Assembly: GCA_023701245.1 (NCBI GenBank)
Contig: JAMPXK010000002.1
Span: 40,960-104,959 of the forward strand
Direction of reading: 5' to 3'
Origin: Elusimicrobiales bacterium
Lineage (GTDB): Bacteria; Elusimicrobiota; Elusimicrobia; Elusimicrobiales; UBA9959
DNA length: 64,000 bases
Shown: piece by piece, positions 1 to 64,000 of the stretch
Position numbering within the stretch: position 1 is the stretch's first letter
Layout: each line of letters starts with the position of its first letter
The notes under the pieces: model-generated
The model's input: the letters and a program-made list of their open reading frames with translations, nothing else
Databases searched by the model: none
Told to the model about the DNA's origin: nothing
Made by a program: the position numbers and the translations under genes

Positions 1-1
1 G

Positions 2-181
2 GACCGGGTGCTGATAGACAAAGACCTGGTCACCGTAGTGGATTTTAAAACAGGCAAAGAGAATACCAAAAAATACTCGGCCCAGATGAAGAACTACCTG
101 GCCATCATCTCCGAAGTCTACGCCCGCCCCGTCCGCGGTCTCCTCGCCTACGTGGACCTGAACAAGGTGGTGCCGCTGTGA
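2..181 (+). CDS. PD-(D/E)XK (RecB/AddB-type) nuclease family protein, C-terminal fragment; 5' end lies outside the window
   Basis: Frame is open from the window edge to TGA 179-181. ...VVDFKTGK...YSAQMKNYLAII... gives the D-x-K and Q-x3-Y nuclease core, in the same layout as the C-terminus of the 36035-38821 protein. Confidence 0.6.
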   Translation, partial: DRVLIDKDLVTVVDFKTGKENTKKYSAQMKNYLAIISEVYARPVRGLLAYVDLNKVVPL

Positions 182-837
182 AAGAGAAGGACCTGGTCTC
201 TATTCTCGGGCTGGTGGCGGCCAACCTGGTGCCGCTCGTTATGGTGCTGCTGGGGCGCTGGGGCGTGGCCGAGGTGCTGGTGCTGTACTGGGCGGAGACG
301 GGCGTGGTGGGGCTGTTCACCATCCTGCGGGTGCTTTTTGCGGGCGCCCCCATGCCGTACCATAAGCCGGTTACGTTCCAGCAGTTAAAGACCGCCCCCT
401 CGCATAAGACCCTGCCGCTTTTCCTGGCCGACTGGGGGCTTATAGGCAAGCTGCTGCTGTCGTTCTTCTTCTCTCTGCCTTATTTCCTTTTCATGTTCCT
501 GCAGGGCTGCGCTCTTTATCTTTTCCTGGAATTCGTAGCGGGTTACGGCTGGCCGGTGCAGGCGGTCAAGTGGGGGGTGCTGGGCCTGGTTATGGGGCAC
601 GGCGTCGGTTTTGTGAAGGGGTACCTGCTTTCCGGCGAGTTCCGCCGCACTTTCCCGGAACATTGCGTGGAGGCGCCTTTCCACCGGCTGGCTATTCTAC
701 AGACGGTGCTGGGCTGCGCCGGCTGGGTGTCTTATGAGTCGGCAGGCTACGCGGTTTTTCTTATGAGCGCTTTCGTAGTGGTTAAGACGGGTATCGAACT
801 ATATCCGCCCAAGAGTTATGGGAGGGGGTCTGTATGA
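178..837 (+). CDS. polytopic membrane protein, unknown function
   Basis: GTG 178 overlaps the upstream stop (GTGA). 219 aa with about six hydrophobic spans and no catalytic motif recognised. Confidence 0.6.
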   Translation: MKEKDLVSILGLVAANLVPLVMVLLGRWGVAEVLVLYWAETGVVGLFTILRVLFAGAPMPYHKPVTFQQLKTAPSHKTLPLFLADWGLIGKLLLSFFFSLPYFLFMFLQGCALYLFLEFVAGYGWPVQAVKWGVLGLVMGHGVGFVKGYLLSGEFRRTFPEHCVEAPFHRLAILQTVLGCAGWVSYESAGYAVFLMSAFVVVKTGIELYPPKSYGRGSV

Positions 838-1364
838 AGAAGGCTTTTCCTTTGAACAAGGTTTATTCGCTCTTGGAGTCGGGGCCGGTCATCATGGTGA
901 GCACGGCCTGGAAGAACAAGCAAAACGTGATGACCATGAGCTGGCACAGCATGATAGATTTCAACCCGCCGCTGGTGGGCTGCGTTATCAGCGACCAGAG
1001 CCTGACTTTCAAGATGATCAAGGCGTCGAAGGAATGCGTCATCAACATCCCTACGAAGGAGCTGGCGGGCAAAGCCATCGGCTGCGGCAATGTGAGCGGC
1101 ACGAAAGTGGACAAGTTCGCGTCCTTCAAGCTGACGCCCGTTAAGGGCAGCGCCGTGAAGGCGCCGCTGGTTAAGGAATGTTACGCCAGCCTGGAATGCA
1201 AACTTCACGACGCCCGCCTGGCCTCCAAATACAACCTCTTCATCTTCCGAGTCCTCAAAGCCTGGGTCGACCCCGCCAAGAAACACCCCGCCACCTTCCA
1301 TCATCGCGGCGGCCCCTCCTTCTTCATCGCCGGCAAGTCCGTTAAGTTAGGCAAGAAGTTATGA
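834..1364 (+). CDS. flavin reductase-like (FMN-binding split-barrel) protein
   Basis: ATGA overlap with the upstream gene. MVSTAWKNKQNVMTMSWHSMIDFNPPLVGCVI and GCGNVSGTKVDKF are typical of the flavin reductase domain family. Confidence 0.75.
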   Translation: MKKAFPLNKVYSLLESGPVIMVSTAWKNKQNVMTMSWHSMIDFNPPLVGCVISDQSLTFKMIKASKECVINIPTKELAGKAIGCGNVSGTKVDKFASFKLTPVKGSAVKAPLVKECYASLECKLHDARLASKYNLFIFRVLKAWVDPAKKHPATFHHRGGPSFFIAGKSVKLGKKL

Positions 1365-2164
1365 AATCGGCATTTTTGCCGGTACTTTTTGCCATCCTAA
1401 CGCTTCCAACAAAAAGCTTTGCTGCCTGGGGGATATCGGGTACCGGCGGGTACTGGGAAATGGACGCGAGGGATTTCGAGCTTTACGCGGACTACCGGAA
1501 AGCCAACGCGCCGGCCGAGTTCGGCTCCAAGATAACTCGCGGCAGTATCAGCAGTGATGTGAGCCTGTTCTATGAGACCAGCGGCGGGAAAGTGTTCAAC
1601 TATGGTCTTTCGGTAGGCTACGGCAGAGCTCCTGAAGTTAAGTATATGCGCTCGCAAGGAATTCCGGGCGTGTACAGAAGCTATAACACGGATGAGAACA
1701 AGACCACGGTTATCCCGGTCTTTCTTTATGCAAAGTGGGGGCCTGAAGAGGCGAAGTATAGGGCTTTTCTGGGTGCCGGAGCCGAATATCTCATGGCCAG
1801 GACCAGGACGAACGGTTATTACACTGACTTGGTTTCGCCCGCATCCAGTAATTCCTGGAATATAATGTTCAGAAAAAACAAGGTCATCCCCGGGATAGTC
1901 GCCGGAGGGGAATACTTTCTGTTTAAGAACTTTTCTCTGGGTCTGAACTTCAAATACCTGTTCTCGGGGAAGGTCGAGGATTTTCGCGGTAAAACCGGCG
2001 GCACTGAATATCGGCTGATAATGAGCAAGGCCTTTGCCTCCGATCTGGAGTACCTTAACGCCGTTGGGACCAATTACACGTTGCAAGCCAAAGACAGGCT
2101 TTTCGGCTATGACTATACGGGGCTAAGGGCCAACCTTACTGCCAGGCTATATTTCGGAAGATAA
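1361..2164 (+). CDS. outer-membrane beta-barrel-like protein, unknown function
   Basis: ATGA overlap. Signal peptide (LPTKSFA/AWG), alternating aromatic/hydrophilic strand pattern, followed by an intrinsic terminator. Confidence 0.6.
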   Translation: MKSAFLPVLFAILTLPTKSFAAWGISGTGGYWEMDARDFELYADYRKANAPAEFGSKITRGSISSDVSLFYETSGGKVFNYGLSVGYGRAPEVKYMRSQGIPGVYRSYNTDENKTTVIPVFLYAKWGPEEAKYRAFLGAGAEYLMARTRTNGYYTDLVSPASSNSWNIMFRKNKVIPGIVAGGEYFLFKNFSLGLNFKYLFSGKVEDFRGKTGGTEYRLIMSKAFASDLEYLNAVGTNYTLQAKDRLFGYDYTGLRANLTARLYFGR

Positions 2165-2231
2165 CGGGCGACGTGTGGGGTCAGGTCTTTACTTTTGACC
2201 TGGACTAGTGATCTGGCAGGTCACTATGGAG

Positions 2232-2262
2232 CCGCCGGGCGAGGGCCCGGCGGTTTTGTTTT
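2232..2262 (+). terminator. intrinsic terminator
   Basis: CCGCCGGGC-gagg-GCCCGGCGG stem followed by TTTTGTTTT. Confidence 0.7.
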
Positions 2263-2290
2263 GCGGGAAAAGGTAGCTGCTACCTTTTTG

Positions 2291-2325
2291 CCCGACAATA
2301 TGGTGTCGGGGGCGCCTGCTAGGCT
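2291..2325 (+). promoter_or_regulatory. candidate operator-promoter module: CCCGACA-N6-TGTCGGG, 6 nt, TGc, TAGGCT (copy 1 of 4)
   Basis: Palindrome 2291-2310 and extended -10 TGcTAGGCT 2317-2325. The ORF6N gene ATG is 21 nt after the -10 and has a G-rich SD. Confidence 0.55.
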
Positions 2326-2346
2326 ATTTGTGGGAAAGGGGGGCTT

Positions 2347-2850
2347 ATGGCTAAAGACATTGTTCCGCAGGAAATCTTGGCGAGCAAGATATTGATGATG
2401 CGCGGTCACAAGGTTATGCTGGACCGGGACCTTGCTGCGCTTTATGGGGTCGCCACGCGCGACCTGAATAAAGCCGTCTCGCGCAATAAGGAGCGGTTCC
2501 CGGAGGATTTCATGTTCCGCGTCGGGAAGAAAGAGCTCGAGAACTTGATGTTCCAAATTGGAACATCAAGTTGGGGCGGCACCAGGAAGGCGCCCTATGT
2601 GTTCACTGAACATGGAATATTGATGCTGTCGTCCGTGCTGAGAAGCCGGAGGGCGGTACAGGTGAACATACAGATAATGCGGGCGTTCACGAAGACACGT
2701 GAATTGCTGTCCACCCACGCGGAACTGAGGCGTAAGCTGGAGGAGATGGAGAAGAAATACGACCACCAGTTCGCGGCGGTGTTCGATGCGATAAAGAACC
2801 TGATCTCCGCGGAGGATAAGGACGTAAAGAAAATAGGCTTTACGGCCTGA
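2347..2850 (+). CDS. ORF6N (KilA-N-related) domain DNA-binding protein
   Basis: KVMLDRDLAALYGVATRDLNKAVSRNKERFPEDFMF is the ORF6N signature. The C-terminal part is helical and charged. Confidence 0.8.
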   Translation: MAKDIVPQEILASKILMMRGHKVMLDRDLAALYGVATRDLNKAVSRNKERFPEDFMFRVGKKELENLMFQIGTSSWGGTRKAPYVFTEHGILMLSSVLRSRRAVQVNIQIMRAFTKTRELLSTHAELRRKLEEMEKKYDHQFAAVFDAIKNLISAEDKDVKKIGFTA

Positions 2851-2851
2851 A

Positions 2852-4333
2852 TTATGCGCCGGGAGGGGCGCCTCCCAGGGTGAGGGATTCGGCGTTGAGG
2901 GCGGCCCGGAACTCCGCGTCGTGGGTGATGATGAGGAGGATGCCCTGGTAGGTGAGGAGGGCGGACTCCAAGGCGGTGATGCTGCGCAGGTCCTGGTGGG
3001 TGGTGGGTTCGTCCAGCAGGGCGATGTCGGCGCCGTAGACCAGGAAGCGGGCGAGGGCCACCTTTCTGCGCTGGCCTTCGCTGAGCGACTCCAGCGGCGA
3101 GAATAACAGCTCACCCTTGGCGCCCAGCTGGTCCAGCATGGTGCAGCCCGCCTGCAGATTTTCGCCTTTGAAATAATCCGCCCCCTTCAGTATGCCCGGC
3201 TCGGGCTGCCAGAACTGGGGCATGTAGAAGATCCTCGCCGACTTCGAGTGCCTTATCCGCCCCGTGTCCGGCTGCAGTTCCTTGGCGATAAGCCGCAGCA
3301 GCGTAGTCTTGCCCGCGCCGTTGCCGCCCTGCACGCAGAGACGCCCGCCCGCCTTCAGGTTGAAGCTCAGGTCCCTGAACAAAGCCCTGCCGCCAACGCT
3401 TTTGGTCAACTCCTCCACCTGCAGAAAAGCGTTTTCACTAGCCGGGAGACTCGGGTGGCGTACCTTTTCTATGAAAGGCTTCGCCTTTTGCAGTTCCTCT
3501 ATTTTCCGGCGGGCCCTTTCGGCCGCGCGGGCCGAACGCTTCTGCAGGCGGGCCGCCCGGGCGCCTATGAAGCCTTTGTCGAAGGCGCCTTTCTTTTCCT
3601 TTTCCTTCGCCGCGCCCCAGTTCATGTAGTTGCGCTCCATCTTCTGCAGGTTCGTGATCTCGCGCTCCAGCTTTTCCTTCTTCTTTTCAGCCAAGGCGAA
3701 AGCCGCGCTTTTCTGGGCGGCGTAGGAACTGTAATTGCCGCTGTAGGCGCGCAAAGTTTTGCGCTCCAGTTCCAGCACCTTGCTCACGCAGGCGTCCAGG
3801 AAGGCCCGGTCATGCGACACCACCAGGCAGGCGCCCTTGTAGTCCTTCACCGCCGCGGCCAGCCGCGCCATGGCCGTGCCGTCCAGGTAATTCGTAGGCT
3901 CGTCCAGCAGGTAGAGCGGCGGCCGGCGCAGGAAGCCGGCCATAAGCGCCAGCATCTTACGTTCGCCGCCGGAGAAACTCTCCACCGGCCGGTCCAGCTC
4001 CCGGGGATTAAAACCCAGCGCCGCCGCCTGCGCAATTACCTGCGGCCCCTGGTCCCAGTCGCCTGCCAGCCAGTCCAGCGCGCTCATGCCGCCGTTCGCG
4101 GTGTCTTCCTGTTTAAGCAGGAACACGCCTGCGGGGCGGGTTATGGCGCCCGTGTCCGGCTGCAGGTCGCCCGCCAAGAGGCGCAGCAGGGTAGTTTTGC
4201 CAGAGCCGTTGTCGCCCATAAGGGCGGTCTTGTCCCCGGCGTAAAGACGCAGGGACGCGCCGGAGAACACCTGCTCCGTGCTGTCAGGATAGGCGAAAGC
4301 CAGGTTCCTGGCTTCTAATAGAACAGTACCCAT
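2852..4333 (-). CDS. ABC-F family ATPase (two fused ABC domains, no membrane domain)
   Basis: Two Walker A sites (GDNGSGKTTLLRLL, GGNGAGKTTLLRLI), two signature motifs (FSGGERKML, LSEGQRRKVALA) and a basic ~75-aa interdomain linker. 493 aa, SD GGGAGG. Confidence 0.9.
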   Translation of the reverse strand: MGTVLLEARNLAFAYPDSTEQVFSGASLRLYAGDKTALMGDNGSGKTTLLRLLAGDLQPDTGAITRPAGVFLLKQEDTANGGMSALDWLAGDWDQGPQVIAQAAALGFNPRELDRPVESFSGGERKMLALMAGFLRRPPLYLLDEPTNYLDGTAMARLAAAVKDYKGACLVVSHDRAFLDACVSKVLELERKTLRAYSGNYSSYAAQKSAAFALAEKKKEKLEREITNLQKMERNYMNWGAAKEKEKKGAFDKGFIGARAARLQKRSARAAERARRKIEELQKAKPFIEKVRHPSLPASENAFLQVEELTKSVGGRALFRDLSFNLKAGGRLCVQGGNGAGKTTLLRLIAKELQPDTGRIRHSKSARIFYMPQFWQPEPGILKGADYFKGENLQAGCTMLDQLGAKGELLFSPLESLSEGQRRKVALARFLVYGADIALLDEPTTHQDLRSITALESALLTYQGILLIITHDAEFRAALNAESLTLGGAPPGA

Positions 4334-4463
4334 AGGAATACCTCCCGGGGTTTTACGAAATATTTAGGAAAGGCCGGCTGGGCCGGCGGCCGCGAACTGC
4401 TTAGAGGTTGGTTGAGTTGTCCATGATAGCACCGCTTTGGCGGCGGTACAGTTAAATTCTACC

Positions 4464-4497
4464 AAAAAATCGGGGCAGGTCCAGCTTTGGCCTGCCC
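4464..4497 (-). terminator. intrinsic terminator inside the ABC-F leader
   Basis: On the minus strand, GGGCAGG-ccaaagctgga-CCTGCCC followed by cgATTTTTT. It lies about 45-78 nt downstream of the predicted TSS and 130 nt upstream of the ABC-F ATG. Confidence 0.6.
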
Positions 4498-4547
4498 TCA
4501 GGGATCCTGCACTCCGAGTTGCTTATACTTGGGTAGGATCCTAGTAT

Positions 4548-4576
4548 ATTGTAGACCCCTGGCGGACAAATTTCAA
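4548..4576 (-). promoter_or_regulatory. sigma70-type promoter TTGAAA-17-TACAAT driving the ABC-F leader
   Basis: Minus-strand TTGAAA (4571-4576), a 17-nt spacer, and TACAAT (4548-4553). Confidence 0.6.
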
Positions 4577-4618
4577 GGGTACTTTGGCCCGCAAATGACG
4601 GCAAAAATGGGGTAGAAT

Positions 4619-5317
4619 ATGGGGGTTATGACCAACACCGAAAAGAAAGAGAAACCCGACCTGCTCAAGCAGATGTCCAGCGTGGTGAGCCACGAACTGC
4701 GCAACCCGCTGGCCATTATTTCCAATTCGCTTTATTTCATAAAGACCAAGCTGGCCGCCGGCGGGGCCGCGCTGGACCCCAAGGTGGTAAAGCACATAGG
4801 CGTCATAGAGAGCGAGGTAAAGCACAGCAACGACGTTATAGAACAGATGCTGGCTTTTACCCGCGTGCGGGAACTGCGCCTGGCGCATGCCGAGGTGAAC
4901 TCGGCCCTGGCCGACCTGCAGGAAGGCTACGTAGTGCCGGCCGGGATAACGCTGAAGGTGGACGCGGACCCGGCGGGTTCCTGCGTGAACGCCGACATGG
5001 AAGCCATAGGCTATGCCCTGCGCCGCGTGCTGGATAATGCCGTGCAGGCCATGCCCGGCGGCGGCACCGTAACCCTCGCCGCCTCCCAGGACGGCGAACT
5101 TGTACATTTTACCGTTACCGACACCGGTCCCGGCCTGCCCGCCGGCGACGGCGAGAAAGTTTTCGAGCCCTTCTTCACCACCAAGCCGCGCGGCGTGGGC
5201 CTGGGCCTTACCATTGCGCGCAAATACCTGGAGCAGCAGGGCGGCACAGCCAAAGCGCAGAACCTGCCCGGCGGCGGCGCGAAAGTCACCCTGTCGCTGC
5301 CTCTTTTCAAGGCCTAG
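4619..5317 (+). CDS. sensor-less histidine kinase (DHp + HATPase only)
   Basis: H-box SHELRNPLA plus N/G boxes (LDNAVQAM, DTGPGL, GVGLGL). There is no TM or sensor domain. TAGAAT 4613-4618 sits directly upstream, so ATG 4628 is an alternative (leaderless) start. Confidence 0.85.
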   Translation: MGVMTNTEKKEKPDLLKQMSSVVSHELRNPLAIISNSLYFIKTKLAAGGAALDPKVVKHIGVIESEVKHSNDVIEQMLAFTRVRELRLAHAEVNSALADLQEGYVVPAGITLKVDADPAGSCVNADMEAIGYALRRVLDNAVQAMPGGGTVTLAASQDGELVHFTVTDTGPGLPAGDGEKVFEPFFTTKPRGVGLGLTIARKYLEQQGGTAKAQNLPGGGAKVTLSLPLFKA

Positions 5318-5392
5318 CCTAGGACCAAAGACCAGGGGGCGCTGGGGCCAAAGCCTCATCCCATTCTTTGGGGGAAACTGTATAGTATAAGG

Positions 5393-6202
5393 GTGAAATC
5401 AAACACCTCTTTCATCCGTAACTTCTTTATCTTCCTTTCTTTGCCGTTCTTCACGGCCGCCGCTTACGCTCAAACGGCGGCTTTCGATTCCCTGCTGCAG
5501 GTCCCCGGGTTAGAGACCCTGGAAATAGCCGCACCGGTACCGGTGCAGGCCGAGACCTACCCGGACATGGAGCAGGACCGCAAGCCGGGCAAACAGCTTT
5601 CCAACGCGGGCGGCGAGCGCGTGCTGGACCTGGTGCGCTTCGAGCGGGACGCCAAGGCCAACACCTACAGGTGGGGCCAGATGCGGATAGAGGACGCCCA
5701 GTTGGAAGAAGTTTACTTCGGCTTCCGGTCCGCGAGCGTAGGCCACAATTTCATCATGTTCTCTTTCAAGGGCGGGGAGAAGCTCGTGGTGGAAGTGCTG
5801 CCCTGGAAAAAGAAGGGCGAGAAGTTCGACCCCATAGTGGCCGGCATGACCGGCAAATACGTCCTGGTGTGGAACATGGTCTCCTTCGACAGCTTCCTGG
5901 AGACCGCCGTGGGCCGCGATAACCTTTACGTGGACGTTTACCCCATGAAGCTTAGCCGCGAAGAGAAACTGCGCATGCTCGACGCCGCCATTGCCGAAGC
6001 CACCCGCGACTACGGCGGCGAGAAGTACAACACCATGACCAACTCCTGCAGCAGCAACGCCCTTAAAGTTTTCGCCAAGGCCACCGGCCACCACCTGGTG
6101 ATAGCCCGCATGCTGCCTTCCGTGGTCATAAAGCACCTCAAAATGCGCGGCTTCCTGGGCGAGGCCCTGCACTACGATACTTCAAACTGGCAGGGTAAAT
6201 GA
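5393..6202 (+). CDS. secreted protein, unknown function (weak DUF4105/Lnb-like hint)
   Basis: GTG start and signal peptide FIFLSLPFFTAAAYA. The C-terminal YNTMTNSCSSNALKVF resembles the Y-x5-N-x-C motif of DUF4105 proteins. The family call is weak. Confidence 0.55.
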   Translation: MKSNTSFIRNFFIFLSLPFFTAAAYAQTAAFDSLLQVPGLETLEIAAPVPVQAETYPDMEQDRKPGKQLSNAGGERVLDLVRFERDAKANTYRWGQMRIEDAQLEEVYFGFRSASVGHNFIMFSFKGGEKLVVEVLPWKKKGEKFDPIVAGMTGKYVLVWNMVSFDSFLETAVGRDNLYVDVYPMKLSREEKLRMLDAAIAEATRDYGGEKYNTMTNSCSSNALKVFAKATGHHLVIARMLPSVVIKHLKMRGFLGEALHYDTSNWQGK

Positions 6203-6239
6203 CCCACTTGGATTAGCTGTTCCAGTAAGGAGACAGTAT

Positions 6240-6878
6240 ATGAGAAAAATTATCCTTAGTTTAGCCGCGTGTTTAATTTGGACTCCGGCTTTTGCCCAGC
6301 AGGGGCCGACCGAAGGCCTTAAAAAGGCTGCCGGCCTGGACCAAGTGCAGGTAACTGCGGTGCAGGCGCCGGTCGCCGCGGCCAGGGCTCCGGCACCGGA
6401 GCTGGCCATGAAACGCGAGGTGAAATTCCTTTACGGTAAAAGCGCTGACAGAACTGCCCGCGGCTGTACCGTTAAGGACCAGAGCGGCAGTATAGAACCC
6501 TGGGAATGCCGTAATTCCGCCGGGAAATGGCGCTGCTACGCCGACGTGGAAGTGAACGGCAAGCCTTTCCGCATAAATGGCGCCTGCGCCGAAAGCCTCG
6601 GAGATTGTTTCTGGAGCGGTTCCGCCGCGGTGAAGGACCCCTGCGAGTCCATAGAGGACAACGGCGGGATAACGCCGCCCCAGCCAGGGGATACCTGCCG
6701 GGTGACCGACCAGAGCGCTACCATAGATTCCTGGGCCTGCCGCGACGCCAAAGGTTCCTGGCGCTGCTACGCGGACGCGAAAATCAACGGCAGCACCGTG
6801 CGCATCTACGGCGCCTGCACCGATTCCATGTCCGAGTGCTGGTCCAGCGGCGTCCTGGCGGTAGATCCCTGTAACTGA
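6240..6878 (+). CDS. secreted cysteine-rich protein with two tandem ~60-aa six-Cys modules
   Basis: Signal peptide LIWTPAFA/QQ. The modules at aa 76-135 and 153-211 align almost residue for residue (C..DQS..I..W.CR...G.WRCYAD...NG...RI.GAC..S...C..SG..AV.PC). Confidence 0.7.
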   Translation: MRKIILSLAACLIWTPAFAQQGPTEGLKKAAGLDQVQVTAVQAPVAAARAPAPELAMKREVKFLYGKSADRTARGCTVKDQSGSIEPWECRNSAGKWRCYADVEVNGKPFRINGACAESLGDCFWSGSAAVKDPCESIEDNGGITPPQPGDTCRVTDQSATIDSWACRDAKGSWRCYADAKINGSTVRIYGACTDSMSECWSSGVLAVDPCN

Positions 6879-6944
6879 CGGTTTTGCGTTTTGCGCGCCG
6901 ACCGCCGGGCTTGCCCGGCGGTTCTGTTTTTGTAAAATAAAGCT

Positions 6945-7619
6945 ATGGATGATAATGTTGCTAACGAAGTTTTTAACCGAACCGAGGCCCAGGGCGAGAT
7001 CATAAGCGACGGGGCCTATAACCTTACCATGGGGCTGGTGCTGGTCTGGGGCTTCATGGTGAACTGGTGGATGGTAAAGACCATCCCTGCTTCCGCCATA
7101 GCCGGCGTACCGCCGCTCTTGTTCTTCCTGAGTTACCTGGCCTGCTGTTTCCTGGGCGTGTACCTGTTCAATAAGTCGCAGAACCCGGCGGTAAGCTTCA
7201 TCGGCTACAACTTGGTGGTGATCCCCTTCGGCTTCGTCATCAACGTGGTGGTGGCCCGCTACGACCCTTCTCTGGTGCTGGAGGCCATGCGCATAACCGG
7301 CACGGTGGTGGCAGGCATGATGGTGCTGGGCTCGCTGTTCCCCGCTTTTTTCAAGCGCATCCACGGGGCGCTCACGGCGGCGCTGCTGCTGGTGATAATA
7401 GTGGAGCTGGTGGATATTTTCTTCCTGCACAAGGATCCCGGCTTCATAGACTGGATAGTGGTGGCCATTTTCTGCGGCTATGTGGGTTATGACTGGGGCC
7501 GGGCCAACAGCATTCCGAAGACCGTGGACAATGCCGTGGACAGCGCCGCTGCCCTGTACATGGACATCATCAACCTGTTCCTGCGCATCCTCAAGATCCT
7601 GGGCCGGCGCCGGCGCTAA
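6945..7619 (+). CDS. Bax inhibitor-1/YccA family membrane protein
   Basis: Seven hydrophobic spans and the characteristic tail AAALYMDIINLFLRILKILGRRRR. Confidence 0.75.
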   Translation: MDDNVANEVFNRTEAQGEIISDGAYNLTMGLVLVWGFMVNWWMVKTIPASAIAGVPPLLFFLSYLACCFLGVYLFNKSQNPAVSFIGYNLVVIPFGFVINVVVARYDPSLVLEAMRITGTVVAGMMVLGSLFPAFFKRIHGALTAALLLVIIVELVDIFFLHKDPGFIDWIVVAIFCGYVGYDWGRANSIPKTVDNAVDSAAALYMDIINLFLRILKILGRRRR

Positions 7620-7654
7620 CGACGACAAAGTTCTGAACCGCGCTTGGCGCGGAT

Positions 7655-7685
7655 AAAAAAGCCCCGGGGCGGCCCGGGGCTTTTT
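7655..7685. terminator. bidirectional intrinsic terminator
   Basis: AAAAAA-GCCCCGGG-gcgg-CCCGGGGC-TTTTT between convergent genes. Confidence 0.75.
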
Positions 7686-7702
7686 CCTTGGCAGGCGGAG
7701 GG

Positions 7703-8989
7703 CTAATTAGCCTTGCGGTACCACTTCATGAACTCGTGCCACCGGGAGGCCTTGGCCCAGGCCAGCTTGCCGTAGGCCTTGGCCACGGCGTTCTTCTGCT
7801 TTTCCGGGTTGGAGGAGGGGACGAAGATGGCTATGCCGCGGCAGCGGGCATAGTCCTTGCGGCTCATCTTCGGGTTATTGTTGGTGCGGTTTACCAGCAC
7901 CAGGTCTTTCTCTATGTAGGCCTGCAGGTCCGCGGCCGCGGCTGTTACGGCGGGGTCCTGCGTCCTGCTGGTGACCAGGCCTACGAAATCGTACAGGTCG
8001 GAGTCATTGCCGCCGCTGAACCGGAAGGTGTCCAGCACGCCTTCCCGGACTTCGGCCTTTAGCCCGGCGGCCATCACGGCGCCGGCCCAGGCGTCTATCC
8101 TGGCGGCCAGGCCGGGGATGGCGGCGGTCCTGATGGCGCTCTGGGTGGCGGTGTGCGCGTCCTCCATGAACTGGGTGGCGGCCCGGGAGTTGTTCTCCAC
8201 TACGGCGGCGGCCAGGTCGCCCGGGGCCATGGCCGGGTTAGCGGCCAGGGCGCCCAGCAGGGCGGCGTAATCGAAGATCATGGCTATCATGGTCTCCTGG
8301 GAGCCCACGATGTACTGCGCGTAGTCCTTCAGCTCGAAGCCCACTTCCACCTGCTGCATCAGGCAGGCGTCGGAAGTATAAACGTCCACCCCGCCTATCT
8401 GTTTGAGGACGCGGGCCAGCTCGGGAGTGCTGATGTAATTGTCGGTTTCGTCGTCGTAGGAGATGGATTTGGGCTTGCCTATGGATTCCCAGCCGGTGCC
8501 GTGGTTCCAGACTATGAGCATGTACTTCTTGGCAGGGTAATTACGCTTGGCCCAGGCGCCGAAAGCGGCCAGCTGTTTATAATCTCCCATGTCCATGGCC
8601 CCCAGGTCTTCGGACGGGGAGGTGACGGAGTTGGGTTTGTCGTCGCGGGTGATGAAATAGCGCCTGACAGTGTTGCCGAGCACGCCGGCCTGGGCCACCA
8701 CGTTCACTTTCTCCGAGGAGCCCACCGTCTCCATCTCGTTGAGTTCGGGGCCCACGTAGCCGGCCAGGTCGTTCTTGCCGTTCATGAAGACCATTATGGT
8801 CCATTCTTTCTCGGCTGCGGTCCCGTCGCGGTCTGGCTCCGGGGCGGCGGGAGCGGGAAGCCTTTGCGCGGTCGCAGTAAAGTCGGCAGCGTTCAGGGCG
8901 TCGAGGTTGAAACCTTGCGCCGCGGAAGTCTGTGCCGAGAGGAAAACTGCCAGGAGAGCCGCCAGAAGAGGAAAGTTTCTATTTGTCAC
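7703..8989 (-). CDS. clostripain-like (C11, clan CD) cysteine peptidase, secreted
   Basis: GTG start and signal peptide. EWTIMVFMNGKNDL, a His-Gly in MLIVWNHGTGW, and the catalytic Cys context VYTSDACLMQ. Confidence 0.75.
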   Translation of the reverse strand: MTNRNFPLLAALLAVFLSAQTSAAQGFNLDALNAADFTATAQRLPAPAAPEPDRDGTAAEKEWTIMVFMNGKNDLAGYVGPELNEMETVGSSEKVNVVAQAGVLGNTVRRYFITRDDKPNSVTSPSEDLGAMDMGDYKQLAAFGAWAKRNYPAKKYMLIVWNHGTGWESIGKPKSISYDDETDNYISTPELARVLKQIGGVDVYTSDACLMQQVEVGFELKDYAQYIVGSQETMIAMIFDYAALLGALAANPAMAPGDLAAAVVENNSRAATQFMEDAHTATQSAIRTAAIPGLAARIDAWAGAVMAAGLKAEVREGVLDTFRFSGGNDSDLYDFVGLVTSRTQDPAVTAAAADLQAYIEKDLVLVNRTNNNPKMSRKDYARCRGIAIFVPSSNPEKQKNAVAKAYGKLAWAKASRWHEFMKWYRKAN

Positions 8990-9196
8990 ACATATAGTTT
9001 AAAACACAAGCGGCGCGTCAGCCAGGGCATAAAGTGCCTCTTTTGCCGGTAAAAAGGCCCAGCGCCGGTTAGGCCGCAGGGCCCCCCGGGGGTATCTTAT
9101 TTCGGGAATTGGTTGGGCCGTGTGGGGGCGCCGGCTATGGGGAATTGCCTTGCCGCGGGCGGTGCGGAGGTGGTATTTGATAGAATTTAAGCTCTC

Positions 9197-10405
9197 ATGA
9201 AGAAGCGTTCCCAAATATCCCTGCTGCTGGCCGCCGCCCTGCTGTGCGCCGGGCCCGCGCGCGCCCTGGTGGTAACCGGGCTGGACGCGGCGGCGGAGGG
9301 GGATTTCGAGATGTTCGCCGGCAAGCGGGTGGGGCTGGTTACCAACCAGACCGGCCTGGACCAGGCGGGGCGCAGCGGGGTGGACGCCATGTTCGCCTCG
9401 CGCAAGGCTAAACTCGTGGCCATCTTCAGCCCGGAGCACGGCTTCCGCGGCAACGCCGCCGACGGCGAAATAATTTCCAACTCCACGGACCCGGTCACCG
9501 GGCTGCCTATCTACAGTCTTTACGGCAAAACGCACCGCCCCACCTCCGCCATGCTCGCCGGCATAGACGTGCTGGTGTTCGACATCCAGGACATAGGCGC
9601 GCGGTTCTACACCTACCTCACCACCATGGCGCTCTGCATGGAAGAAGCTGGCAAGCGCAATATCCCTTTTGTGGTGCTGGACCGCCCCAATCCCATAAGC
9701 GGCCTGGTGCTGGAGGGCCCGGTGCTCTCTAAAAATATCCAGGACTTCACCGGCTATTTCCCGGTGCCGGTGCGCCACGCCATGACGGCGGGGGAAGTGG
9801 CGCTGCTGCACAAGGACATCCGCAATATCGCCGTGGACCTCACCGTGGTGAAACTGCGGGGCTGGGACAGGGCTTCTTTTTACGGCGACACGGGCCTGGC
9901 CTGGGTGAACCCTTCGCCTAATATCCGCGGCGTGGACGCCGCTATAATGTACCCCGGCATAGGCGGTTTCGAGTCCACCAATATGGCCGTGGGCCGCGGC
10001 ACGGACGCGCCTTTTCTGTGGTTCGGCGCGCCGTGGCTGGACGCCCAGCGGCTGGTGAACACGCTTAACGCAGCCGGTCTGCCGGGCGTGCGTTTCCGCG
10101 CGGAGAGCAAGACCCCGGAGAAGGATATTTACGCCGGCAAGCTGTGCTACGGCGTGCGCATGGAGATAACCGACCGCGCGGCGGTGCGGCCCATGGATAT
10201 TTTCGTGCGGGCCGTATGCGCCCTGCGCGACAAGCGGTACTACAAAGAATTCCGGTTCGACCAGGAAGCGCTGAAGCTGACGGCCGGCAACAATGTTTAC
10301 AAGGCCATTTTCGAATCCAAGGATAGCCCGGAGAAGATCATAGCCTCTTTCCGCGAACAGTGCCTGGCTTTCGACAAACTCCGCGGCAAATACCTGCTCT
10401 ACTGA
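9197..10405 (+). CDS. DUF1343 family protein (exo-beta-N-acetylmuramidase NamZ-like), secreted
   Basis: GKRVGLVTNQTGLD, SPEHGFRG, PIYSLYG and DVLVFDIQDIGARFYTY, with an N-terminal signal peptide. Confidence 0.85.
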   Translation: MKKRSQISLLLAAALLCAGPARALVVTGLDAAAEGDFEMFAGKRVGLVTNQTGLDQAGRSGVDAMFASRKAKLVAIFSPEHGFRGNAADGEIISNSTDPVTGLPIYSLYGKTHRPTSAMLAGIDVLVFDIQDIGARFYTYLTTMALCMEEAGKRNIPFVVLDRPNPISGLVLEGPVLSKNIQDFTGYFPVPVRHAMTAGEVALLHKDIRNIAVDLTVVKLRGWDRASFYGDTGLAWVNPSPNIRGVDAAIMYPGIGGFESTNMAVGRGTDAPFLWFGAPWLDAQRLVNTLNAAGLPGVRFRAESKTPEKDIYAGKLCYGVRMEITDRAAVRPMDIFVRAVCALRDKRYYKEFRFDQEALKLTAGNNVYKAIFESKDSPEKIIASFREQCLAFDKLRGKYLLY

Positions 10406-10411
10406 CGCCCG

Positions 10412-11140
10412 ATGAAAACCTTCCGCCTGTTGCTGCTGCTCTGCCTGGCCCCCGGCCTGGCCGCCGCGGCGCAGGAAGGGTGGACGGTAAAGGTAAGGGC
10501 CATTAACGGCCGGTACACTTATTCTCATGAGCAGCCTGTCTCCCTGCGCAAGCAGGAGAATTTTACGGGCGTGCCGCGCATGCGCGGCGGCGGGCCGGAG
10601 CGCGAACTGATCTTTAACAGCTACCTGAACTCCCCGCAGGACGGGCTGCTGCGGCTGGATTACCAGGTGGAACTGGGCGGCGAAAATACGGCCAGGCCGC
10701 CGTTCCAGGCGGCGGGCAAGGTGCTGCTGCGTCCGGGCAAACCGGTACTGGCGGTGGATTCCGGCGGCTGGAAGATAGTGCTGGAACTGGAAGGTTCCGC
10801 CGAAGGGGAATACGCCAGGGGCGGGACCAGCACCCTGGAGGTCAGCCTGAAATGCGGGCGGGACGCCTACCCGGCTAAATTCACTTACCTGCCGGAGCAC
10901 CAGTACAGCGCCATCCTTTACAGCGCGGCCGGCGACGCCGTGCGCAAGTTCATGGTGGGCCTGCTGCCCAACAACCCCGGCATAGACGGCGAGTTCAAGC
11001 TGCAGTACACCCTGCTGCTCAGGGAAGGCGCCGAGACCCTGGCCAGCGGCCAGGGTGAACTCATACTGGCGCCAGGCGGCCCGCGGCGCAGCGCCGCCGC
11101 CGGCAAAGACTGCGTTTTTTCCGCCAAGGCGTCGCGCTGA
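10412..11140 (+). CDS. secreted protein, unknown function, with an internal duplication
   Basis: Signal peptide LAPGLAAAA/QE. LRLDYQVEL...GKVLLRPGKP is echoed by FKLQYTLLL...GELILAPGGP. Confidence 0.6.
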   Translation: MKTFRLLLLLCLAPGLAAAAQEGWTVKVRAINGRYTYSHEQPVSLRKQENFTGVPRMRGGGPERELIFNSYLNSPQDGLLRLDYQVELGGENTARPPFQAAGKVLLRPGKPVLAVDSGGWKIVLELEGSAEGEYARGGTSTLEVSLKCGRDAYPAKFTYLPEHQYSAILYSAAGDAVRKFMVGLLPNNPGIDGEFKLQYTLLLREGAETLASGQGELILAPGGPRRSAAAGKDCVFSAKASR

Positions 11141-11285
11141 GGGGCGGAGGGTTGCCCAAAAGACCTATGAGGCGCCTGGGTCTTTTGGCGCTTATGGGAC
11201 ACCCCCTATAAGTGGTTAAATGTAGTCTATAGGGAAATTGACTTTTTTTAAGGCAATAGACCAAACATAGGAGACTAAAGAACAG

Positions 11286-12032
11286 ATGAAAAATGTAAAG
11301 AACATCGGTGTGGCCGCCATGGCGCTTTTCCTGGCCGGCTGCGATGAAATAAAGTTCAACGGCACCATGAACGTGCTGGAGCAGATAACCTTCAGCCAGA
11401 GCCAGGGCCAGACCGTGGTGGTCGCCCCCGGCCAGTTCAGCGCCAAGGCTACCCTGAGCGCCAACAACAGCAAGAAAAAGATAAAGCTGGAGATCAAGAA
11501 CGCCGATCCCGCTACCGAAGTAAAGCTGGAGTTCAGCAAGGACATCGCCATTGGTGAGACCTTCAATATCACCGCGGCCCAGATGAAGCAGAACTTCGAC
11601 CTGGCCGGCACCATGGCCACCAAGGTCGCCCGCTCCGAAGAGCGCTCCACCTACGAGAGCTGCACCTACCAGTATCCCCAGACCGTCTGCCGCAGCAACA
11701 AGGCCGCCGACCAGAACGTGTCCGAGGACCTGGTGGCCAAGGTCTCCGAGTTCGCCGCCGTGGAAGCCGTAGAGGTTCCCGCGATGGTGAACCCCGTGCT
11801 GGCCGACAAAGCCCCTTACCCGGGCCAGTTCGGCCCCGTGCCCCCGCACACGCCCACCTGCTATACGCAGTGGGTTTCCCGCCCGGGCACCCGCTACGTG
11901 CGCTACTTCATCGAGACCACCGACCGCGACATCGACGCCGGCTTCGTGCAGAATGGCAAGACCCTGGGTTCTTTCAAGGGTCATTCCACTCAGAACGAGA
12001 CCGTGTACACCTACCAGAGCGACTGCCACTAA
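11286..12032 (+). CDS. lipoprotein, unknown function
   Basis: Lipobox LFLAGC near the N-terminus, with a terminator downstream. Confidence 0.65.
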   Translation: MKNVKNIGVAAMALFLAGCDEIKFNGTMNVLEQITFSQSQGQTVVVAPGQFSAKATLSANNSKKKIKLEIKNADPATEVKLEFSKDIAIGETFNITAAQMKQNFDLAGTMATKVARSEERSTYESCTYQYPQTVCRSNKAADQNVSEDLVAKVSEFAAVEAVEVPAMVNPVLADKAPYPGQFGPVPPHTPTCYTQWVSRPGTRYVRYFIETTDRDIDAGFVQNGKTLGSFKGHSTQNETVYTYQSDCH

Positions 12033-12053
12033 TAACGGCCGCCGCGACAGAAG

Positions 12054-12083
12054 CCGGGCTCCGCAAGGGGCCCGGTTTTTTTT
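12054..12083 (+). terminator. intrinsic terminator
   Basis: CCGGGCTCC-gcaa-GGGGCCCGG (one G-U pair) followed by TTTTTTTT. Confidence 0.75.
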
Positions 12084-12100
12084 AGATATAATGGTGGGAC

Positions 12101-12631
12101 ATGACTAACGACCCTGTAGCAGTGCGTCCCGAGACGCCCAAAGACTTCGACGCGATCCGGAAGCTCAATAAGAAAGCTTTTAAAGGCAAGAGCGAGTCCA
12201 AGCTGGTGGACGCCATAAGGGAGTCCGACGGCTTCATCCCTGAACTTTCACTGGTGGCCGAAACGGCCGGCCTGGTGGTGGGGCATATACTTTTCTCGCC
12301 TATCCTCATTAAAGGCCCGCAGGGGGAAACCCCCGCCCTGGCGCTGGCGCCTATGGCCGTGCTCCCGGACTTCCAGAAGCGGGGCGTGGGATCGGCGCTG
12401 GTGCGGCGCGGCCTGGAAGAGTGCCGCCGGCTGGGGCACAAAATAGTAGTGGTGGTGGGCCACGACGAATATTATCCGCGCTTCGGCTTTGTGCGGGCGT
12501 CGGACAAGGGGCTTAGGCTGCCCTTCGAAGCCCCGGACGAGGTGTTCATGGCGCTGGAGCTGGCGCCCGGCGCGCTCTCCGGCGTGAGCGGCGAGGTGGT
12601 TTACCCCCGCGAGTTCCACGACGTAACCTAG
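12101..12631 (+). CDS. GNAT family N-acetyltransferase
   Basis: The acetyl-CoA site QKRGVGSALVRRGLEE is in the expected position; 176 aa. Confidence 0.85.
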   Translation: MTNDPVAVRPETPKDFDAIRKLNKKAFKGKSESKLVDAIRESDGFIPELSLVAETAGLVVGHILFSPILIKGPQGETPALALAPMAVLPDFQKRGVGSALVRRGLEECRRLGHKIVVVVGHDEYYPRFGFVRASDKGLRLPFEAPDEVFMALELAPGALSGVSGEVVYPREFHDVT

Positions 12632-12645
12632 GATTGGAGGAAAAA

Positions 12646-13398
12646 ATGAAAATTATCATAGCTGCGGCGCTGTTCCTGGCGGCCGGCTTTACTTCTTCCG
12701 CGGGTGCCGCGGGGCAGGAGGCGGTGGTCGGGGTGCAGGAGGCTATAAAGAACATAAACTCCATGCTGGGCGCCATTGCCAGCGGCGCGGACAAGGACAG
12801 CGCGCCGGAACTTACCCGGAAACTGCGGGCCCTTAAGGCGGCCCGCGAGGCCATGGGCGAAGAGAACGTGCTGCGCATGCAGCTGCTGGAAGAAATGCAG
12901 AACCTGCAGGCGGGCGTGCAATTCGTGGGGTACAGGGGCCTGGCGAACAATCCCGCCGCCGCGCCCGCCCGGCTGGCCGCGCTTAAGCAGGTGGAGAACG
13001 CCCTGGAGGAAGTGGTGGACCAGAAAGAGTTCAGGCGCCTGACGGAAAAGGCGGACGCCGCCGCGGCCAAGAACAGCCTGGCCGTCCTGCGCGGCGCGCT
13101 GCGGGTGTATACCAGCGCTGCCAAAGGCGCCTTCCCGGAGAAACTGTCCGAACTTACCCTGGATTCCAAGTATATCCCCGCCATCCCGGCCATAGTGACG
13201 CCGGGGCACGTTAAAAAGTCCGCCGAGGTCAAGTACGCCGCGCAGGTAAAGACCATGGCCGACCTGCTGGCCCTGGCCGACGACGCCGGCGGCTGGCTGT
13301 ACGTGGGCGACAAGACCTCCCCGCTCTGGGGCACGCTGGTCATCAACTGCAGCCACGCGGATATCTCCGACCCCGCCATGAAGATGTACAACTATTAA
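12646..13398 (+). CDS. secreted protein with a C-terminal pilin/pseudopilin-like globular domain but a Sec-type signal peptide
   Basis: ATG 12646 is preferred over the TTG at 12634 (SD GGAGG 12636-12640). The N-terminus MKIIIAAALFLAAGFTSSAGA is a Sec signal. The C-terminus is AKNSLAVLRGALRVYTSAAKGAFPEKLSELT...YIPAIP...GGWLYVGD...WGTLVINCSHAD. Confidence 0.65.
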   Translation: MKIIIAAALFLAAGFTSSAGAAGQEAVVGVQEAIKNINSMLGAIASGADKDSAPELTRKLRALKAAREAMGEENVLRMQLLEEMQNLQAGVQFVGYRGLANNPAAAPARLAALKQVENALEEVVDQKEFRRLTEKADAAAAKNSLAVLRGALRVYTSAAKGAFPEKLSELTLDSKYIPAIPAIVTPGHVKKSAEVKYAAQVKTMADLLALADDAGGWLYVGDKTSPLWGTLVINCSHADISDPAMKMYNY

Positions 13399-13421
13399 GC
13401 CGTGACTTTACGGGAGGAAGC

Positions 13422-14009
13422 ATGAAAACCGACTTCAAGACCATCTCCGGGCTGGCCCTGGCCTGCGCCATAGGGCTGGCCGCCGGCGCCTGGGCGGCGC
13501 CGCTCGGCGCGCGGCTGGTGTCCCTGGACGACGACGCCCGCGACGCGGCCATAAGCGAACTGGGCGAGCTGAGCGACCCGGCCAAGGCCAAACTGGTGCC
13601 GGGCCTGGTAAAGGCGCTGGCCAGCAAAGAGGACGCCGTGCGCTACCACGCGGCCAAAGCCATAGGCGAGATCGGCCCCGCCGCCAGCGCGGCCATTCCC
13701 GCTCTCGTTAAGATGCTCAACGACCGCGGCCTCGACGGCAATGTGGCCATGGGCGCTACGGACGCCATGGGGCGCATGGGCAAGGCGGCCGTGCCCCTGC
13801 TCATAGGGGCCGCGGGCGGCAGCTCCATGGGCCTGCGGCAGAGCGCCACCCGCGCGCTGGGGCGCATAGGGCCCGCGGCCGGGGCGGCGGTGCCAACGCT
13901 GGCGGCCAACCTGAAAGCCGGGGACGAACTGCTTAAGTCGCACGCGGCGGAGGCGCTGCAGCGCATAGGCACGCCCGAGGCGCTCAAAGCCCTGGGCCCC
14001 GCGAAATGA
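13422..14009 (+). CDS. HEAT-repeat (PBS-lyase type) protein, secreted
   Basis: Signal peptide followed by repeated units of the type VRYHAAKAIGEIGPAASAAIPALVKML. Confidence 0.75.
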   Translation: MKTDFKTISGLALACAIGLAAGAWAAPLGARLVSLDDDARDAAISELGELSDPAKAKLVPGLVKALASKEDAVRYHAAKAIGEIGPAASAAIPALVKMLNDRGLDGNVAMGATDAMGRMGKAAVPLLIGAAGGSSMGLRQSATRALGRIGPAAGAAVPTLAANLKAGDELLKSHAAEALQRIGTPEALKALGPAK

Positions 14010-14013
14010 TCCC

Positions 14014-14277
14014 ATGACCCCGTTCGACCAGAATCCCAAGGACCCGCTGCACGGCATTACGCTGGAGGAGATCCTTAACCGGCTGCTCAAGCGCCACGGC
14101 TGGGAGGAGATGGGGCGGCGCGTCGCCATCCGCTGCTTCACGGCAAATCCCAGCATCAAGTCCAGCCTGACCTTCCTGCGCAAAACGCCCTGGGCCCGCC
14201 AGAAAGTGGAAGCCTGGTTCTTGCGCGAACTGCTGACCTACCGCCCCGACAAGCCGCAGCCGCCCGCCCACCGGTAG
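14014..14277 (+). CDS. VF530/DUF2132 family small DNA-binding protein
   Basis: DPLHGITLEEILNRLLKRHGWEEMGRRVAIRCFTANPSIKSSLTFLRKTPWARQKVE. Confidence 0.8.
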   Translation: MTPFDQNPKDPLHGITLEEILNRLLKRHGWEEMGRRVAIRCFTANPSIKSSLTFLRKTPWARQKVEAWFLRELLTYRPDKPQPPAHR

Positions 14278-14314
14278 TCTAACCGGGGGCGGCGGTTAAA
14301 AGGTAGAATTAGAC

Positions 14315-15475
14315 GTGGAACTTTCCCAAGATCAGGAACTGGCGCTGGAGCGCCTGCTGGGCTGGTATAAAGACCCGCAGCGTTCCCGTTTTATTACGCT
14401 GGGCGGCTACGCCGGAACCGGCAAGACCACGCTCATAGCCGTGCTGAAGAACGAGCTGGTAAAGCTGAACAAGAACATAAGGTTCTCCTTCTGCAGCTAC
14501 ACGGGCAAGGCCGCGCAGAACCTCAAGAACAAATTGAAAGAGGCCGGCGCGCTCTCCGTAAAGGATTCGGTCAGCACCATCCACGGCCTCATCTACACGC
14601 CGCGCGAGAACGAGGCGGGCCACATAACCGGCTGGGACCGCAAGGACCTGCTGGAGCGCGACCTGATAATAGTGGACGAGGCCAGCATGGTGGACGGCCT
14701 TATCTGGATGGACCTGCTGTCCTATAATATCCCCATCATCGCCGTGGGCGATCACGGCCAGCTGCCGCCGATCTCGGGCAAGTTCAATTTAATGCAGGCG
14801 CCGGAAATACTGCTCACCCAGATACACCGCCAGGCGCAGGGCAACCCCATCATAACCGTGTCGGAACACGCCCGGGCCACCGGCCTGGTGCCGCCCGCGC
14901 GCTACGGCTCCGGCGTGGTGAAATATCTGAAAGAAGACTGCGACGCCCAGGAGAAAAGCGGCGAGCTGCTGGAATGCTATTCTCCCGACACGCTGATACT
15001 CTGCGGCTACAATAATACGCGCAACAAGATAAACCAGTTCATCCGGGCCAACCGCGGCTATGAAACGCCGGCCCCGGCCAGCGGCGACCGGGTTATCTGC
15101 CTGCGCAATAATCACAAGAAGGGGATTTATAACGGCATGCTGGGCACCATAGCGGCCATCTCCCCGGCGCAGAAAGACTGGTACCAGGCGGAGATCCAGC
15201 TGGACGACCGCGAGAAGCCTTACGAAGGCCTCATCTACGCGCCTCAATTCGGCGCAAAGACGGGCGTGAATTTCACCAAGGACCGCAAGCTCGCCATGAT
15301 AGGCGACTTGTTCGACTTCGGCTACGCGCTCACCGTGCACAAGGCGCAGGGCAGCCAGGCCCGCCGCGTGGTGCTGTTCGAGGAGCGCTTCGCCCAGATG
15401 GACGACGAAATGTGGCGCCGCTGGCTCTACACCGGCGTGACGCGCGCGGAAGAAGAACTGTACCTCTTCGGCTGA
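14315..15475 (+). CDS. RecD/Dda-like SF1 DNA helicase
   Basis: Walker A GGYAGTGKTT, Walker B IIVDEASMV, and C-terminal YALTVHKAQGSQ. GTG start lies 5 nt after TAGAAT (14304-14309). Confidence 0.8.
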   Translation: MELSQDQELALERLLGWYKDPQRSRFITLGGYAGTGKTTLIAVLKNELVKLNKNIRFSFCSYTGKAAQNLKNKLKEAGALSVKDSVSTIHGLIYTPRENEAGHITGWDRKDLLERDLIIVDEASMVDGLIWMDLLSYNIPIIAVGDHGQLPPISGKFNLMQAPEILLTQIHRQAQGNPIITVSEHARATGLVPPARYGSGVVKYLKEDCDAQEKSGELLECYSPDTLILCGYNNTRNKINQFIRANRGYETPAPASGDRVICLRNNHKKGIYNGMLGTIAAISPAQKDWYQAEIQLDDREKPYEGLIYAPQFGAKTGVNFTKDRKLAMIGDLFDFGYALTVHKAQGSQARRVVLFEERFAQMDDEMWRRWLYTGVTRAEEELYLFG

Positions 15476-15530
15476 CGCGGCCCCGGCCTTAATTGTAAAA
15501 TTGCTTTAGCCGACGACGGCGGTAACTATC

Positions 15531-16217
15531 ATGAATATAATCGAAATAAAGAACCTGAAAAAAGACTACCCGCTGGGTAAGACCATAGTGCCTGCCCTGC
15601 GCGGCGTGGACCTGGAAGTGGCGGAAGGGGAGTTCATGAGCATCATCGGCCCCTCCGGCAGCGGCAAGACCACCCTGCTCAATGTGATAGGCTGCATCGA
15701 CCAGGCCACGGCGGGCAGCGTGAAGATAGCCGGCAGCGAGATCACCGCCCTCGACGACAGGGCCGTGACCGACATACGCCTGCATAAGATAGGCTTCATC
15801 TTCCAGACCTTCAACCTCATCCCGGTGCTGGACGTGCTGGAGAACATAGAGTTCCCGCTGCTGCTCATGAAGCGCCCCGCCGCCGAGGCCCGCAAGCGCG
15901 CCGAGAAACTGGCCGCCGAGGTGGGGCTCTCCGAGTACGTGCGGCACCGCCCGGCCGAGCTCTCCGGCGGGCAGCGCCAGCGCGTGGCCATCGCCCGCGC
16001 CCTCGTGACCGGCCCCGACATCGTGCTGGCCGACGAGCCTACCGCCAACCTCGACTCCGTCACCGGCGCGTCCATCCTGGAGCTCATGCGCGAGATGAAC
16101 GAGGTGGAGAAGACCACTTTCGTGTTCTCCACGCACGACGCTGCCGTGCTCAAGTACGCGCGCCGTATAGTGCGCATCAAGGACGGCCTGATAGAGAAGG
16201 AGCCGGTAGCCGCGTGA
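15531..16217 (+). CDS. ABC transporter ATP-binding protein (LolD/MacB type)
   Basis: GPSGSGKTTLLN, LSGGQRQRVAIARAL and VLADEPT. Confidence 0.9.
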   Translation: MNIIEIKNLKKDYPLGKTIVPALRGVDLEVAEGEFMSIIGPSGSGKTTLLNVIGCIDQATAGSVKIAGSEITALDDRAVTDIRLHKIGFIFQTFNLIPVLDVLENIEFPLLLMKRPAAEARKRAEKLAAEVGLSEYVRHRPAELSGGQRQRVAIARALVTGPDIVLADEPTANLDSVTGASILELMREMNEVEKTTFVFSTHDAAVLKYARRIVRIKDGLIEKEPVAA

Positions 16218-17722
16218 AACTCCTGCTGACCATAGCCTGGCGCAATATCCTGCGCCACAAGGGCAAGAGCCTGGTGATAGGCGCCATCCTGTTCACCGGC
16301 GCCTTCCTGATGACGCTCGGCAACGGCGTGGTTAGCGGCATGGCCCGCGGCATAGAGAAGAACGTGATAAACGGCTTCATGGGCGACATCGTGGTGATCA
16401 GCGCCAAGCAGAAGTCCGACAATGTGCTGCTGAACATGATGGGCACCAGCATAGAGCCGGTGACGGATTACAAGCTGATAAAGCCGGCCCTGGCCGCGAG
16501 CCCGCTGGTGGAGCGCTGGTTGCCCGCGGGCAAGAACATGGCCATGCTGCTCGACGAGAATTCCGACGCGCCCGGCTTCGCCTACCTGCTGGGAGTGGAT
16601 TTCGCCGAGTACCGCAAAATGTTCCCGGGGAATTTCGAAGTGATAGAGGGCTCCTACCCGGCCCCTGGCGAGCGGGCCCTGCTGATCCCTTCTTTCGCGC
16701 GCGACGAATTCTATAACTACTACAACATCTGGTACCTGCCCGAAGGCGGCCGGCTGGTGAAGGCGAACCTCAAAAAAGAGGCGCTGGAGCGGCTCGACAC
16801 GCTGGTGCTCAGCAGCAGCGTAGTGATGATGGGCATGAGTGGCGGCATGAACACCACCAGCGATATCCGCTTCCCGGTGCGCGGCATAGTCCGCTACGGC
16901 GCCCTGAACCAGATCTTCGGGCACTTCTGCCTGGTGGACATAGAGTCCTACCGGGAATGCCTGGGTTATTTCACCGCGGCCGACATGTCCGCGCAGGTGA
17001 CCAAGGAAGAAAAGGCGCTGCTTTCCCTCGAGGGCGGTGGTCTGGACTCGCTGTTCGGCGGCGACGAGCTGGAGGCGGCGGCCCCCGCCGCGCCGCGCCG
17101 GCTGACCGAGCGCAGCCGGGCCGCGGACCCGGCCGACGGCGTCTACAACGCCGTCTTCATAAAGCTCAAGCCCGGCGTGCCGTATAAGAAGGCGGTGAAA
17201 GAGCTCAACGCGGCGCTCAAGGCCGCCGGGGCCGACGCCCGGGCCGTTACCTGGAACAAGGCCGCCGGCCCCATGGGCAGCATGACCCTCATCATCCGCA
17301 GCGCCCTGTTCATCTTCGTGCTGCTGCTGTTCTCGGTGGCGGTCATCATCATAGTGAACACGCTGACCATGGCCGCCATGGAGCGCGCCTCGGAGATAGG
17401 CATGATGCGGGCCGTGGGCGCGCAGAAGCCGTTCATCGGGGGGATGTTCCTGGGCGAGACGGCCATCCTCTCGGCCGTTTTCGGCGGGGCGGGGATCCTG
17501 GCCGGCGTGCTGGCCGTGGAGCTGATCCCGCTGCTTAAAATTTCCACCACCAACGACATGCTGCAGCTGCTTTACGGCGGGGACATCTTCCGCCCCATGC
17601 TGGACCTCTACGGCGTGGCGCTGGCCGTGTTCCAGCTGGGAGTGGTCACGGTGCTGGCGGCGCTCTACCCCATGAAAGTGGCGGCCGGCATAACGCCGCT
17701 GGAAGCGATAGCGAGGGACTGA
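16214..17722 (+). CDS. ABC transporter permease, FtsX/MacB type
   Basis: GTGA overlap with the ATPase gene. An N-terminal TM, a large extracytoplasmic domain, and a C-terminal three-TM FtsX module. Confidence 0.85.
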   Translation: MKLLLTIAWRNILRHKGKSLVIGAILFTGAFLMTLGNGVVSGMARGIEKNVINGFMGDIVVISAKQKSDNVLLNMMGTSIEPVTDYKLIKPALAASPLVERWLPAGKNMAMLLDENSDAPGFAYLLGVDFAEYRKMFPGNFEVIEGSYPAPGERALLIPSFARDEFYNYYNIWYLPEGGRLVKANLKKEALERLDTLVLSSSVVMMGMSGGMNTTSDIRFPVRGIVRYGALNQIFGHFCLVDIESYRECLGYFTAADMSAQVTKEEKALLSLEGGGLDSLFGGDELEAAAPAAPRRLTERSRAADPADGVYNAVFIKLKPGVPYKKAVKELNAALKAAGADARAVTWNKAAGPMGSMTLIIRSALFIFVLLLFSVAVIIIVNTLTMAAMERASEIGMMRAVGAQKPFIGGMFLGETAILSAVFGGAGILAGVLAVELIPLLKISTTNDMLQLLYGGDIFRPMLDLYGVALAVFQLGVVTVLAALYPMKVAAGITPLEAIARD

Positions 17723-17726
17723 ACCG

Positions 17727-19445
17727 ATGGAACTCCTGATACGGCTTAGCCTGAGGAACCTGCTGCGGCAGAAGCGGCGCAACCTGCTCCTGGGTTCGGC
17801 CATGGCCATCGGCGTGGCTATCCTCGTGACGGCGGGGTCCTTCTCCGCCGGCATCTCCGACATCATGTTCAACCGCATCATGCGCTATGTCACCGGCCAC
17901 GTGTCGGTGCGCTTCAACGAGCGCGGCGGCGTGATGCGCGAGATCTTCCGCGACGGGGAGCGGGCCCGGGCCGCGCTGCAAGGCGTGCCCGGCGTGGAAA
18001 AGGCGGAGGAAGGCGTAGGCTATTTCATGCGCGCCATCGGCAACGGCAAATCCGACAATATCATCCTGGTGGGCGCCAATATGTCCGCGGAACTCTCCGA
18101 TAAGGAGCGCCGGGAGATAGAGGAATCCTTCCGCGTGGTGGAAGGCAGCTGGGAGGGCGCGCGGGATTCCAAAGCGGAAAATCCCATTATCATCTCGGCC
18201 GAGAAGGCCCGCTACCTCAACGTGACCCTGGGCGACACGGTGCGGGTGCGCTTCCGCGACATGTTCGGCCAGGACCAGGCCGCGCGCCTGACCGTGGCCG
18301 GCGTGATGCGCAACGACAATATCTTCATGCAGCCGGTGGTGTTCCTGGAGCGGGAGCGCGCCAAGGCCCTGCTGGGCTACCGGCCCTGGGAGACGGCGAG
18401 TTTCAGCCTCACCCTCTCCGACCCCAAGCGCGGCGCCCGGGCCGTGGCCGACGCCATCCACGCCAGGCTCAAACCGGGACTCGCCTCCATGGAGGCGTCC
18501 GTGAACGGCCGCAAGACGGCGCTGTTCGGCGTAAAAAGCGACGCGGCCTCGCGCGAGGCGCTGGCCGCCCGGCTGAAACTTTCCCCGGCGGTACTGGAAG
18601 CGGCCCTGCGCCGCGACGGCGCCTTGCTGGACGCGCGCACCGCGCGGGCGCTGGGCGTGCGGCAGGGCGAAGAGTTCCGCGCCTCCTGGGCGCGCAAGTT
18701 CGAGCCAGGTTTGGGTGAGACCCGGCTGAAGGCCGCGGCCATTTTCAGCGGCGAGGGCCCGGGCGGCGTGCTGGTGAACGACGGCAAGTTCTACGCCGCC
18801 TATTACCGCGACCTGCCGGCCGCCGGCGCGGCCCCCGCGCCCGGCTGGGAGGCGCTGCTGGCCCCGGAATGGACGCTGCTGCCGCGCACCTATACCACCG
18901 ACGATTACAAGAAGAAGTATCAGGAGATAGCCCGCAGCCGCGGCAAGGGCACCACGGCCGACGTCTCTACCATGTACGAGACCGCCAGCGACATCCTCAA
19001 GCTCGAAGGCGTGCTCAACCTCATCACCCTCTCGGCGGTGCTGGTGCTGTTCTTCATCATCCTGCTGGGCGTGGTGAACACGCTGCGCATGACCATCCGC
19101 GAGCGCACCAAGGAGATAGGCACCGTGCGGGCCATAGGCATGCGCGCGGAGGACGTGCGCAACACCTTCCTGCTCGAGACCTTCTTCCTTACGCTTTTTT
19201 CCTCCGCGGCCGGCGTGGCTCTGGGTTTCCTGGCGATGAGTCTCATCTCCGTGCCGGAGTTCCACCCGCAGGATAACCCGCTGGGGATGCTGCTGGTCAA
19301 CGGGCGGGTCTATTTCCTGACCACTTTCTGGAATACCGCGGGCAGCGTGCTGCTGATCATGGGCATAGCGCTCGCCACGGCCTGGTTCCCGGCGCGCCGG
19401 GCGGCCGCCATGAGCCCCGCGCAGGCGCTGCGCCATTACGATTGA
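17727..19445 (+). CDS. ABC transporter permease, FtsX/MacB type (second copy)
   Basis: Same architecture as 16214-17722. The C-terminal module includes RERTKEIGTVRAIGMR. Confidence 0.85.
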   Translation: MELLIRLSLRNLLRQKRRNLLLGSAMAIGVAILVTAGSFSAGISDIMFNRIMRYVTGHVSVRFNERGGVMREIFRDGERARAALQGVPGVEKAEEGVGYFMRAIGNGKSDNIILVGANMSAELSDKERREIEESFRVVEGSWEGARDSKAENPIIISAEKARYLNVTLGDTVRVRFRDMFGQDQAARLTVAGVMRNDNIFMQPVVFLERERAKALLGYRPWETASFSLTLSDPKRGARAVADAIHARLKPGLASMEASVNGRKTALFGVKSDAASREALAARLKLSPAVLEAALRRDGALLDARTARALGVRQGEEFRASWARKFEPGLGETRLKAAAIFSGEGPGGVLVNDGKFYAAYYRDLPAAGAAPAPGWEALLAPEWTLLPRTYTTDDYKKKYQEIARSRGKGTTADVSTMYETASDILKLEGVLNLITLSAVLVLFFIILLGVVNTLRMTIRERTKEIGTVRAIGMRAEDVRNTFLLETFFLTLFSSAAGVALGFLAMSLISVPEFHPQDNPLGMLLVNGRVYFLTTFWNTAGSVLLIMGIALATAWFPARRAAAMSPAQALRHYD

Positions 19446-19455
19446 GGATACCTCT

Positions 19456-20214
19456 ATGCTGAAACTCGCGACCCTGCTCCTGCTCTGCTGCGGCCCTGCC
19501 CTGGCGGCCGACAGCCGCGTGACGCCCATACTCAAGGCGATAGACTACAATTACCGCTTGAAGAGCGACGTGCGGGCCGACGTTACCATGACCCAGCAGA
19601 AGGCCGGGCAGGGCACCAAGATCATAGACATGGCCTATTACCGGCGCGACGCGGACGACGCCTTCCTGATAGCCATCCGCGCCCCCGAGAACGAGAAAGG
19701 CAACGGCTACCTGCGGGTGGGCGACAATTTCTGGATGTACCGCAAGAACACCCGCACCTTCCAGCACGTCAACCGCGACGAGAGCATAGCCGGCACCGAC
19801 GCGCGCGGCGACGACTTCGAAACGCGCAAGCTGGAGGAGCTCTACGCCCCGGCCCTCGGTACCGACGGCAAGGAGGTCTTCGCCGAAGAGACGCTGGGCA
19901 AGGTGCCGGTGTACCGTTTCGAGCTGAAGGCCAAGGTAAGCGACGTGGACTACCCGCGCCAGATCTACTGGACCCGCCGCGACAATAACCTGCTGCTCAA
20001 GCAGGAGAGCTATTCCGGCTCGGGCACGCTGATGCAGACCGCCTATTTCCTGAAGTTCACCGAGGTGGAGGGGCGCTTCGTGCCGGTAAAGCAGCTCTTC
20101 ATCGACGAGTTCGAGAAAGGCAACCGCACCATAGTGGAGATCTCCGCCATAGTCCCCGGCAAGCTGGCCGACTCGATCTTTACCAAGCCCTACCTGGAGA
20201 ACCTGAGCAAATGA
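19456..20214 (+). CDS. LolA-like outer-membrane lipoprotein-sorting protein family
   Basis: Signal peptide. FLIAIRAPENEKGNGYLRVGDNFWMYRKNTRTFQHV...GTDARGDDFE resembles the LolA-like family. Confidence 0.7.
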   Translation: MLKLATLLLLCCGPALAADSRVTPILKAIDYNYRLKSDVRADVTMTQQKAGQGTKIIDMAYYRRDADDAFLIAIRAPENEKGNGYLRVGDNFWMYRKNTRTFQHVNRDESIAGTDARGDDFETRKLEELYAPALGTDGKEVFAEETLGKVPVYRFELKAKVSDVDYPRQIYWTRRDNNLLLKQESYSGSGTLMQTAYFLKFTEVEGRFVPVKQLFIDEFEKGNRTIVEISAIVPGKLADSIFTKPYLENLSK

Positions 20215-21473
20215 AGACCTTACTCGTACTGGCGCTGGCCGCCTCGCCCGCTTTCGCGGGGGACGTCTCCGAGGCGGAGCTGTTCTCCGACGCGGAGATG
20301 ATAACGGCCCCCGCGGCCGCCGCCCCCGTAGAAGAGAAGAAGACCCTCGGTTTTTCCGGCGAGCTCACGGCCGTGGCCGAGGACCTGTTCTACAGCACCG
20401 GTTCCTCCGGGGCTTTCAATTCCTACATGAAGGCGAACCTGCTCATGGACGCCCGGCTGAAAGGCGGGGTGAAGGCCTTCGCCAACCTGGAGGCCACCTA
20501 TACGCGCGGCGCCTCCGAGACCGAAAGCTCCCTGCGGGAGCTGTTCCTGGATTTCAACCTGGACCGCAAGGTGTATTTCAGGGCCGGCAAGCAGGTGCTG
20601 CAGTGGGGCCGCTGCAATCTGTGGAACCCCACCGACCTCATCAACGTCGAGAAGAACCCTTTTATCCGGCGCATCGGCTACCGCGAGGGCGCCTACGGCC
20701 TCAAGGCGCATATGCCTTTCGGCGCGGCCTACAACCTCTACGCTTTCGCGGACCTCGACGCCGGCGACGACCGCGACCCGGCGGGAGCACTCAAGTTCGA
20801 ATTTTTGACCGGCGCCACCGAAATGGCCTTCTCCGGCTGGGCGCGCCGCCACCGCCGCCCGGTGTTCGGTTATGATATCTCCTCCAGGGCGGGGGACATC
20901 GATATAGCGGGAGAGTTGGCCGTCTCGCGCCGGGACAATACCGTGTACGCGCGCGAGCAGGGCGGCTCGCTCTACGCCTACCGGGAGAATAAGGATTGGA
21001 CGCCGCGCGCGGCGCTTACGCTCTCGCGCGGTTTCCGCGTGGGCGATTTCAACGACCGGCTGACCGTGGCGGCGGAGACCTTCTACAACGCCAACGGCTA
21101 TACAAAGAGCCCTTTCCGGGACGGGCGGCTCTACACCTTCACCGGCCCGCTCGCGGCGCTGCTGCCGGCCGGCACGCGGGGGCAGTTCATCGTCGGCAAC
21201 GGCCTCTACGAGGCCAATTACATGGCCCGGCATTACGCGGCGCTGTTCACCACTTTCACCCGGTTCATCGTGACGGACATGACGCTTTCGGCCAACTATA
21301 TCCGCAACCTCAACGACGAGAGCGGCGCCCTTTCGGCCGGGGTCAATTACCGCAACCTGCAGGATTTCTCGGCGGGGTTCCTGGCCACGGCCTTTACCGG
21401 GCCCGCCAAAGGGGAATACACCTGGAGCGGCGCGCGGCTGCTGCTGCAGCTGACCGCCGGCGTCTCCTTCTGA
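20211..21473 (+). CDS. outer-membrane beta-barrel-like protein, unknown function
   Basis: ATGA overlap with the LolA-like gene, a signal peptide, a Tyr/Phe/Asn-rich strand pattern, and C-terminal ...LTAGVSF. Confidence 0.6.
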   Translation: MKTLLVLALAASPAFAGDVSEAELFSDAEMITAPAAAAPVEEKKTLGFSGELTAVAEDLFYSTGSSGAFNSYMKANLLMDARLKGGVKAFANLEATYTRGASETESSLRELFLDFNLDRKVYFRAGKQVLQWGRCNLWNPTDLINVEKNPFIRRIGYREGAYGLKAHMPFGAAYNLYAFADLDAGDDRDPAGALKFEFLTGATEMAFSGWARRHRRPVFGYDISSRAGDIDIAGELAVSRRDNTVYAREQGGSLYAYRENKDWTPRAALTLSRGFRVGDFNDRLTVAAETFYNANGYTKSPFRDGRLYTFTGPLAALLPAGTRGQFIVGNGLYEANYMARHYAALFTTFTRFIVTDMTLSANYIRNLNDESGALSAGVNYRNLQDFSAGFLATAFTGPAKGEYTWSGARLLLQLTAGVSF

Positions 21474-21523
21474 CCAAAGCCGCTGTTTTTGCCGCGTTCG
21501 GGATTATTTGATAAACTGCCGCA

Positions 21524-22822
21524 ATGGCCTCCCACCGCAAAAAACGCAACAAGCTGTTAAAACCCTCCCAGGCCATCCACGCCCTGCACCCGCAGGTCCC
21601 CAAGAACGAAGTTATTCACGCGCTGCGCGAGCGCGTAAAGGAATTGACCGCCCTGCATTCCACCGTGTGCGTACTGCAGGACGACCGCCTGTCCACGCGC
21701 GAGGTGCTGGACCGCATAGTGCGCCTCATCCCGCCGGCCTGGCAGTACCCGGAAATAACCGCCGGCCGCGTCCTGCTGGGGGATTGCGAAAGCCGCACGC
21801 CCAATTTCAGGCGTACCCGCTGGCTGCAGGCCTGCGATTTCCGTATAAGCCCGGCGCTGTCCGGCCGCATAGAGGTGTATTACCTGAAGAAAATGCCGCC
21901 CGAGACCGAGGGACCCTTCCTGGCCGAAGAGCGCAACTTGATAAACTCGCTGGCGGATATGCTGCGCGTTTATTTCGAGCGTAAACTGGCGTCTAAGGCC
22001 TTGCTGGACGCCCACAGCGACCTGGAGCGCCGCGTTAAAGAGCGTACCGCCGAGTTGGAGAAGCTCAACGCCGCGCTGAAGACCGAGGTGCGCGAGCGCG
22101 AGCTGCGCCAGAAAGAGATCCTTTCCTACCAGGAGAAGCTGCGCGGCCTGTCCGCCGAGCTTATCCTCACCGAGGAGCGTGAGCGCCGCGAAATAGCCAC
22201 CGACCTGCACGACGTGATAGGCCAGACGCTGGCCATGGCCAAGATGAAGACCGGGGCCCTGCGCGGCCTCTGCGCGGCGCCTGAAGCCGCCGGAGGGCTG
22301 AAGGACCTTGCCTCGTTCATCGACGAGGCCATACTGGCCACTCGCAGTCTTACCTTCCAGCTGGCTTCTCCCATCCTCTATGAACTCGGACTGGAGAGCG
22401 CGCTGGAGCGTCTGGCCGAGGATATGCGCAAGCGCTACGGCCTGCTGGTGCAGTTCAGCGGCGACAACAAGAACAAGCCGCTGCCCACCGAGACCAGCGT
22501 GATGATCTTCAAGGCCGTGCGCGAACTGCTCATGAACGCCGTAAAGCACGCCAAGGCTTCCGAGGTAAAGGTTAGCGTGCGCGGCGCGGCCGGTAAAATA
22601 GCCGTTACGGTGCGCGACAACGGGAGAGGCTTTAACGCGGCGGCCGCCGCCGGTTACGGCACAGACCGCCGCGGCTTCGGCCTGTTCTCCATCCGCGAGA
22701 AAGTTTCGCACCTGGGCGGCGCGTTCCGCCTGAGCACCCGGCCGGGCGCCGGGACGCTCGCCGTTATAACCGCCCCGCTGGGCAAAGGCAAACCACATGG
22801 AAAAGAAAATACTCATCTGTGA
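21524..22822 (+). CDS. cytoplasmic sensor histidine kinase, NarL-partner (HisKA_3) type
   Basis: H-box LHDVIGQTL plus HATPase motifs LMNAVKHA, DNGRGF and GFGL. No TM segments; the N-terminal ~150 aa are unassigned. Confidence 0.85.
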   Translation: MASHRKKRNKLLKPSQAIHALHPQVPKNEVIHALRERVKELTALHSTVCVLQDDRLSTREVLDRIVRLIPPAWQYPEITAGRVLLGDCESRTPNFRRTRWLQACDFRISPALSGRIEVYYLKKMPPETEGPFLAEERNLINSLADMLRVYFERKLASKALLDAHSDLERRVKERTAELEKLNAALKTEVRERELRQKEILSYQEKLRGLSAELILTEERERREIATDLHDVIGQTLAMAKMKTGALRGLCAAPEAAGGLKDLASFIDEAILATRSLTFQLASPILYELGLESALERLAEDMRKRYGLLVQFSGDNKNKPLPTETSVMIFKAVRELLMNAVKHAKASEVKVSVRGAAGKIAVTVRDNGRGFNAAAAAGYGTDRRGFGLFSIREKVSHLGGAFRLSTRPGAGTLAVITAPLGKGKPHGKENTHL

Positions 22823-23444
22823 CGACCATAAGATCTTCCGCGAGGGCCTGCGCGCTCTGCTGGAAAAGCAGCCCGGAGTGAAAGTGGTGGGCGGCGCAAG
22901 GGATGGGATAGAGGCCGTGAAACTGACCAAGGAGCTGTCCCCGGATATCGTGATAATGGATATATCCATGCCGGGCCTTAACGGGATAGAGGCCGCGCGC
23001 AAACTGTCCAAGGTCAAGAAATCCGCGCGGGTCATAGCGCTTTCAATGCATAACGACCGCAAATACGTGACAGAGATCATTAAGGCCGGCGCCCGCGCCT
23101 ACCTGCTCAAGGATTCCGCCTTCGAAGAGCTGATGGACGCCATAAAGGCCGTGAGCTGCGGCCGGTTCTTCCTGAGCGCGGGCATCACCAGTATAGTGCT
23201 GGACGATTACATAAAGGGCCCGTCGCGCGACCCGCGCAGCGTGTTCACGCTGCTGTCCGCCCGCGAACGCGAGGTGCTGCAGCTCCTGGCCGAAGGCCTG
23301 CGCACTAAGGAAATATCCCAGAAACTTTCCCTCAGCGTCAAGACCGTGGAGACCCACCGCAAGAAGATCATGGAAAAACTCGGCATCGCCAGCATCGCCG
23401 GCCTTACCCGTTACGCCGTCAAAGAGGGCCTGATAACGCTTTAA
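22797..23444 (+). CDS. NarL/LuxR family response regulator
   Basis: Receiver domain (DIVIMDISMPGLNG) plus LuxR HTH (REREVLQLLAEGLRTKEISQKLSLSVKTVETHR). Overlaps the kinase gene by 26 nt. Confidence 0.9.
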   Translation: MEKKILICDDHKIFREGLRALLEKQPGVKVVGGARDGIEAVKLTKELSPDIVIMDISMPGLNGIEAARKLSKVKKSARVIALSMHNDRKYVTEIIKAGARAYLLKDSAFEELMDAIKAVSCGRFFLSAGITSIVLDDYIKGPSRDPRSVFTLLSAREREVLQLLAEGLRTKEISQKLSLSVKTVETHRKKIMEKLGIASIAGLTRYAVKEGLITL

Positions 23445-23554
23445 GGTTTTTCCACCCGTGGTTTAAGGGAATCCCTGATACCTCGTTCCTCCGGCAATCC
23501 CTATAATTGGGTATAGCGCGGCCGTCAGCGCGCACCCAACAACGGAGGAATACT

Positions 23555-24763
23555 ATGTTCGATACCGGTAATACCGGGTTCATGCTCGTGTCGACCAGCC
23601 TCGTCATGCTCATGACCCCCGGCCTCGCGTTCTTCTACGGCGGCCTCGTCGGCCGCAAGAACGTGCTGGCCATCATGATACAGAGCTTCGTTTCCATGGG
23701 CGTCACCACGGTGCTGTGGTACGCTTTCGGCTATTCGCTGTGCTTTTCCGGCGGTCAGGGCGCCGTTATAGGCAACCTGGACATGGCCTTCCTGCGCGGC
23801 GTGGACCTCAACACGGTCTTCGCGGGCTCCAGCAGCATCCCGCTGCTGGTGTTCTTCGCCTACCAGATGATGTTCGCCCAGATCACCCCGGCGCTCATCA
23901 CCGGCGCGTTCACCAACCGCATCAACTTCAAGGCCTACCTGATCTTCCTGGTGGCCTGGCTGATCTTCGTGTACTTCCCGCTCTGCCACATGGTCTGGGG
24001 CGGCGGCCTGATGGCCGCTAACGGCGTGCTGGACTTCGCCGGCGGCATAGTGGTGCACGCCACGGCGGGTTTCGCCGCGCTGGCCTCGGTGTTCTTCGTG
24101 GGCAAGCGCAAGGTGACAGAAGCCGCGCACAGCATACCGCTGGTGGCGCTCGGCACGGGCCTGCTGTGGTTCGGCTGGTACGGCTTCAACGCCGGCTCCG
24201 AGCTCAAGGTGGACGCCGTCACGGCGCTGGCCTTCGTCAACACCGACGTGGCGGCCTCCTTCGCCGCCATCACCTGGCTGTTCATCGCCTGGTCGCTCGA
24301 GAAGAAGCCCAAGTTCGTGGGTCTCTTGACCGGCTCCATAGCCGGTCTGGCCACCATAACCCCCGGCGCGGGCTACGTTACCACCAAGGCGGCCGTCTTC
24401 ATAGGCATCCTGTCCAGCGTGGTCTGCTACATAGCGGTCAACCTGAAGAATAGACTGGGCTGGGACGACGCGCTGGACGTCTGGGGCGTGCACGGCGTGG
24501 GCGGCGTGCTGGGCGTAATAATGCTCGGCGTGTTCGGCACCACCGCGGTGAACGCGGCCGGCGCCAACGGCCTGTGGCACGGCGGCACCAGCTTCTTCTT
24601 CAAGCAGCTCATCGCCGTAACGGCCACCGCCGTCTATGCCTTCCTGTTCTCCTACGGGGCGCTGTTCGTGATCAATCTGTTCACGCCGGTGAAGACCACC
24701 GAGAAAGACGAGGAGACCGGGGTGGACGAGGCCCTGCACGGCGAGACCGCCTACCTGCACTAA
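23555..24763 (+). CDS. amt: ammonium transporter
   Basis: SD GGAGGA before ATG 23555 (the track ORF starts at 23507). DTGNTGFML, FFYGGLV, FAGGIVVH, WFGWYGFNAGS and DVWGVHGVGG. Confidence 0.9.
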   Translation: MFDTGNTGFMLVSTSLVMLMTPGLAFFYGGLVGRKNVLAIMIQSFVSMGVTTVLWYAFGYSLCFSGGQGAVIGNLDMAFLRGVDLNTVFAGSSSIPLLVFFAYQMMFAQITPALITGAFTNRINFKAYLIFLVAWLIFVYFPLCHMVWGGGLMAANGVLDFAGGIVVHATAGFAALASVFFVGKRKVTEAAHSIPLVALGTGLLWFGWYGFNAGSELKVDAVTALAFVNTDVAASFAAITWLFIAWSLEKKPKFVGLLTGSIAGLATITPGAGYVTTKAAVFIGILSSVVCYIAVNLKNRLGWDDALDVWGVHGVGGVLGVIMLGVFGTTAVNAAGANGLWHGGTSFFFKQLIAVTATAVYAFLFSYGALFVINLFTPVKTTEKDEETGVDEALHGETAYLH

Positions 24764-24777
24764 GCCGTTCTTTAACG

Positions 24778-24808
24778 CCCGCCCGGGCCGTACCCGGGCG
24801 GGTTTTTT
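24778..24808 (+). terminator. intrinsic terminator
   Basis: CCCGCCCGGG-ccgta-CCCGGGCGGG followed by TTTTTT. Confidence 0.8.
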
Positions 24809-24829
24809 ACGATACCGAAGGAGATAAAA

Positions 24830-25570
24830 ATGAAGACCTTTAAACTGATAGCCGCAGCCCTGCTCTGCCTGGCCCCGCTGGCCGCCAACGCCACGCCGTC
24901 CACGCAGATCTGGATCCCGTCCACCGACGTGCAGAAGTTCAAGAGCGTGCACCTGAACGTGGACAATTACGTGTCTTCCGAAAAGGAGACCGCCGGCAAC
25001 TGGAAAGCCCCGCTGCTGGTGATAGGCCCCACCGTGGGCGTGCTGCCCTATGAAAAGGTGAAGGCCGAGATAGGCTTCGACCTGATGCGCGCCGGCGTGG
25101 CCGCCGACAGCGACCCGCTTTACCTGCATGCCAAGATCGGCACCCCCGAGGGCGCCGCTTTCGCCGGCAGCCCGGCCTTCGCGCTGGGCGGCTACAACTT
25201 CGGCACCAAGAAGGACGTGACCGACCAGAACATAATCTACGGCCTGGCCGCCAAGAACGTGGGTAAGTTCGGGCGGTTCTCCGCCGGCTACTTCTCCGGC
25301 AATGACAAGGTGCTGGTGGACGAGAACGGCGATAAGGAGAATACCGGCGTGCTGCTGAGCTGGGACCGCACCATCGGCGAAGTGTCCGACAAGCTGTGGG
25401 CCGCGGTGGACTACCAGGGCGGCGACTCCGCGCTGGGCGCGCTCAGCTTCGGCCTGGCCTGGGCTTTCACGCCCGATACCAGCGTCATCTTCGGCTACGA
25501 CGTTTACAACAACGATAAAATAGCCGGCGCCAATACCTATACGGTGCAGCTCGACATCAACCTCTGGTAA
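24830..25570 (+). CDS. outer-membrane beta-barrel/porin-like protein, unknown function
   Basis: Signal peptide LAPLAANA/TP, a strand-like pattern, and C-terminal ...QLDINLW. Confidence 0.6.
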   Translation: MKTFKLIAAALLCLAPLAANATPSTQIWIPSTDVQKFKSVHLNVDNYVSSEKETAGNWKAPLLVIGPTVGVLPYEKVKAEIGFDLMRAGVAADSDPLYLHAKIGTPEGAAFAGSPAFALGGYNFGTKKDVTDQNIIYGLAAKNVGKFGRFSAGYFSGNDKVLVDENGDKENTGVLLSWDRTIGEVSDKLWAAVDYQGGDSALGALSFGLAWAFTPDTSVIFGYDVYNNDKIAGANTYTVQLDINLW

Positions 25571-25593
25571 GGTTACCGGCCTTCCGGTAAAGG

Positions 25594-25620
25594 CCCCGCC
25601 CGCAAGGCGGGGTCTTTTTT
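25594..25620 (+). terminator. intrinsic terminator
   Basis: CCCCGCC-cgcaa-GGCGGGG followed by TCTTTTTT. Confidence 0.75.
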
Positions 25621-25671
25621 ATGCCGCGCGGAAGTTGTATGCTCTTGGGATAAGGCACGGAGGAGCGTTAC

Positions 25672-26862
25672 ATGAATAAATTTTTATTCTCGGTGATACT
25701 GCTGGGCGGCGCCGCGGCGCAGGCGAAGGAACTTAAGTTCCCGCATGTGGCCGTGCTGCGGACGCACGCGGATTATTCTTTCATCCAGAACAACCTCAGC
25801 ACGGACTCCTTCAAGTTCGACGCCGAGGCGCGCGACGGGTTCCAGATGGACCTGCGCAACTGCGACCTGACCGGCTACGACCTGGCGGGCAACCGGCAGA
25901 TGCAGTATGCGAGTTTCAACACGCTCACTAAATTCCCGGCCAGACTGCCGCCGGGCTTTACCCCGGAAAAAATAATGGAACTGGGCCGCAATCCCGGCCT
26001 GGGCGTGCGTAAACTGCATAAGCGGGGGATAACCGGCAAGGGCGTGGGGCTGGGTATAATAGACCAGGCCCTGCTGTCCACGCACGCCGAGTACGCCGCC
26101 CGCCTGAAATTCTACGAAGAGATCCATTGCCTGGAGGACAGCGCCAGCATGCACGCGCAGGCGGTGTCCTCGCTGGCCGTGGGCAAGACCATAGGCGTGG
26201 CCCCCGGCGCCGACCTGTACGTGATAGGCCAGACCAACGGGGACCGCGACGAGAAGGGGCAGTTCCAGTTCGACCTTGGTTATATAGCCAGGTCCATAGA
26301 CCGGCTGGTGGAGGTCAACAAACAGCTGCCGGAGGCAGCCAAGATCCGCGTTATCTCCATCTCGCTGGCCATGGTGAAGAAGTGGAAGGGCTACGACCTG
26401 GCCGCGGCGGCCATCAAGCGGGCCGCCGAAAACAATATTTTCGTCCTGACCGTGGGCGACGAGGACTTTCCCATGGACGGCCTGGGGCGCGCCCCGCTGG
26501 CCGACCCGGACAAGAAGGAGTCCTATACCGGCGGCCTGATGTTCTGCGGCAATAAGCAGGGTTCCGGCCCGGCGGAAGTGCAGGTGCCCATGGATTCCCG
26601 AACCCTGGCCGACCCGAACGGGGACAACGCCTATTACTTCGCGCGCGTGGGCGGGCAGAGCTGGACCGTGCCGTGGATGGCGGGGCTGTACGCGCTGGCC
26701 TGCCAGGTCTATCCCGAGGTCACGCCCGCGATCTTCTGGAACGCCATGCTGGAGACCGCCGACGCCGTGACTTTCAAGAAGGACGGCGCGGCCTATACCC
26801 TGCAGAAAGTGGTGAACCCGGAAAAACTGATGGCCAGGCTCAGGAAACTGGACAATTACTGA
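25672..26862 (+). CDS. subtilase-like (S8-like) serine peptidase, secreted
   Basis: Signal peptide. Asp context GVGLGIIDQ, His context SMHAQAVSS, and Ser context GGQSWTVPWMAGLYAL. The motifs are diverged from canonical S8. Confidence 0.55.
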   Translation: MNKFLFSVILLGGAAAQAKELKFPHVAVLRTHADYSFIQNNLSTDSFKFDAEARDGFQMDLRNCDLTGYDLAGNRQMQYASFNTLTKFPARLPPGFTPEKIMELGRNPGLGVRKLHKRGITGKGVGLGIIDQALLSTHAEYAARLKFYEEIHCLEDSASMHAQAVSSLAVGKTIGVAPGADLYVIGQTNGDRDEKGQFQFDLGYIARSIDRLVEVNKQLPEAAKIRVISISLAMVKKWKGYDLAAAAIKRAAENNIFVLTVGDEDFPMDGLGRAPLADPDKKESYTGGLMFCGNKQGSGPAEVQVPMDSRTLADPNGDNAYYFARVGGQSWTVPWMAGLYALACQVYPEVTPAIFWNAMLETADAVTFKKDGAAYTLQKVVNPEKLMARLRKLDNY

Positions 26863-26874
26863 CGGAGGCGCGTT

Positions 26875-27921
26875 TTGGAAAGCGATATCAAAATACTGGA
26901 ATTCCGCCCGGAGGCGGCGCCCGAAGCGCTGTGGACGGCGTATTTCGACCACTCCGAGGCCATGCACCGGGAGATAGACCCGCAAGACCCCTTGCTCGGC
27001 CGCGAACGGCACCGCGCCATGCTGTTGGTGGCGTTTAAAGCGCCGTATGTTTCCAGGCGCCTGTACCTGGCGCTGACGCCCGGCGGGGAGGCCGCCGGAC
27101 TGGCCTCGGTCAGTACGGAAACCCCCAGGTCTCCGTCCTACCAGGACAATAAACACCTGGGGAATCTGAATTTATCCGTGCTGCCGGGATACCGCGGGCG
27201 GGGCCTGGGCTGGCGCCTGCTGAACCATGTCATTTCGGAGTTGGCGGTCAAGGAACCGGCCGTTGCCGAATTAATGAGCCCCGTGGTCCTGGAGCCGGGA
27301 AAGAAGTTCTGCGGCAAGCTCGGCGCCAAGATGGCGCTGGCCCACGCGGAGAACCGGCTGTATGTAAAGGACATAGACTGGGCCATGGTGGAGCACTGGG
27401 CCGCAGAAGGCCGGCGCAGGAACCCGGGCACGACCGTGCTCACCGTCGGCATCATACCTGAGGAGGATATAAAGGATTACAGCGAGGCGTATACCGAGGC
27501 CATGAACCAGCAGCCTTTCGGGGAGATCTCCATGAAGATCACCGTTACGCCAGAGCAGATCCGCGTCGGGGAAAAAGAATGCCTGGAGACGGGAGCGGAA
27601 GACACTGTGATCTATACCAGGGAAGCGAACGGCGCGGTGAGCGGCCTCACCGAAACCGCTTACCTCAAGGATTCTCCCCACAAGGTGCGGCAGATGCTTA
27701 CCGGGGTGCGGTTGAAATACCGCGGCCGCGGCCTGGGCAAACTGCTCAAGGCGCTGATGCTGCTGGAGATCCGCGCCAAACACCCCGGAGTGAAATACGT
27801 GGTGACGGGCAACGCCGACAGCAACGCGCCCATGCTGGCCATCAACAACGCGCTGGGGTTTAAGAAACACCTGCCTATCCTGTTCTATAAACTTAAACTC
27901 CCGGTCCCCGGCGGCCGCTGA
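26875..27921 (+). CDS. two-domain GNAT-type acetyltransferase
   Basis: TTG start 6 nt after GGAGG. YRGRGLGWRLL and YRGRGLGKLLK acetyl-CoA-site-like motifs occur in the two halves. Confidence 0.6.
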   Translation: MESDIKILEFRPEAAPEALWTAYFDHSEAMHREIDPQDPLLGRERHRAMLLVAFKAPYVSRRLYLALTPGGEAAGLASVSTETPRSPSYQDNKHLGNLNLSVLPGYRGRGLGWRLLNHVISELAVKEPAVAELMSPVVLEPGKKFCGKLGAKMALAHAENRLYVKDIDWAMVEHWAAEGRRRNPGTTVLTVGIIPEEDIKDYSEAYTEAMNQQPFGEISMKITVTPEQIRVGEKECLETGAEDTVIYTREANGAVSGLTETAYLKDSPHKVRQMLTGVRLKYRGRGLGKLLKALMLLEIRAKHPGVKYVVTGNADSNAPMLAINNALGFKKHLPILFYKLKLPVPGGR

Positions 27922-27923
27922 GG

Positions 27924-29396
27924 ATGGAATTCATGAACGCAAGGATCTTTACCCGGGCCCTGCTGTACGCGCTGGCGCTGCTGGGGGCCGCGCTGGCCGC
28001 GGTCTACTATACCCTGCCGGTGAACCGCGTCAACATGCGTTCGCGCCTGGTGATGCTGGGAGACCTCGACAACAACGGAAAATGGGACCAGGCCGACCAG
28101 GCGCTGCTGGACTCCGTCCTGGCCGATCCCTGGACACGGCCGGCCGAGACCGTTTACAAGGCCGACGTGAACCGCAACGGCCTGCTGGACGAAGAGGACG
28201 TTTACCTGCTCTACGACCTTTATATGACCGGGGATCCGTACAAGGCCAGGGAGTACTTTTCCGGCGCCGGCCGGCCCTTCCCGTACCCCCGGGAATTCTT
28301 CCGCTACGTACCCGACACCGAATACCTGCAGCGGCCGGTGCTGGCGGTCCACAATCCAGTCCTGGCCGCCTCGCCGCTCAAATTCCTCGCCGAGGCCCGG
28401 GTTAAGAAGGCGTTCGGGTACCGGGAGCGCCTCCTGCGCGAGATCTACGACGAGGGCGTGCGCTTTTCGCTGGCTTACGCCAGGAGGGCGCCCGGCCTGC
28501 TGCCCAGGGAAAAGGAGTATGCCGGGCTGAAACTGAAGCGCTGCGCCGCCCTGTGGCGGGCCGGCGGCTACTACGAGCTGCTGCTGGAACTCATGGCCCT
28601 CACCGAGGACGCCGAGACGCTGACCATGAAAGGCCAGCCCGAATTCGTGGCGCAAAGTCTTTACCTGCGCGACCACCTGCGCGGCCTGCTGGACTCCGGG
28701 CTTTACAAGGCTTACGCCGCCGGCCGGGCGCCGGCCTCCGAGGTTTTCAAGGAGATAGAGAAGCACCTGGCGCAGGATATGGGCATAAAGGCCGACCTGG
28801 CGTCCATGGCGCCGCCGCGCAATTTCCTGGAACTGAAGAATTACGCGGACCGGGCGCGCTGGCAGTATTACAAGAGCGCCTCCACCCGCGGGGATTTCCG
28901 CAAGCTGCTGCTGTTCGCCCAGTACGACAGGCGCTACCTGCGCGCGGCTGCCCGCACCACCCGCAGGCTGGAAGACACTCCGCTGGAGAACCACAACCTC
29001 CCGATGGTGCTGCTGTTCCGGGAAGCTCTGCGCATACAGGGCGGCGATAAGTTGGCCGCCGTGGGCCTGCTCGACGAGGCCGTGCGCGTGCCTTTCGCCT
29101 GGGTGAAGTCCATCCCGCGCGACAAGCTGCCCGCTTCCGTGGCGCTGGAGAACTTCCTGCTGCCCGGCAACAAAGAGGACGGTTCCGACAAGAGCCGCCA
29201 CTGGAACGTTTTCGGCGGGGTCAGCCTGTACAAGTCCCCGGAAGAGTCCCTTAAGCTGGCGCTGGCGCGCGAGGTCAAGGACTTCCGGGAAAACCCGTCG
29301 CCGCAGGCCATGACCGAATTCATCCGCGATACCATGGCCAATCTCAATGGCATCTACTATGTGGTAAGCCTAAAGCCGGATTTGAAGGAGAACTGA
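27924..29396 (+). CDS. membrane-anchored protein with dockerin/EF-hand-like Ca-binding repeat pair, otherwise unknown
   Basis: N-terminal TM (ALLYALALLGAALAAVYY), then DLDNNGKWDQAD and DVNRNGLLDEED loops (nt 28062-28211). Confidence 0.6.
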   Translation: MEFMNARIFTRALLYALALLGAALAAVYYTLPVNRVNMRSRLVMLGDLDNNGKWDQADQALLDSVLADPWTRPAETVYKADVNRNGLLDEEDVYLLYDLYMTGDPYKAREYFSGAGRPFPYPREFFRYVPDTEYLQRPVLAVHNPVLAASPLKFLAEARVKKAFGYRERLLREIYDEGVRFSLAYARRAPGLLPREKEYAGLKLKRCAALWRAGGYYELLLELMALTEDAETLTMKGQPEFVAQSLYLRDHLRGLLDSGLYKAYAAGRAPASEVFKEIEKHLAQDMGIKADLASMAPPRNFLELKNYADRARWQYYKSASTRGDFRKLLLFAQYDRRYLRAAARTTRRLEDTPLENHNLPMVLLFREALRIQGGDKLAAVGLLDEAVRVPFAWVKSIPRDKLPASVALENFLLPGNKEDGSDKSRHWNVFGGVSLYKSPEESLKLALAREVKDFRENPSPQAMTEFIRDTMANLNGIYYVVSLKPDLKEN

Positions 29397-29399
29397 CCT

Positions 29400-30194
29400 A
29401 TGGAATACGTAATGGTCCCGCTCGCGGCGCTGGTGGCGTCCATCCTCAGTTTTTATTCCGGCTTCGGTCTGGGCACTTTGCTCATGCCGGTGCTGGCGGT
29501 GTTCTTCCCGCTGCCTGCGGCCATAGCGGCCACGGCGGTGGTGCACGGGTGCAACAACCTCTTCAAGATCCTCCTGGTAGGCGTAAAGGCCGACCGGGAG
29601 CTGGTGCTGAAGTTCGGCGTGCCGGCCATAGCGGCGGCTTTCGCCGGCGCCTGGGCGTTGCATCTCTTTAATTCCGTCTCCAGCGGCGCCGCGTTCTCCT
29701 ATGTGCTGCTGGGCCGGGCGGCCGTCATAACGCCGCTTAAACTTATGCTGGCGCTGCTGATGCTGTGCTTCGCGGCGGTGGACGCGCTGCCGGCCCTGAA
29801 GAACATGAAATTCGACCGCCGCTACCTGCCGCTGGGCGGGCTGCTGTCGGGGTTCTTCGGCGGGTTCTCCGGGCACCAGGGGGCGCTGCGGTCGGCCTTC
29901 CTGGTGAAGACCGACGTGACGCCGGAGGCCTTTGTGGCCACCAACGCCGTGATAGGCTTCCTGGTGGACTGCGCGCGCCTGGTCATCTACGCGTACACTA
30001 TTTTCCTGCTGGGCGGCGCCGGCGGCGCCGGGGCTTTCCCGACCGGAGCGGCCGCGGCGGCGGTGCTGGCTTCCGTGGCCGGCGTGCTGATAGGCCTTAA
30101 ATTCCTTCACAAGGTCACTCTTTCGGTCATACAGGGGCTCACCGCGGTCATGCTGGCGCTGATAGCCGCGCTGCTGGGCGCCGGACTTATCTGA
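29400..30194 (+). CDS. TauE/SafE (TSUP) family anion permease
   Basis: About eight TM spans. FYSGFGLGTLLMPVLAVFFP and GGFSGHQGALRSAF are typical of the family. Confidence 0.8.
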   Translation: MEYVMVPLAALVASILSFYSGFGLGTLLMPVLAVFFPLPAAIAATAVVHGCNNLFKILLVGVKADRELVLKFGVPAIAAAFAGAWALHLFNSVSSGAAFSYVLLGRAAVITPLKLMLALLMLCFAAVDALPALKNMKFDRRYLPLGGLLSGFFGGFSGHQGALRSAFLVKTDVTPEAFVATNAVIGFLVDCARLVIYAYTIFLLGGAGGAGAFPTGAAAAAVLASVAGVLIGLKFLHKVTLSVIQGLTAVMLALIAALLGAGLI

Positions 30195-30414
30195 ACAAGG
30201 TCGAGTGGCGGGGCCTGTAGCCCTTACCCGTAAAAACCACCTTATAGAGCTGGCCTGCCCGGGCCCGCTCGCTTTTGCCGTCTGGGCCTAAATGCCCAGG
30301 CGAGCCTGGGCTTATTGACATTTGTGGATTGGGCATAAGGCCTCATCAAGCCTTTCAGCCGTTTTTGTTAGAGTTAGGTGACGGGGATCATTCGCCGCAT
30401 TTTCAGGAGGGGTA

Positions 30415-31407
30415 ATGAAAAATAAAACTGTAGTCGGTCTTGTAGTTTGCGGGGTGTGCGCTTCTTTTACCGCGGGCGCCGCTAACGCCGCCGTGTTGAA
30501 CGGCGATGAAGCGTTCGCCGGCTCTCTGGCACCGGCGGCCCTGGCCCAGGTGGAACTGCCCAAGGCGGCTCAGGCGCCTATTCCTTCCATACTGCCGCTT
30601 CCAAAGGATTCCTTTTCCTACCTCAGTGAGTGCCGGATGATAGACACCGCCGTTTTCATTAAACAGCCTTCGGTGGCCGAAAGCGTGCAGCTGCTGGCCG
30701 GGTGCATGAAGCAGGTTTCAGGGCAGTATAAAGTAAAGGTGCAGGCGGATATGCTGGTGGCCCCGTTCGGCGGCCCCGGCGGCGGGCCGCAGGGCGCTAT
30801 GCCCAGCGGCATCATTATCTCCGTTACCGGCAAGATCCCGGCCGGCAACCCGATAGTGGACCATCTCACCTACTCGCTGGAAAAACGCAATAACCACCTG
30901 TTCGGCCACCGCGTTATGCTGAGCGCGCCGCGCGTTAAAGGCGTGGAACTGACCGAAAAAAGTTCGGCCGGCCTGCTTGGCCCGCTTAGAACGGCCGTGA
31001 AAGGCGCCCAGCGCCAAGAGCTGGAGGAGATGGGGTATATCTTCGGGCTGGAAACCTACCCGGCTAAAACCCAGGTCAAGAAGATACTGGAAGATATCAT
31101 CGGGTATGAGCTTGAGGACGTGAACGCCGGCGCTTTCCATATGTCGTCCGGCGACGCGGCCGTGCGCAGTTTCGTCAAGTATTTAAGGGACGAGGCCGCC
31201 TCCGAAGATGAGCAGGTGATCTCCAGGAACATCCGCAACGTGGCCACCGAGGCCGAGAAGGTCTTCCTGGGCACCCGGGAGTTCGCCGGCGTGCAGCTTG
31301 CCGCGCACCGCAGGCAGGAAGACGGCGACATGGATTACCAGGTGCTGATAGCGCAGGAAAAAGACGGCTCTTTCCTGGTGCTGCAGTACATGCGCAACCC
31401 TTACTAA
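30415..31407 (+). CDS. secreted protein, unknown function
   Basis: SD AGGAGG and signal peptide CASFTAGAANA. No family recognised. Confidence 0.6.
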   Translation: MKNKTVVGLVVCGVCASFTAGAANAAVLNGDEAFAGSLAPAALAQVELPKAAQAPIPSILPLPKDSFSYLSECRMIDTAVFIKQPSVAESVQLLAGCMKQVSGQYKVKVQADMLVAPFGGPGGGPQGAMPSGIIISVTGKIPAGNPIVDHLTYSLEKRNNHLFGHRVMLSAPRVKGVELTEKSSAGLLGPLRTAVKGAQRQELEEMGYIFGLETYPAKTQVKKILEDIIGYELEDVNAGAFHMSSGDAAVRSFVKYLRDEAASEDEQVISRNIRNVATEAEKVFLGTREFAGVQLAAHRRQEDGDMDYQVLIAQEKDGSFLVLQYMRNPY

Positions 31408-31541
31408 AAGTATTTAGAGCAGGGTGAAGGCGCTCCGGCGCCGCCGGCCCGCGGGGGGGACATCCCCGCGGGCCGTTAAATTGCGGGGGAAATAATTTCA
31501 GCTGAATAATGCCAGGCCAGCCATCCAAAAGCCTGCCCGTC

Positions 31542-31576
31542 CCCGACACCAGGCTGTCGGGTTGCCGTGGTATACT
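31542..31576 (+). promoter_or_regulatory. candidate operator-promoter module: CCCGACA-N6-TGTCGGG, 6 nt, TGg, TATACT (copy 2 of 4)
   Basis: Palindrome 31542-31561 and TGgTATACT 31568-31576. The recQ ATG lies 7 nt after the -10. Confidence 0.55.
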
Positions 31577-31583
31577 ATAAGTA

Positions 31584-33431
31584 ATGAAGCCGGAAGAGAT
31601 CCTGAAAAAGCGCTGGGGCTACAGCAGTTTCAAGCCGCTGCAGAAAGAGGCCGTGGAGGCCGCTTTCGCCGGGCGGGACTGCCTGGTGGTGCTGCCTACC
31701 GGCGGCGGCAAGAGCCTCTGCTACCAGTTGCCGGCGGCCGCGGGCAAGGGGCTGGTGCTGGTGGTGTCCCCGCTGATAGCGCTCATGGACGACCAGGTGG
31801 CCGCCGCGCGCGAAACCGGCCTGGCCGCGGACGCGCTGCATTCCAACCTGAAAGCGGGTCCCAAGCGGGAAGTTTACGCCAATCTCAACAGCGGCGTCAC
31901 GCAGTTGCTGTACGTCAGCCCGGAGCGCCTGCTGGCCGGGGACCTGTACGACGCCATAGCCCCGCGGCTGATCCTGGCCGCCGTGGACGAGGCGCACTGC
32001 GTGTCCCACTGGGGGCATGAATTCCGCCCGGAATACCGCAAGCTTACCGAAGCGCTGGACCTCTTCCCCAGGGCGGCGCGCATGGCGCTTACCGCCACGG
32101 CCACGCCCGCCGTACGCGAAGACATCCTCAAGCAGCTCGGCCTGCGCTCGCCCGAGGTGCTCATAGGCCACCCGGACAGGCCCAACCTGATCTACCGCGC
32201 TTTCCCGCGCCGGGACCAGGTAAAACAGGTGCTGGAGACGGTGCGGCGCCACCCCGGCGAAGGCGGCATAGTGTACGCCCAGACCCGCAAGGACGTGGAG
32301 CGCCTGGCCGCTAAATTAAAAGAGGAAGGCGTAGCCTGCGCGCCGTACCACGCCGGCCTGGGCGCGGCGCAACGCCAGCAGGCCCAGCACGATTTCGTCA
32401 ACGAGCGGCTGGACGTGATAGTGGCCACCATAGCCTTCGGCATGGGCATAGACCGCTCCAACGTGCGCTACGTGGTGCACGCCAATACGCCGCGCAGCGT
32501 GGAACATTACCAGCAGGAGAGCGGCCGCGCCGGGCGCGACGGCGAGCCGGCTGAATGCACGCTGCTGTTCTCGGCGGCGGACCTGGCCATGCACCGCTGG
32601 CTGGCCAAAAAAGACGTCACCCTTTCCGCCGAGCGCGCCAAGGCGCTGGAAAAGCAGCTGCGCGACATAGGCCGCTACGCATCGGCCCCGGTCTGCCGCC
32701 ACGGCCTGCTGGCCGCGCATTTCAGCGCGCCCTACCCTCCGGGGGGCGGGGCGCAGGCCAATTGCGGCGCCTGCGACGTGTGCCTGGGCGAGACCAAGGG
32801 CCTCCCGGACGACGAGGCCCTGCTGACGGCCAAGAAAGTGCTTTCCGCCGCCTGGCGCGCCGAGGGCCGTTACGGCACCGGCTACGTGGTGAACCTGCTG
32901 CTGGGCCGCCCCGGCGAGCGGGTGGCCGCCAACGGGCACGACCAGCTGAGGGTCTTCGGCCTGCTCAAAGAGGCGGGGGAACCGGCCGTGCGGTCCTGGA
33001 TAGACCAGCTGATAGTGCAGGATTTCCTGGAAGTCACGGAAGACGGGGACTACCCGCTGCTGCGCATCACCGCCGAGGGGCGCGCTCTCTGCCAGGACAA
33101 GGGCACGGTGCGGCTGGGCCAGCCGGTGCAGCCAGCTAAAGGCAAGAAGAAGCCCAAAGCGCTTAAAAAAGTTTCCGCGGAGTTCACCGAGGCGGACGAA
33201 GCCCTGTTCGACCGGCTGCGCGCCGTACGCCGGGCCCTGGCGGACAAGGCCGGCATCCCGCCTTACGTCATCTGCCAGGACGCTACCCTGGTGGAAATAG
33301 CCGCCGTGAAGCCGAAAACCCCGGAAGCCCTGCTGGAAATAAAGGGCATGGGGGAAAAGCGGGTGCAGAAATACGGCCGGTTCTTCCTGGACGCCCTGGC
33401 CGGGAAACTGGACCTGCCGCAGGGGGATTAG
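31584..33431 (+). CDS. recQ: ATP-dependent DNA helicase RecQ
   Basis: FKPLQKEAV, PTGGGKSLCYQLP, DEAHCVSHWGHEFRP, the Zn-binding cysteines CGACDVC, and a C-terminal HRDC-like domain. Confidence 0.92.
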   Translation: MKPEEILKKRWGYSSFKPLQKEAVEAAFAGRDCLVVLPTGGGKSLCYQLPAAAGKGLVLVVSPLIALMDDQVAAARETGLAADALHSNLKAGPKREVYANLNSGVTQLLYVSPERLLAGDLYDAIAPRLILAAVDEAHCVSHWGHEFRPEYRKLTEALDLFPRAARMALTATATPAVREDILKQLGLRSPEVLIGHPDRPNLIYRAFPRRDQVKQVLETVRRHPGEGGIVYAQTRKDVERLAAKLKEEGVACAPYHAGLGAAQRQQAQHDFVNERLDVIVATIAFGMGIDRSNVRYVVHANTPRSVEHYQQESGRAGRDGEPAECTLLFSAADLAMHRWLAKKDVTLSAERAKALEKQLRDIGRYASAPVCRHGLLAAHFSAPYPPGGGAQANCGACDVCLGETKGLPDDEALLTAKKVLSAAWRAEGRYGTGYVVNLLLGRPGERVAANGHDQLRVFGLLKEAGEPAVRSWIDQLIVQDFLEVTEDGDYPLLRITAEGRALCQDKGTVRLGQPVQPAKGKKKPKALKKVSAEFTEADEALFDRLRAVRRALADKAGIPPYVICQDATLVEIAAVKPKTPEALLEIKGMGEKRVQKYGRFFLDALAGKLDLPQGD

Positions 33432-33515
33432 CCGCCTCCACGGCGGGGCCGCGGGAGGAAAGGCCGCGTAATTTGTTAAGATGGTATATAGAGCTGGCAG
33501 TTAACAAAGGAAAAC

Positions 33516-33743
33516 ATGAAACCTTACAAGAATCTCAGCGGCAAATCCACCGTGGCCATGTACGAACTGGCCAAGGATTTCATAAAGATCCGGTTCACCA
33601 ACCAGGATGTGTACCGCTATTCCAACCAGAGCGCCGGCAGCGCCAAGGTAAAGCAGATGAAGATCCTGGCGGTGGCGGGCAAGGGCCTCGGCACCTTCGT
33701 GGAAGCCAACGTCCAGAAACTGCACGACAGGAAGATCAGGTAA
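33516..33743 (+). CDS. small protein, possibly KTSC-domain-like
   Basis: 75 aa. IRFTNQDVYRYSN...AGKGLGTFV loosely fits the KTSC pattern. Confidence 0.45.
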   Translation: MKPYKNLSGKSTVAMYELAKDFIKIRFTNQDVYRYSNQSAGSAKVKQMKILAVAGKGLGTFVEANVQKLHDRKIR

Positions 33744-33762
33744 CCACCCCGGCGGCCGGGCG

Positions 33763-34488
33763 ATGGATAAGACTATCTTCATCTATTGCGATGGCGCCTG
33801 CTCGGGGAACCCCGGGCCGGGCGGCTGGGCCGCCGTTCTCTTCTTCCCCGAAGGGCGCGTCCTGGAACTGGGCGGCGCCGAGCGGCCCACCACCAACAAC
33901 CGCATGGAGATGGCCGCGGCCATAGCCGCCCTCGGCGCCGTGCGCGCCAGGCCCGAACCGGTGAAATTGTACACCGATTCGGGCCTGCTCATTAACGGCA
34001 TAAAGAACTGGATCCACGGCTGGAAGCGCAAAGGCTGGCTGACCGCCGCCGGCCAGCCTGTGGTGAACCGGGACCTCTGGGAGAGCCTGGACGCCCTGAC
34101 CTCCGAACGCAAAGGCCGCCTGGCCTGGGGCCACGTCAAAGGCCACGCCGGCCACGAGATCAATGAACGCTGCGACGCCATAGCGGTGGCTTTTTCCAAA
34201 GGCCCCCGCCCGGTCCTGTACGACGGGCCGGCCGTGGGCTGCGGCTACTCGCTGCTGGAACCCGGCGCGGAGCACCTGCACCAGCCCGGCGCGCCCGGCA
34301 AAGCCTCCAAATCCAAGCCGCCCAAACACGGCTACTACCTGAGCCTCATCCACGGCCAGGTCTTCCGCGATGCCGCCTGGGACACCTGCAAGGCCCGCGT
34401 GCACGGCGTAGCCGGCGCCAAATTCAAGAAAGTGGCCGACGGCGTGCAGGAGAAGGAAACCCTTAAGCTCTGGGGGCACGGCGAGTGA
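33763..34488 (+). CDS. rnhA: ribonuclease HI with a C-terminal hybrid-binding (viroplasmin-like) domain
   Basis: IYCDGACSGNPGPGGWA, TNNRMEM, LYTDSG and VKGHAGHEINERCD form the RNase H core. The C-terminal YYLSLIHGQVFRDAAWDTCKARVHGVAGAKFKKV is the HBD-like part. Confidence 0.85.
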   Translation: MDKTIFIYCDGACSGNPGPGGWAAVLFFPEGRVLELGGAERPTTNNRMEMAAAIAALGAVRARPEPVKLYTDSGLLINGIKNWIHGWKRKGWLTAAGQPVVNRDLWESLDALTSERKGRLAWGHVKGHAGHEINERCDAIAVAFSKGPRPVLYDGPAVGCGYSLLEPGAEHLHQPGAPGKASKSKPPKHGYYLSLIHGQVFRDAAWDTCKARVHGVAGAKFKKVADGVQEKETLKLWGHGE

Positions 34489-35231
34489 CGCCCGTGGTAA
34501 AGGCCTCCGCGCTGCGCAAATGCTACGGCGACCTCTGCGCCGTGGACGGCATAGATTTCGAGATAAACCGCGGCGAATGCTTCGGGCTGCTGGGGCCCAA
34601 CGGGGCCGGCAAGACCACCACCGTAAAAATGCTCACCTGCGCCCTGCCCGTCTCCGGCGGGGACATCACCGTGGAAGGGCTCAGCGTGAACGCGGACCCG
34701 CGCGCCATAAAGTACCTGCTGGGCGTCTGCCCCCAGGAAGTGAACCTGGACCCGGATTTTTCCGTCTTCAAGAACCTGATAGTCTACTCCCGTTATTTCG
34801 ACATTCCTTACGCCGAGGCCAAAGAGCGCGCCGGGGAACTGATAGAACGCTTCCACCTGCATGACAAGCTGGAACGCCCCATAGAGGACCTTTCCGGCGG
34901 TCTCAAGAAACGCCTGCTGATGGCGCGCGCGCTGATAAACCGCCCGAAGCTGCTGATCCTCGACGAGCCTACCACCGGGCTGGACCCGCAGAGCCGCCGC
35001 CAGATCTGGGACGAGGTGCGGGGAATGAAGCGCAACGGGCTCACTACCCTGTTGACCACGCATTACATCGAGGAAGCCGAGCTGCTCTGCGACCGCCTGG
35101 TGATAGTGGACGCGGGCAGGATAATAGAACAGGGCACGCCGCCGGAATTGATAAAGAAGCACCTGGGCGGCGACGGCAACCTGGAGGATGTGTTCCTGAA
35201 ACTTACGGGGAGGCACCTGCGCGATGAATAG
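34485..35231 (+). CDS. ABC transporter ATP-binding protein (ABC-2 exporter type)
   Basis: GTGA overlap with rnhA. GPNGAGKTTT, LSGGLKKRLLMARAL and LILDEPT. Confidence 0.9.
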   Translation: MTPVVKASALRKCYGDLCAVDGIDFEINRGECFGLLGPNGAGKTTTVKMLTCALPVSGGDITVEGLSVNADPRAIKYLLGVCPQEVNLDPDFSVFKNLIVYSRYFDIPYAEAKERAGELIERFHLHDKLERPIEDLSGGLKKRLLMARALINRPKLLILDEPTTGLDPQSRRQIWDEVRGMKRNGLTTLLTTHYIEEAELLCDRLVIVDAGRIIEQGTPPELIKKHLGGDGNLEDVFLKLTGRHLRDE

Positions 35232-36018
35232 GCCCGCCCTCCTGGGGAATATCTCCTACCGCGCCTGGTACATGTGGCGGCGCAACGTGGACGTGTCGCT
35301 GGTCACCTGGAAGACCAACGTGATCCCGCCGCTGCTGGAGCCGGTGCTTTATATCCTGGCTTTCGGCATAGGCCTGGGCGCGTACGTGCAGGAGATAAAT
35401 TCCGGCGGCCGCGTTTACGGCTACCTGGCCTTCATGGCCCCCGGCATGGTGGCCGTGGGCATCATGTTCCACTCCATCTTCGACACCATGTACGGCGCCT
35501 TCGTGAGGCTGCGCTACCAGAAGACCTTCGAGGCGGTCATCACCACGCCCCTGTCGGCGGAGGACATCCTGGCCGGCGAGATCCTCTCCGGCGCCACCAA
35601 GGGCCTGTTCGCGGGGGCGGCCATCCTCCTCATTATCACGCTGTTCGGCCTGGCGGCCTATCCTTCCAGCCTGGTGATACTGCCGCTGGCGGCGCTCGGC
35701 GGGCTGCTGTTCGCCTCTTTCGGCCTCTGGTTCGCGGCGCTGGCCCCGTATATCGACAACCTGAACCTGCCGGTCTTCCTGTTCGTCAACCCCATGTTCC
35801 TGTTCAGCGGCACGTTCTTTCCCCTGGACGGCATGCCGCGCTGGGTGCGGCTGCTGGCGGAACTGATGCCGCTCACTCACCTGGTTGACATAACCCGGGC
35901 CGCCACTTTCAACCTGCTTACTGCGGACCTGCTCTGGGACCTGCTTTACCTGCTGGTCCTTACCGCCGTAATGCTGTACGTTTCCATCCGTAAAATGAAG
36001 GGGCGGCTCATAAAGTAG
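35224..36018 (+). CDS. ABC-2 type transporter permease
   Basis: Overlaps the ATPase gene by 8 nt and has six hydrophobic spans. Confidence 0.8.
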   Translation: MNRPALLGNISYRAWYMWRRNVDVSLVTWKTNVIPPLLEPVLYILAFGIGLGAYVQEINSGGRVYGYLAFMAPGMVAVGIMFHSIFDTMYGAFVRLRYQKTFEAVITTPLSAEDILAGEILSGATKGLFAGAAILLIITLFGLAAYPSSLVILPLAALGGLLFASFGLWFAALAPYIDNLNLPVFLFVNPMFLFSGTFFPLDGMPRWVRLLAELMPLTHLVDITRAATFNLLTADLLWDLLYLLVLTAVMLYVSIRKMKGRLIK

Positions 36019-36034
36019 TCACAAGGGGCGGAAC

Positions 36035-38821
36035 TTGAATATCCGGGTAATAAGCGCGGCGGAGAACCTCGTAGAAGAAACGGGGAAGCTGCTGCTTTCC
36101 GGCGGGCCGCTGGCCGAAAACCTGGCGGTGTTCCCCGGCAAGCGGCCGGCGCATTTCCTGCGCAAGTACCTGGCCGACAGGCAGGGCAGGGCTTTTAAAG
36201 CTCCCGTCGTCACCTCCATGGACGGCTTTATCGACCTGGCCGCGGCGGAGCTGGGACTGAAAGGGCGCGAGGCCCCGCCCCTGGACCTGGCCGCGGTGCT
36301 CTACGCCCGCCTTAAACCGGAGTTGTGCCGCGTTATAGGCCGCGACCCCGCGGACCTGACGCTGGACTCTTTCCTGCCCTGGGCGCTCAAACTCGCCGGG
36401 GACTTCGAAGAACTGAAGATAGAGCTGAAAACGCCCAGGGACCTGGCCGCCTACGACTCCCTGCTGCCACGCGACCTGCGTTCGGCTTCCGTCATAAAGA
36501 AACTGGAGAGTTTCAGCGCCCTCTACGGCCGGTTCTACGCCGAACTGGAGCGGGAGGGCCTGCTGACGCGCTCCATGAAATACGCCGGCGTGGCGCGGGA
36601 GATCGGCCGCTTCGGCCATGAAAAATACGGGCATATGGTCTTTGCCGGTTTCTTCGCGCTGACCGCGGCCGAGAGAACTGTGCTGAAGCACCTGGCCGCG
36701 CGCGGCGCGCAGGTGCTGCTGGGGCCGGGGCCAGGCCTGGAAGAGCAGTTCTCCTTCCTGGGCGGCGCGGTCCAGCCCGCGCCCGGGCCCGCGCCCAAGC
36801 TGAATTTTTACCGCGCGCCGGACACCCACGGCGAGATCTTCAAGCTGGCCGAGGTGCTGCAAAAACCCGCGCCGGGCGACGTGGTGGTGCTGCCGGAACC
36901 CGCCGCCCTTTTCCCGCTCGTGGAACACGTGCTGCCCGCGGCGGGGGATTACAACATCTCCATGGGCTACCCGCTGGCGGCCACGCCGGTGTACGCGCTG
37001 CTGGACGCGCTGGGCGACCTGCTGGACAAGCGCGGCGAGGCCGGCTACTTCGCCCCCGACTATCTCAAGTTCGTCTTCCACCCTTACGTCAAGAACCTCT
37101 ACCTGGACGGCGCGGCCGAACCGGGGCGCGTCATCTTCCAGACGCTGGAGGAGGACCTGTCGCGCCGCGTGAACAAGTACGTGACCCTGCGCGAGATAGA
37201 GGAGAACGCGGAACTGCACCAGCGGGCGGCCGCCCGCCTGAAGGATTACGGCGGCGCCATAAGCCCGGCCGCGGTGAAAGCGCATTTAAAAGGCGTGCAC
37301 GACGCCCTGGTGCGGCCTTTCGAGCAGCTGGCTACTATAGCCGATTTCGCTGACAAGCTGCTGGCCGTGGTGGACCATGTTTCGCGCCACAGCACGGCCC
37401 CGCTGCACCCGTACTGGGCGCCGTTCGTGGAAAAGACCTTGGAGCATATCATAGGGCTGCGCAATTGCCGCCTGGCGGGGGAACGTTTCGGCGCGGCGGC
37501 CGGGTATTTCAAGTTCTTCAAGACGTCCCTGCAGGGCGCGGCCTACCCGTTCGCCGGCACGCCGCTCAAGGGGCTGCAGGTGCTGGGCCTGCTGGAAACG
37601 CGCGGCCTTAAGTTCGACCGCGTCTTTTTCCTGGACGCCAACGCCGACGTGCTGCCCGCCGCGCGCAAAGAGGACAGCGTGCTGTCGCATTTTGTGCGCG
37701 AAAGCCTGGGCCTGGCCACGTACAAGACGCGCGAACGCCTGGCACGCTACTATTTCAGCGCGCTGGCCGCCGGCGCCAAAGAAGCGCATATCTTCTACAA
37801 GGATTCCGCCGACAAGGAGCGCAGCCCTTTCGTGGAAAAGCTCATCTGGGACCTGGAGCGCCGGGGCGGGGGGCAGGGCGGGGGCGAAGTGCACCTGCGG
37901 GTGGATTTTTCGCAGACGGAGCCCTCCCCGGCGGCCAAGACGCCGGAGCTGACCGCGGCGCTGATGGCCCGGCAGTTCTCGCCTTCGGCCATAGACACTT
38001 ACCTGGCCTGCGGCCTGCGCTTCTACTACCGCTACGGCCTGCGCCTGGCCGAGAAGGACGAAGTGGGCGACGAGATAGACCAGCGCGACATAGGCAATAT
38101 CGTGCACGAGGTGCTGGAGGGTTTCTTCAAGGAGCGCGCCGGGCGGCCCCTGAACGTCATGGAGAAGGACCGGGGCGAGGTCCTGGCCGCGGCCCGCAAG
38201 GTTTTCGACGTGAAACTGAAAGGCCACGGGTCCGGGTTCGAATACCTGATAAAGCGCCAGGTTGAGCGGCGCCTGGGCGAGATCCTGGACTACCACCGCG
38301 ACAACCTCGTCGGCGTGACCGTGCTGGCCTGCGAGACGGAGCTTAAGGCGGAACTGCCCACCCGGTTCGGCAAGGTGAAGCTGCGCGGTTTCGCGGACCG
38401 CATAGACCAGCGCGGCGGCACCGTGCATATCCTGGATTACAAGACGGGCGCCAACGCCTCCGTGCCCAACTGGCAGCGCTTCGACCTGGGGCTGCGCGAA
38501 GAGTGGCCCGGGACCCTTAAGTCGGTGCAGCTGCCTTTCTATATTCTGGCTTACATGGCGGAACACGGCATAGAGAGCGCCGCCGGCATGGACGCTTCGC
38601 TGATGCTGCTGGGGTCCGAGAATATAACGGAAGAGACGCTTTACAAGGAGCGCAACAGGAAGACCCCCGACAAGGCCGCTATCTTCGGCACGTACAGGCA
38701 AGCCATCACCGCCCTGCTGGAAGAGATCCTGGACCCGGCGCTGCCCTTCTCCCCTACGGCCGACGAAAAGAACTGCGCCTCCTGCCCCTTCAAAACCCTC
38801 TGCGGCCGCCAGTGGGCGTAG
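36035..38821 (+). CDS. AddB-like PD-(D/E)XK nuclease family protein with an inactive helicase-like N-terminus
   Basis: TTG start with AAGGGG SD. No Walker A seen. C-terminal nuclease core HILDYKTG, QLPFYILAY, plus Cys in YLACGLRFYY and C-x2-C-x5-C (CASCPFKTLC), the AddB-type Fe-S staple pattern. Confidence 0.8.
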   Translation: MNIRVISAAENLVEETGKLLLSGGPLAENLAVFPGKRPAHFLRKYLADRQGRAFKAPVVTSMDGFIDLAAAELGLKGREAPPLDLAAVLYARLKPELCRVIGRDPADLTLDSFLPWALKLAGDFEELKIELKTPRDLAAYDSLLPRDLRSASVIKKLESFSALYGRFYAELEREGLLTRSMKYAGVAREIGRFGHEKYGHMVFAGFFALTAAERTVLKHLAARGAQVLLGPGPGLEEQFSFLGGAVQPAPGPAPKLNFYRAPDTHGEIFKLAEVLQKPAPGDVVVLPEPAALFPLVEHVLPAAGDYNISMGYPLAATPVYALLDALGDLLDKRGEAGYFAPDYLKFVFHPYVKNLYLDGAAEPGRVIFQTLEEDLSRRVNKYVTLREIEENAELHQRAAARLKDYGGAISPAAVKAHLKGVHDALVRPFEQLATIADFADKLLAVVDHVSRHSTAPLHPYWAPFVEKTLEHIIGLRNCRLAGERFGAAAGYFKFFKTSLQGAAYPFAGTPLKGLQVLGLLETRGLKFDRVFFLDANADVLPAARKEDSVLSHFVRESLGLATYKTRERLARYYFSALAAGAKEAHIFYKDSADKERSPFVEKLIWDLERRGGGQGGGEVHLRVDFSQTEPSPAAKTPELTAALMARQFSPSAIDTYLACGLRFYYRYGLRLAEKDEVGDEIDQRDIGNIVHEVLEGFFKERAGRPLNVMEKDRGEVLAAARKVFDVKLKGHGSGFEYLIKRQVERRLGEILDYHRDNLVGVTVLACETELKAELPTRFGKVKLRGFADRIDQRGGTVHILDYKTGANASVPNWQRFDLGLREEWPGTLKSVQLPFYILAYMAEHGIESAAGMDASLMLLGSENITEETLYKERNRKTPDKAAIFGTYRQAITALLEEILDPALPFSPTADEKNCASCPFKTLCGRQWA

Positions 38822-38936
38822 GGACGTTGTTGACTATTTGACTAACTTGGCAGTAAGGCGACTCAACCGACAATACAGACCCTGTGTCCCACCGGAACAT
38901 CCGATAAAAGTTAGTCAAATAGTCAACAACGTCCCT
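38820..38936. repeat. 117-bp element with perfect 27-bp inverted arms around a 63-nt centre
   Basis: aGGGACGTTGTTGACTATTTGACTAAC (38820-38846) is the exact reverse complement of 38910-38936. The left arm overlaps the TAG stop of the upstream gene, and the element is AT-richer than its surroundings. Confidence 0.85.
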
Positions 38937-38943
38937 TAATAAT

Positions 38944-38973
38944 TTGACTGCGGCGGGGGGCAATGGCTACAAT
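38944..38973 (+). promoter_or_regulatory. sigma70-type promoter TTGACT-18-TACAAT for the C1 peptidase gene
   Basis: TTGACT 38944-38949 and TACAAT 38968-38973. SD GAGAGG precedes ATG 38994. Confidence 0.55.
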
Positions 38974-38993
38974 TCGGGTAGAGAGGTATACCA

Positions 38994-39983
38994 ATGAAAA
39001 ATAGAACGATAATTTATTCCCTGGCCGCGCTGCTGGCCGTGCCGCTGCTGGCCGCCTCCGGCCGGGCCCAGGCCGGCGTTTCCGCCGCCGCCAAAGAACA
39101 GATAGAGGCCGTGCAGAAGGCCGTTAAAGCCGCCGGCGCGGGCTGGGAAGCCGGCGAGACCAGCGTGTCGGGTTTCAGCCGCGAGGAATGGAAGGGGCTG
39201 ATGGGCTTCGACGGCGGGCCGAGCGACGCCGAACCGGCCCCGGAGCTCTCCATACTGGAACTGCCGGCCGCGCTGGACTGGCGCGACAACGGCGGAAATT
39301 ATGTTACCGCGCCGCGCGACCAGAAGAAATGCGGCAGTTGCTGGGCTTTCGCCATGACAGGCGCCCTTGAGTCTTACGCGCTGCGCACCCAGAACAAGCC
39401 CGGCCAGGACCTGGACCTTTCCGAGCAGGTGATGCTCAGCTGCAGCGGCGCGGGCTCCTGCAAAGGCGGTCTGCTCAACGCCGGCTACCTGAAGAAAGCC
39501 GGGCTGCCTCTCGAACCCGTTTACCCCTACACCGCGCTGGACGGCTCCTGCTCGGCGGCCGCCCCCGGCTGGCAGGGCAGCGCCTACAAGATAGTCAATT
39601 ACGGCAAGGTCTCTCAGAAGCTGGCGACGATCAAAGCCGCGCTGGCCGCCTACGGCCCTCTGCCTACCGCCATGATGGTCTACGAGGACTTCATGCAGTA
39701 CAAGAGCGGCGTCTACAGTTATGTCACCGGCAAGCGCCTTGGCGGCCACGCCGTGCTGCTGGTAGGCTACAATGACCCGGGCCAGTACTTCATCGTCAAG
39801 AACAGCTGGAACACCGGCTGGGGCGAGCAGGGCTTTTTCCGCATCGCCTATTCCGAACTTGACGGCAAGTCCAACTTCGGCCTGAGCACCATCGCTTACT
39901 ACACGTCCAAAGGCGACACCGCCGCCCAGGCCGCCGCCTGGTCCCGGCTGGCCCCCAGGTTCGAAGATCTTAGCTGGAACTGA
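38994..39983 (+). CDS. papain-like (C1) cysteine peptidase, secreted
   Basis: Signal peptide, QKKCGSCWAFAMTGALES (catalytic Cys), GGHAVLLVGY (His) and VKNSWNTGWGEQGFFRI. Confidence 0.85.
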   Translation: MKNRTIIYSLAALLAVPLLAASGRAQAGVSAAAKEQIEAVQKAVKAAGAGWEAGETSVSGFSREEWKGLMGFDGGPSDAEPAPELSILELPAALDWRDNGGNYVTAPRDQKKCGSCWAFAMTGALESYALRTQNKPGQDLDLSEQVMLSCSGAGSCKGGLLNAGYLKKAGLPLEPVYPYTALDGSCSAAAPGWQGSAYKIVNYGKVSQKLATIKAALAAYGPLPTAMMVYEDFMQYKSGVYSYVTGKRLGGHAVLLVGYNDPGQYFIVKNSWNTGWGEQGFFRIAYSELDGKSNFGLSTIAYYTSKGDTAAQAAAWSRLAPRFEDLSWN

Positions 39984-39995
39984 ACATCCGCGCGC

Positions 39996-40034
39996 AAAAA
40001 GAACGGCGGCCCCTCGGGGCCGCCGTTCTTTTTT
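39996..40034. terminator. bidirectional intrinsic terminator
   Basis: AAAAA-GAACGGCGGCCCC..GGGGCCGCCGTTC-TTTTTT between convergent genes. Confidence 0.8.
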
Positions 40035-40047
40035 GTCCGCGCCGCGC

Positions 40048-41469
40048 TTACGGCGCGCGGGGATTGTCTTCGTCGCCGTTGATGTGGGTGAGGGCGGTGT
40101 TCTCGCCTTCGGCCGCGCTCATCCTGTCTAGGATGGTCTGCCAGGAGGGTTTCTGGCCCATGGTGACGCTGGTGATAAAGGCCGTGTCCACCTTGGCGCC
40201 CACGTCGAAAGCCGCGCCTATGCCGGTGGTTATGATGTCCAGGTTCCTGGTGCCTTTGGGGTCGGCGGCGCTTTTCTTGAGGCGGAAGAAGGCGCTGTTG
40301 TAGTAAGCGTAGGTGGAGCAGCCCTGGAACACGAAGATCTGGTACTTGTTCTGGGGCAGCGCCAGCGGGCGGCCGGAATCCTCCATGAGGCGCTCCGGGT
40401 TAAGGTAGCCGCCCAGGCCGGAGTGGCCGTCGTAGATGAAGATGTCCGATTTCATGCCGCGCACGGCTTCCTTGGCGAATTCCACGCTGTTGGGGTCCAG
40501 CAGCAGCATCTGCACGTGCGTGCGCTTGGGGCCGGCGTTGTAGGTGAGCTGTTTGCGGCGGGCCTCGTCCACGGTGACGCGGAAGCCCGCGGCCTTAAGG
40601 CCGGCGAAAGCGTCGTTGAAGGTCTTCTTGCCCAGGTCGCTGCTCTGGAAATTCTCGTCCACGCCCACCAGGTAGGACACCTGCAGCACTTCCTTGTTGC
40701 CGTTGTCGCCGTAAAGGCGGGCGTATTCCGGGTAGGTGCCGCGCGTCATGGGCAGGGGCTTAAGGTCGGTCTGCACGCCCACCAGCTCGGCGCCGGTTAT
40801 GGGGCAGCCGTCCTGGTAGGGGTTCCAGAAATACCAGAAGTCCCCTTCGCTGTTGTAATGTTCGTCGGTGCAGCGGTTGACGCGCGAGGAGGGGGAGGGA
40901 AAGCCGCTGGCGTAGATGGTGACGGGGTCCTTGGGCAGCACGAAATTTATACGCACGCTGCCTCCGCCGGAGAACATCCGGCTGGCGAAGACCACCACGT
41001 CGTCGTAGGAATAAGAGATCTTGGCGTAAGGTTCGTTGGGCACCTTTTGGGCTCCCAGCAGGGTCAGCTTGTAGTCGCCGGACGGGATGCCGGGGTTGTC
41101 CGTGAAACCCGGGTGCATGGTGAAGGCGCCGTACATGTGCTGCAGCTGCAGGTCCGCCAGTTCCGTGATCTTCTGCCGGTGGTAGGGGTTGTCTAGCAGC
41201 TGTGAGACGGCGCCGGTATAATTGGCCGGGAGCTTGTAGTGCAGGTAGGCGGTGAACTGCATGCGCGCCTGGCGGGAATCCCTGCCGTACCATTTGGCGG
41301 GCCGCTCCGCGGCGGAGAAAATGTCGGAAAGTTCAGGGGCCAGCGCCGCGGTTTCCGGGGCGGGGAGAGTTTTCAGGCGGGAGGCGTCTATGGCGAGATC
41401 TCCGAAACCGGCGGCCTGGGCCGCGCCGGCGAGGCTGAGCAGCAGCGCTGATAAAAATGTTTTCTTCAT
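40048..41469 (-). CDS. secreted protein with a clan-CD-like His-Gly / Cys dyad, family unknown
   Basis: Signal peptide LAGAAQA/AG. DIFIYDGHSGLGG and QIFVFQGCSTYAY each have a hydrophobic strand before the candidate catalytic residue. Confidence 0.6.
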   Translation of the reverse strand: MKKTFLSALLLSLAGAAQAAGFGDLAIDASRLKTLPAPETAALAPELSDIFSAAERPAKWYGRDSRQARMQFTAYLHYKLPANYTGAVSQLLDNPYHRQKITELADLQLQHMYGAFTMHPGFTDNPGIPSGDYKLTLLGAQKVPNEPYAKISYSYDDVVVFASRMFSGGGSVRINFVLPKDPVTIYASGFPSPSSRVNRCTDEHYNSEGDFWYFWNPYQDGCPITGAELVGVQTDLKPLPMTRGTYPEYARLYGDNGNKEVLQVSYLVGVDENFQSSDLGKKTFNDAFAGLKAAGFRVTVDEARRKQLTYNAGPKRTHVQMLLLDPNSVEFAKEAVRGMKSDIFIYDGHSGLGGYLNPERLMEDSGRPLALPQNKYQIFVFQGCSTYAYYNSAFFRLKKSAADPKGTRNLDIITTGIGAAFDVGAKVDTAFITSVTMGQKPSWQTILDRMSAAEGENTALTHINGDEDNPRAP

Positions 41470-41632
41470 GCAGGTATCCTTTGGCGGGAGCGCCCGCCTA
41501 TCCGTATATTATCCTCTTAAAGGCGGGAGGGCGACAGGGCCAAAAGCCCGGGGCCCGCGGCGTAAAATGCCGGGCCTTTTTTAGGCCTTTAGGCCCTTAT
41601 GCCGCCGGCCCGCTGCCTTCTATAATCTCCCT

Positions 41633-42424
41633 ATGCTCAAAAAAGCCCCGCTTTTCCGCGCGTTCCTGCTTTCCCTGCTGGTCATAACGGCCGGCCGGCC
41701 CGCTGCCGCCCAGACTTTGGAGCAGGCCGCCGAACACCTAGGCATACACCTGCTGCCCGCGCGCGCTTTCCTGCTGCCGCTGCCGGGACTGCCGGTAAGC
41801 GCGCTTGAAAAAAGCGCGGCCGCCGGCCATTACCTGGATACCGCTTCGCTGGATTTCCGGGCCGTGCCCGCCGCTCCCGCCGCCGGCTCGCGCGAGGACC
41901 AGGAGGATTTCCGGGTGATCTTCGACTGGCAGGCGCGCCGCACCGCCGCGCAATGCGCCGCCGCCAAGGCCGAGATGAGCCATAATTACGACGTCTTTTT
42001 CGGCAGGATAAGCCCCTTTCCCGTCCCGGCCCCGGCGCAGGTAAAACAATTTTTCAAGAACGTGGAGAACGATTCCGTGGCCGCGCACAAGTTCCTGAAG
42101 GACGTGTACAAACGCGAACGCCCCTTTGTGCGCGACCCCCGGGTGCAGCCCTGCCTGCCGCGCGTGCAGGGGCTCTCCTACCCCAGCGGCCATTCGGCCA
42201 TGGCGCGCCTGTTCGCGCTGATACTGAGCGACCTGGTGCCCTCCAGGCGGGCGGAATTCCTGGCCCGGGCCGACGAGGCCGCGTTATTCCGGGTGCTGGG
42301 CGGCGTGCACCATCCCACCGACACGGCGGCCGGCAAGGCTCTGGCCGAGACCCTCTACAAACAGCTGCAGAAAAACCCCGCTTTCACGGCGGAGCTGCGC
42401 GCCCTGCGCCCGCTGCTGAAATAA
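41633..42424 (+). CDS. PAP2 / class A acid phosphatase family protein, secreted
   Basis: KRERPF, YPSGHS and GGVHHPTDTAAG motifs. TATAAT 41621-41626 lies 6 nt before the ATG. Confidence 0.8.
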   Translation: MLKKAPLFRAFLLSLLVITAGRPAAAQTLEQAAEHLGIHLLPARAFLLPLPGLPVSALEKSAAAGHYLDTASLDFRAVPAAPAAGSREDQEDFRVIFDWQARRTAAQCAAAKAEMSHNYDVFFGRISPFPVPAPAQVKQFFKNVENDSVAAHKFLKDVYKRERPFVRDPRVQPCLPRVQGLSYPSGHSAMARLFALILSDLVPSRRAEFLARADEAALFRVLGGVHHPTDTAAGKALAETLYKQLQKNPAFTAELRALRPLLK

Positions 42425-42514
42425 GCCGCGGTTTAACTCGCCGCGGCCATTTTGGTATCATACCTGTATCCCGGAGCGACCGCGCCCCCGACCCAACGGA
42501 GATAATTTCAGCGT

Positions 42515-43426
42515 ATGAAGAACACCATCCTTGTAGTTGGTTCCGTAGCGTTGGATTCCGTCAGCACCATACACGGCAGCACCAATAAGGCCCTGGGCGG
42601 CTCCGCGGTGCACTTTTCCCTTTCGGCTTCGCAGTTCTCGCCGGTAAAGATGGTGGGCGTGGTAGGCGAGGACTTCCCTAAAAAGTTCCGCGGCTACCTG
42701 GAGCGGCGCAATATCTGCCTTAAAGGCATGGAAGTGATGCCGGGCAAGACCTTTCACTGGGTGGGCCGCTACGACCGCGACTACAAGAACGCCGAGACCA
42801 TAGCCACGCACCTCAACGTTTTCGAGCAGTTCAAACCCAAGCTCAACGACGACCACCGCCGCTGCGGCGTGCTGTTCCTGGCGAACATCGATCCCGACCT
42901 GCAGCGCAGCGTGCTGGACCAGATGGGCAAGCCGCGCCTGGTGGCCTGTGACACCATGAATTACTGGATCAGCCTCAAGAAGCCGTCTCTCCTGAAGCTG
43001 CTCAAGAAAGTGGACATGCTCTTCGTCAACGAGGAAGAGGCGCGCCAGCTGACCGGAGAATACAATTTGATAAAGGCGGCCCGGCTGATAATGAAAATGG
43101 GCCCGCGCGGCATAGTGGTGAAGCGCGGCGACGCCGGCGCCATGATGTTCTTCAAGGACAACGTGCTTTCCGTGCCCGCCCACCCGATCGAAAAGGTTGT
43201 GGACCCCACCGGCGCCGGAGATACCTTCGCCGGCGGCTTCATGGGCTACCTGGCCGCCGCGCCCGACTGGAAGAATTTCGACGTGATCCGCCGCGCCATG
43301 AGCTACGGCACCGTGATGAGCTCTTTCTCCGTGGAGGACTTCAGCACCAAGCGCGTGGGCACCGTTTCCAAGCCGCAGATCTGCTCGCGCTTTAACAAGT
43401 ACGTGGACAACCTGCACGTCCGCTAG
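42515..43426 (+). CDS. PfkB family carbohydrate/nucleoside kinase
   Basis: VGSVALDSV and GGSAVHFS at the N-terminus, and the C-terminal DPTGAGDTFAGGF. Confidence 0.85.
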   Translation: MKNTILVVGSVALDSVSTIHGSTNKALGGSAVHFSLSASQFSPVKMVGVVGEDFPKKFRGYLERRNICLKGMEVMPGKTFHWVGRYDRDYKNAETIATHLNVFEQFKPKLNDDHRRCGVLFLANIDPDLQRSVLDQMGKPRLVACDTMNYWISLKKPSLLKLLKKVDMLFVNEEEARQLTGEYNLIKAARLIMKMGPRGIVVKRGDAGAMMFFKDNVLSVPAHPIEKVVDPTGAGDTFAGGFMGYLAAAPDWKNFDVIRRAMSYGTVMSSFSVEDFSTKRVGTVSKPQICSRFNKYVDNLHVR

Positions 43427-43561
43427 TCCCGCTTACCCAAAAGACCCAGCCGCGCCCGGGCCCTGTAGCCCATGCGCGGCTGGTTCTTTTAAGGTTAAAT
43501 ATATATGCGGCCGGCTGTTGTTCGGCGCCGCGGCTGTACAACTTGTGAAAAGGCGGCTAAA

Positions 43562-44779
43562 ATGAAAAAGAACAACCTTCTCTCGCTGTTGCTGCTCGCG
43601 GCTCTCGCTCCCGGGGCCTATGCCCTGGACCTGAATAACCCTCTCCCCAACTGGATAGACTCCGGCCGTGAAAAGGCCGACGGCCGGCCGCCCTTGATGG
43701 CGCCCAGCCGCCGCGGCGCGCCGCCCTCCGGTTTCCGCATGCCTGCCGAATACGAGCCCGTGGGGGCCGTGGTGATGGGCTGGGCGGGCTACACTCCCAT
43801 GCTTAACGGCATAGCCAGGGCCGCTGCCGGCCCCGGCAAGGCGCAGCTCTGGGTGGTCGGGGGCCCCGCTTCCATCTCTGGCGTACCCGCCGCCTCCTAC
43901 AGCCGCATCAACGCCCCGCTCGACACCGTGTGGGTGCGCGACTACGGTCCTTTCGGCATCGCCAACGGCCGCCCCGGCATAGTGGACTCGGTTTACCGCC
44001 ATTACCAGTACCGCCGCGACGACGATGCCGTGCCCCAGGCCCTGGGCCAGGCCAAGAAGATAGACGTGTTCGGCATGCCCATCATCATGGACGGCGGCAA
44101 CCTGATGGTGGACAGCCAGGGCACCCTCTTCCACACCAACCGCACCTATCTCTGGAATTCCAATATGAGCCGGGAACAGGTGGACGCCCACCTGAAGAAT
44201 TACCTGAAGGTCAAGAAAATAGTCGTGTTCGATTACGCCGGCTACCCCGGCGAGCCGGCCGACGGCACCGGCCACATCGATATGTACGTGAAGCTGCTCA
44301 ACGACAATACCGTGCTGCTGGCGGTGACGGAGAACGAACCTTTCAAGACCGCCTGCGACAAGGCTATGGCCTGGTTCAAGGCCAACAAAGCCCCCAACGG
44401 CCAGCCCTACAAGATCATCACCGTTAAGGCCTGGGAGGATTACGGCACCTGGTATACCTATACCAACTCGCTGCTGGTCAATAATGTGGCCATCCTGCCC
44501 TCCTACTCCGGCCACCCGGCCGAGGAAGCCGCCGCCAAGGCCGCCTACGAGGCCGGCATGCCCGGAGTTACCGTGGTGCCCGTAAATTCCGATTCCAGCA
44601 TCACCTCCGGCGGGTCCATACACTGCGTCACTCAGACCATCCCCGTGCTGCCCGCGCTGAAGGCTTCCGAGGTCTTTACGGAGCAGCCCGAGTTCATGGA
44701 GATGGATGTGACCCCGGTGAGCCCGCTGCGCGACTCCGGCGACTCCACCACGCTGCGCCAGCTGCTGGAGAACCTGTAA
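43562..44779 (+). CDS. agmatine deiminase / Porphyromonas-type peptidyl-arginine deiminase family protein with a signal peptide
   Basis: ATG 43562 (MKKNNLLSLLLLAALAPGAYA) is preferred over 43505. VWVRDYGPF, MDGGNLMVD, DGTGHIDMY and GGSIHCVTQ (catalytic Cys). Confidence 0.85.
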   Translation: MKKNNLLSLLLLAALAPGAYALDLNNPLPNWIDSGREKADGRPPLMAPSRRGAPPSGFRMPAEYEPVGAVVMGWAGYTPMLNGIARAAAGPGKAQLWVVGGPASISGVPAASYSRINAPLDTVWVRDYGPFGIANGRPGIVDSVYRHYQYRRDDDAVPQALGQAKKIDVFGMPIIMDGGNLMVDSQGTLFHTNRTYLWNSNMSREQVDAHLKNYLKVKKIVVFDYAGYPGEPADGTGHIDMYVKLLNDNTVLLAVTENEPFKTACDKAMAWFKANKAPNGQPYKIITVKAWEDYGTWYTYTNSLLVNNVAILPSYSGHPAEEAAAKAAYEAGMPGVTVVPVNSDSSITSGGSIHCVTQTIPVLPALKASEVFTEQPEFMEMDVTPVSPLRDSGDSTTLRQLLENL

Positions 44780-44800
44780 CAAAAGATCGGCCGTAACAGA

Positions 44801-44838
44801 AGGACCGCCGGGTTTTATACCGGCGGTCCTCTTTTTTG
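44801..44838 (+). terminator. intrinsic terminator
   Basis: AGGACCGCCGG-gttttata-CCGGCGGTCCT followed by CTTTTTTG. Confidence 0.8.
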
Positions 44839-44840
44839 TC

Positions 44841-44875
44841 CCCGACAGTACGCTGTCGGGTTGGTCTGCTATGCT
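44841..44875 (+). promoter_or_regulatory. candidate operator-promoter module: CCCGACA-N6-TGTCGGG, 6 nt, TGc, TATGCT (copy 3 of 4, orphan)
   Basis: Palindrome 44841-44860 and TGcTATGCT 44867-44875. It points into the 3' end of the convergent MBL-fold gene. An extra half-site TGTCGGG lies at 44888-44894. Confidence 0.5.
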
Positions 44876-44899
44876 TTTAGTATGGGTTGTCGGGGGACT

Positions 44900-45886
44900 T
44901 TATTCCGGGAGTTCCACGGGGGCGGCGTCGCCGGCCACGCAGAATTCCTGCGTGCCGTCCAGGTCCGTGCGGAAAACCTTGGCGCCGGCGCCAAGCAGGC
45001 GCTCCAGCGCGTTCTGGGTGGGGTGGCCGTAATTGTTCTGGCCTACCTCTATATAGGCCTTGGCGGGGCGCACGGCCTCCAGGAAGGCCTCGGTGGAGGA
45101 GTACTTGCTGCCGTGGTGTCCCACTTTCAGCACGTCCGCGCGGAGCTCGTCGCCGTACTTTTCGGCCAGCAGCGTTTCCTTTTCGCCCTCGGTGTCGCCG
45201 GTGAACAGCATGGAGGAACCGCGGTAGGTCAGCTTGAGCATTATGGAGCAGTTGTTGAGGACCTCGCTGGTGGAGCTGGCAAAAGCCTTGTCGCAGGCGT
45301 TAAAGACCTTTATCTCCACGCCGGGGGCGCTCCAGTCCAGGCGGTCGCCGGCGGCGGGGTAAACGGTGTTGATCGCAAGGGCGGCGGCCTTCGCACGTAC
45401 GGCGTTGTCGCCGGTGGCGCCTTTATTGTCCACGCGGGTGTCGTAAAAATTGCCCACGGCTACGTTGGAGAAAACGTAGTTCAGCCCGTTGTAATGGTCG
45501 GAATGGGGGTGGGTAAGCACCACGTGGTCTATGGCGGTAACCTTCTTGTCGGCCAGGAATTTGGCCAGGCCGCCGGTGGCGGAGGAGGAGGGGCCGCCGT
45601 CTATAAGGGCGTTGGCGCCGCCGGGCAGTTCCAGGTAAATGGCGTCGCCCTGGCCCACGCTGAGAAAGTAGACGTTAAGGCCGGGGGCGGGGGTGTAGAC
45701 CGTGGCGTTGCGGGGTACGGGGGCGTAAGGCACCTCTACCGCGGGGGCGGCCTGGAGCAGCTGCTCAAAGGCCTGCGCCCGCAGGGGGGCGGGGGCAAAA
45801 TGGACTACGGCTAGCAGGAATAAGGCGGCGGCAAGAACTGCGTTCGGCTTTACGGGTGCTGGAGCGGGCCTGTTCACGTGATGCAT
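44900..45886 (-). CDS. MBL-fold metallo-hydrolase (ComEC C-terminal-domain-like), secreted
   Basis: ATG 45886 is preferred (SD GGAGG 5 nt upstream; the track ORF begins at GTG 45892). YFLSVGQGDAIYLE and VVLTHPHSDHYNGL, with an N-terminal hydrophobic signal. Confidence 0.8.
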   Translation of the reverse strand: MHHVNRPAPAPVKPNAVLAAALFLLAVVHFAPAPLRAQAFEQLLQAAPAVEVPYAPVPRNATVYTPAPGLNVYFLSVGQGDAIYLELPGGANALIDGGPSSSATGGLAKFLADKKVTAIDHVVLTHPHSDHYNGLNYVFSNVAVGNFYDTRVDNKGATGDNAVRAKAAALAINTVYPAAGDRLDWSAPGVEIKVFNACDKAFASSTSEVLNNCSIMLKLTYRGSSMLFTGDTEGEKETLLAEKYGDELRADVLKVGHHGSKYSSTEAFLEAVRPAKAYIEVGQNNYGHPTQNALERLLGAGAKVFRTDLDGTQEFCVAGDAAPVELPE

Positions 45887-45951
45887 ATCCACCTCCGCGT
45901 ATTGCTACTGGTCTCGCCGTGGTGAATCCGGATTAAGGTCCGGAGGTGGAT
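45887..45951 (-). promoter_or_regulatory. SD-sequestering helix in the 5' leader of the MBL-fold gene
   Basis: In the minus-strand RNA, AUCCACCUCC (45951-45942) is exactly complementary to GGAGGUGGAU (45896-45887), which contains the SD and abuts the AUG. The 45-nt insert has its own CCGGA/UCCGG hairpin. Confidence 0.5.
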
Positions 45952-46125
45952 GCTCCCCGGCCTATTCCGGGGATTACACGGCTGACGCATATACCTTACC
46001 GCCCATATTGATTTCGCTCAAGGGCCAAAAGGCCTATATCAATATAGGTCCAAAGGCCTATGCGCCTGGGCTCGCTCCATAGCGGGAGGGCGGCGCGCGG
46101 GTAAATGATAAAATAGTATTACCTG

Positions 46126-47688
46126 ATGGAAGACGCCTCCATAGAATTCAACGAGCAGTTCGCCAAAGCCCTGCATCTGCTGCAGCACGGCGGCGGCAAT
46201 GTGTTCGTTACCGGCAAGGCCGGTACCGGCAAAAGCACCCTGCTGCGCTACTTCCGGGCGCATACATCCAAGAAAATAGTGGTGCTGGCCCCTACCGGTG
46301 TGGCCGCCATAAACGTGGGCGGGGAAACCATCCACTCTTTCTTCAGGTTCAAGCCCGGCACCACCCCGGACAAGGTCCGCCGGGCCCGCAAGCGCGACGC
46401 GGAGGTTTACAGGGAACTGGACGCTATAGTGATAGACGAGGCTTCCATGCTGCGCGCGGACCTGCTGGACTGCGTAGACGCCTTTATGCGGATCAACGGG
46501 CGCGACCCGGGGCGGCCCTTCGGCGGGGCCCAGCTGGCGCTGTTCGGGGACCTGTACCAGCTGCCGCCGGTAGTGACGGCGCATGAGCGCGGCCTGTTCT
46601 CCTCCTATTACGAGGGGCCGTACTTCTTCAACGCCCGGGTGTTCAAGACGGCGGCGCTGGAATACGTGGAACTGGAAAAGATCTACCGCCAGAAAGACCA
46701 GGGGTTCATAGAGATCCTAAATGCCATCCGCAACAACCGGGTGAGCCCGGCCCAGCTGGCGGCCCTTAACCGGCGGGTGGGTGCGGACGTGGAGAGCGCG
46801 GGCGCGGGCGTGGTGGTGCGCCTTTTGACCACCAACGCCGACGCGGCGGAAATCAATAACGAGAAATTGCGCGCCATAGACGGCCGGGCGCATGTCTACA
46901 GGGCGGAGATAGGCGGGCAGTTTTCGCGCGACTCCTACCCGGCCGACGAGGAGCTGCACCTGAAAGCCGGGGCGCAGGTGATGCTGCTCAATAACGACGC
47001 CGACGGCCGCTGGGTGAACGGCACCATGGCCGCGGTGCAGGACATTATGAAGGGCCCCGCGGGGGCGGACGACGTGATACACGTGCGCCTGGCCGACGGG
47101 GCGGTGGAACCGGTGGAAAAGCACGCCTGGGAGCTTTTTCATTTCACCTACGACTCCGCGGCCGGCAAGATAAAGGCCGAGACCGCCGGGACTTTTATGC
47201 AGTACCCGCTGAAGCTGGCCTGGGGCGTTACCATACATAAGAGCCAGGGCAAGACCTTCCGGCGGGCGGTGATAGACCTGGGCCGCCGCGCTTTCGCGGC
47301 CGGGCAGACCTACGTGGCGCTCAGCCGCTGCACGGCGCTGGAGGGGCTGAGCCTGGCGCGGGCGGTGCGGCCCGGCGACGTGATGACCGACTGGCGCATA
47401 GTACGCTACGTGACCGGGCACCAGTACGGGGCCAGCGAAGCGGCCATGCCGCTGGACCGCAAGATAGACCTTATAACCGACGCCATAGCCAAGGGCGCCC
47501 TGCTGGAGATGACCTACCTGAAAGCCACCGACGAGCGCAGCCGCCGCACCGTGAAGCCGGTGAGCGTGGGGGACTGCCGCTTTAAGGAGCGGGTGTTCAA
47601 AGGCCTGGTGGCGGAATGCCTTAAGCGCGGCGAACGGCGCACTTTCAGGGTGGACAGGATACTGGAGCTTAAAGCCGTCGCCCGCTGA
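46126..47688 (+). CDS. PIF1-family SF1 helicase with a C-terminal WYL domain
   Basis: VFVTGKAGTGKSTLL, VVLAPTGVAAINVGGETIHSFF, IVIDEASML and WGVTIHKSQGKTF. The C-terminal TYLKATDERSRRTVKPVSV...RRTFRVDRILELK is WYL-like. Confidence 0.85.
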   Translation: MEDASIEFNEQFAKALHLLQHGGGNVFVTGKAGTGKSTLLRYFRAHTSKKIVVLAPTGVAAINVGGETIHSFFRFKPGTTPDKVRRARKRDAEVYRELDAIVIDEASMLRADLLDCVDAFMRINGRDPGRPFGGAQLALFGDLYQLPPVVTAHERGLFSSYYEGPYFFNARVFKTAALEYVELEKIYRQKDQGFIEILNAIRNNRVSPAQLAALNRRVGADVESAGAGVVVRLLTTNADAAEINNEKLRAIDGRAHVYRAEIGGQFSRDSYPADEELHLKAGAQVMLLNNDADGRWVNGTMAAVQDIMKGPAGADDVIHVRLADGAVEPVEKHAWELFHFTYDSAAGKIKAETAGTFMQYPLKLAWGVTIHKSQGKTFRRAVIDLGRRAFAAGQTYVALSRCTALEGLSLARAVRPGDVMTDWRIVRYVTGHQYGASEAAMPLDRKIDLITDAIAKGALLEMTYLKATDERSRRTVKPVSVGDCRFKERVFKGLVAECLKRGERRTFRVDRILELKAVAR

Positions 47689-47705
47689 GGGCGCCCGGGC
47701 GATAG

Positions 47706-47737
47706 AAAAGCGCGGCAAGCCGCGCTTTTTTGTTTTT
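47706..47737. terminator. bidirectional intrinsic terminator
   Basis: AAAA-GCGCGGC..GCCGCGC-TTTTTTGTTTTT between convergent genes. Confidence 0.7.
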
Positions 47738-47749
47738 ATGCTGCCCTCG

Positions 47750-47974
47750 TTAGAGGATGCCCTTGAAGTTGAGGGCCACAATGATCATGAACAGCACGGA
47801 GGCGGCGCCGCCCCAGACGAGGAGGGTGCCGGCCAGGCGCCCCAGTTTGTGAGCGGTCGGCACCGGCTCGACCGAGGCGGGGAATTTCCTGCGCAGCAGC
47901 ACTCCCGCCGCTATCGGCACGAAGGGCGCCGCCAGTATCAGCAGCATTTCCAAAAGGTAATAAATGTCGGTCAT
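47750..47974 (-). CDS. small two-TM membrane protein (74 aa)
   Basis: MTDIYYLLEMLLILAAPFVPIAAGVLL...LLVWGGAASVLFMIIVAL. Its ATG overlaps the stop of the upstream gene (ATGA at 47971-47974). Confidence 0.5.
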   Translation of the reverse strand: MTDIYYLLEMLLILAAPFVPIAAGVLLRRKFPASVEPVPTAHKLGRLAGTLLVWGGAASVLFMIIVALNFKGIL

Positions 47975-49419
47975 GGCGCGGGTACCTCTCTGCCGTTCTG
48001 ATAGCAGACTTTCTTGCCGATCACCAGTGTCGGGTCGGTATCCTCCTGCGTGCCCAGTATCCTTGTCAGTACCGGCAGGCGTCCGGGGACAAGGCCGAAG
48101 GTGCGGTAGCCGCAGACTATCACATTGTTGTTGGAAGCGAGTCCTATGCTCGTGTCCCGTGCCAGGTCCGCGTTCCACTCCTTCTCCCATTGCTGCTTCG
48201 CCTGCTCTGAGGGCGTCCCGTTGATCCTGTCGCTCCAGTAGGGGACGGAGAAATACAGCAGGCGCCGTGCTGCTATGGAAAGGCCCGTTGCGGGGTTCAG
48301 GGAGGCGTCGCCTATGGAGGCCGTGTTGCACCCGACGAACTGGACCAGCCCGCCATCTACCATCTTGCCTTTAAGCAGTTGCGCGGTAGAGCCTGCGTCG
48401 TATGATGCCGGGCCTACCGTCTGGATGCCTGGAGAACCGTGACCGTAGAGTTTCACTTCCTTGATCACGCTCGGGGGGAGGGTTCTTATATAGGCTTCCG
48501 CTTCCGTGGGGTCGCGGAAAGCTTTGTCGCCGTAGGCGGTCTTTACCGTAATGCCGTAGGCGTCCGAGGTCCAGGCGGTGGACTTCGCCCGGCCGGCCTC
48601 GTCCAGCGAGGCCGGGGCGGCGGATTTTACGGTTGAAGCGGAAGTGGTGCGCGGCGTGCCAAGGGCCGCCGCGGTGTTGGCGGCCACGAAAGCCCCGGTC
48701 TGGGCCGAGAGGCCCGCTACGGCGCCGTTCAGCGCGCCTTTGGGCAGGGCGTATTTCCCGGCGGTGGCGGCCTCATCGGCGTTCCCGCCGGCGAGGTTGC
48801 CGTCGAAGGCCTTGGCCATGTTGCGGTTTACATCCCCGGAAAGCGCGCCGGAAACCCCCGCTACGGTGGCGTCCACCGTTTTCCTGGGTAGTTCATGCTT
48901 GCTGAATTGGCCGGCGGCCTGCAGCCTCAGGGCTTCGGCCGCTTTCAGCGAGCGCAGTTCCGTTATGGCCTGCGGCTGCAGATAGGGCTGCAGGGCCGCG
49001 GCGTCGGCGTCGTTGAGGCCTTCGCCGGCCGCTTTGGCCAGCGCCGCGCGCACCGTGGAAACTTTCCTGCCGAGCGCCTGGGCGTGCTCGGGGCCTACCC
49101 AGATCTGTACGGCCCGGACTTCCGCAGCTGTGTAGCGGTCGGTGAGCTGGCGGGCCTGCTGCAGGTCCCACCTGGCGGCGGCGGTTTCGTACTCCCTGTG
49201 GACGGCGTCCTGGCGCTGCTGGGCGGCGTCCCTTACCGTAGCCAGGGCGTCTTCCCTGTCGGCGGCCGGAAGCTGGTCCCAGGTTTCCTGGGTGAAATGC
49301 CGCTTCTCGGTGAAAAATCTGAATTCCGGGCGCTGGGCGTCCCAGGCGGTCTCTTCCGCGGCCGCGGCGGCCCCGGCCGCGAAGGCCAGCAGCAGCAGGG
49401 CGAGTAGTTGTCGTTTCAT
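47971..49419 (-). CDS. secreted protein: long Ala-rich helical region plus a C-terminal DUF4347-like domain
   Basis: Signal peptide LLAFAAGAAAAA. The C-terminal KLYGHGSPGIQTVG...LVQFVGCNTASIG fits the HG.pG / GC pattern I associate with DUF4347. Confidence 0.6.
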   Translation of the reverse strand: MKRQLLALLLLAFAAGAAAAAEETAWDAQRPEFRFFTEKRHFTQETWDQLPAADREDALATVRDAAQQRQDAVHREYETAAARWDLQQARQLTDRYTAAEVRAVQIWVGPEHAQALGRKVSTVRAALAKAAGEGLNDADAAALQPYLQPQAITELRSLKAAEALRLQAAGQFSKHELPRKTVDATVAGVSGALSGDVNRNMAKAFDGNLAGGNADEAATAGKYALPKGALNGAVAGLSAQTGAFVAANTAAALGTPRTTSASTVKSAAPASLDEAGRAKSTAWTSDAYGITVKTAYGDKAFRDPTEAEAYIRTLPPSVIKEVKLYGHGSPGIQTVGPASYDAGSTAQLLKGKMVDGGLVQFVGCNTASIGDASLNPATGLSIAARRLLYFSVPYWSDRINGTPSEQAKQQWEKEWNADLARDTSIGLASNNNVIVCGYRTFGLVPGRLPVLTRILGTQEDTDPTLVIGKKVCYQNGREVPAP

Positions 49420-49508
49420 AGCGTTACCCTTTTACCGAAGCCGGCCCAGGGCCAAAGGCCGCAGCCGCGCCGGCGCGTGGTTATAGTCTAGCGTATGCCG
49501 GGTTTTTG

Positions 49509-50198
49509 TCAAGGGCCGTCAGGGCCCGCCTCCGCCTGGGCCGCCCTGGCGTAAATGGCCCGTATGCAGTCCGCGTAGGGCTGGCGCTTTTCTTTGGTGA
49601 AGTCCCGGTAGATGAGTTCCACGGCCCGGCCGGCGCCGAACATGGCGTGATCGATGGGGAAAAGCGTCTCGCTGCCCGGGGGCAGGAATTCTTTTTTTAT
49701 CTCCATGCGCAGACCCCACCCGGGCAGCAGGGAGAGGCAGTAGACCCATTTCTGTGAAGCCGGGTTGAAGATCTTTAGTACCGGGCCGGGAGCCTTGGAG
49801 GTGTTGGGCCGCATTTCCCAGGTCTGGCCTGGCAGGTCGCCAGCTGCCTGCATCAGTTCGCCCCAGAATTCCCGGAAGGTTTCTGCGGACTTGGGGTAGC
49901 GCACGGCTATATGCCTAACGAATTTTTCGAACTCCTCCCGGATGAGGGCCGGGTCCGCTTTCATTACCTTGGCCTTGTTGCGGTTCTCTTCGTCTATCCG
50001 GAGGCGGGTTATGAGGTCCTTGAGGGAAGCGGCTTCGGCCTCGGTGGCCGGGGCCAGGTACTGGGCCCGGAAGGTGAGGCGGTCCCCGGCCGGCGGCTGC
50101 ACGGTCACGTTGTCGCCGGCCACTTTCACCACCACGCCGAGCGACTTGTTGATGGTGTTGCGCACCGGCGCGTAAATTTCAAAAGTTTTCTGGTCCAT
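49509..50198 (-). CDS. hypothetical cytoplasmic protein (230 aa)
   Basis: Internal ATG 50198 is preferred (AGGGTGG SD; the longer track ORF would run through the operator region). No family recognised. Confidence 0.5.
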   Translation of the reverse strand: MDQKTFEIYAPVRNTINKSLGVVVKVAGDNVTVQPPAGDRLTFRAQYLAPATEAEAASLKDLITRLRIDEENRNKAKVMKADPALIREEFEKFVRHIAVRYPKSAETFREFWGELMQAAGDLPGQTWEMRPNTSKAPGPVLKIFNPASQKWVYCLSLLPGWGLRMEIKKEFLPPGSETLFPIDHAMFGAGRAVELIYRDFTKEKRQPYADCIRAIYARAAQAEAGPDGP

Positions 50199-50241
50199 CT
50201 GTTCCACCCTATGGGCAAATGATACAAAATTCCAAAACCAC

Positions 50242-50276
50242 CCCGACATTACGCTGTCGGGGTGGTCTGCTAGGCT
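50242..50276 (+). promoter_or_regulatory. candidate operator-promoter module: CCCGACA-N6-TGTCGGG, 6 nt, TGc, TAGGCT (copy 4 of 4)
   Basis: Palindrome 50242-50261 and TGcTAGGCT 50268-50276, in the divergent gap between 49509-50198 and radC. Confidence 0.55.
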
Positions 50277-50307
50277 ATTGCGCGGGGGCAAGGTAAAAGG
50301 GGGGCGT

Positions 50308-50982
50308 ATGAAAGGGGCCGGGACCATACAGGACATGCCGCGGGTAGAGCGCCCGCGGGAAAAGCTGATGCGCTACGGGCCGGAGAAACTGGCCGAGGAG
50401 GAACTGCTGGCCATCCTGCTGCGTACCGGGGTGCGGGGCAAAGGGGTGCTGGACCTGGCGGGGGAACTGCTGCGGCGCTTCGGCCGGGCGGACCTGGCCA
50501 AGGCGGGCTTCGCGGAATTGCGGGCTTACCCGGGGCTCGGCCCGGCGCGGGCCTGTGAAATACTGGCCGCTTTCGAACTGGGGCGGCGTTACCTCAACGG
50601 CAAAAAGGCCGGCATTTACCTCAAGCCGCGCGACATCTGGGAGGAGCTGCGGGATGTGCGCGACCAGAAGAAAGAGCACTTCGTGGTGTTCTACCTGGAC
50701 ACGCGCAACCAGGAGATAAAGCGGGACATCGTCTCCATCGGCACGCTGAACTACAACCTGGTGCACCCCCGGGAGGTGTTCGAGCCGGCGGTCAAGAACC
50801 TGGCCGCCAGCGTGATAGTGGCGCATAACCACCCGTCGGGCTGCCTGGAGCCGTCGGACGAGGACCTGAGCCTCACCAAGCGCCTGGCGCAGGCGGGCAA
50901 ACTCCTGGGCATAGAGCTGCTGGACCACGTGATAGTGACGAGGGAGGGCTTCATGAGCTTCAAACAGAAAGGCCTGCTGTAG
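50308..50982 (+). CDS. radC: RadC-like JAB-domain protein
   Basis: ATG 50308 with SD AAGGGGGG (the track ORF starts at TTG 50278). RPREKL...ELLAILLRTG and the JAMM motif HNHPSG..EPSDED. Confidence 0.85.
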   Translation: MKGAGTIQDMPRVERPREKLMRYGPEKLAEEELLAILLRTGVRGKGVLDLAGELLRRFGRADLAKAGFAELRAYPGLGPARACEILAAFELGRRYLNGKKAGIYLKPRDIWEELRDVRDQKKEHFVVFYLDTRNQEIKRDIVSIGTLNYNLVHPREVFEPAVKNLAASVIVAHNHPSGCLEPSDEDLSLTKRLAQAGKLLGIELLDHVIVTREGFMSFKQKGLL

Positions 50983-51034
50983 GCGGGCGCGCCGGTCAGC
51001 CTGGCGGATTAAAATGTAGAATAATTATCCGCCT

Positions 51035-52771
51035 ATGAAAAAACTATCCAAGCTCCTGGAGAAGTTCCATAAACTGCACCTGGGGCTGTACGTCCTGTTC
51101 TCGCTGATGGTCTACTTCGGGGGGGTGACGGGCTACCTGTTCGAAAGGTTCTCCCTTATAGACACCGCCCTGCTGGAGCAGGAGTGGGAGCATAACCGCG
51201 GCTTAAGGGCCAAAGGTGAAAAATACACGCCTCCCAAGGACATCGCCAAAAAGATCTTCAAGCCGCTGAACCTCACCGAACGGATCACTTACCGGCGCAA
51301 GGACGGCAAGACGGAGAAGCTGGTGACCTACAGCGACCGCCAGGAGATACGCTGGTATTATTTCCTGTTCCTGGCGGCCTGGCTGTGGCCGCTTTACCGG
51401 TACAATTTCTCCAAAAAGCCGCAGGACCTGCGGGTCATAGAGCGCCGCATCATCCACCTGCCGGTGGTGATACTGGCGCTGGGCTGGGTAATAGCCCTGC
51501 AGCACTATTTCGTCAAGGCGGCGGCCTACGCCGCCCAGTACGGGCCGCTCCCGGGCAAAGTGACGGCGGTGCTTATCGTGTCGTCGCTGCTGTTCGTGGC
51601 CTTTGTCAGTTACCTGAACCTGGAGCTCACCGGCCTCTACATCCGCCGCAGGATAGCCCGGCCCTTCTTCCTGGCTACCAACCCCTACGGCCTCAAGCAG
51701 GGCTTCGCCATCAACCTCACGCTGCGCTACGCGCTCATGATCTTCTCGCTGGCCATGGTGCCGCTGCTGCTGAGCCTGTACATGCCGGTAATCACCAACC
51801 TGGAGGTCTTCGCCCAGCTCAAGGGCGCGGCGGGCCCCGACCGGCTGTGGGCCGTTGGCTACGACCTTATCCGCACGCTGATCCCTATTGTGATAGTGAG
51901 CGCCCTTACGGTGATAATAACGGCGTTCCAGCTGATATCCATAATTCTTTACCGCTACAACGTGCACGCCCCGGCCGGCGCGCTGGTGGAGCGCATGAAG
52001 GCCGTGGCGGGCGGCGATTTCAACTGCAAGACCTCGGTGCTGTATGCCGACGAACTGGGCCAGCTGAAAGGCCATTTCAACATGATGCTCGACGGGCTGG
52101 TGGAGCGGGACCATATAAAGGACACCTTCGGCCGGTACGTCTCCCTGGAGATAGCGGAAAAAATAATGAAGAGCGGCAAAGTTAATCTGGCCGGAGAGGA
52201 GATCCAGGCCACGGTGCTGTTCTCGGATATCCGCGGCTTTACGCCGCTCAGCGAGAAGCTGCCGCCGGTGGAGCTGATCCGCTTTCTGAACGAATATTTC
52301 ACTTACATCACCAAGCCGATAGCCGACAATAAGGGCGTGATAAACAAGTTCATAGGCGACGCCGTGATGGCCATTTTTTCGCCGGTGTTCGGCGTGGAGG
52401 ACCACCGGGCGGCGGGCCTGCGGGCCGCCCTCGGCATGCGCGAAGCCCTGAAGCGGTTCAACGCGCAGAAGCGCTACCCGGAGGTTTTCTTCGGGGTGGG
52501 GCTGCACAGCGGCGGCCTGGTGGCCGGCAACGTGGGCACCGAGTCGCGGCTCGAGTACACCGTGCTGGGCGATACCGTCAACGTGGCGTCGCGCATAGAA
52601 AGCCAGACCAAGATCTCCGCCACCCAGCTGCTGGCCAGCGAGGACGTGGTGCTGGGGCTGGATAAGAGCCAGTTCCCGGGCGTGGCTTTTCTGGAAGGCG
52701 CGCCCGTGCTGATGAAAGGCAAATCCAAACCCATGGTGCTCTACCGGGTGGAACCGGTAAGCGGCGCCTGA
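51035..52771 (+). CDS. membrane adenylate/guanylate cyclase with a HAMP domain
   Basis: Multiple TM spans, a HAMP-like linker, and the class III cyclase core ATVLFSDIRGFTPLSE, KFIGDAVMAIF and YTVLGDTVNVASR. Confidence 0.85.
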   Translation: MKKLSKLLEKFHKLHLGLYVLFSLMVYFGGVTGYLFERFSLIDTALLEQEWEHNRGLRAKGEKYTPPKDIAKKIFKPLNLTERITYRRKDGKTEKLVTYSDRQEIRWYYFLFLAAWLWPLYRYNFSKKPQDLRVIERRIIHLPVVILALGWVIALQHYFVKAAAYAAQYGPLPGKVTAVLIVSSLLFVAFVSYLNLELTGLYIRRRIARPFFLATNPYGLKQGFAINLTLRYALMIFSLAMVPLLLSLYMPVITNLEVFAQLKGAAGPDRLWAVGYDLIRTLIPIVIVSALTVIITAFQLISIILYRYNVHAPAGALVERMKAVAGGDFNCKTSVLYADELGQLKGHFNMMLDGLVERDHIKDTFGRYVSLEIAEKIMKSGKVNLAGEEIQATVLFSDIRGFTPLSEKLPPVELIRFLNEYFTYITKPIADNKGVINKFIGDAVMAIFSPVFGVEDHRAAGLRAALGMREALKRFNAQKRYPEVFFGVGLHSGGLVAGNVGTESRLEYTVLGDTVNVASRIESQTKISATQLLASEDVVLGLDKSQFPGVAFLEGAPVLMKGKSKPMVLYRVEPVSGA

Positions 52772-52873
52772 CGCCGCCGGGCCTTTCTTTTCCGCCGGCG
52801 AAGTAGCCCGCCGGGCCGGCTTTTTTATATCCTATACCGGAAGTCGTGCGCCGTAAAAATTCCGGAGGATGTA

Positions 52874-55174
52874 ATGAGCGACGTCTACGTTCCTAAAATA
52901 GCGGCCGAACTGGGGCTGAACCCCGCCGGGGTGGCCGCGGCCATAGGCCTCTTCAAAGAAGACGCCACTATCCCTTTCATTTCGCGCTACCGCAAGGAAG
53001 CCACCGGCGGCCTGGACGAGGTGGCCCTGGGCAGGATCCACGAGCGGCTGGAGCAGCTGAAGGAACTGGATGCCCGCCGCGAAGCTATCCTGAAATCCCT
53101 CACCGAGCGGAATTTGCTCACCCCCGAGCTGAAAACCAAAATAGACGCCGCGCAGACCCTGGCCAAGCTGGAGGACATTTACCTGCCCTTCCGGCCCAAG
53201 CGCCGCACCCGCGCCACCATAGCCAAAGAGAAAGGCCTGGAGCCGCTGGCCGACCAGGTTTACGCGCAGGGCGGCGAGGACCCCGCCGCGCTCGCGGCGC
53301 CGTTCATCAGCGGGGAGAAAGGCGTGAAGACGGCCGAAGAAGCCCTGGCCGGCGCGCGCGACATCATAGCCGAACGCGTGAGCGAGGACGAAGCCGCCCG
53401 CGCCCGCCTGCGATCTCTTTTCTCCCAGAAAGGCGTATTCCACTCCAGGGTGCTGGAAGGCAAAGAGGCCGAGGGAGCCAAATTCAAGGATTATTTCGAC
53501 TGGAAAGAGCCCGCCGCCAAGGCCCCGTCCCACCGCATCCTCGCCATGCGCCGCGGCGAGACCGAGGGCTTTCTCTCCATGCGCATAGAGGTGGAGGCCG
53601 AAGAGGCCATAAGCCTGCTGGAGCCGCTGTTCGTTAAGAACGCCGGCGCCTGCGGGCGGCAGGTGAAAGAGGCCGTGACCGATTCTTATAACCGCCTGCT
53701 GGCGCTGTCCATGGAAGGCGAGGCGCGGCTGGAGACCAAGAAGCGGGCCGACGCCCAGGCCATTGAGGTGTTCGCCCGCAACCTGCGCGAGATCCTTATG
53801 GGCTCGCCGCTGGGGCATAAGAATATCCTGGCGCTCGACCCGGGCTTCCGCACCGGCTGCAAGCTGGTCTGCCTGGACAGCAACGGCAAGCTTCTCCACG
53901 ACGACGTGGTCTACCCGCACAGCGGCGACGGCGCGGCCGCCTCCGCGGCGGCCAAGGTGAAGGAACTTGCCGCGAAGTTCAAGACCGAAGTTATAGCCAT
54001 AGGCAACGGCACCGCCGGCCGCGAGACCGAGGAGTTCGCCCGCGGCCTGAAGCTGGAGGGTGTGATCATAGTGATGGTCAACGAAAGCGGCGCCTCCGTG
54101 TATTCCGCCTCGGAAGTGGCCCGCAACGAATTCCCGGACAAGGACGTTACCGTGCGCGGCGCCGTGTCCATAGGCCGCCGCCTGATGGACCCGCTGGCGG
54201 AACTGGTCAAAATAGATCCCAAGAGCATAGGCGTGGGCCAGTACCAGCACGACGTGGATCAGAACGGCCTGAAGAAAAGCCTGGACGCCACCGTGGAGAG
54301 CTGCGTCAACAGCGTGGGCGTGGAAGTGAACACCGCCAGCCGCGAGCTGCTCAGCTACGTGTCGGGCCTGAACGCGGCCCTGGCCAAGAACATAGTGGAG
54401 TTCCGCAACGAGAACGGGGCTTTCCCCAGCCGCGCCGCGCTCAAGAAAGTGCCGCGCCTGGGGCCCAAAGCCTTCGAGCAGGCCGCCGGCTTCCTGCGGC
54501 TTTCCGGCGGCAAGAACCCGCTGGACGCCAGCGCCGTGCACCCCGAGCGTTATGAAATAGTCGAGAAGATGGCTTCCGACCTGGGCTGCAAGGTGCAGGA
54601 CCTGATGGCCGACGCCGCCCTGCGCGCCAGGATAGACATCTCCAAGTATATCTCGGACGGCGTTGGCGAGCCCACGCTGAAAGATATCCTGGCGGAACTC
54701 GCCAAGCCCGGCCGGGATCCCCGCAAGCAGTTCGAGGCCTTCGTTTTCGGCGAGGCGCAGAAGATAGGCGACCTGAAGCCCGGGGTTAAACTGCCGGGCA
54801 TAGTGACCAACGTGGCCGCCTTCGGCGCTTTTGTGGACATCGGCGTGCACCAGGACGGCCTGGTGCATGTCAGCGAACTGGCGGACAGGTTCGTGCAGGA
54901 CCCGGCCGCGGTGGTGAAAGTGGGGCAGCGGGTGAGCGTGACCGTGATAGACGTGGACCTGCCGCGCAACCGCATAGCCCTGTCCATGAAGTCCAACCCG
55001 GTGGTAGGCCCGCGCGAGAGCCGCGGCCCCCGCCAGGAACCGGCACAGCCCGCGGGACCCAGGCCCGGGTTCAACAGGGACCGCCGCCCCGACAATCGCC
55101 CCCGCCGCGAGGAAGCCCCGGCCGGGTCCATGGCCGAGGCCCTGAAGGCCTTTATGGACAAGCGCCGCAGTTGA
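52874..55174 (+). CDS. tex: Tex-like transcription accessory protein with a C-terminal S1 domain
   Basis: ATIPFISRYRKE, a YqgF/RuvC-like core, an HhH region, and the S1 domain GIVTNVAAFGAFVDIGVHQDGLVHVSEL. Confidence 0.92.
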   Translation: MSDVYVPKIAAELGLNPAGVAAAIGLFKEDATIPFISRYRKEATGGLDEVALGRIHERLEQLKELDARREAILKSLTERNLLTPELKTKIDAAQTLAKLEDIYLPFRPKRRTRATIAKEKGLEPLADQVYAQGGEDPAALAAPFISGEKGVKTAEEALAGARDIIAERVSEDEAARARLRSLFSQKGVFHSRVLEGKEAEGAKFKDYFDWKEPAAKAPSHRILAMRRGETEGFLSMRIEVEAEEAISLLEPLFVKNAGACGRQVKEAVTDSYNRLLALSMEGEARLETKKRADAQAIEVFARNLREILMGSPLGHKNILALDPGFRTGCKLVCLDSNGKLLHDDVVYPHSGDGAAASAAAKVKELAAKFKTEVIAIGNGTAGRETEEFARGLKLEGVIIVMVNESGASVYSASEVARNEFPDKDVTVRGAVSIGRRLMDPLAELVKIDPKSIGVGQYQHDVDQNGLKKSLDATVESCVNSVGVEVNTASRELLSYVSGLNAALAKNIVEFRNENGAFPSRAALKKVPRLGPKAFEQAAGFLRLSGGKNPLDASAVHPERYEIVEKMASDLGCKVQDLMADAALRARIDISKYISDGVGEPTLKDILAELAKPGRDPRKQFEAFVFGEAQKIGDLKPGVKLPGIVTNVAAFGAFVDIGVHQDGLVHVSELADRFVQDPAAVVKVGQRVSVTVIDVDLPRNRIALSMKSNPVVGPRESRGPRQEPAQPAGPRPGFNRDRRPDNRPRREEAPAGSMAEALKAFMDKRRS

Positions 55175-55188
55175 GCGGGAGGGCAGGT

Positions 55189-55230
55189 AAAAAGAGAAGA
55201 CCCCGGAAAGTTCCGGGGTCTTCTTTTTTA
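55189..55230. terminator. bidirectional intrinsic terminator
   Basis: AAAAAG-AGAAGACCCCGG-aaagtt-CCGGGGTCTTCT-TTTTT. Confidence 0.8.
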
Positions 55231-55241
55231 CGGCGCGCCGT

Positions 55242-55631
55242 TTATTGAGGGCGGGTGCCCGGTGAAATGCCTTCCAGGCGCTTAAGCCCGGTCCTGATGT
55301 CCAGATTGTTCGGGTCCAGTTTTTCAGCCGCCAGCCATTCTTTCCAGGCTTCGGGGTATTTTTTGTCCTGGAAGAACTTCAGGCCGCGCTCGAAGCCTTC
55401 CCTGGCCGCCTCCGCCTGGGCGGGGGAGACCGTGACGGCCTTAGGGGTCGTGTCCACTGGCAGCGGCGCTTGGGCGGGGGTGCCGTGGGTGTACGCCAGG
55501 GACGCCCCGGTATGCGGGCCGCCTTCCATCATATCTTTCAGCGAGTCCAGTATTCTGCCCTCCGTGGCGGGTATGGCTATAAGCGCGGCTACCGCCAGCA
55601 GCCAAAGGGCTATTTTGACCTGTATTTTCAT
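55242..55631 (-). CDS. membrane-anchored small protein with one TPR-like unit
   Basis: ATG 55631 with SD AAGGAGAG (the track ORF is longer). N-terminal anchor IALWLLAVAALIAIPA and C-terminal KKYPEAWKEWLAAEKLDPNN. Confidence 0.55.
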   Translation of the reverse strand: MKIQVKIALWLLAVAALIAIPATEGRILDSLKDMMEGGPHTGASLAYTHGTPAQAPLPVDTTPKAVTVSPAQAEAAREGFERGLKFFQDKKYPEAWKEWLAAEKLDPNNLDIRTGLKRLEGISPGTRPQ

Positions 55632-55777
55632 GGCCTCTCCTTGGGGGTACCCCCCAGTATAAGTATATCCCGGCCCTGTTGCGCAATTATTGCGCGGCCG
55701 GGGGGAGGGCCTATTGGGTACCAGGGGTAGGCCTTTGGACACTTTCAGGTCCCAGGGGTGCCTGTTAGACTATAACC

Positions 55778-57049
55778 ATGAGAAAACTTATCCTCGCGGT
55801 CATAGCGGCGGTCAACTTCTCCGGGAGCGGTTTCGCCGGGGAGTTCGCGCTCGATTCTTTGAGCCTCGCCGACCTTAAGGCGTCGCAGGAGAACCTGGAA
55901 CTCAGCGTTCCGGCCCCTGAAGAGATAGCGGCCATGACCAAGGCCCCCAACCAGCCGGCCCCCCTGCTGGACATGACCATTAAACTGCCTTTCAGCTCCC
56001 TCAGCTCCCGCCTGGCCGACCTGCCCGGCATAAAGATGCGCCCTATCAGCTCCGTTTCCCCCGTGCTTTTCCGCAGGGGCGACCAGATAGTTTTCGGCAA
56101 CGTGGCCGTGGACTATAACGGTATAGAGGTGGAGCCCACCCTTATTATTAAACCCTTTTTCGAAGGCGAGAACCGCCTGGCCATCAAAGTGGTGAAAGTG
56201 GAGGCCGACATAGCCTTCGGGCCCAAGGCCAAGGCCGCTTTCGACGCCCAGATGGACAAGAACGGCCTGATGGAACTGGTGATGACCAACCTCACCACCG
56301 GCATCCTGGAATCCATGGACGCCGCCTTCTCCAAGAACAAGGTGCCGCTGCGGGCCAGGGACGTGCTGACCTTCAACTATGACCGCCTCAGCTGGACCAT
56401 GCGTTCCACCGTGAACCCCAAGTTCATCGCGCCGCTCCTGCCCGGCTTCATCAGCAACGTGAGCCTGAGCAATTTCACCTTCGACGACGCCGGTTTCGCG
56501 CTGAGCGTGAAGTCCGGGTCCGCCAGCGCCGCGCAGCTGGCCGGCTATAACCTGACCGTGTCCGACGGCCTGCTGGACAATTTCATCAACCAGTTCACGC
56601 AGAAGACCGACTTCGAATTCCATCCCCAGGGCAAAGAGGGCGGCCTTAAGTTCCGCGCTGACGGCCGCCTGGAAGTGGCCGGCAAGATCTACGCCCGCGA
56701 CGTGTTCGGCAAGCCCAACGTGTATTTCAAGGCCACCATCCTGCCCGAGCTCACCGGCCCCAACACCCTGAAGGTGAAGGTGGAGCGCGTGGACGTGGAC
56801 CAGGCTTACGGCATCGGCATCCCCGGCTTCATCAACAACTGGATCCAGGGTAAGGTCATCCGCTCCATCACCGAGACCCTGGTCTCCAACCCGGAACTGG
56901 CCAAGGTGATGACCGCCACCAAGCTCGACGACAAGACCGTCCAGATCGTCCTCAAGAACAGCGCTTTCATGCCCTCCTTCGCCAAGGGCGCGGTCATAAA
57001 GAACCTGCGGATAGTCAACGGCCTTATGTACCTCGGGTTCGAACTGTAA
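55778..57049 (+). CDS. secreted protein, unknown function (paralog of 57072-57809, with an extra repeated module)
   Basis: Signal peptide. NGIEVEPTLIIKPFFEGENRLAIKVVKVEADIAF matches NGISVTPTLTLKPYLEAKNRLAIRVQRIQLHASM in the next gene. Confidence 0.65.
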   Translation: MRKLILAVIAAVNFSGSGFAGEFALDSLSLADLKASQENLELSVPAPEEIAAMTKAPNQPAPLLDMTIKLPFSSLSSRLADLPGIKMRPISSVSPVLFRRGDQIVFGNVAVDYNGIEVEPTLIIKPFFEGENRLAIKVVKVEADIAFGPKAKAAFDAQMDKNGLMELVMTNLTTGILESMDAAFSKNKVPLRARDVLTFNYDRLSWTMRSTVNPKFIAPLLPGFISNVSLSNFTFDDAGFALSVKSGSASAAQLAGYNLTVSDGLLDNFINQFTQKTDFEFHPQGKEGGLKFRADGRLEVAGKIYARDVFGKPNVYFKATILPELTGPNTLKVKVERVDVDQAYGIGIPGFINNWIQGKVIRSITETLVSNPELAKVMTATKLDDKTVQIVLKNSAFMPSFAKGAVIKNLRIVNGLMYLGFEL

Positions 57050-57071
57050 GCCGCGGCCAGGGAGAAAATTT

Positions 57072-57809
57072 ATGAAAAACAACACCTTTAAACTGCTGAT
57101 AGCCGCGGCCGGCCTGCTGCTCTGCGGCGGCGCCAGCGCCTCGGACTTCGGCCTGGACGCGCTGGGCGCCGAAGACATCCGCGTCATCCAGGCGGATGTG
57201 AGGGCCCCGGCCCCCCAGGTTGCCGCCGACGAACTGATAGGCGTGGACATGAACGTCCGGGTGCCTTACAAGACCCTCAAGAAAGCCACGCTGATGGTGG
57301 CGGCCGGAGAACGGCGCCTGACCATCATAAACAAGGACGCCCCGGTGGTCTTCAAATCCGGCGAGTTCCTCCGGATCAGCAACATCCACATCGACGCCAA
57401 CGGCATCAGCGTGACCCCCACGCTGACCCTGAAGCCCTACCTCGAGGCGAAGAACCGCCTGGCCATCCGCGTCCAGCGTATACAGCTGCACGCTTCCATG
57501 GAGCCGTCCGTGAAGGCCGCGTCGCTGCCCGTTATCAACGAGGAAGAGGTGATGATGCAGGTGATGGACGTCATGATAAAAGGCGTCTACACCGCCCTGA
57601 ACAATTTCCTCAAGGAAAAACAGATCCCCATGAAGGCCGAAGACGTGGTACGGATGCAGTACAACAAGGCCGACTGGACCCTGCGGGCCACCGTGTCCTC
57701 CAGGATCATGGGCCAGTTCATCCCGCCCGGCCTGGTAGGGGAACTGCACCTGACCGGGTTCTCGTTCAACGACTCCGGCCTGGTCCTGACCATCCAGACC
57801 GCCGGCTGA
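57072..57809 (+). CDS. secreted protein, unknown function (paralog of 55778-57049)
   Basis: Signal peptide LLLCGGASA/SD. Shared N-terminal and C-terminal blocks with the upstream gene. Confidence 0.65.
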   Translation: MKNNTFKLLIAAAGLLLCGGASASDFGLDALGAEDIRVIQADVRAPAPQVAADELIGVDMNVRVPYKTLKKATLMVAAGERRLTIINKDAPVVFKSGEFLRISNIHIDANGISVTPTLTLKPYLEAKNRLAIRVQRIQLHASMEPSVKAASLPVINEEEVMMQVMDVMIKGVYTALNNFLKEKQIPMKAEDVVRMQYNKADWTLRATVSSRIMGQFIPPGLVGELHLTGFSFNDSGLVLTIQTAG

Positions 57810-57825
57810 AGCCGGTCCTCGGACG

Positions 57826-57857
57826 AAAAGCCCCGCCCCGGCGGGGCTTTTTATTTT
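57826..57857 (+). terminator. intrinsic terminator
   Basis: AAAA-GCCCCGC-cccg-GCGGGGC-TTTTTATTTT. Confidence 0.8.
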
Positions 57858-57889
57858 CCTATAATCTTGTTTTACCCACAGGAGGCTGT

Positions 57890-58297
57890 ATGCTTTTCGA
57901 TAAAATGAGCGCGGACATGGTGAAGGCCCTGATAGAGACCATCCCGGCGGAGATCACGGTGATAGACGCCAACGACGAGGTGGTGGGCTGGAACAAGCAC
58001 GAGACCCGCGTTTTCAGGCGGCCCATGACGGCCATGGGGATGAATTTCAGGCAGTGCCATCCCCAGAAAAGCCTGGACCTGGTAGAGCGCCTGATAGGCG
58101 AGATGAAGGCCGGCACCCGCGACAAGGCGACTTTCTGGATAGACCTGGAAGTTGTAAAGGGCGAACCAAAGCACAAGATGCTTATAGAGTTCTTCGCCCT
58201 GCGCGACGACAAGAAAAACTATATCGGCTGCCTGGAATTCACCCAGGACGTGCAGGAGATCCGCGCCCTGCAGGGGCAGCGGCGCCTGATGGATTAG
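57890..58297 (+). CDS. stand-alone PAS-like domain protein
   Basis: 135 aa. IPAEITVIDANDEVVGWNKHETRVFRRP...FRQCHPQKS...MLIEFFALRD resembles the PAS module found with DUF438-type proteins. Confidence 0.55.
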   Translation: MLFDKMSADMVKALIETIPAEITVIDANDEVVGWNKHETRVFRRPMTAMGMNFRQCHPQKSLDLVERLIGEMKAGTRDKATFWIDLEVVKGEPKHKMLIEFFALRDDKKNYIGCLEFTQDVQEIRALQGQRRLMD

Positions 58298-58316
58298 GCC
58301 GGGGGGGCTTAAAATG

Positions 58317-58345
58317 AAAAAGCCCGGCATCTGCCGGGCTTTTTT
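58317..58345. terminator. bidirectional intrinsic terminator
   Basis: AAAAA-GCCCGGC-atct-GCCGGGC-TTTTT. Confidence 0.8.
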
Positions 58346-58357
58346 GCGCCCCGGGGC

Positions 58358-58981
58358 CTACTTGGCCGACAACTCCGGCCAGATGGGGGAGAGGGAGCGG
58401 ATGAAGGCGTCTGTGATGCTGCTCATGGCCGAGGTGATATCGAAACCTTCGTAGGCCATGGAGGCGGACCACATGACCGACCCGGTCTGCACGTCCACCA
58501 TGCGCGACAGCAGCGAAACGTTGGCCGTGGTGCTGAGCAGCTGGGCCGTGGGCAGGCCCATGACCGCGCCCTCGGAGTAGACGGTATTGCCGCTGACCTG
58601 TGTGACGTTGGACTGCGGGTTGGCCGACTGGCTGACTATGTAGGTGCTCTGCGGGGTGCTTTCCGCCACCGTTCCCACAAAGAGCGCGTCCACTCCCAGC
58701 AGCCGGCCCAGCTGCTTGGCCGTGGCCGGGTCGAAAGCGGAAGAGGCGGTAAGCGACTGCTCGCGCAGCACCGAGTCCAGGCGCTGGCGCTCCACCACGT
58801 CGGCGCCGCGTTCCAGCAGGCTTTGGGTCATCACGTCCGCGGCCAGGTCGCCCTTGGGCCCGGAGAAAGAGAGGACGGCTACCCGTTTTATGCCCGAGAA
58901 ATCGGCGCGCGGGTTGACCGCCACCTTGGGGGCCGTACAGGCGGAAAGCAGCAGGGCCAGGGCCAGGATAAAGTTTTTCAT
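58358..58981 (-). CDS. CsgG/LpoB-like periplasmic lipoprotein
   Basis: Lipobox LLSAC. KRVAVLSFSG...AADVMTQSLLERGADVVERQRLDSVLREQ...LGVDALFVGTV is the CsgG-type pattern. Confidence 0.6.
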   Translation of the reverse strand: MKNFILALALLLSACTAPKVAVNPRADFSGIKRVAVLSFSGPKGDLAADVMTQSLLERGADVVERQRLDSVLREQSLTASSAFDPATAKQLGRLLGVDALFVGTVAESTPQSTYIVSQSANPQSNVTQVSGNTVYSEGAVMGLPTAQLLSTTANVSLLSRMVDVQTGSVMWSASMAYEGFDITSAMSSITDAFIRSLSPIWPELSAK

Positions 58982-58984
58982 AGG

Positions 58985-59395
58985 TCAGGGCTGGCTCAGG
59001 TGGTGGATGTGGCGGGCGGCGGTGTCGCGCATGCGGGCGTCCTGGGCGTTCTCCAGGCAGGCCTTCCAGGCCGCCAGCGCTTTGTCCTTAAGGCCCTTCT
59101 TTTCATAGATGAGCCCGAGCATGTACCAGGCCGGGGCTTTTTTGGGGTCCAGCCGGACGGCGTTCTCGAAAGCGCGCTGGGCGTCGTCGGCCTGGCGCAG
59201 GCGGGCGTAGGTAAAGCCCAGGCGCGTGTATAGTTCGGGGTCGGAGGGGGAGGCCAGTACCAGCTTCTCCAGTTGGGCGGCTTCCTGCTGAAGGGCCGCG
59301 CGCGCTTCGGGGGTCTCGCCGGGCGGCGGCTGGGGCGGTTCGGCGGCCAGCAGGGCCGGCGCCAGCAGCAGTACCGCTATAAGTGTGTTTTTCAT
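58985..59395 (-). CDS. secreted TPR-repeat protein
   Basis: Signal peptide plus TPR units (LYTRLGFTYARLRQADDAQRAFENAVRLDPKKAPAWYMLGLIYEKKG). Confidence 0.7.
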   Translation of the reverse strand: MKNTLIAVLLLAPALLAAEPPQPPPGETPEARAALQQEAAQLEKLVLASPSDPELYTRLGFTYARLRQADDAQRAFENAVRLDPKKAPAWYMLGLIYEKKGLKDKALAAWKACLENAQDARMRDTAARHIHHLSQP

Positions 59396-59440
59396 GGTAA
59401 CCTCGCTCTTAAGAACGATATAAAATTTGGCGCGGCTTTT

Positions 59441-59475
59441 ACAGGAAAATGAGGGCCCCCGCAGTTGCGGGGGCC
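59441..59475 (-). terminator. intrinsic terminator ending the GC-rich RNA/leader
   Basis: On the minus strand, GGCCCCCGC-aacu-GCGGGGGCC followed by CUCAUUUUCC. Confidence 0.6.
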
Positions 59476-59687
59476 ATCACCCGGCCGCAGGGCCGGAACC
59501 AAGGGCGCGCCCCGGATAAGGGGCCAAGCGCCAGCCCGGGGAACCGCGCCGCCAACAGGCGGGGGGACCGGGCGCCCGGCAACCGCCCGCCATACGCGGC
59601 CGCGGACCGGGGAAGCGCCGGGGCCGGGCGACTCACCGGGACCCAAACCACACCACACCGACGGCGCACCGAAAAGAGCAAGGCTGC
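59445..59687 (-). ncRNA. candidate ~240-nt GC-rich structured RNA or 5' leader, unclassified
   Basis: Bounded by a TTGACA-17-TATACT promoter and an intrinsic terminator. It contains only Arg/Pro/Gly-rich junk ORFs and several local GC hairpins (CCGCC-tgtt-GGCGG, GGGCG-N9-CGCCC, CCGGCC-ctgc-GGCCGG). It ends 50 nt before the TPR gene ATG. Confidence 0.35.
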
Positions 59688-59693
59688 ACTAGG

Positions 59694-59722
59694 AGTATAA
59701 CAGCACCCCGTTGACTTGTCAA
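59694..59722 (-). promoter_or_regulatory. sigma70-type promoter TTGACA-17-TATACT
   Basis: Minus-strand TTGACA (59717-59722), a 17-nt spacer, and TATACT (59694-59699). The -35 lies within the palindrome TTGAC-TT-GTCAA. Confidence 0.6.
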
Positions 59723-59785
59723 GGCCTAAAAAAGGCCCAGGGAAAAAGCGCCGGTGATTTTGCTACCATAAGGACCGGAGGCCTC

Positions 59786-60160
59786 ATGAAATTCACTTTT
59801 TCACACAACAACCTGAACGTGCTGGACCTGGAAAAAAGCCTGGAATTCTACAAGACGGCGTTGGGGCTGGCGGAGACGCGCCGCAAGACCGCGGCCGACG
59901 GCAGTTTTACGCTGGTTTTCCTCGGCGACGGCGTTACCCCGCACCGGCTGGAACTGACCTGGCTGCGCGACAGGAAGGAAAAGTACGCCCTGGGCGACAA
60001 CGAGATCCACCTGGCGTTCACCGCCGCGGACTATAAGGCCGCCCATGAACTGCACAAGAAAATGGGCTGCGTCTGTTACGAGAACGAGGCGATGGGCATT
60101 TACTTCATAGAGGACCCGGACGGTTACTGGCTGGAGATCCTGCCGGAGAAAAAAGGGTGA
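59786..60160 (+). CDS. VOC family protein / lactoylglutathione lyase-like
   Basis: ATG 59786 with SD GGAGG (the track ORF is longer). HNNLNVLDLEKSLEFYKTALGL, HLAFTA and YFIEDPDGYWLEI. Confidence 0.85.
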   Translation: MKFTFSHNNLNVLDLEKSLEFYKTALGLAETRRKTAADGSFTLVFLGDGVTPHRLELTWLRDRKEKYALGDNEIHLAFTAADYKAAHELHKKMGCVCYENEAMGIYFIEDPDGYWLEILPEKKG

Positions 60161-60249
60161 CCCGCCCAGGTTTCGTCGGGCTGGCCCGCCTGGCGGCCGC
60201 TGTCATAGCCGCCCTGGCCCTGGTGTATCTTTATTTTTCAGACAAATAA
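60157..60249 (+). CDS. possible 30-aa single-TM micropeptide (speculative)
   Basis: GTG overlaps the VOC gene stop (GTGA). It encodes MTRPGFVGLARLAAAVIAALALVYLYFSDK and ends just before the terminator. Confidence 0.2.
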   Translation: MTRPGFVGLARLAAAVIAALALVYLYFSDK

Positions 60250-60260
60250 ACCCCGCCCTT

Positions 60261-60303
60261 AAAAAGAGAGGCGCGGCCCCCCCTGGGCCGCGCTCTCTTT
60301 TTT
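60261..60303. terminator. bidirectional intrinsic terminator
   Basis: AAAAAGAGAGGCGCGGCCC..GGGCCGCGCTCTCT-TTTTT (one bulge). Confidence 0.75.
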
Positions 60304-60316
60304 ACGCCTCTCCGGG

Positions 60317-61543
60317 CTAGTAGTAGTAGCCGGGGTGGAAGTAGGTGATGGTGAACTGCGTGCCGCTGACGTTCTTTTCCAGGATCAGCATCCCCTGGGA
60401 CGCGAAAGCCGCCGCTGTCTCGGCCGCCGCGCGCTGGGCCTCGCTGGAGAAGGTATAGACCCCGCTGACGTACTTCTGCGGCTCTATCCTCGTGGGGGAG
60501 AAGAACCCTATGGTGTAAGAAGTGCCGTTGAGGCGCTTTTCCATCACCACCAGGCCCCGTACTTTCTGCAGGGCGGCGGCCGCTTCGTTCATGGACCGGG
60601 CCGCGTCGCTGCCGAACACGAAGGAGCCGCTGGCGTAGGTCTGCGGCTCCAGGCGGTACTGGGCCTGGAAGACGATGGTGTAAGAAGTGCCGTTGAGGCG
60701 CTTTTCCAGCACGATCGCGCCGAGGCTGTTAAGGGCTTCCACCGCTTCGTTCAGTGACCGGGCGGCGTCGCTGCCGAACACGAAAGAACCGCTGGTGTAG
60801 GTCTGGGTCTGGTTGTAATAGCCGTTGCCGCGGCCGAGGTAATTCACCGTGAAGGAGGTGCCGCTCACGTTGCGCTCCAGCACCACGTTGCCCTGTCTTT
60901 CCATCGCCGCCACGAATTCATCGGCCGCTTTGTTGGCGTCGCTGGAGAAAACGAAGGAGCCGCTGTTGTACTTCTCTACCCTCAGGTAGGAAGGCGCCAG
61001 GAAGACCAGGGTGTAGGAGGAAAAGCTGCTGCGTTTCTCCAGCACCGTGTAGCCCGCGCGCTGCAGGGCCGTCGCGGCGTTCTCCATGGAGCGCCTGGCG
61101 TCGCTGGAGAACACGAAACTGCCGCTCTCGAAGCGGAACTGCTGCAGCTGGTAGGGGGGCGGATAGCCGGGCTGGTCAGGGTTCCAGGGGTGCGTGGGAT
61201 AACCGGGCTGCGGCGGGGGATACACCGGGTGCGTGGGCTGGCCGGGGTTCCACGGCTGCGCGGGGTGGCCCGGCTGCGGCGGGGGATATCCCGGGTGGCC
61301 CGGGTTTACCGGGTGAACGGGATGCGCCGGATGCGCGGGCTGAGAAGGATGCGTGCCCCAGGTGCTGCCGGGCTGCGGATGCGCGGGCTGCGGCACCGGT
61401 TTGGGCGGCTGCTGCCCGTGCGTGTCGGTCCCGACCGTAAAGCCGGCCTTTTCCAGGTCGGCGGCCATGGTGTCCGGCGTGGCCGCTCTCGCGGCGCCGG
61501 CGGCCGCCAGAACGGCGGCCAGCGCTAAAGTTATTTTTTTCAT
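60317..61543 (-). CDS. secreted protein: His/Pro-rich low-complexity region followed by five tandem ~55-aa repeats of unknown family
   Basis: ATG 61543 with SD GGGGAGG (the track ORF is longer) and signal peptide AAVLAAAGAARA. The five repeat units have the form SGSFVF(S/G)SDA..(S/A)..E...A....G..VLEKR..GTSYT. Confidence 0.7.
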   Translation of the reverse strand: MKKITLALAAVLAAAGAARAATPDTMAADLEKAGFTVGTDTHGQQPPKPVPQPAHPQPGSTWGTHPSQPAHPAHPVHPVNPGHPGYPPPQPGHPAQPWNPGQPTHPVYPPPQPGYPTHPWNPDQPGYPPPYQLQQFRFESGSFVFSSDARRSMENAATALQRAGYTVLEKRSSFSSYTLVFLAPSYLRVEKYNSGSFVFSSDANKAADEFVAAMERQGNVVLERNVSGTSFTVNYLGRGNGYYNQTQTYTSGSFVFGSDAARSLNEAVEALNSLGAIVLEKRLNGTSYTIVFQAQYRLEPQTYASGSFVFGSDAARSMNEAAAALQKVRGLVVMEKRLNGTSYTIGFFSPTRIEPQKYVSGVYTFSSEAQRAAAETAAAFASQGMLILEKNVSGTQFTITYFHPGYYY

Positions 61544-61679
61544 TGTAAACCTCCCCAAAGATCCTGCTCTTACAGACAAGGATACAACTCCCGGCGGGGT
61601 CTGCCTACAGGCCAATGGCCCAGGCGGGCGCGGTATTAAGACCCACTTGCAAATAGGACCCCGGGCACCGGCGTGGCGG

Positions 61680-61708
61680 TTGGACACTTTAAGGGATATC
61701 TTTATAGG
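61680..61708 (+). promoter_or_regulatory. sigma70-type promoter TTGGAC-17-TATAGG for dinB
   Basis: TTGGAC 61680-61685 and TATAGG 61703-61708. The ATG is 8 nt after the -10 and there is no SD. Confidence 0.5.
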
Positions 61709-61716
61709 ATTAAAAC

Positions 61717-62886
61717 ATGGAACGGCGCATAGCGCATGTGGATATGGATGCCTTTTTCGCGGCCATAGAGCAGCGGGATGACCCGTCGCTGAAAGGGAAA
61801 CCCGTCATAATAGGCGCGGACCCCAAAGGCGGCCGGGGCCGCGGCGTGGTGTCCACCTGCTCCTACGAGGCGCGCAAGTTCGGCGTGCGTTCGGCCATGC
61901 CCATTTCCGAGGCCTGGCGCCGCTGCCCGGGCGGCGTCTACCTGCCGCCGGACCTTGAAAAATACGAGCAGGCGTCGCGCCGGATCCGCGAGGCCTTTTA
62001 TGAATTCACTCCCGACATAGAGCAGGTCAGCATAGACGAGGCCTTCCTGGACATCACCCGCAGCGCGCATCTTTTCGGCGGGCCGCTGGAGACCTGCCGC
62101 CGGCTAAAGGCGCGGGTGAAAGAGCTGACCGGGCTGACCTGTTCCGTGGGGCTGGCTCCCACCAAGCTGGCGGCCAAAATAGCTTCCGACCTGCGCAAAC
62201 CCGACGGCCTGGTGGAAGTGCGCGAAGAGGGACTGCGGGCTTTCCTGGCGCCGCTGGATATATCGCGGCTCTGGGGCCTGGGGCCCAAGACCGCCGCCGT
62301 CCTGCGAGAACGCGGCATAAACACAATAGGCGCCCTGGCCGCCGCGCGGGCGCCGGACCTGGACGGCCTCGGGTCCCACGGGCCGCAATTGCGGGCGCTG
62401 GCCCTGGGCGAAGACCCCCGCGAGGTTCGCGAGGAAGGCGAGGCCAAGTCCGTTGGCAACGAGGTGACGTTCGAAAAGGATACCGATAACGCCCGGGAGA
62501 TAAAAGAGTCGCTGGCGGCGCTGGCCGACAAGGTCTCGTCCCGGCTGCGGGCGGCCGGCCTCAAGGGCCGCACGGTAACGCTTAAGGTCCGCCTGGAAGG
62601 GTTCGAAACGCATACCCGCGCCAGGACCCTGACGCTGGCCACCAACTACGCGGACGTCCTGGCGCGCGAGGCCCTGGGCCTTTACGCGGCCTTCGACCGG
62701 CGCCGCAAAAAGGTGCGGCTGCTGGGGGTCAAGGTGTCCGGCCTGCTGCCGGCGCAGGAGAAGGAGAGCCTGTTCGAGGACGAAGGCGACGCGCGGCGGG
62801 AAAAAGCCCACCGGGCCATAGAGAGGATAAGGGGGCGTTTCGGCAATTCCGCGATCTACCGCGCCGGCGCCAAAAAGGATATTTAG
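61717..62886 (+). CDS. dinB: DNA polymerase IV (Y-family)
   Basis: IAHVDMDAFFAAIEQRDDP, VVSTCSYEARKFGV, SIDEAFLDIT and GLAPTKLAAKIASD. Confidence 0.92.
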   Translation: MERRIAHVDMDAFFAAIEQRDDPSLKGKPVIIGADPKGGRGRGVVSTCSYEARKFGVRSAMPISEAWRRCPGGVYLPPDLEKYEQASRRIREAFYEFTPDIEQVSIDEAFLDITRSAHLFGGPLETCRRLKARVKELTGLTCSVGLAPTKLAAKIASDLRKPDGLVEVREEGLRAFLAPLDISRLWGLGPKTAAVLRERGINTIGALAAARAPDLDGLGSHGPQLRALALGEDPREVREEGEAKSVGNEVTFEKDTDNAREIKESLAALADKVSSRLRAAGLKGRTVTLKVRLEGFETHTRARTLTLATNYADVLAREALGLYAAFDRRRKKVRLLGVKVSGLLPAQEKESLFEDEGDARREKAHRAIERIRGRFGNSAIYRAGAKKDI

Positions 62887-62899
62887 TATTATTGCTCAT

Positions 62900-63325
62900 A
62901 TGGCTATTTCAAAAGTCTTCGAATACGAGCATAAGGTGACGCCCGAAGAGATAGACGGGCTGGGCCATGTCAACAACCAGGTATACCTGGACTGGTTCAT
63001 GCAGGCCGCCACCAGGCACTCAGAGGCGGCGGGCTGGGCCATAGAGCGGCTGCTGGCCCTGGGCGAGGGCTGGGTGGTGCGCCGCCACGAGATAGATTAC
63101 CTGCTGCCGGTCATGCCCGGCGAGACGGTGAAAATGCGCACCTGGATAGAGACCGCCGAGAAGGCGTCCTCGGAGCGGCATTACGAGATCTTCAGGCTGT
63201 CGGACGGCAAGAAGGCCTGCTGCGGCAGGACCATGTGGGTGTGGATAAATTACAAGACCGGCCGCCCCAGCCGTATCCCCGAGGCCGTGGTGGCGGCTTT
63301 CGCCGCCTGGACCCCGCGGCCTTAG
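62900..63325 (+). CDS. acyl-CoA thioesterase, 4HBT/YbgC type
   Basis: VTPEEIDGLGHVNNQVYLDWF; hotdog-fold size (141 aa). Confidence 0.85.
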   Translation: MAISKVFEYEHKVTPEEIDGLGHVNNQVYLDWFMQAATRHSEAAGWAIERLLALGEGWVVRRHEIDYLLPVMPGETVKMRTWIETAEKASSERHYEIFRLSDGKKACCGRTMWVWINYKTGRPSRIPEAVVAAFAAWTPRP

Positions 63326-63837
63326 CCGCGGGCCGGGGCTTTTTCCGCCCTGGCCTGTTCCACCGTTATCATTATTCTGGCGCAGGCCTCCGCGTCGGAG
63401 AGCGCGTTGTGGTGCTTCAGCGGGATGCTGAGGCGCTGGCAGACGTGCGCCAGCGTAGCCGGCTTAAGGCCAAGCTCCTTCCTTGAAAGCTGTACCGTGC
63501 ACACGAACGGCTGCGCCGGGGCCGGCAGGCCCGCGGCCGCGCAGCAGGCGTAAAGCACGCCCCTGTCGAAAGGGGCGTTGTGGGCCGCTATGAAGTCTAT
63601 CCCTTCGAAAAAATCCGCCAGCCCCGGCCAGACCTCGCGGAAAGGCGGCTCGTTCTCCACGTCCTCCCAGGCGATGTCGTGGATGTAGGTGAACAGGATG
63701 TCCGGGCGCGGCGGCCGGATAAGACGGTAGGCGGTACGCGTTACGCGGCCGTCCTCCACGCGGGCCAGGCCCACGGCGCAGGCGGAATCCCGCCCGTGGT
63801 CGGCCGTTTCAAAGTCTATGGCTGTAAAGGCCGCCAT
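63322..63837 (-). CDS. DEDD-type 3'-5' exonuclease (DnaQ-like)
   Basis: FTAIDFETAD (Exo I), AAHNAPFDRGVL (Exo II) and HNALSDAEACA (Exo III, DEDDh). Confidence 0.8.
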   Translation of the reverse strand: MAAFTAIDFETADHGRDSACAVGLARVEDGRVTRTAYRLIRPPRPDILFTYIHDIAWEDVENEPPFREVWPGLADFFEGIDFIAAHNAPFDRGVLYACCAAAGLPAPAQPFVCTVQLSRKELGLKPATLAHVCQRLSIPLKHHNALSDAEACARIMITVEQARAEKAPARG

Positions 63838-64000
63838 CAGGGCTGCTGCAGGGCGGGCAGGTCGGTGTAATGCTTGAAGTTGGCGGTCACGTTGACCACG
63901 TATTTCCTGGTCTCTTTGAAGGGCGGCACGCCGTTGTACTTCCTGACGTTGCCGGGGCCGGCGTTATAAGCGGCCAGCGCCATCTGGGAGGTGTTGAGGT
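63837..64000 (-). CDS. lytic transglycosylase (SLT domain) protein, C-terminal fragment; 5' end lies outside the window
   Basis: The minus-strand frame reads ...[30 protein letters not shown]...QQP*. Its stop shares one base with the downstream ATG (TGATG). Confidence 0.7.

Follow-up and report, generated by a model that had tools for sequence, protein, structure and literature searches.

A promoter-locked palindrome upstream of radC, recQ and other genes in Elusimicrobia, and a candidate WYL-domain regulator

WYL-domain transcriptional activators have been worked out only recently and in two lineages, as PafBC in Actinobacteria and as DriD in Caulobacter. PafBC is a heterodimer of PafB and PafC encoded at the proteasome locus (pafA); only PafB reads DNA, and the site is non-palindromic. 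Its promoters in mycobacteria and other Actinobacteria carry what is called the RecA-NDp motif, and its mode of action has been named "sigma adaptation". The in vivo ChIP-seq consensus of PafBC is tGTCgg(N10)tA(N3)T, in which a "-26 element" (-23 to -28) replaces the -35 and is combined with a housekeeping -10 (PMC8635444). DriD of Caulobacter crescentus is a homodimeric WYL activator that is activated by ssDNA and serves an SOS-independent damage response. Its site, ATACGAC-N7-GTCGTAT, lies over the position of the missing -35 and keeps a constant spacing to the -10 (PMC13004042). The guanines of GTC are read by R37 and R41 in DriD and by R46 and R50 in PafB (PafB: PMC8635444). Two other WYL proteins, CapW and BrxR, are repressors of CBASS and BREX defence operons, and CapW senses ssDNA. 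To our knowledge, neither is known to act at dispersed, phase-locked sites. The boxes of LexA, an S24 peptidase, are variable in position relative to the promoter and are degenerate.

The DNA analyzed here (the window, a 64-kb stretch from an Elusimicrobiales bacterium) contains four exact copies of the palindrome CCCGACA-N6-TGTCGGG, as found by pattern search (Table 1). No further copy is present in the window, even with two mismatches; at that level shuffling gives 0.32 expected palindromes, and four or more copies were obtained in 0 of 100 shuffles. In all four copies the sequence reads as a palindrome, a gap of 6 nt, TGn and TAnnCT. The pattern TGTCGG-N10-TAnnnT occurs in the window only at the same four places (0.13 expected). 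All of the copies lie between ORFs with coding potential, as judged by coding-type codon composition. The number of copies, their common architecture and their position outside genes had been pointed out in an earlier note on this DNA, and each of these points holds. The downstream genes that the note named (recQ, radC and ORF6N) were confirmed by Pfam, and the dinB promoter is TTGGAC-17-TATAGG without the palindrome, as it described; the downstream context of the 44841 copy, which it did not give, is set out below. The product of the ORF6N gene has the conserved domain ORF6N (Pfam E-value: 6e-33) and is similar to the phage anti-repressor-like family phrog_4792 (E-value: 6e-26). RecQ domains were found by Pfam in the product of the gene behind copy 2, whose ATG lies 7 nt past the -10 (leaderless or nearly so). 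In an exact-protein look-up, RadC had no match and RecQ was found only on one 3-kb Logan contig.

Copy 4 lies in the gap between radC and a divergently oriented gene for a 229-aa protein. This gap contains no canonical -35/-10 pair, and no sigma-70-type -35/-10 pair is present at the 44841 copy. The 24-bp symmetric form of copy 4 is predicted to be the binding site of a WYL-regulator dimer. Transcription is predicted to start at approximately 50282-50284, a position taken from the leaderless ATG peak 6 nt past the -10 at other copies (see below), and downstream of this start come a G-rich ribosome-binding site and then the ATG of radC. The 229-aa protein has no match in Pfam, NCBIfam or PHROG. 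The TATCAT of its gene is 17 nt from the palindrome, versus the canonical 9 nt in the nearest relative (L095), in which the palindrome between radC and the divergent gene is two-sided.

Table 1. Motif copies and neighbouring features in the window
Feature	Positions	Strand	Description
Copy 1	2291-2325	+	Palindrome 2291-2310 and TGc TAGGCT 2317-2325; drives the ORF6N gene (2347-2850)
Copy 2	31542-31576	+	Palindrome 31542-31561 and TGg TATACT 31568-31576; drives recQ (31584-33431)
Terminator	44801-44838		End of the gene preceding copy 3
Copy 3	44841-44875	+	Palindrome 44841-44860 and TGc TATGCT 44867-44875
Antisense reading frame	44882-45814	+	310 aa, codon-aligned to the MBL-fold gene; leaderless ATG 6 nt past the -10 of copy 3
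MBL-fold hydrolase gene	44900-45892	-	Pfam Lactamase_B 2e-18; NCBIfam ComEC_Rec2 8e-29, below the family cut-off
2dG-II purine riboswitch aptamer	45914-45984	-	5' leader of the MBL-fold gene; Rfam RF03165, 76.8 bits (gathering score 60)
PIF1-family helicase gene, C-terminal WYL domain	46126-47688	+	Pfam PIF1 1e-26, WYL 1.6e-9
229-aa gene divergent from radC	49509-50198	-	Function unassigned
Copy 4 palindrome	50240-50263	+	24-bp symmetric ac-CCCGACA-ttacgc-TGTCGGG-gt (arms and spacer 50242-50261); about -43 to -20
Copy 4 extended -10	50268-50276	+	TGc TAGGCT
radC	50308-50982	+	RadC-like JAB domain; Pfam RadC 2e-41; NCBIfam RadC 3e-69; driven by copy 4

The motif was sought more widely with the exact 35-nt pattern (19 bases specified), using one genome per species. 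The exact architecture is present in at least 117 stretches from 42 assemblies. Among the matches listed, all titles that name a taxon are Elusimicrobia, Elusimicrobiota, Elusimicrobiales or Elusimicrobiaceae, the others reading just "bacterium"; individual assemblies carry at least 7-8 copies; and the nearest relative is Elusimicrobia bacterium GWA2_62_23 (82-89% nucleotide identity to the window), which places the window in an uncultured representative of this group. The motif has a fixed geometry and is restricted to this clade. A relaxed pattern run against viral contigs gave five matches, all of which were rejected: they are low-GC terminator hairpins with TAAAAT, and the rest of the motif is absent.

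The logo of the copies is aA-CCCGACA-N6-TGTCGGG-tT-sgtC-TGc-TAtgCT-AT, with a purine 7 nt past the -10. Symmetry reaches 24 bp (A at -1 and T at +22 of the palindrome), and the segment between the arm and the -10 is also conserved. The -10 remains sub-consensus (TAtGCT or TAgGCT). The logo has no TTGACA-like signal at the -35 position, which, together with the radC gap, bears out the note's observation that no usable -35 is present. Because the exact-pattern scan imposes the spacing, palindromes were re-examined without a spacing constraint in approximately 0.93 Mb of related DNA, a set that includes 11 loci fetched via a protein and not via the motif. TAnnnT lies exactly 9 nt past an arm in 144 of the 145 perfect palindromes, and the sole exception has TGTGCT at the -10 position. 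The TG of the extended -10 is conserved in 4/4 window copies and in 11/11 of the protein-retrieved loci. Five palindromes are two-sided, with a correctly spaced -10 in each direction.

Conservation of the motif exceeds that of its surroundings. Upstream of radC orthologues, identity to the window copy is 71-89% over the motif and 22-44% over the flanks; the motif is kept upstream of radC in six other genomes with diverged flanks. It is likewise conserved upstream of orthologous recQ and ORF6N genes in relatives.

Distances to downstream genes also point to promoter function. Among the matches listed, an ORF starts within 260 nt downstream in 126 of 132 sites; 64 of these ORFs start 11-40 nt after the -10 and 22 within 10 nt. 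Of 149 listed sites, 41 have an ATG at exactly 6 nt past the -10, with counts of 0-2 at neighbouring offsets, and 38 of the 41 ATGs open ORFs of at least 55 aa. The leaderless ORFs include those for RecQ, ComM/YifB, a radical-SAM repair protein, a PD-(D/E)XK nuclease and a UvrD-like helicase. The peak 6 nt past the -10 suggests leaderless mRNAs with a transcription start 7 nt past the -10. Such a start would place the palindrome at approximately -41 to -22 and its TGTCGG arm at -28 to -23. These results support the classification of the four window copies as a promoter-locked, regulon-type motif and not a REP-like repeat.

Site counts for the downstream genes refer to the matches listed, and several of the gene names were given by eye from N-terminal sequences. 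DNA repair, recombination and replication functions are enriched: ssb (10 sites), radC (7), comM (5), recQ (4 clustered sites and at least 5 leaderless copies including that in the window, with L007, L020 and L108 among them), UvrD/AddA-like helicase (4), PD-(D/E)XK nuclease (4), radical-SAM repair protein (2) and Y-family polymerase (1). A 63-aa basic protein and a 90-99-aa protein family are each found at 11 sites. The remaining groups are ORF6N (8 sites), IS200-like (8), AlbA_2 proteins (7) and DUF1016 (6), and Bro-N, DUF3800 and BrnT-type genes, toxin genes and anti-repressor-like genes are also downstream of the motif. The flavour of DNA damage and mobile elements that the note had seen in three genes is supported by this gene set in relatives.

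Copy 3 directly follows a terminator and is convergent with the MBL-fold gene, so oriented that its transcript would enter this gene from the 3' end. The product of the MBL-fold gene resembles the C-terminal (nuclease) domain of ComEC/Rec2. Terminators precede two of the window copies. All 12 of the related loci tested carry the 2dG-II riboswitch, and 11 of them (all but L107) also have the motif by the 3' end of the MBL-fold gene. The arrangement of copy 3 is found in 12 related sites. The PIF1 helicase gene is the next plus-strand gene within reach of a copy 3 transcript, and no convincing plus-strand terminator was found between the two. This gene is syntenic with the MBL-fold gene in nine loci, in divergent orientation, and the riboswitch recurs together with the two genes. 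The product of the antisense frame has no Pfam match. The frame (~310 aa) is open in nine loci, one of which is in a 52%-GC genome where five antisense stops would be expected (P ~0.006); open antisense frames are common in 63%-GC genomes. The copy 3 transcript may be read in one of three ways: as antisense control of the nuclease gene, as a long leader to PIF1 or as an overlapping gene. A third TGTCGGG at 44888 is not conserved in relatives and is probably there by chance.

Apart from the WYL domain of the PIF1 helicase, no WYL regulator gene was found in the window by Pfam on flanking proteins or by phmmer. A candidate is encoded by relatives. A fragment in L065 is similar to a WYL-WCX C-terminus, with DriD as its best PDB matches, and its homologues led to 13 metagenome loci encoding a full-length protein of 314 aa. 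This protein has the domains HTH_11, WYL and WCX. By sequence, its PDB match is PafC (E-value: 8e-5, residues 28-312), and PafBC is also matched; the HTH region alone matches only generic HTH proteins in the PDB. The homologues form 98 clusters, approximately 80 of them with 65-95% identity to the query; in the most distant, identity falls to 20-50%. Those named by taxon are from Elusimicrobia, and some are in motif-carrying assemblies. The gene is known from relatives with 82-89% nucleotide identity to the window and beyond. In the recognition helix R40 and R44 are invariant, and K192, R194 and R197 of the WYL loop are nearly invariant; the i/i+4 spacing of R40 and R44 is that of the guanine-reading arginines of DriD and PafB. 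An AlphaFold model of moderate quality (pLDDT 74, pTM 0.36) is closest in Foldseek to DriD (E-value: 1e-13) and PafBC (1.4e-13), ahead of CapW (1e-9) and BrxR (2e-8). E. coli yafY was tried as a WYL seed and rejected; in K-12 this is a lipoprotein and no WYL protein.

The regulator gene lies beside tuf, and the genes after it encode a secreted or membrane protein and a DUF350 protein. In all 11 of the 13 metagenome loci that have enough flank, a motif promoter follows the regulator gene at a distance of 1.6-3.6 kb; 10 of these loci have a perfect palindrome, and that of L130 has two symmetric mismatches. This promoter drives a leaderless 63-aa protein, a 90-aa protein and often a radical-SAM enzyme. 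The same neighbourhood of regulator and motif is present in six genome loci, and a 42%-identical homologue of the regulator has a perfect motif 21 nt past its stop codon, driving a related small protein. Homologues from 40%-GC Elusimicrobia keep the gene order, with no motif within 7.8 kb. The region upstream of the regulator gene itself yielded no copy. The regulator exists in these genomes, belongs to the HTH-WYL-WCX fold class and is linked to the motif by gene order.

The proposed model, which is probably correct in outline and draws on DriD and PafBC by analogy, is that a homodimeric, ssDNA-sensing WYL activator at the palindrome stands in for the missing -35. Each copy would be a hybrid promoter of the housekeeping RNA polymerase, with a -10, no -35 and, in its place, a 24-bp palindrome centred near -31.5. 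The conserved DriD/PafBC-like homodimer of Elusimicrobia would bind this palindrome. The signal is presumably ssDNA, arising from DNA damage and possibly from DNA uptake; its binding would free the winged-helix domains of the regulator, and the promoter-proximal domain would read TGTCGG at -28 to -23 beside sigma region 4 and recruit RNA polymerase. As a result, dispersed genes for ssDNA handling and mobile elements would be switched on. In the window these targets would be radC, recQ, the ORF6N anti-repressor-like gene and the antisense or read-through transcript at the MBL/PIF1 locus.

The direction of control is a point on which this model differs from that of the earlier note, in which the palindrome was an operator. 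In the repressor model, the extended -10 fires alone, and a dimeric repressor (the same WYL protein acting as do CapW and BrxR, or another HTH protein) covers -41 to -22 until DNA damage releases it. The conserved TG of the extended -10, in all window copies and protein-retrieved loci, is in its favour and could make the promoters active without a -35 or an activator. The palindrome also overlaps the would-be position of sigma region 4, and CapW and BrxR are WYL repressors of the same fold. However, an operator needs no single-nucleotide phasing to the -10, yet such phasing is maintained over approximately 150 promoters and broken only once among the 145 palindromes. The proximal arm reproduces the PafBC activator element in sequence and register and has the register of the DriD half-site, the persistently sub-consensus -10 suggests a need for help, and the regulator has its nearest matches in DriD and PafBC, with CapW and BrxR further off. 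The five two-sided palindromes are likewise what a symmetric dimer would be expected to use. Repression is therefore the less likely direction, and we consider it rather unlikely. Binding of the motif by a different regulator, for example a competence-type factor with the WYL protein as a coincidental neighbour, is doubtful. Classical competence regulons, as in Haemophilus and Streptococcus, do overlap the set of ssb, radC, comM and ComEC-like genes, and the link between the WYL protein and the motif consists of analogy and gene order. Against this, half-site and register match two characterized WYL activators, the adjacency of regulator and motif persists to 42% protein identity, and no other regulator family recurs among the downstream genes of the matches listed.

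Two further explanations are very improbable. Two conserved blocks at a fixed spacing, with no TTGACA, could be the promoter of an alternative sigma factor with TGTCGGG as a -35-like element. However, the downstream block is an extended -10 of the housekeeping type, the upstream block is a perfect 24-bp palindrome such as sigma factors do not require, and canonical TTGACA-17-TAnAAT promoters are present in the same loci as the motif. A REP/MITE-like repeat or terminator hairpin with no regulatory role would account for arms that are unusually invariant and for the two window copies after terminators. Yet the motif always faces a gene start at promoter distance (126 of 132 listed sites within 260 nt, most within 40 nt), its flanks are unrelated to one another and orthologous genes in different species have it in their upstream regions. 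The stem is not followed by a T-run, and the viral look-alikes are genuine low-GC terminators without the rest of the motif.

The note called this regulon undescribed. A literature search, which also covered LexA in Elusimicrobia, found no description of the motif or of a WYL regulon in this group, and to that extent the claim stands; as a kind of system it is known from PafBC and DriD. The motif brings the same -26/-10 promoter code to a third, distant and uncultured phylum, in a form that joins the element of PafBC to a symmetry like that of DriD. Replacement of the -35 by a WYL adaptor would accordingly seem to be an old and general bacterial response to ssDNA. Through its invariance the motif offers a ready map of the regulon in organisms beyond the reach of culture. 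Transcription starts can be predicted from it, those of many leaderless mRNAs among them, and it nominates several uncharacterized proteins as DNA-damage effectors, namely the 63-aa basic protein, the 90-99-aa family and the 229-aa product of the gene divergent from radC.

Taken jointly, these observations allow a broader reading, which we put forward tentatively as possible. A homodimeric WYL adaptor that uses a 24-bp palindrome in place of the -35 may govern a LexA-independent "ssDNA regulon". This regulon might unite genes of the SOS type (recQ, helicases, nucleases, Y-family polymerase) with genes of the competence type (ssb, radC, comM, ComEC-like nuclease). Mobile elements might tap it as an induction switch for anti-repressors, toxins and IS200-like genes. 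The GTCGG(-26)/-10 code of Actinobacteria, Alphaproteobacteria and Elusimicrobia could then represent an ancient and widespread promoter class. In addition, a conserved copy may drive a leaderless antisense transcript, conceivably a coding one, through a nuclease gene controlled by a 2'-dG riboswitch.

Among the described systems, PafBC resembles the motif in sequence. The proximal arm, TGTCGG-N10-TAnnnT, has the same sequence in the same register, there is no -35, the -10 is of the housekeeping type, the DNA-repair gene set is LexA-independent, and the regulator is an HTH-WYL-WCX protein for which PafC is the best PDB match by sequence. In contrast to the two-gene proteasome locus, a single regulator gene lies between tuf and the DUF350 gene; a second, distal arm makes the site a perfect palindrome of 24 bp; and the TG of the extended -10 and the arm-to--10 segment are conserved. 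With a palindromic site and one regulator gene, this is not a PafBC system in the strict sense.

DriD resembles the motif in symmetry. Its palindrome likewise overlaps an absent -35 and keeps a set spacing to the -10, the CGAC/GTCG core is common to both, and DriD is the best structural match of the regulator model. From our reading of the didA promoter and of the authors' "optimized -35" variant, the proximal GTCG of didA appears to lie 15 nt before the -10 hexamer, as here (PMC13004042). The half-sites differ in being one bp further apart (CGAC-N8-GTCG, against N7 in DriD), the spacer is G+C-rich here and A+T-rich in DriD, and the outer arm bases are CCC/GGG here and ATA/TAT in DriD. DriD has a site in its own promoter, whereas none was found in the regulator promoter here, and the targets per genome are many more (at least 7-8), many of them leaderless. 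By its N8 spacing, outer bases and G+C-rich centre, the site is not a DriD box in the strict sense.

CapW and BrxR share the wHTH-WYL-WCX fold and palindromic promoter sites; they differ in being local repressors beside one defence operon and are weaker structural matches. The LexA/SOS system likewise has a dispersed palindrome before DNA-repair and prophage anti-repressor-type genes. Position and arms are invariant here, unlike those of LexA boxes, which agrees with the note's view that the motif is not LexA-like, and its sequence matches no LexA box class known to us. Three features of a WYL-activator hybrid promoter are present: GTCGG near -26 in constant register with a housekeeping -10 (the four window copies and all but one of the 145 palindromes), no -35 hexamer (radC gap, 44841 copy and logo), and targets in DNA repair, recombination and replication. 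The candidate HTH-WYL-WCX regulator is 65-95% conserved in related Elusimicrobia, motif-carrying assemblies included, and absent from the 64-kb window. Within this known kind of system, the Elusimicrobia motif has a site architecture of its own, with a palindrome of N8 spacing, an extended -10 and many leaderless targets.

The copy of the motif (the palindrome CCCGACA-N6-TGTCGGG with an extended -10) at 44841 faces the 3' end of a ComEC-like MBL-fold gene, which itself lies downstream of a 2dG-II purine riboswitch aptamer. This aptamer was kept upstream of the MBL gene in all 12 of the related Elusimicrobia loci tested (L095, L094, L043, L002, L051, L013, L036, L072, L113, L084, L107 and L086). 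Thus the 5' end of this nuclease-like gene has a 2'-deoxyguanosine riboswitch, and its 3' end is faced by a proposed damage-type promoter. The MBL gene and the PIF1-WYL helicase gene are conserved as neighbours, and the latter has its own extended -10 (TGaTAAAAT, approximately 46105-46113).

Features discussed in this section (window positions unless a locus is named)
Feature	Position	Strand	Remark
ORF6N protein gene	2347-2850	+	under motif copy 1; phage anti-repressor families (phrog_4792, 6e-26)
Putative RecD-like helicase	14315-15475		translation judged by eye
Putative AddB-like PD-(D/E)XK nuclease	36035-38821		translation judged by eye
310-aa reading frame	44882-45814	+	leaderless ATG 6 nt past the -10 of the motif
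ComEC-like MBL-fold gene, nuclease-like	44900-45892	-	downstream of 2dG-II aptamer
2dG-II purine riboswitch aptamer	45914-45984	-	upstream of MBL gene
PIF1-family helicase, C-terminal WYL domain	46126-47688	+	divergent from MBL gene
229-aa gene	49509-50198	-	function not assigned; divergent from radC
Putative DnaQ-like exonuclease	63322-63837		translation judged by eye
Motif-driven operon next to regulator gene	L120:3391-3895, L124:8374-8904, L129:8440-8932, L140:1881-2366

After the motif at 44841, a reading frame of 310 aa runs antisense to the MBL gene, in codon alignment with it. This frame could be an overlapping gene, or it could be open just as antisense frames in G+C-rich DNA usually are. 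It stays open in nine genomes, one of which has a GC content of 52%, where approximately five stops would be expected.

At radC, the nearest relative (L095:1725) has the TATCAT hexamer of the divergent 229-aa gene exactly 9 nt from the palindrome, and so the palindrome is two-sided in L095; in the window, by contrast, the same hexamer lies 17 nt away. ORF6N genes under the motif recur in 8 sites. Despite its phage anti-repressor match, the ORF6N gene of the window has ordinary chromosomal genes as neighbours. In one relative (L048:78, assembly MJ_bin-1308), the motif is present at a Y-family DNA polymerase gene, whereas dinB in the window has an ordinary TTGGAC-17-TATAGG promoter (61680-61716). 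The putative RecD-like, AddB-like and DnaQ-like genes of the window, which would also serve DNA metabolism, are without the motif.

Homologues of the HTH-WYL-WCX regulator (43% identity) are encoded at two loci of 40-41% GC (L138 and L139), with the gene order tuf-regulator-DUF350 retained. Neither the motif nor GTCG-N11-TAnnnT was found within 7.8 kb of these homologues, and the site may be different or missing in low-GC Elusimicrobia.

A conserved motif-driven operon for two proteins adjoins the gene of the WYL regulator. The first protein is leaderless, basic and approximately 63 aa long (MTNKNR..LRVYTLG..); the second has 90 aa (MAWEIKGW..). Pfam, NCBIfam and PHROG gave no match for either. 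Both proteins are candidate damage effectors, for example a division inhibitor.
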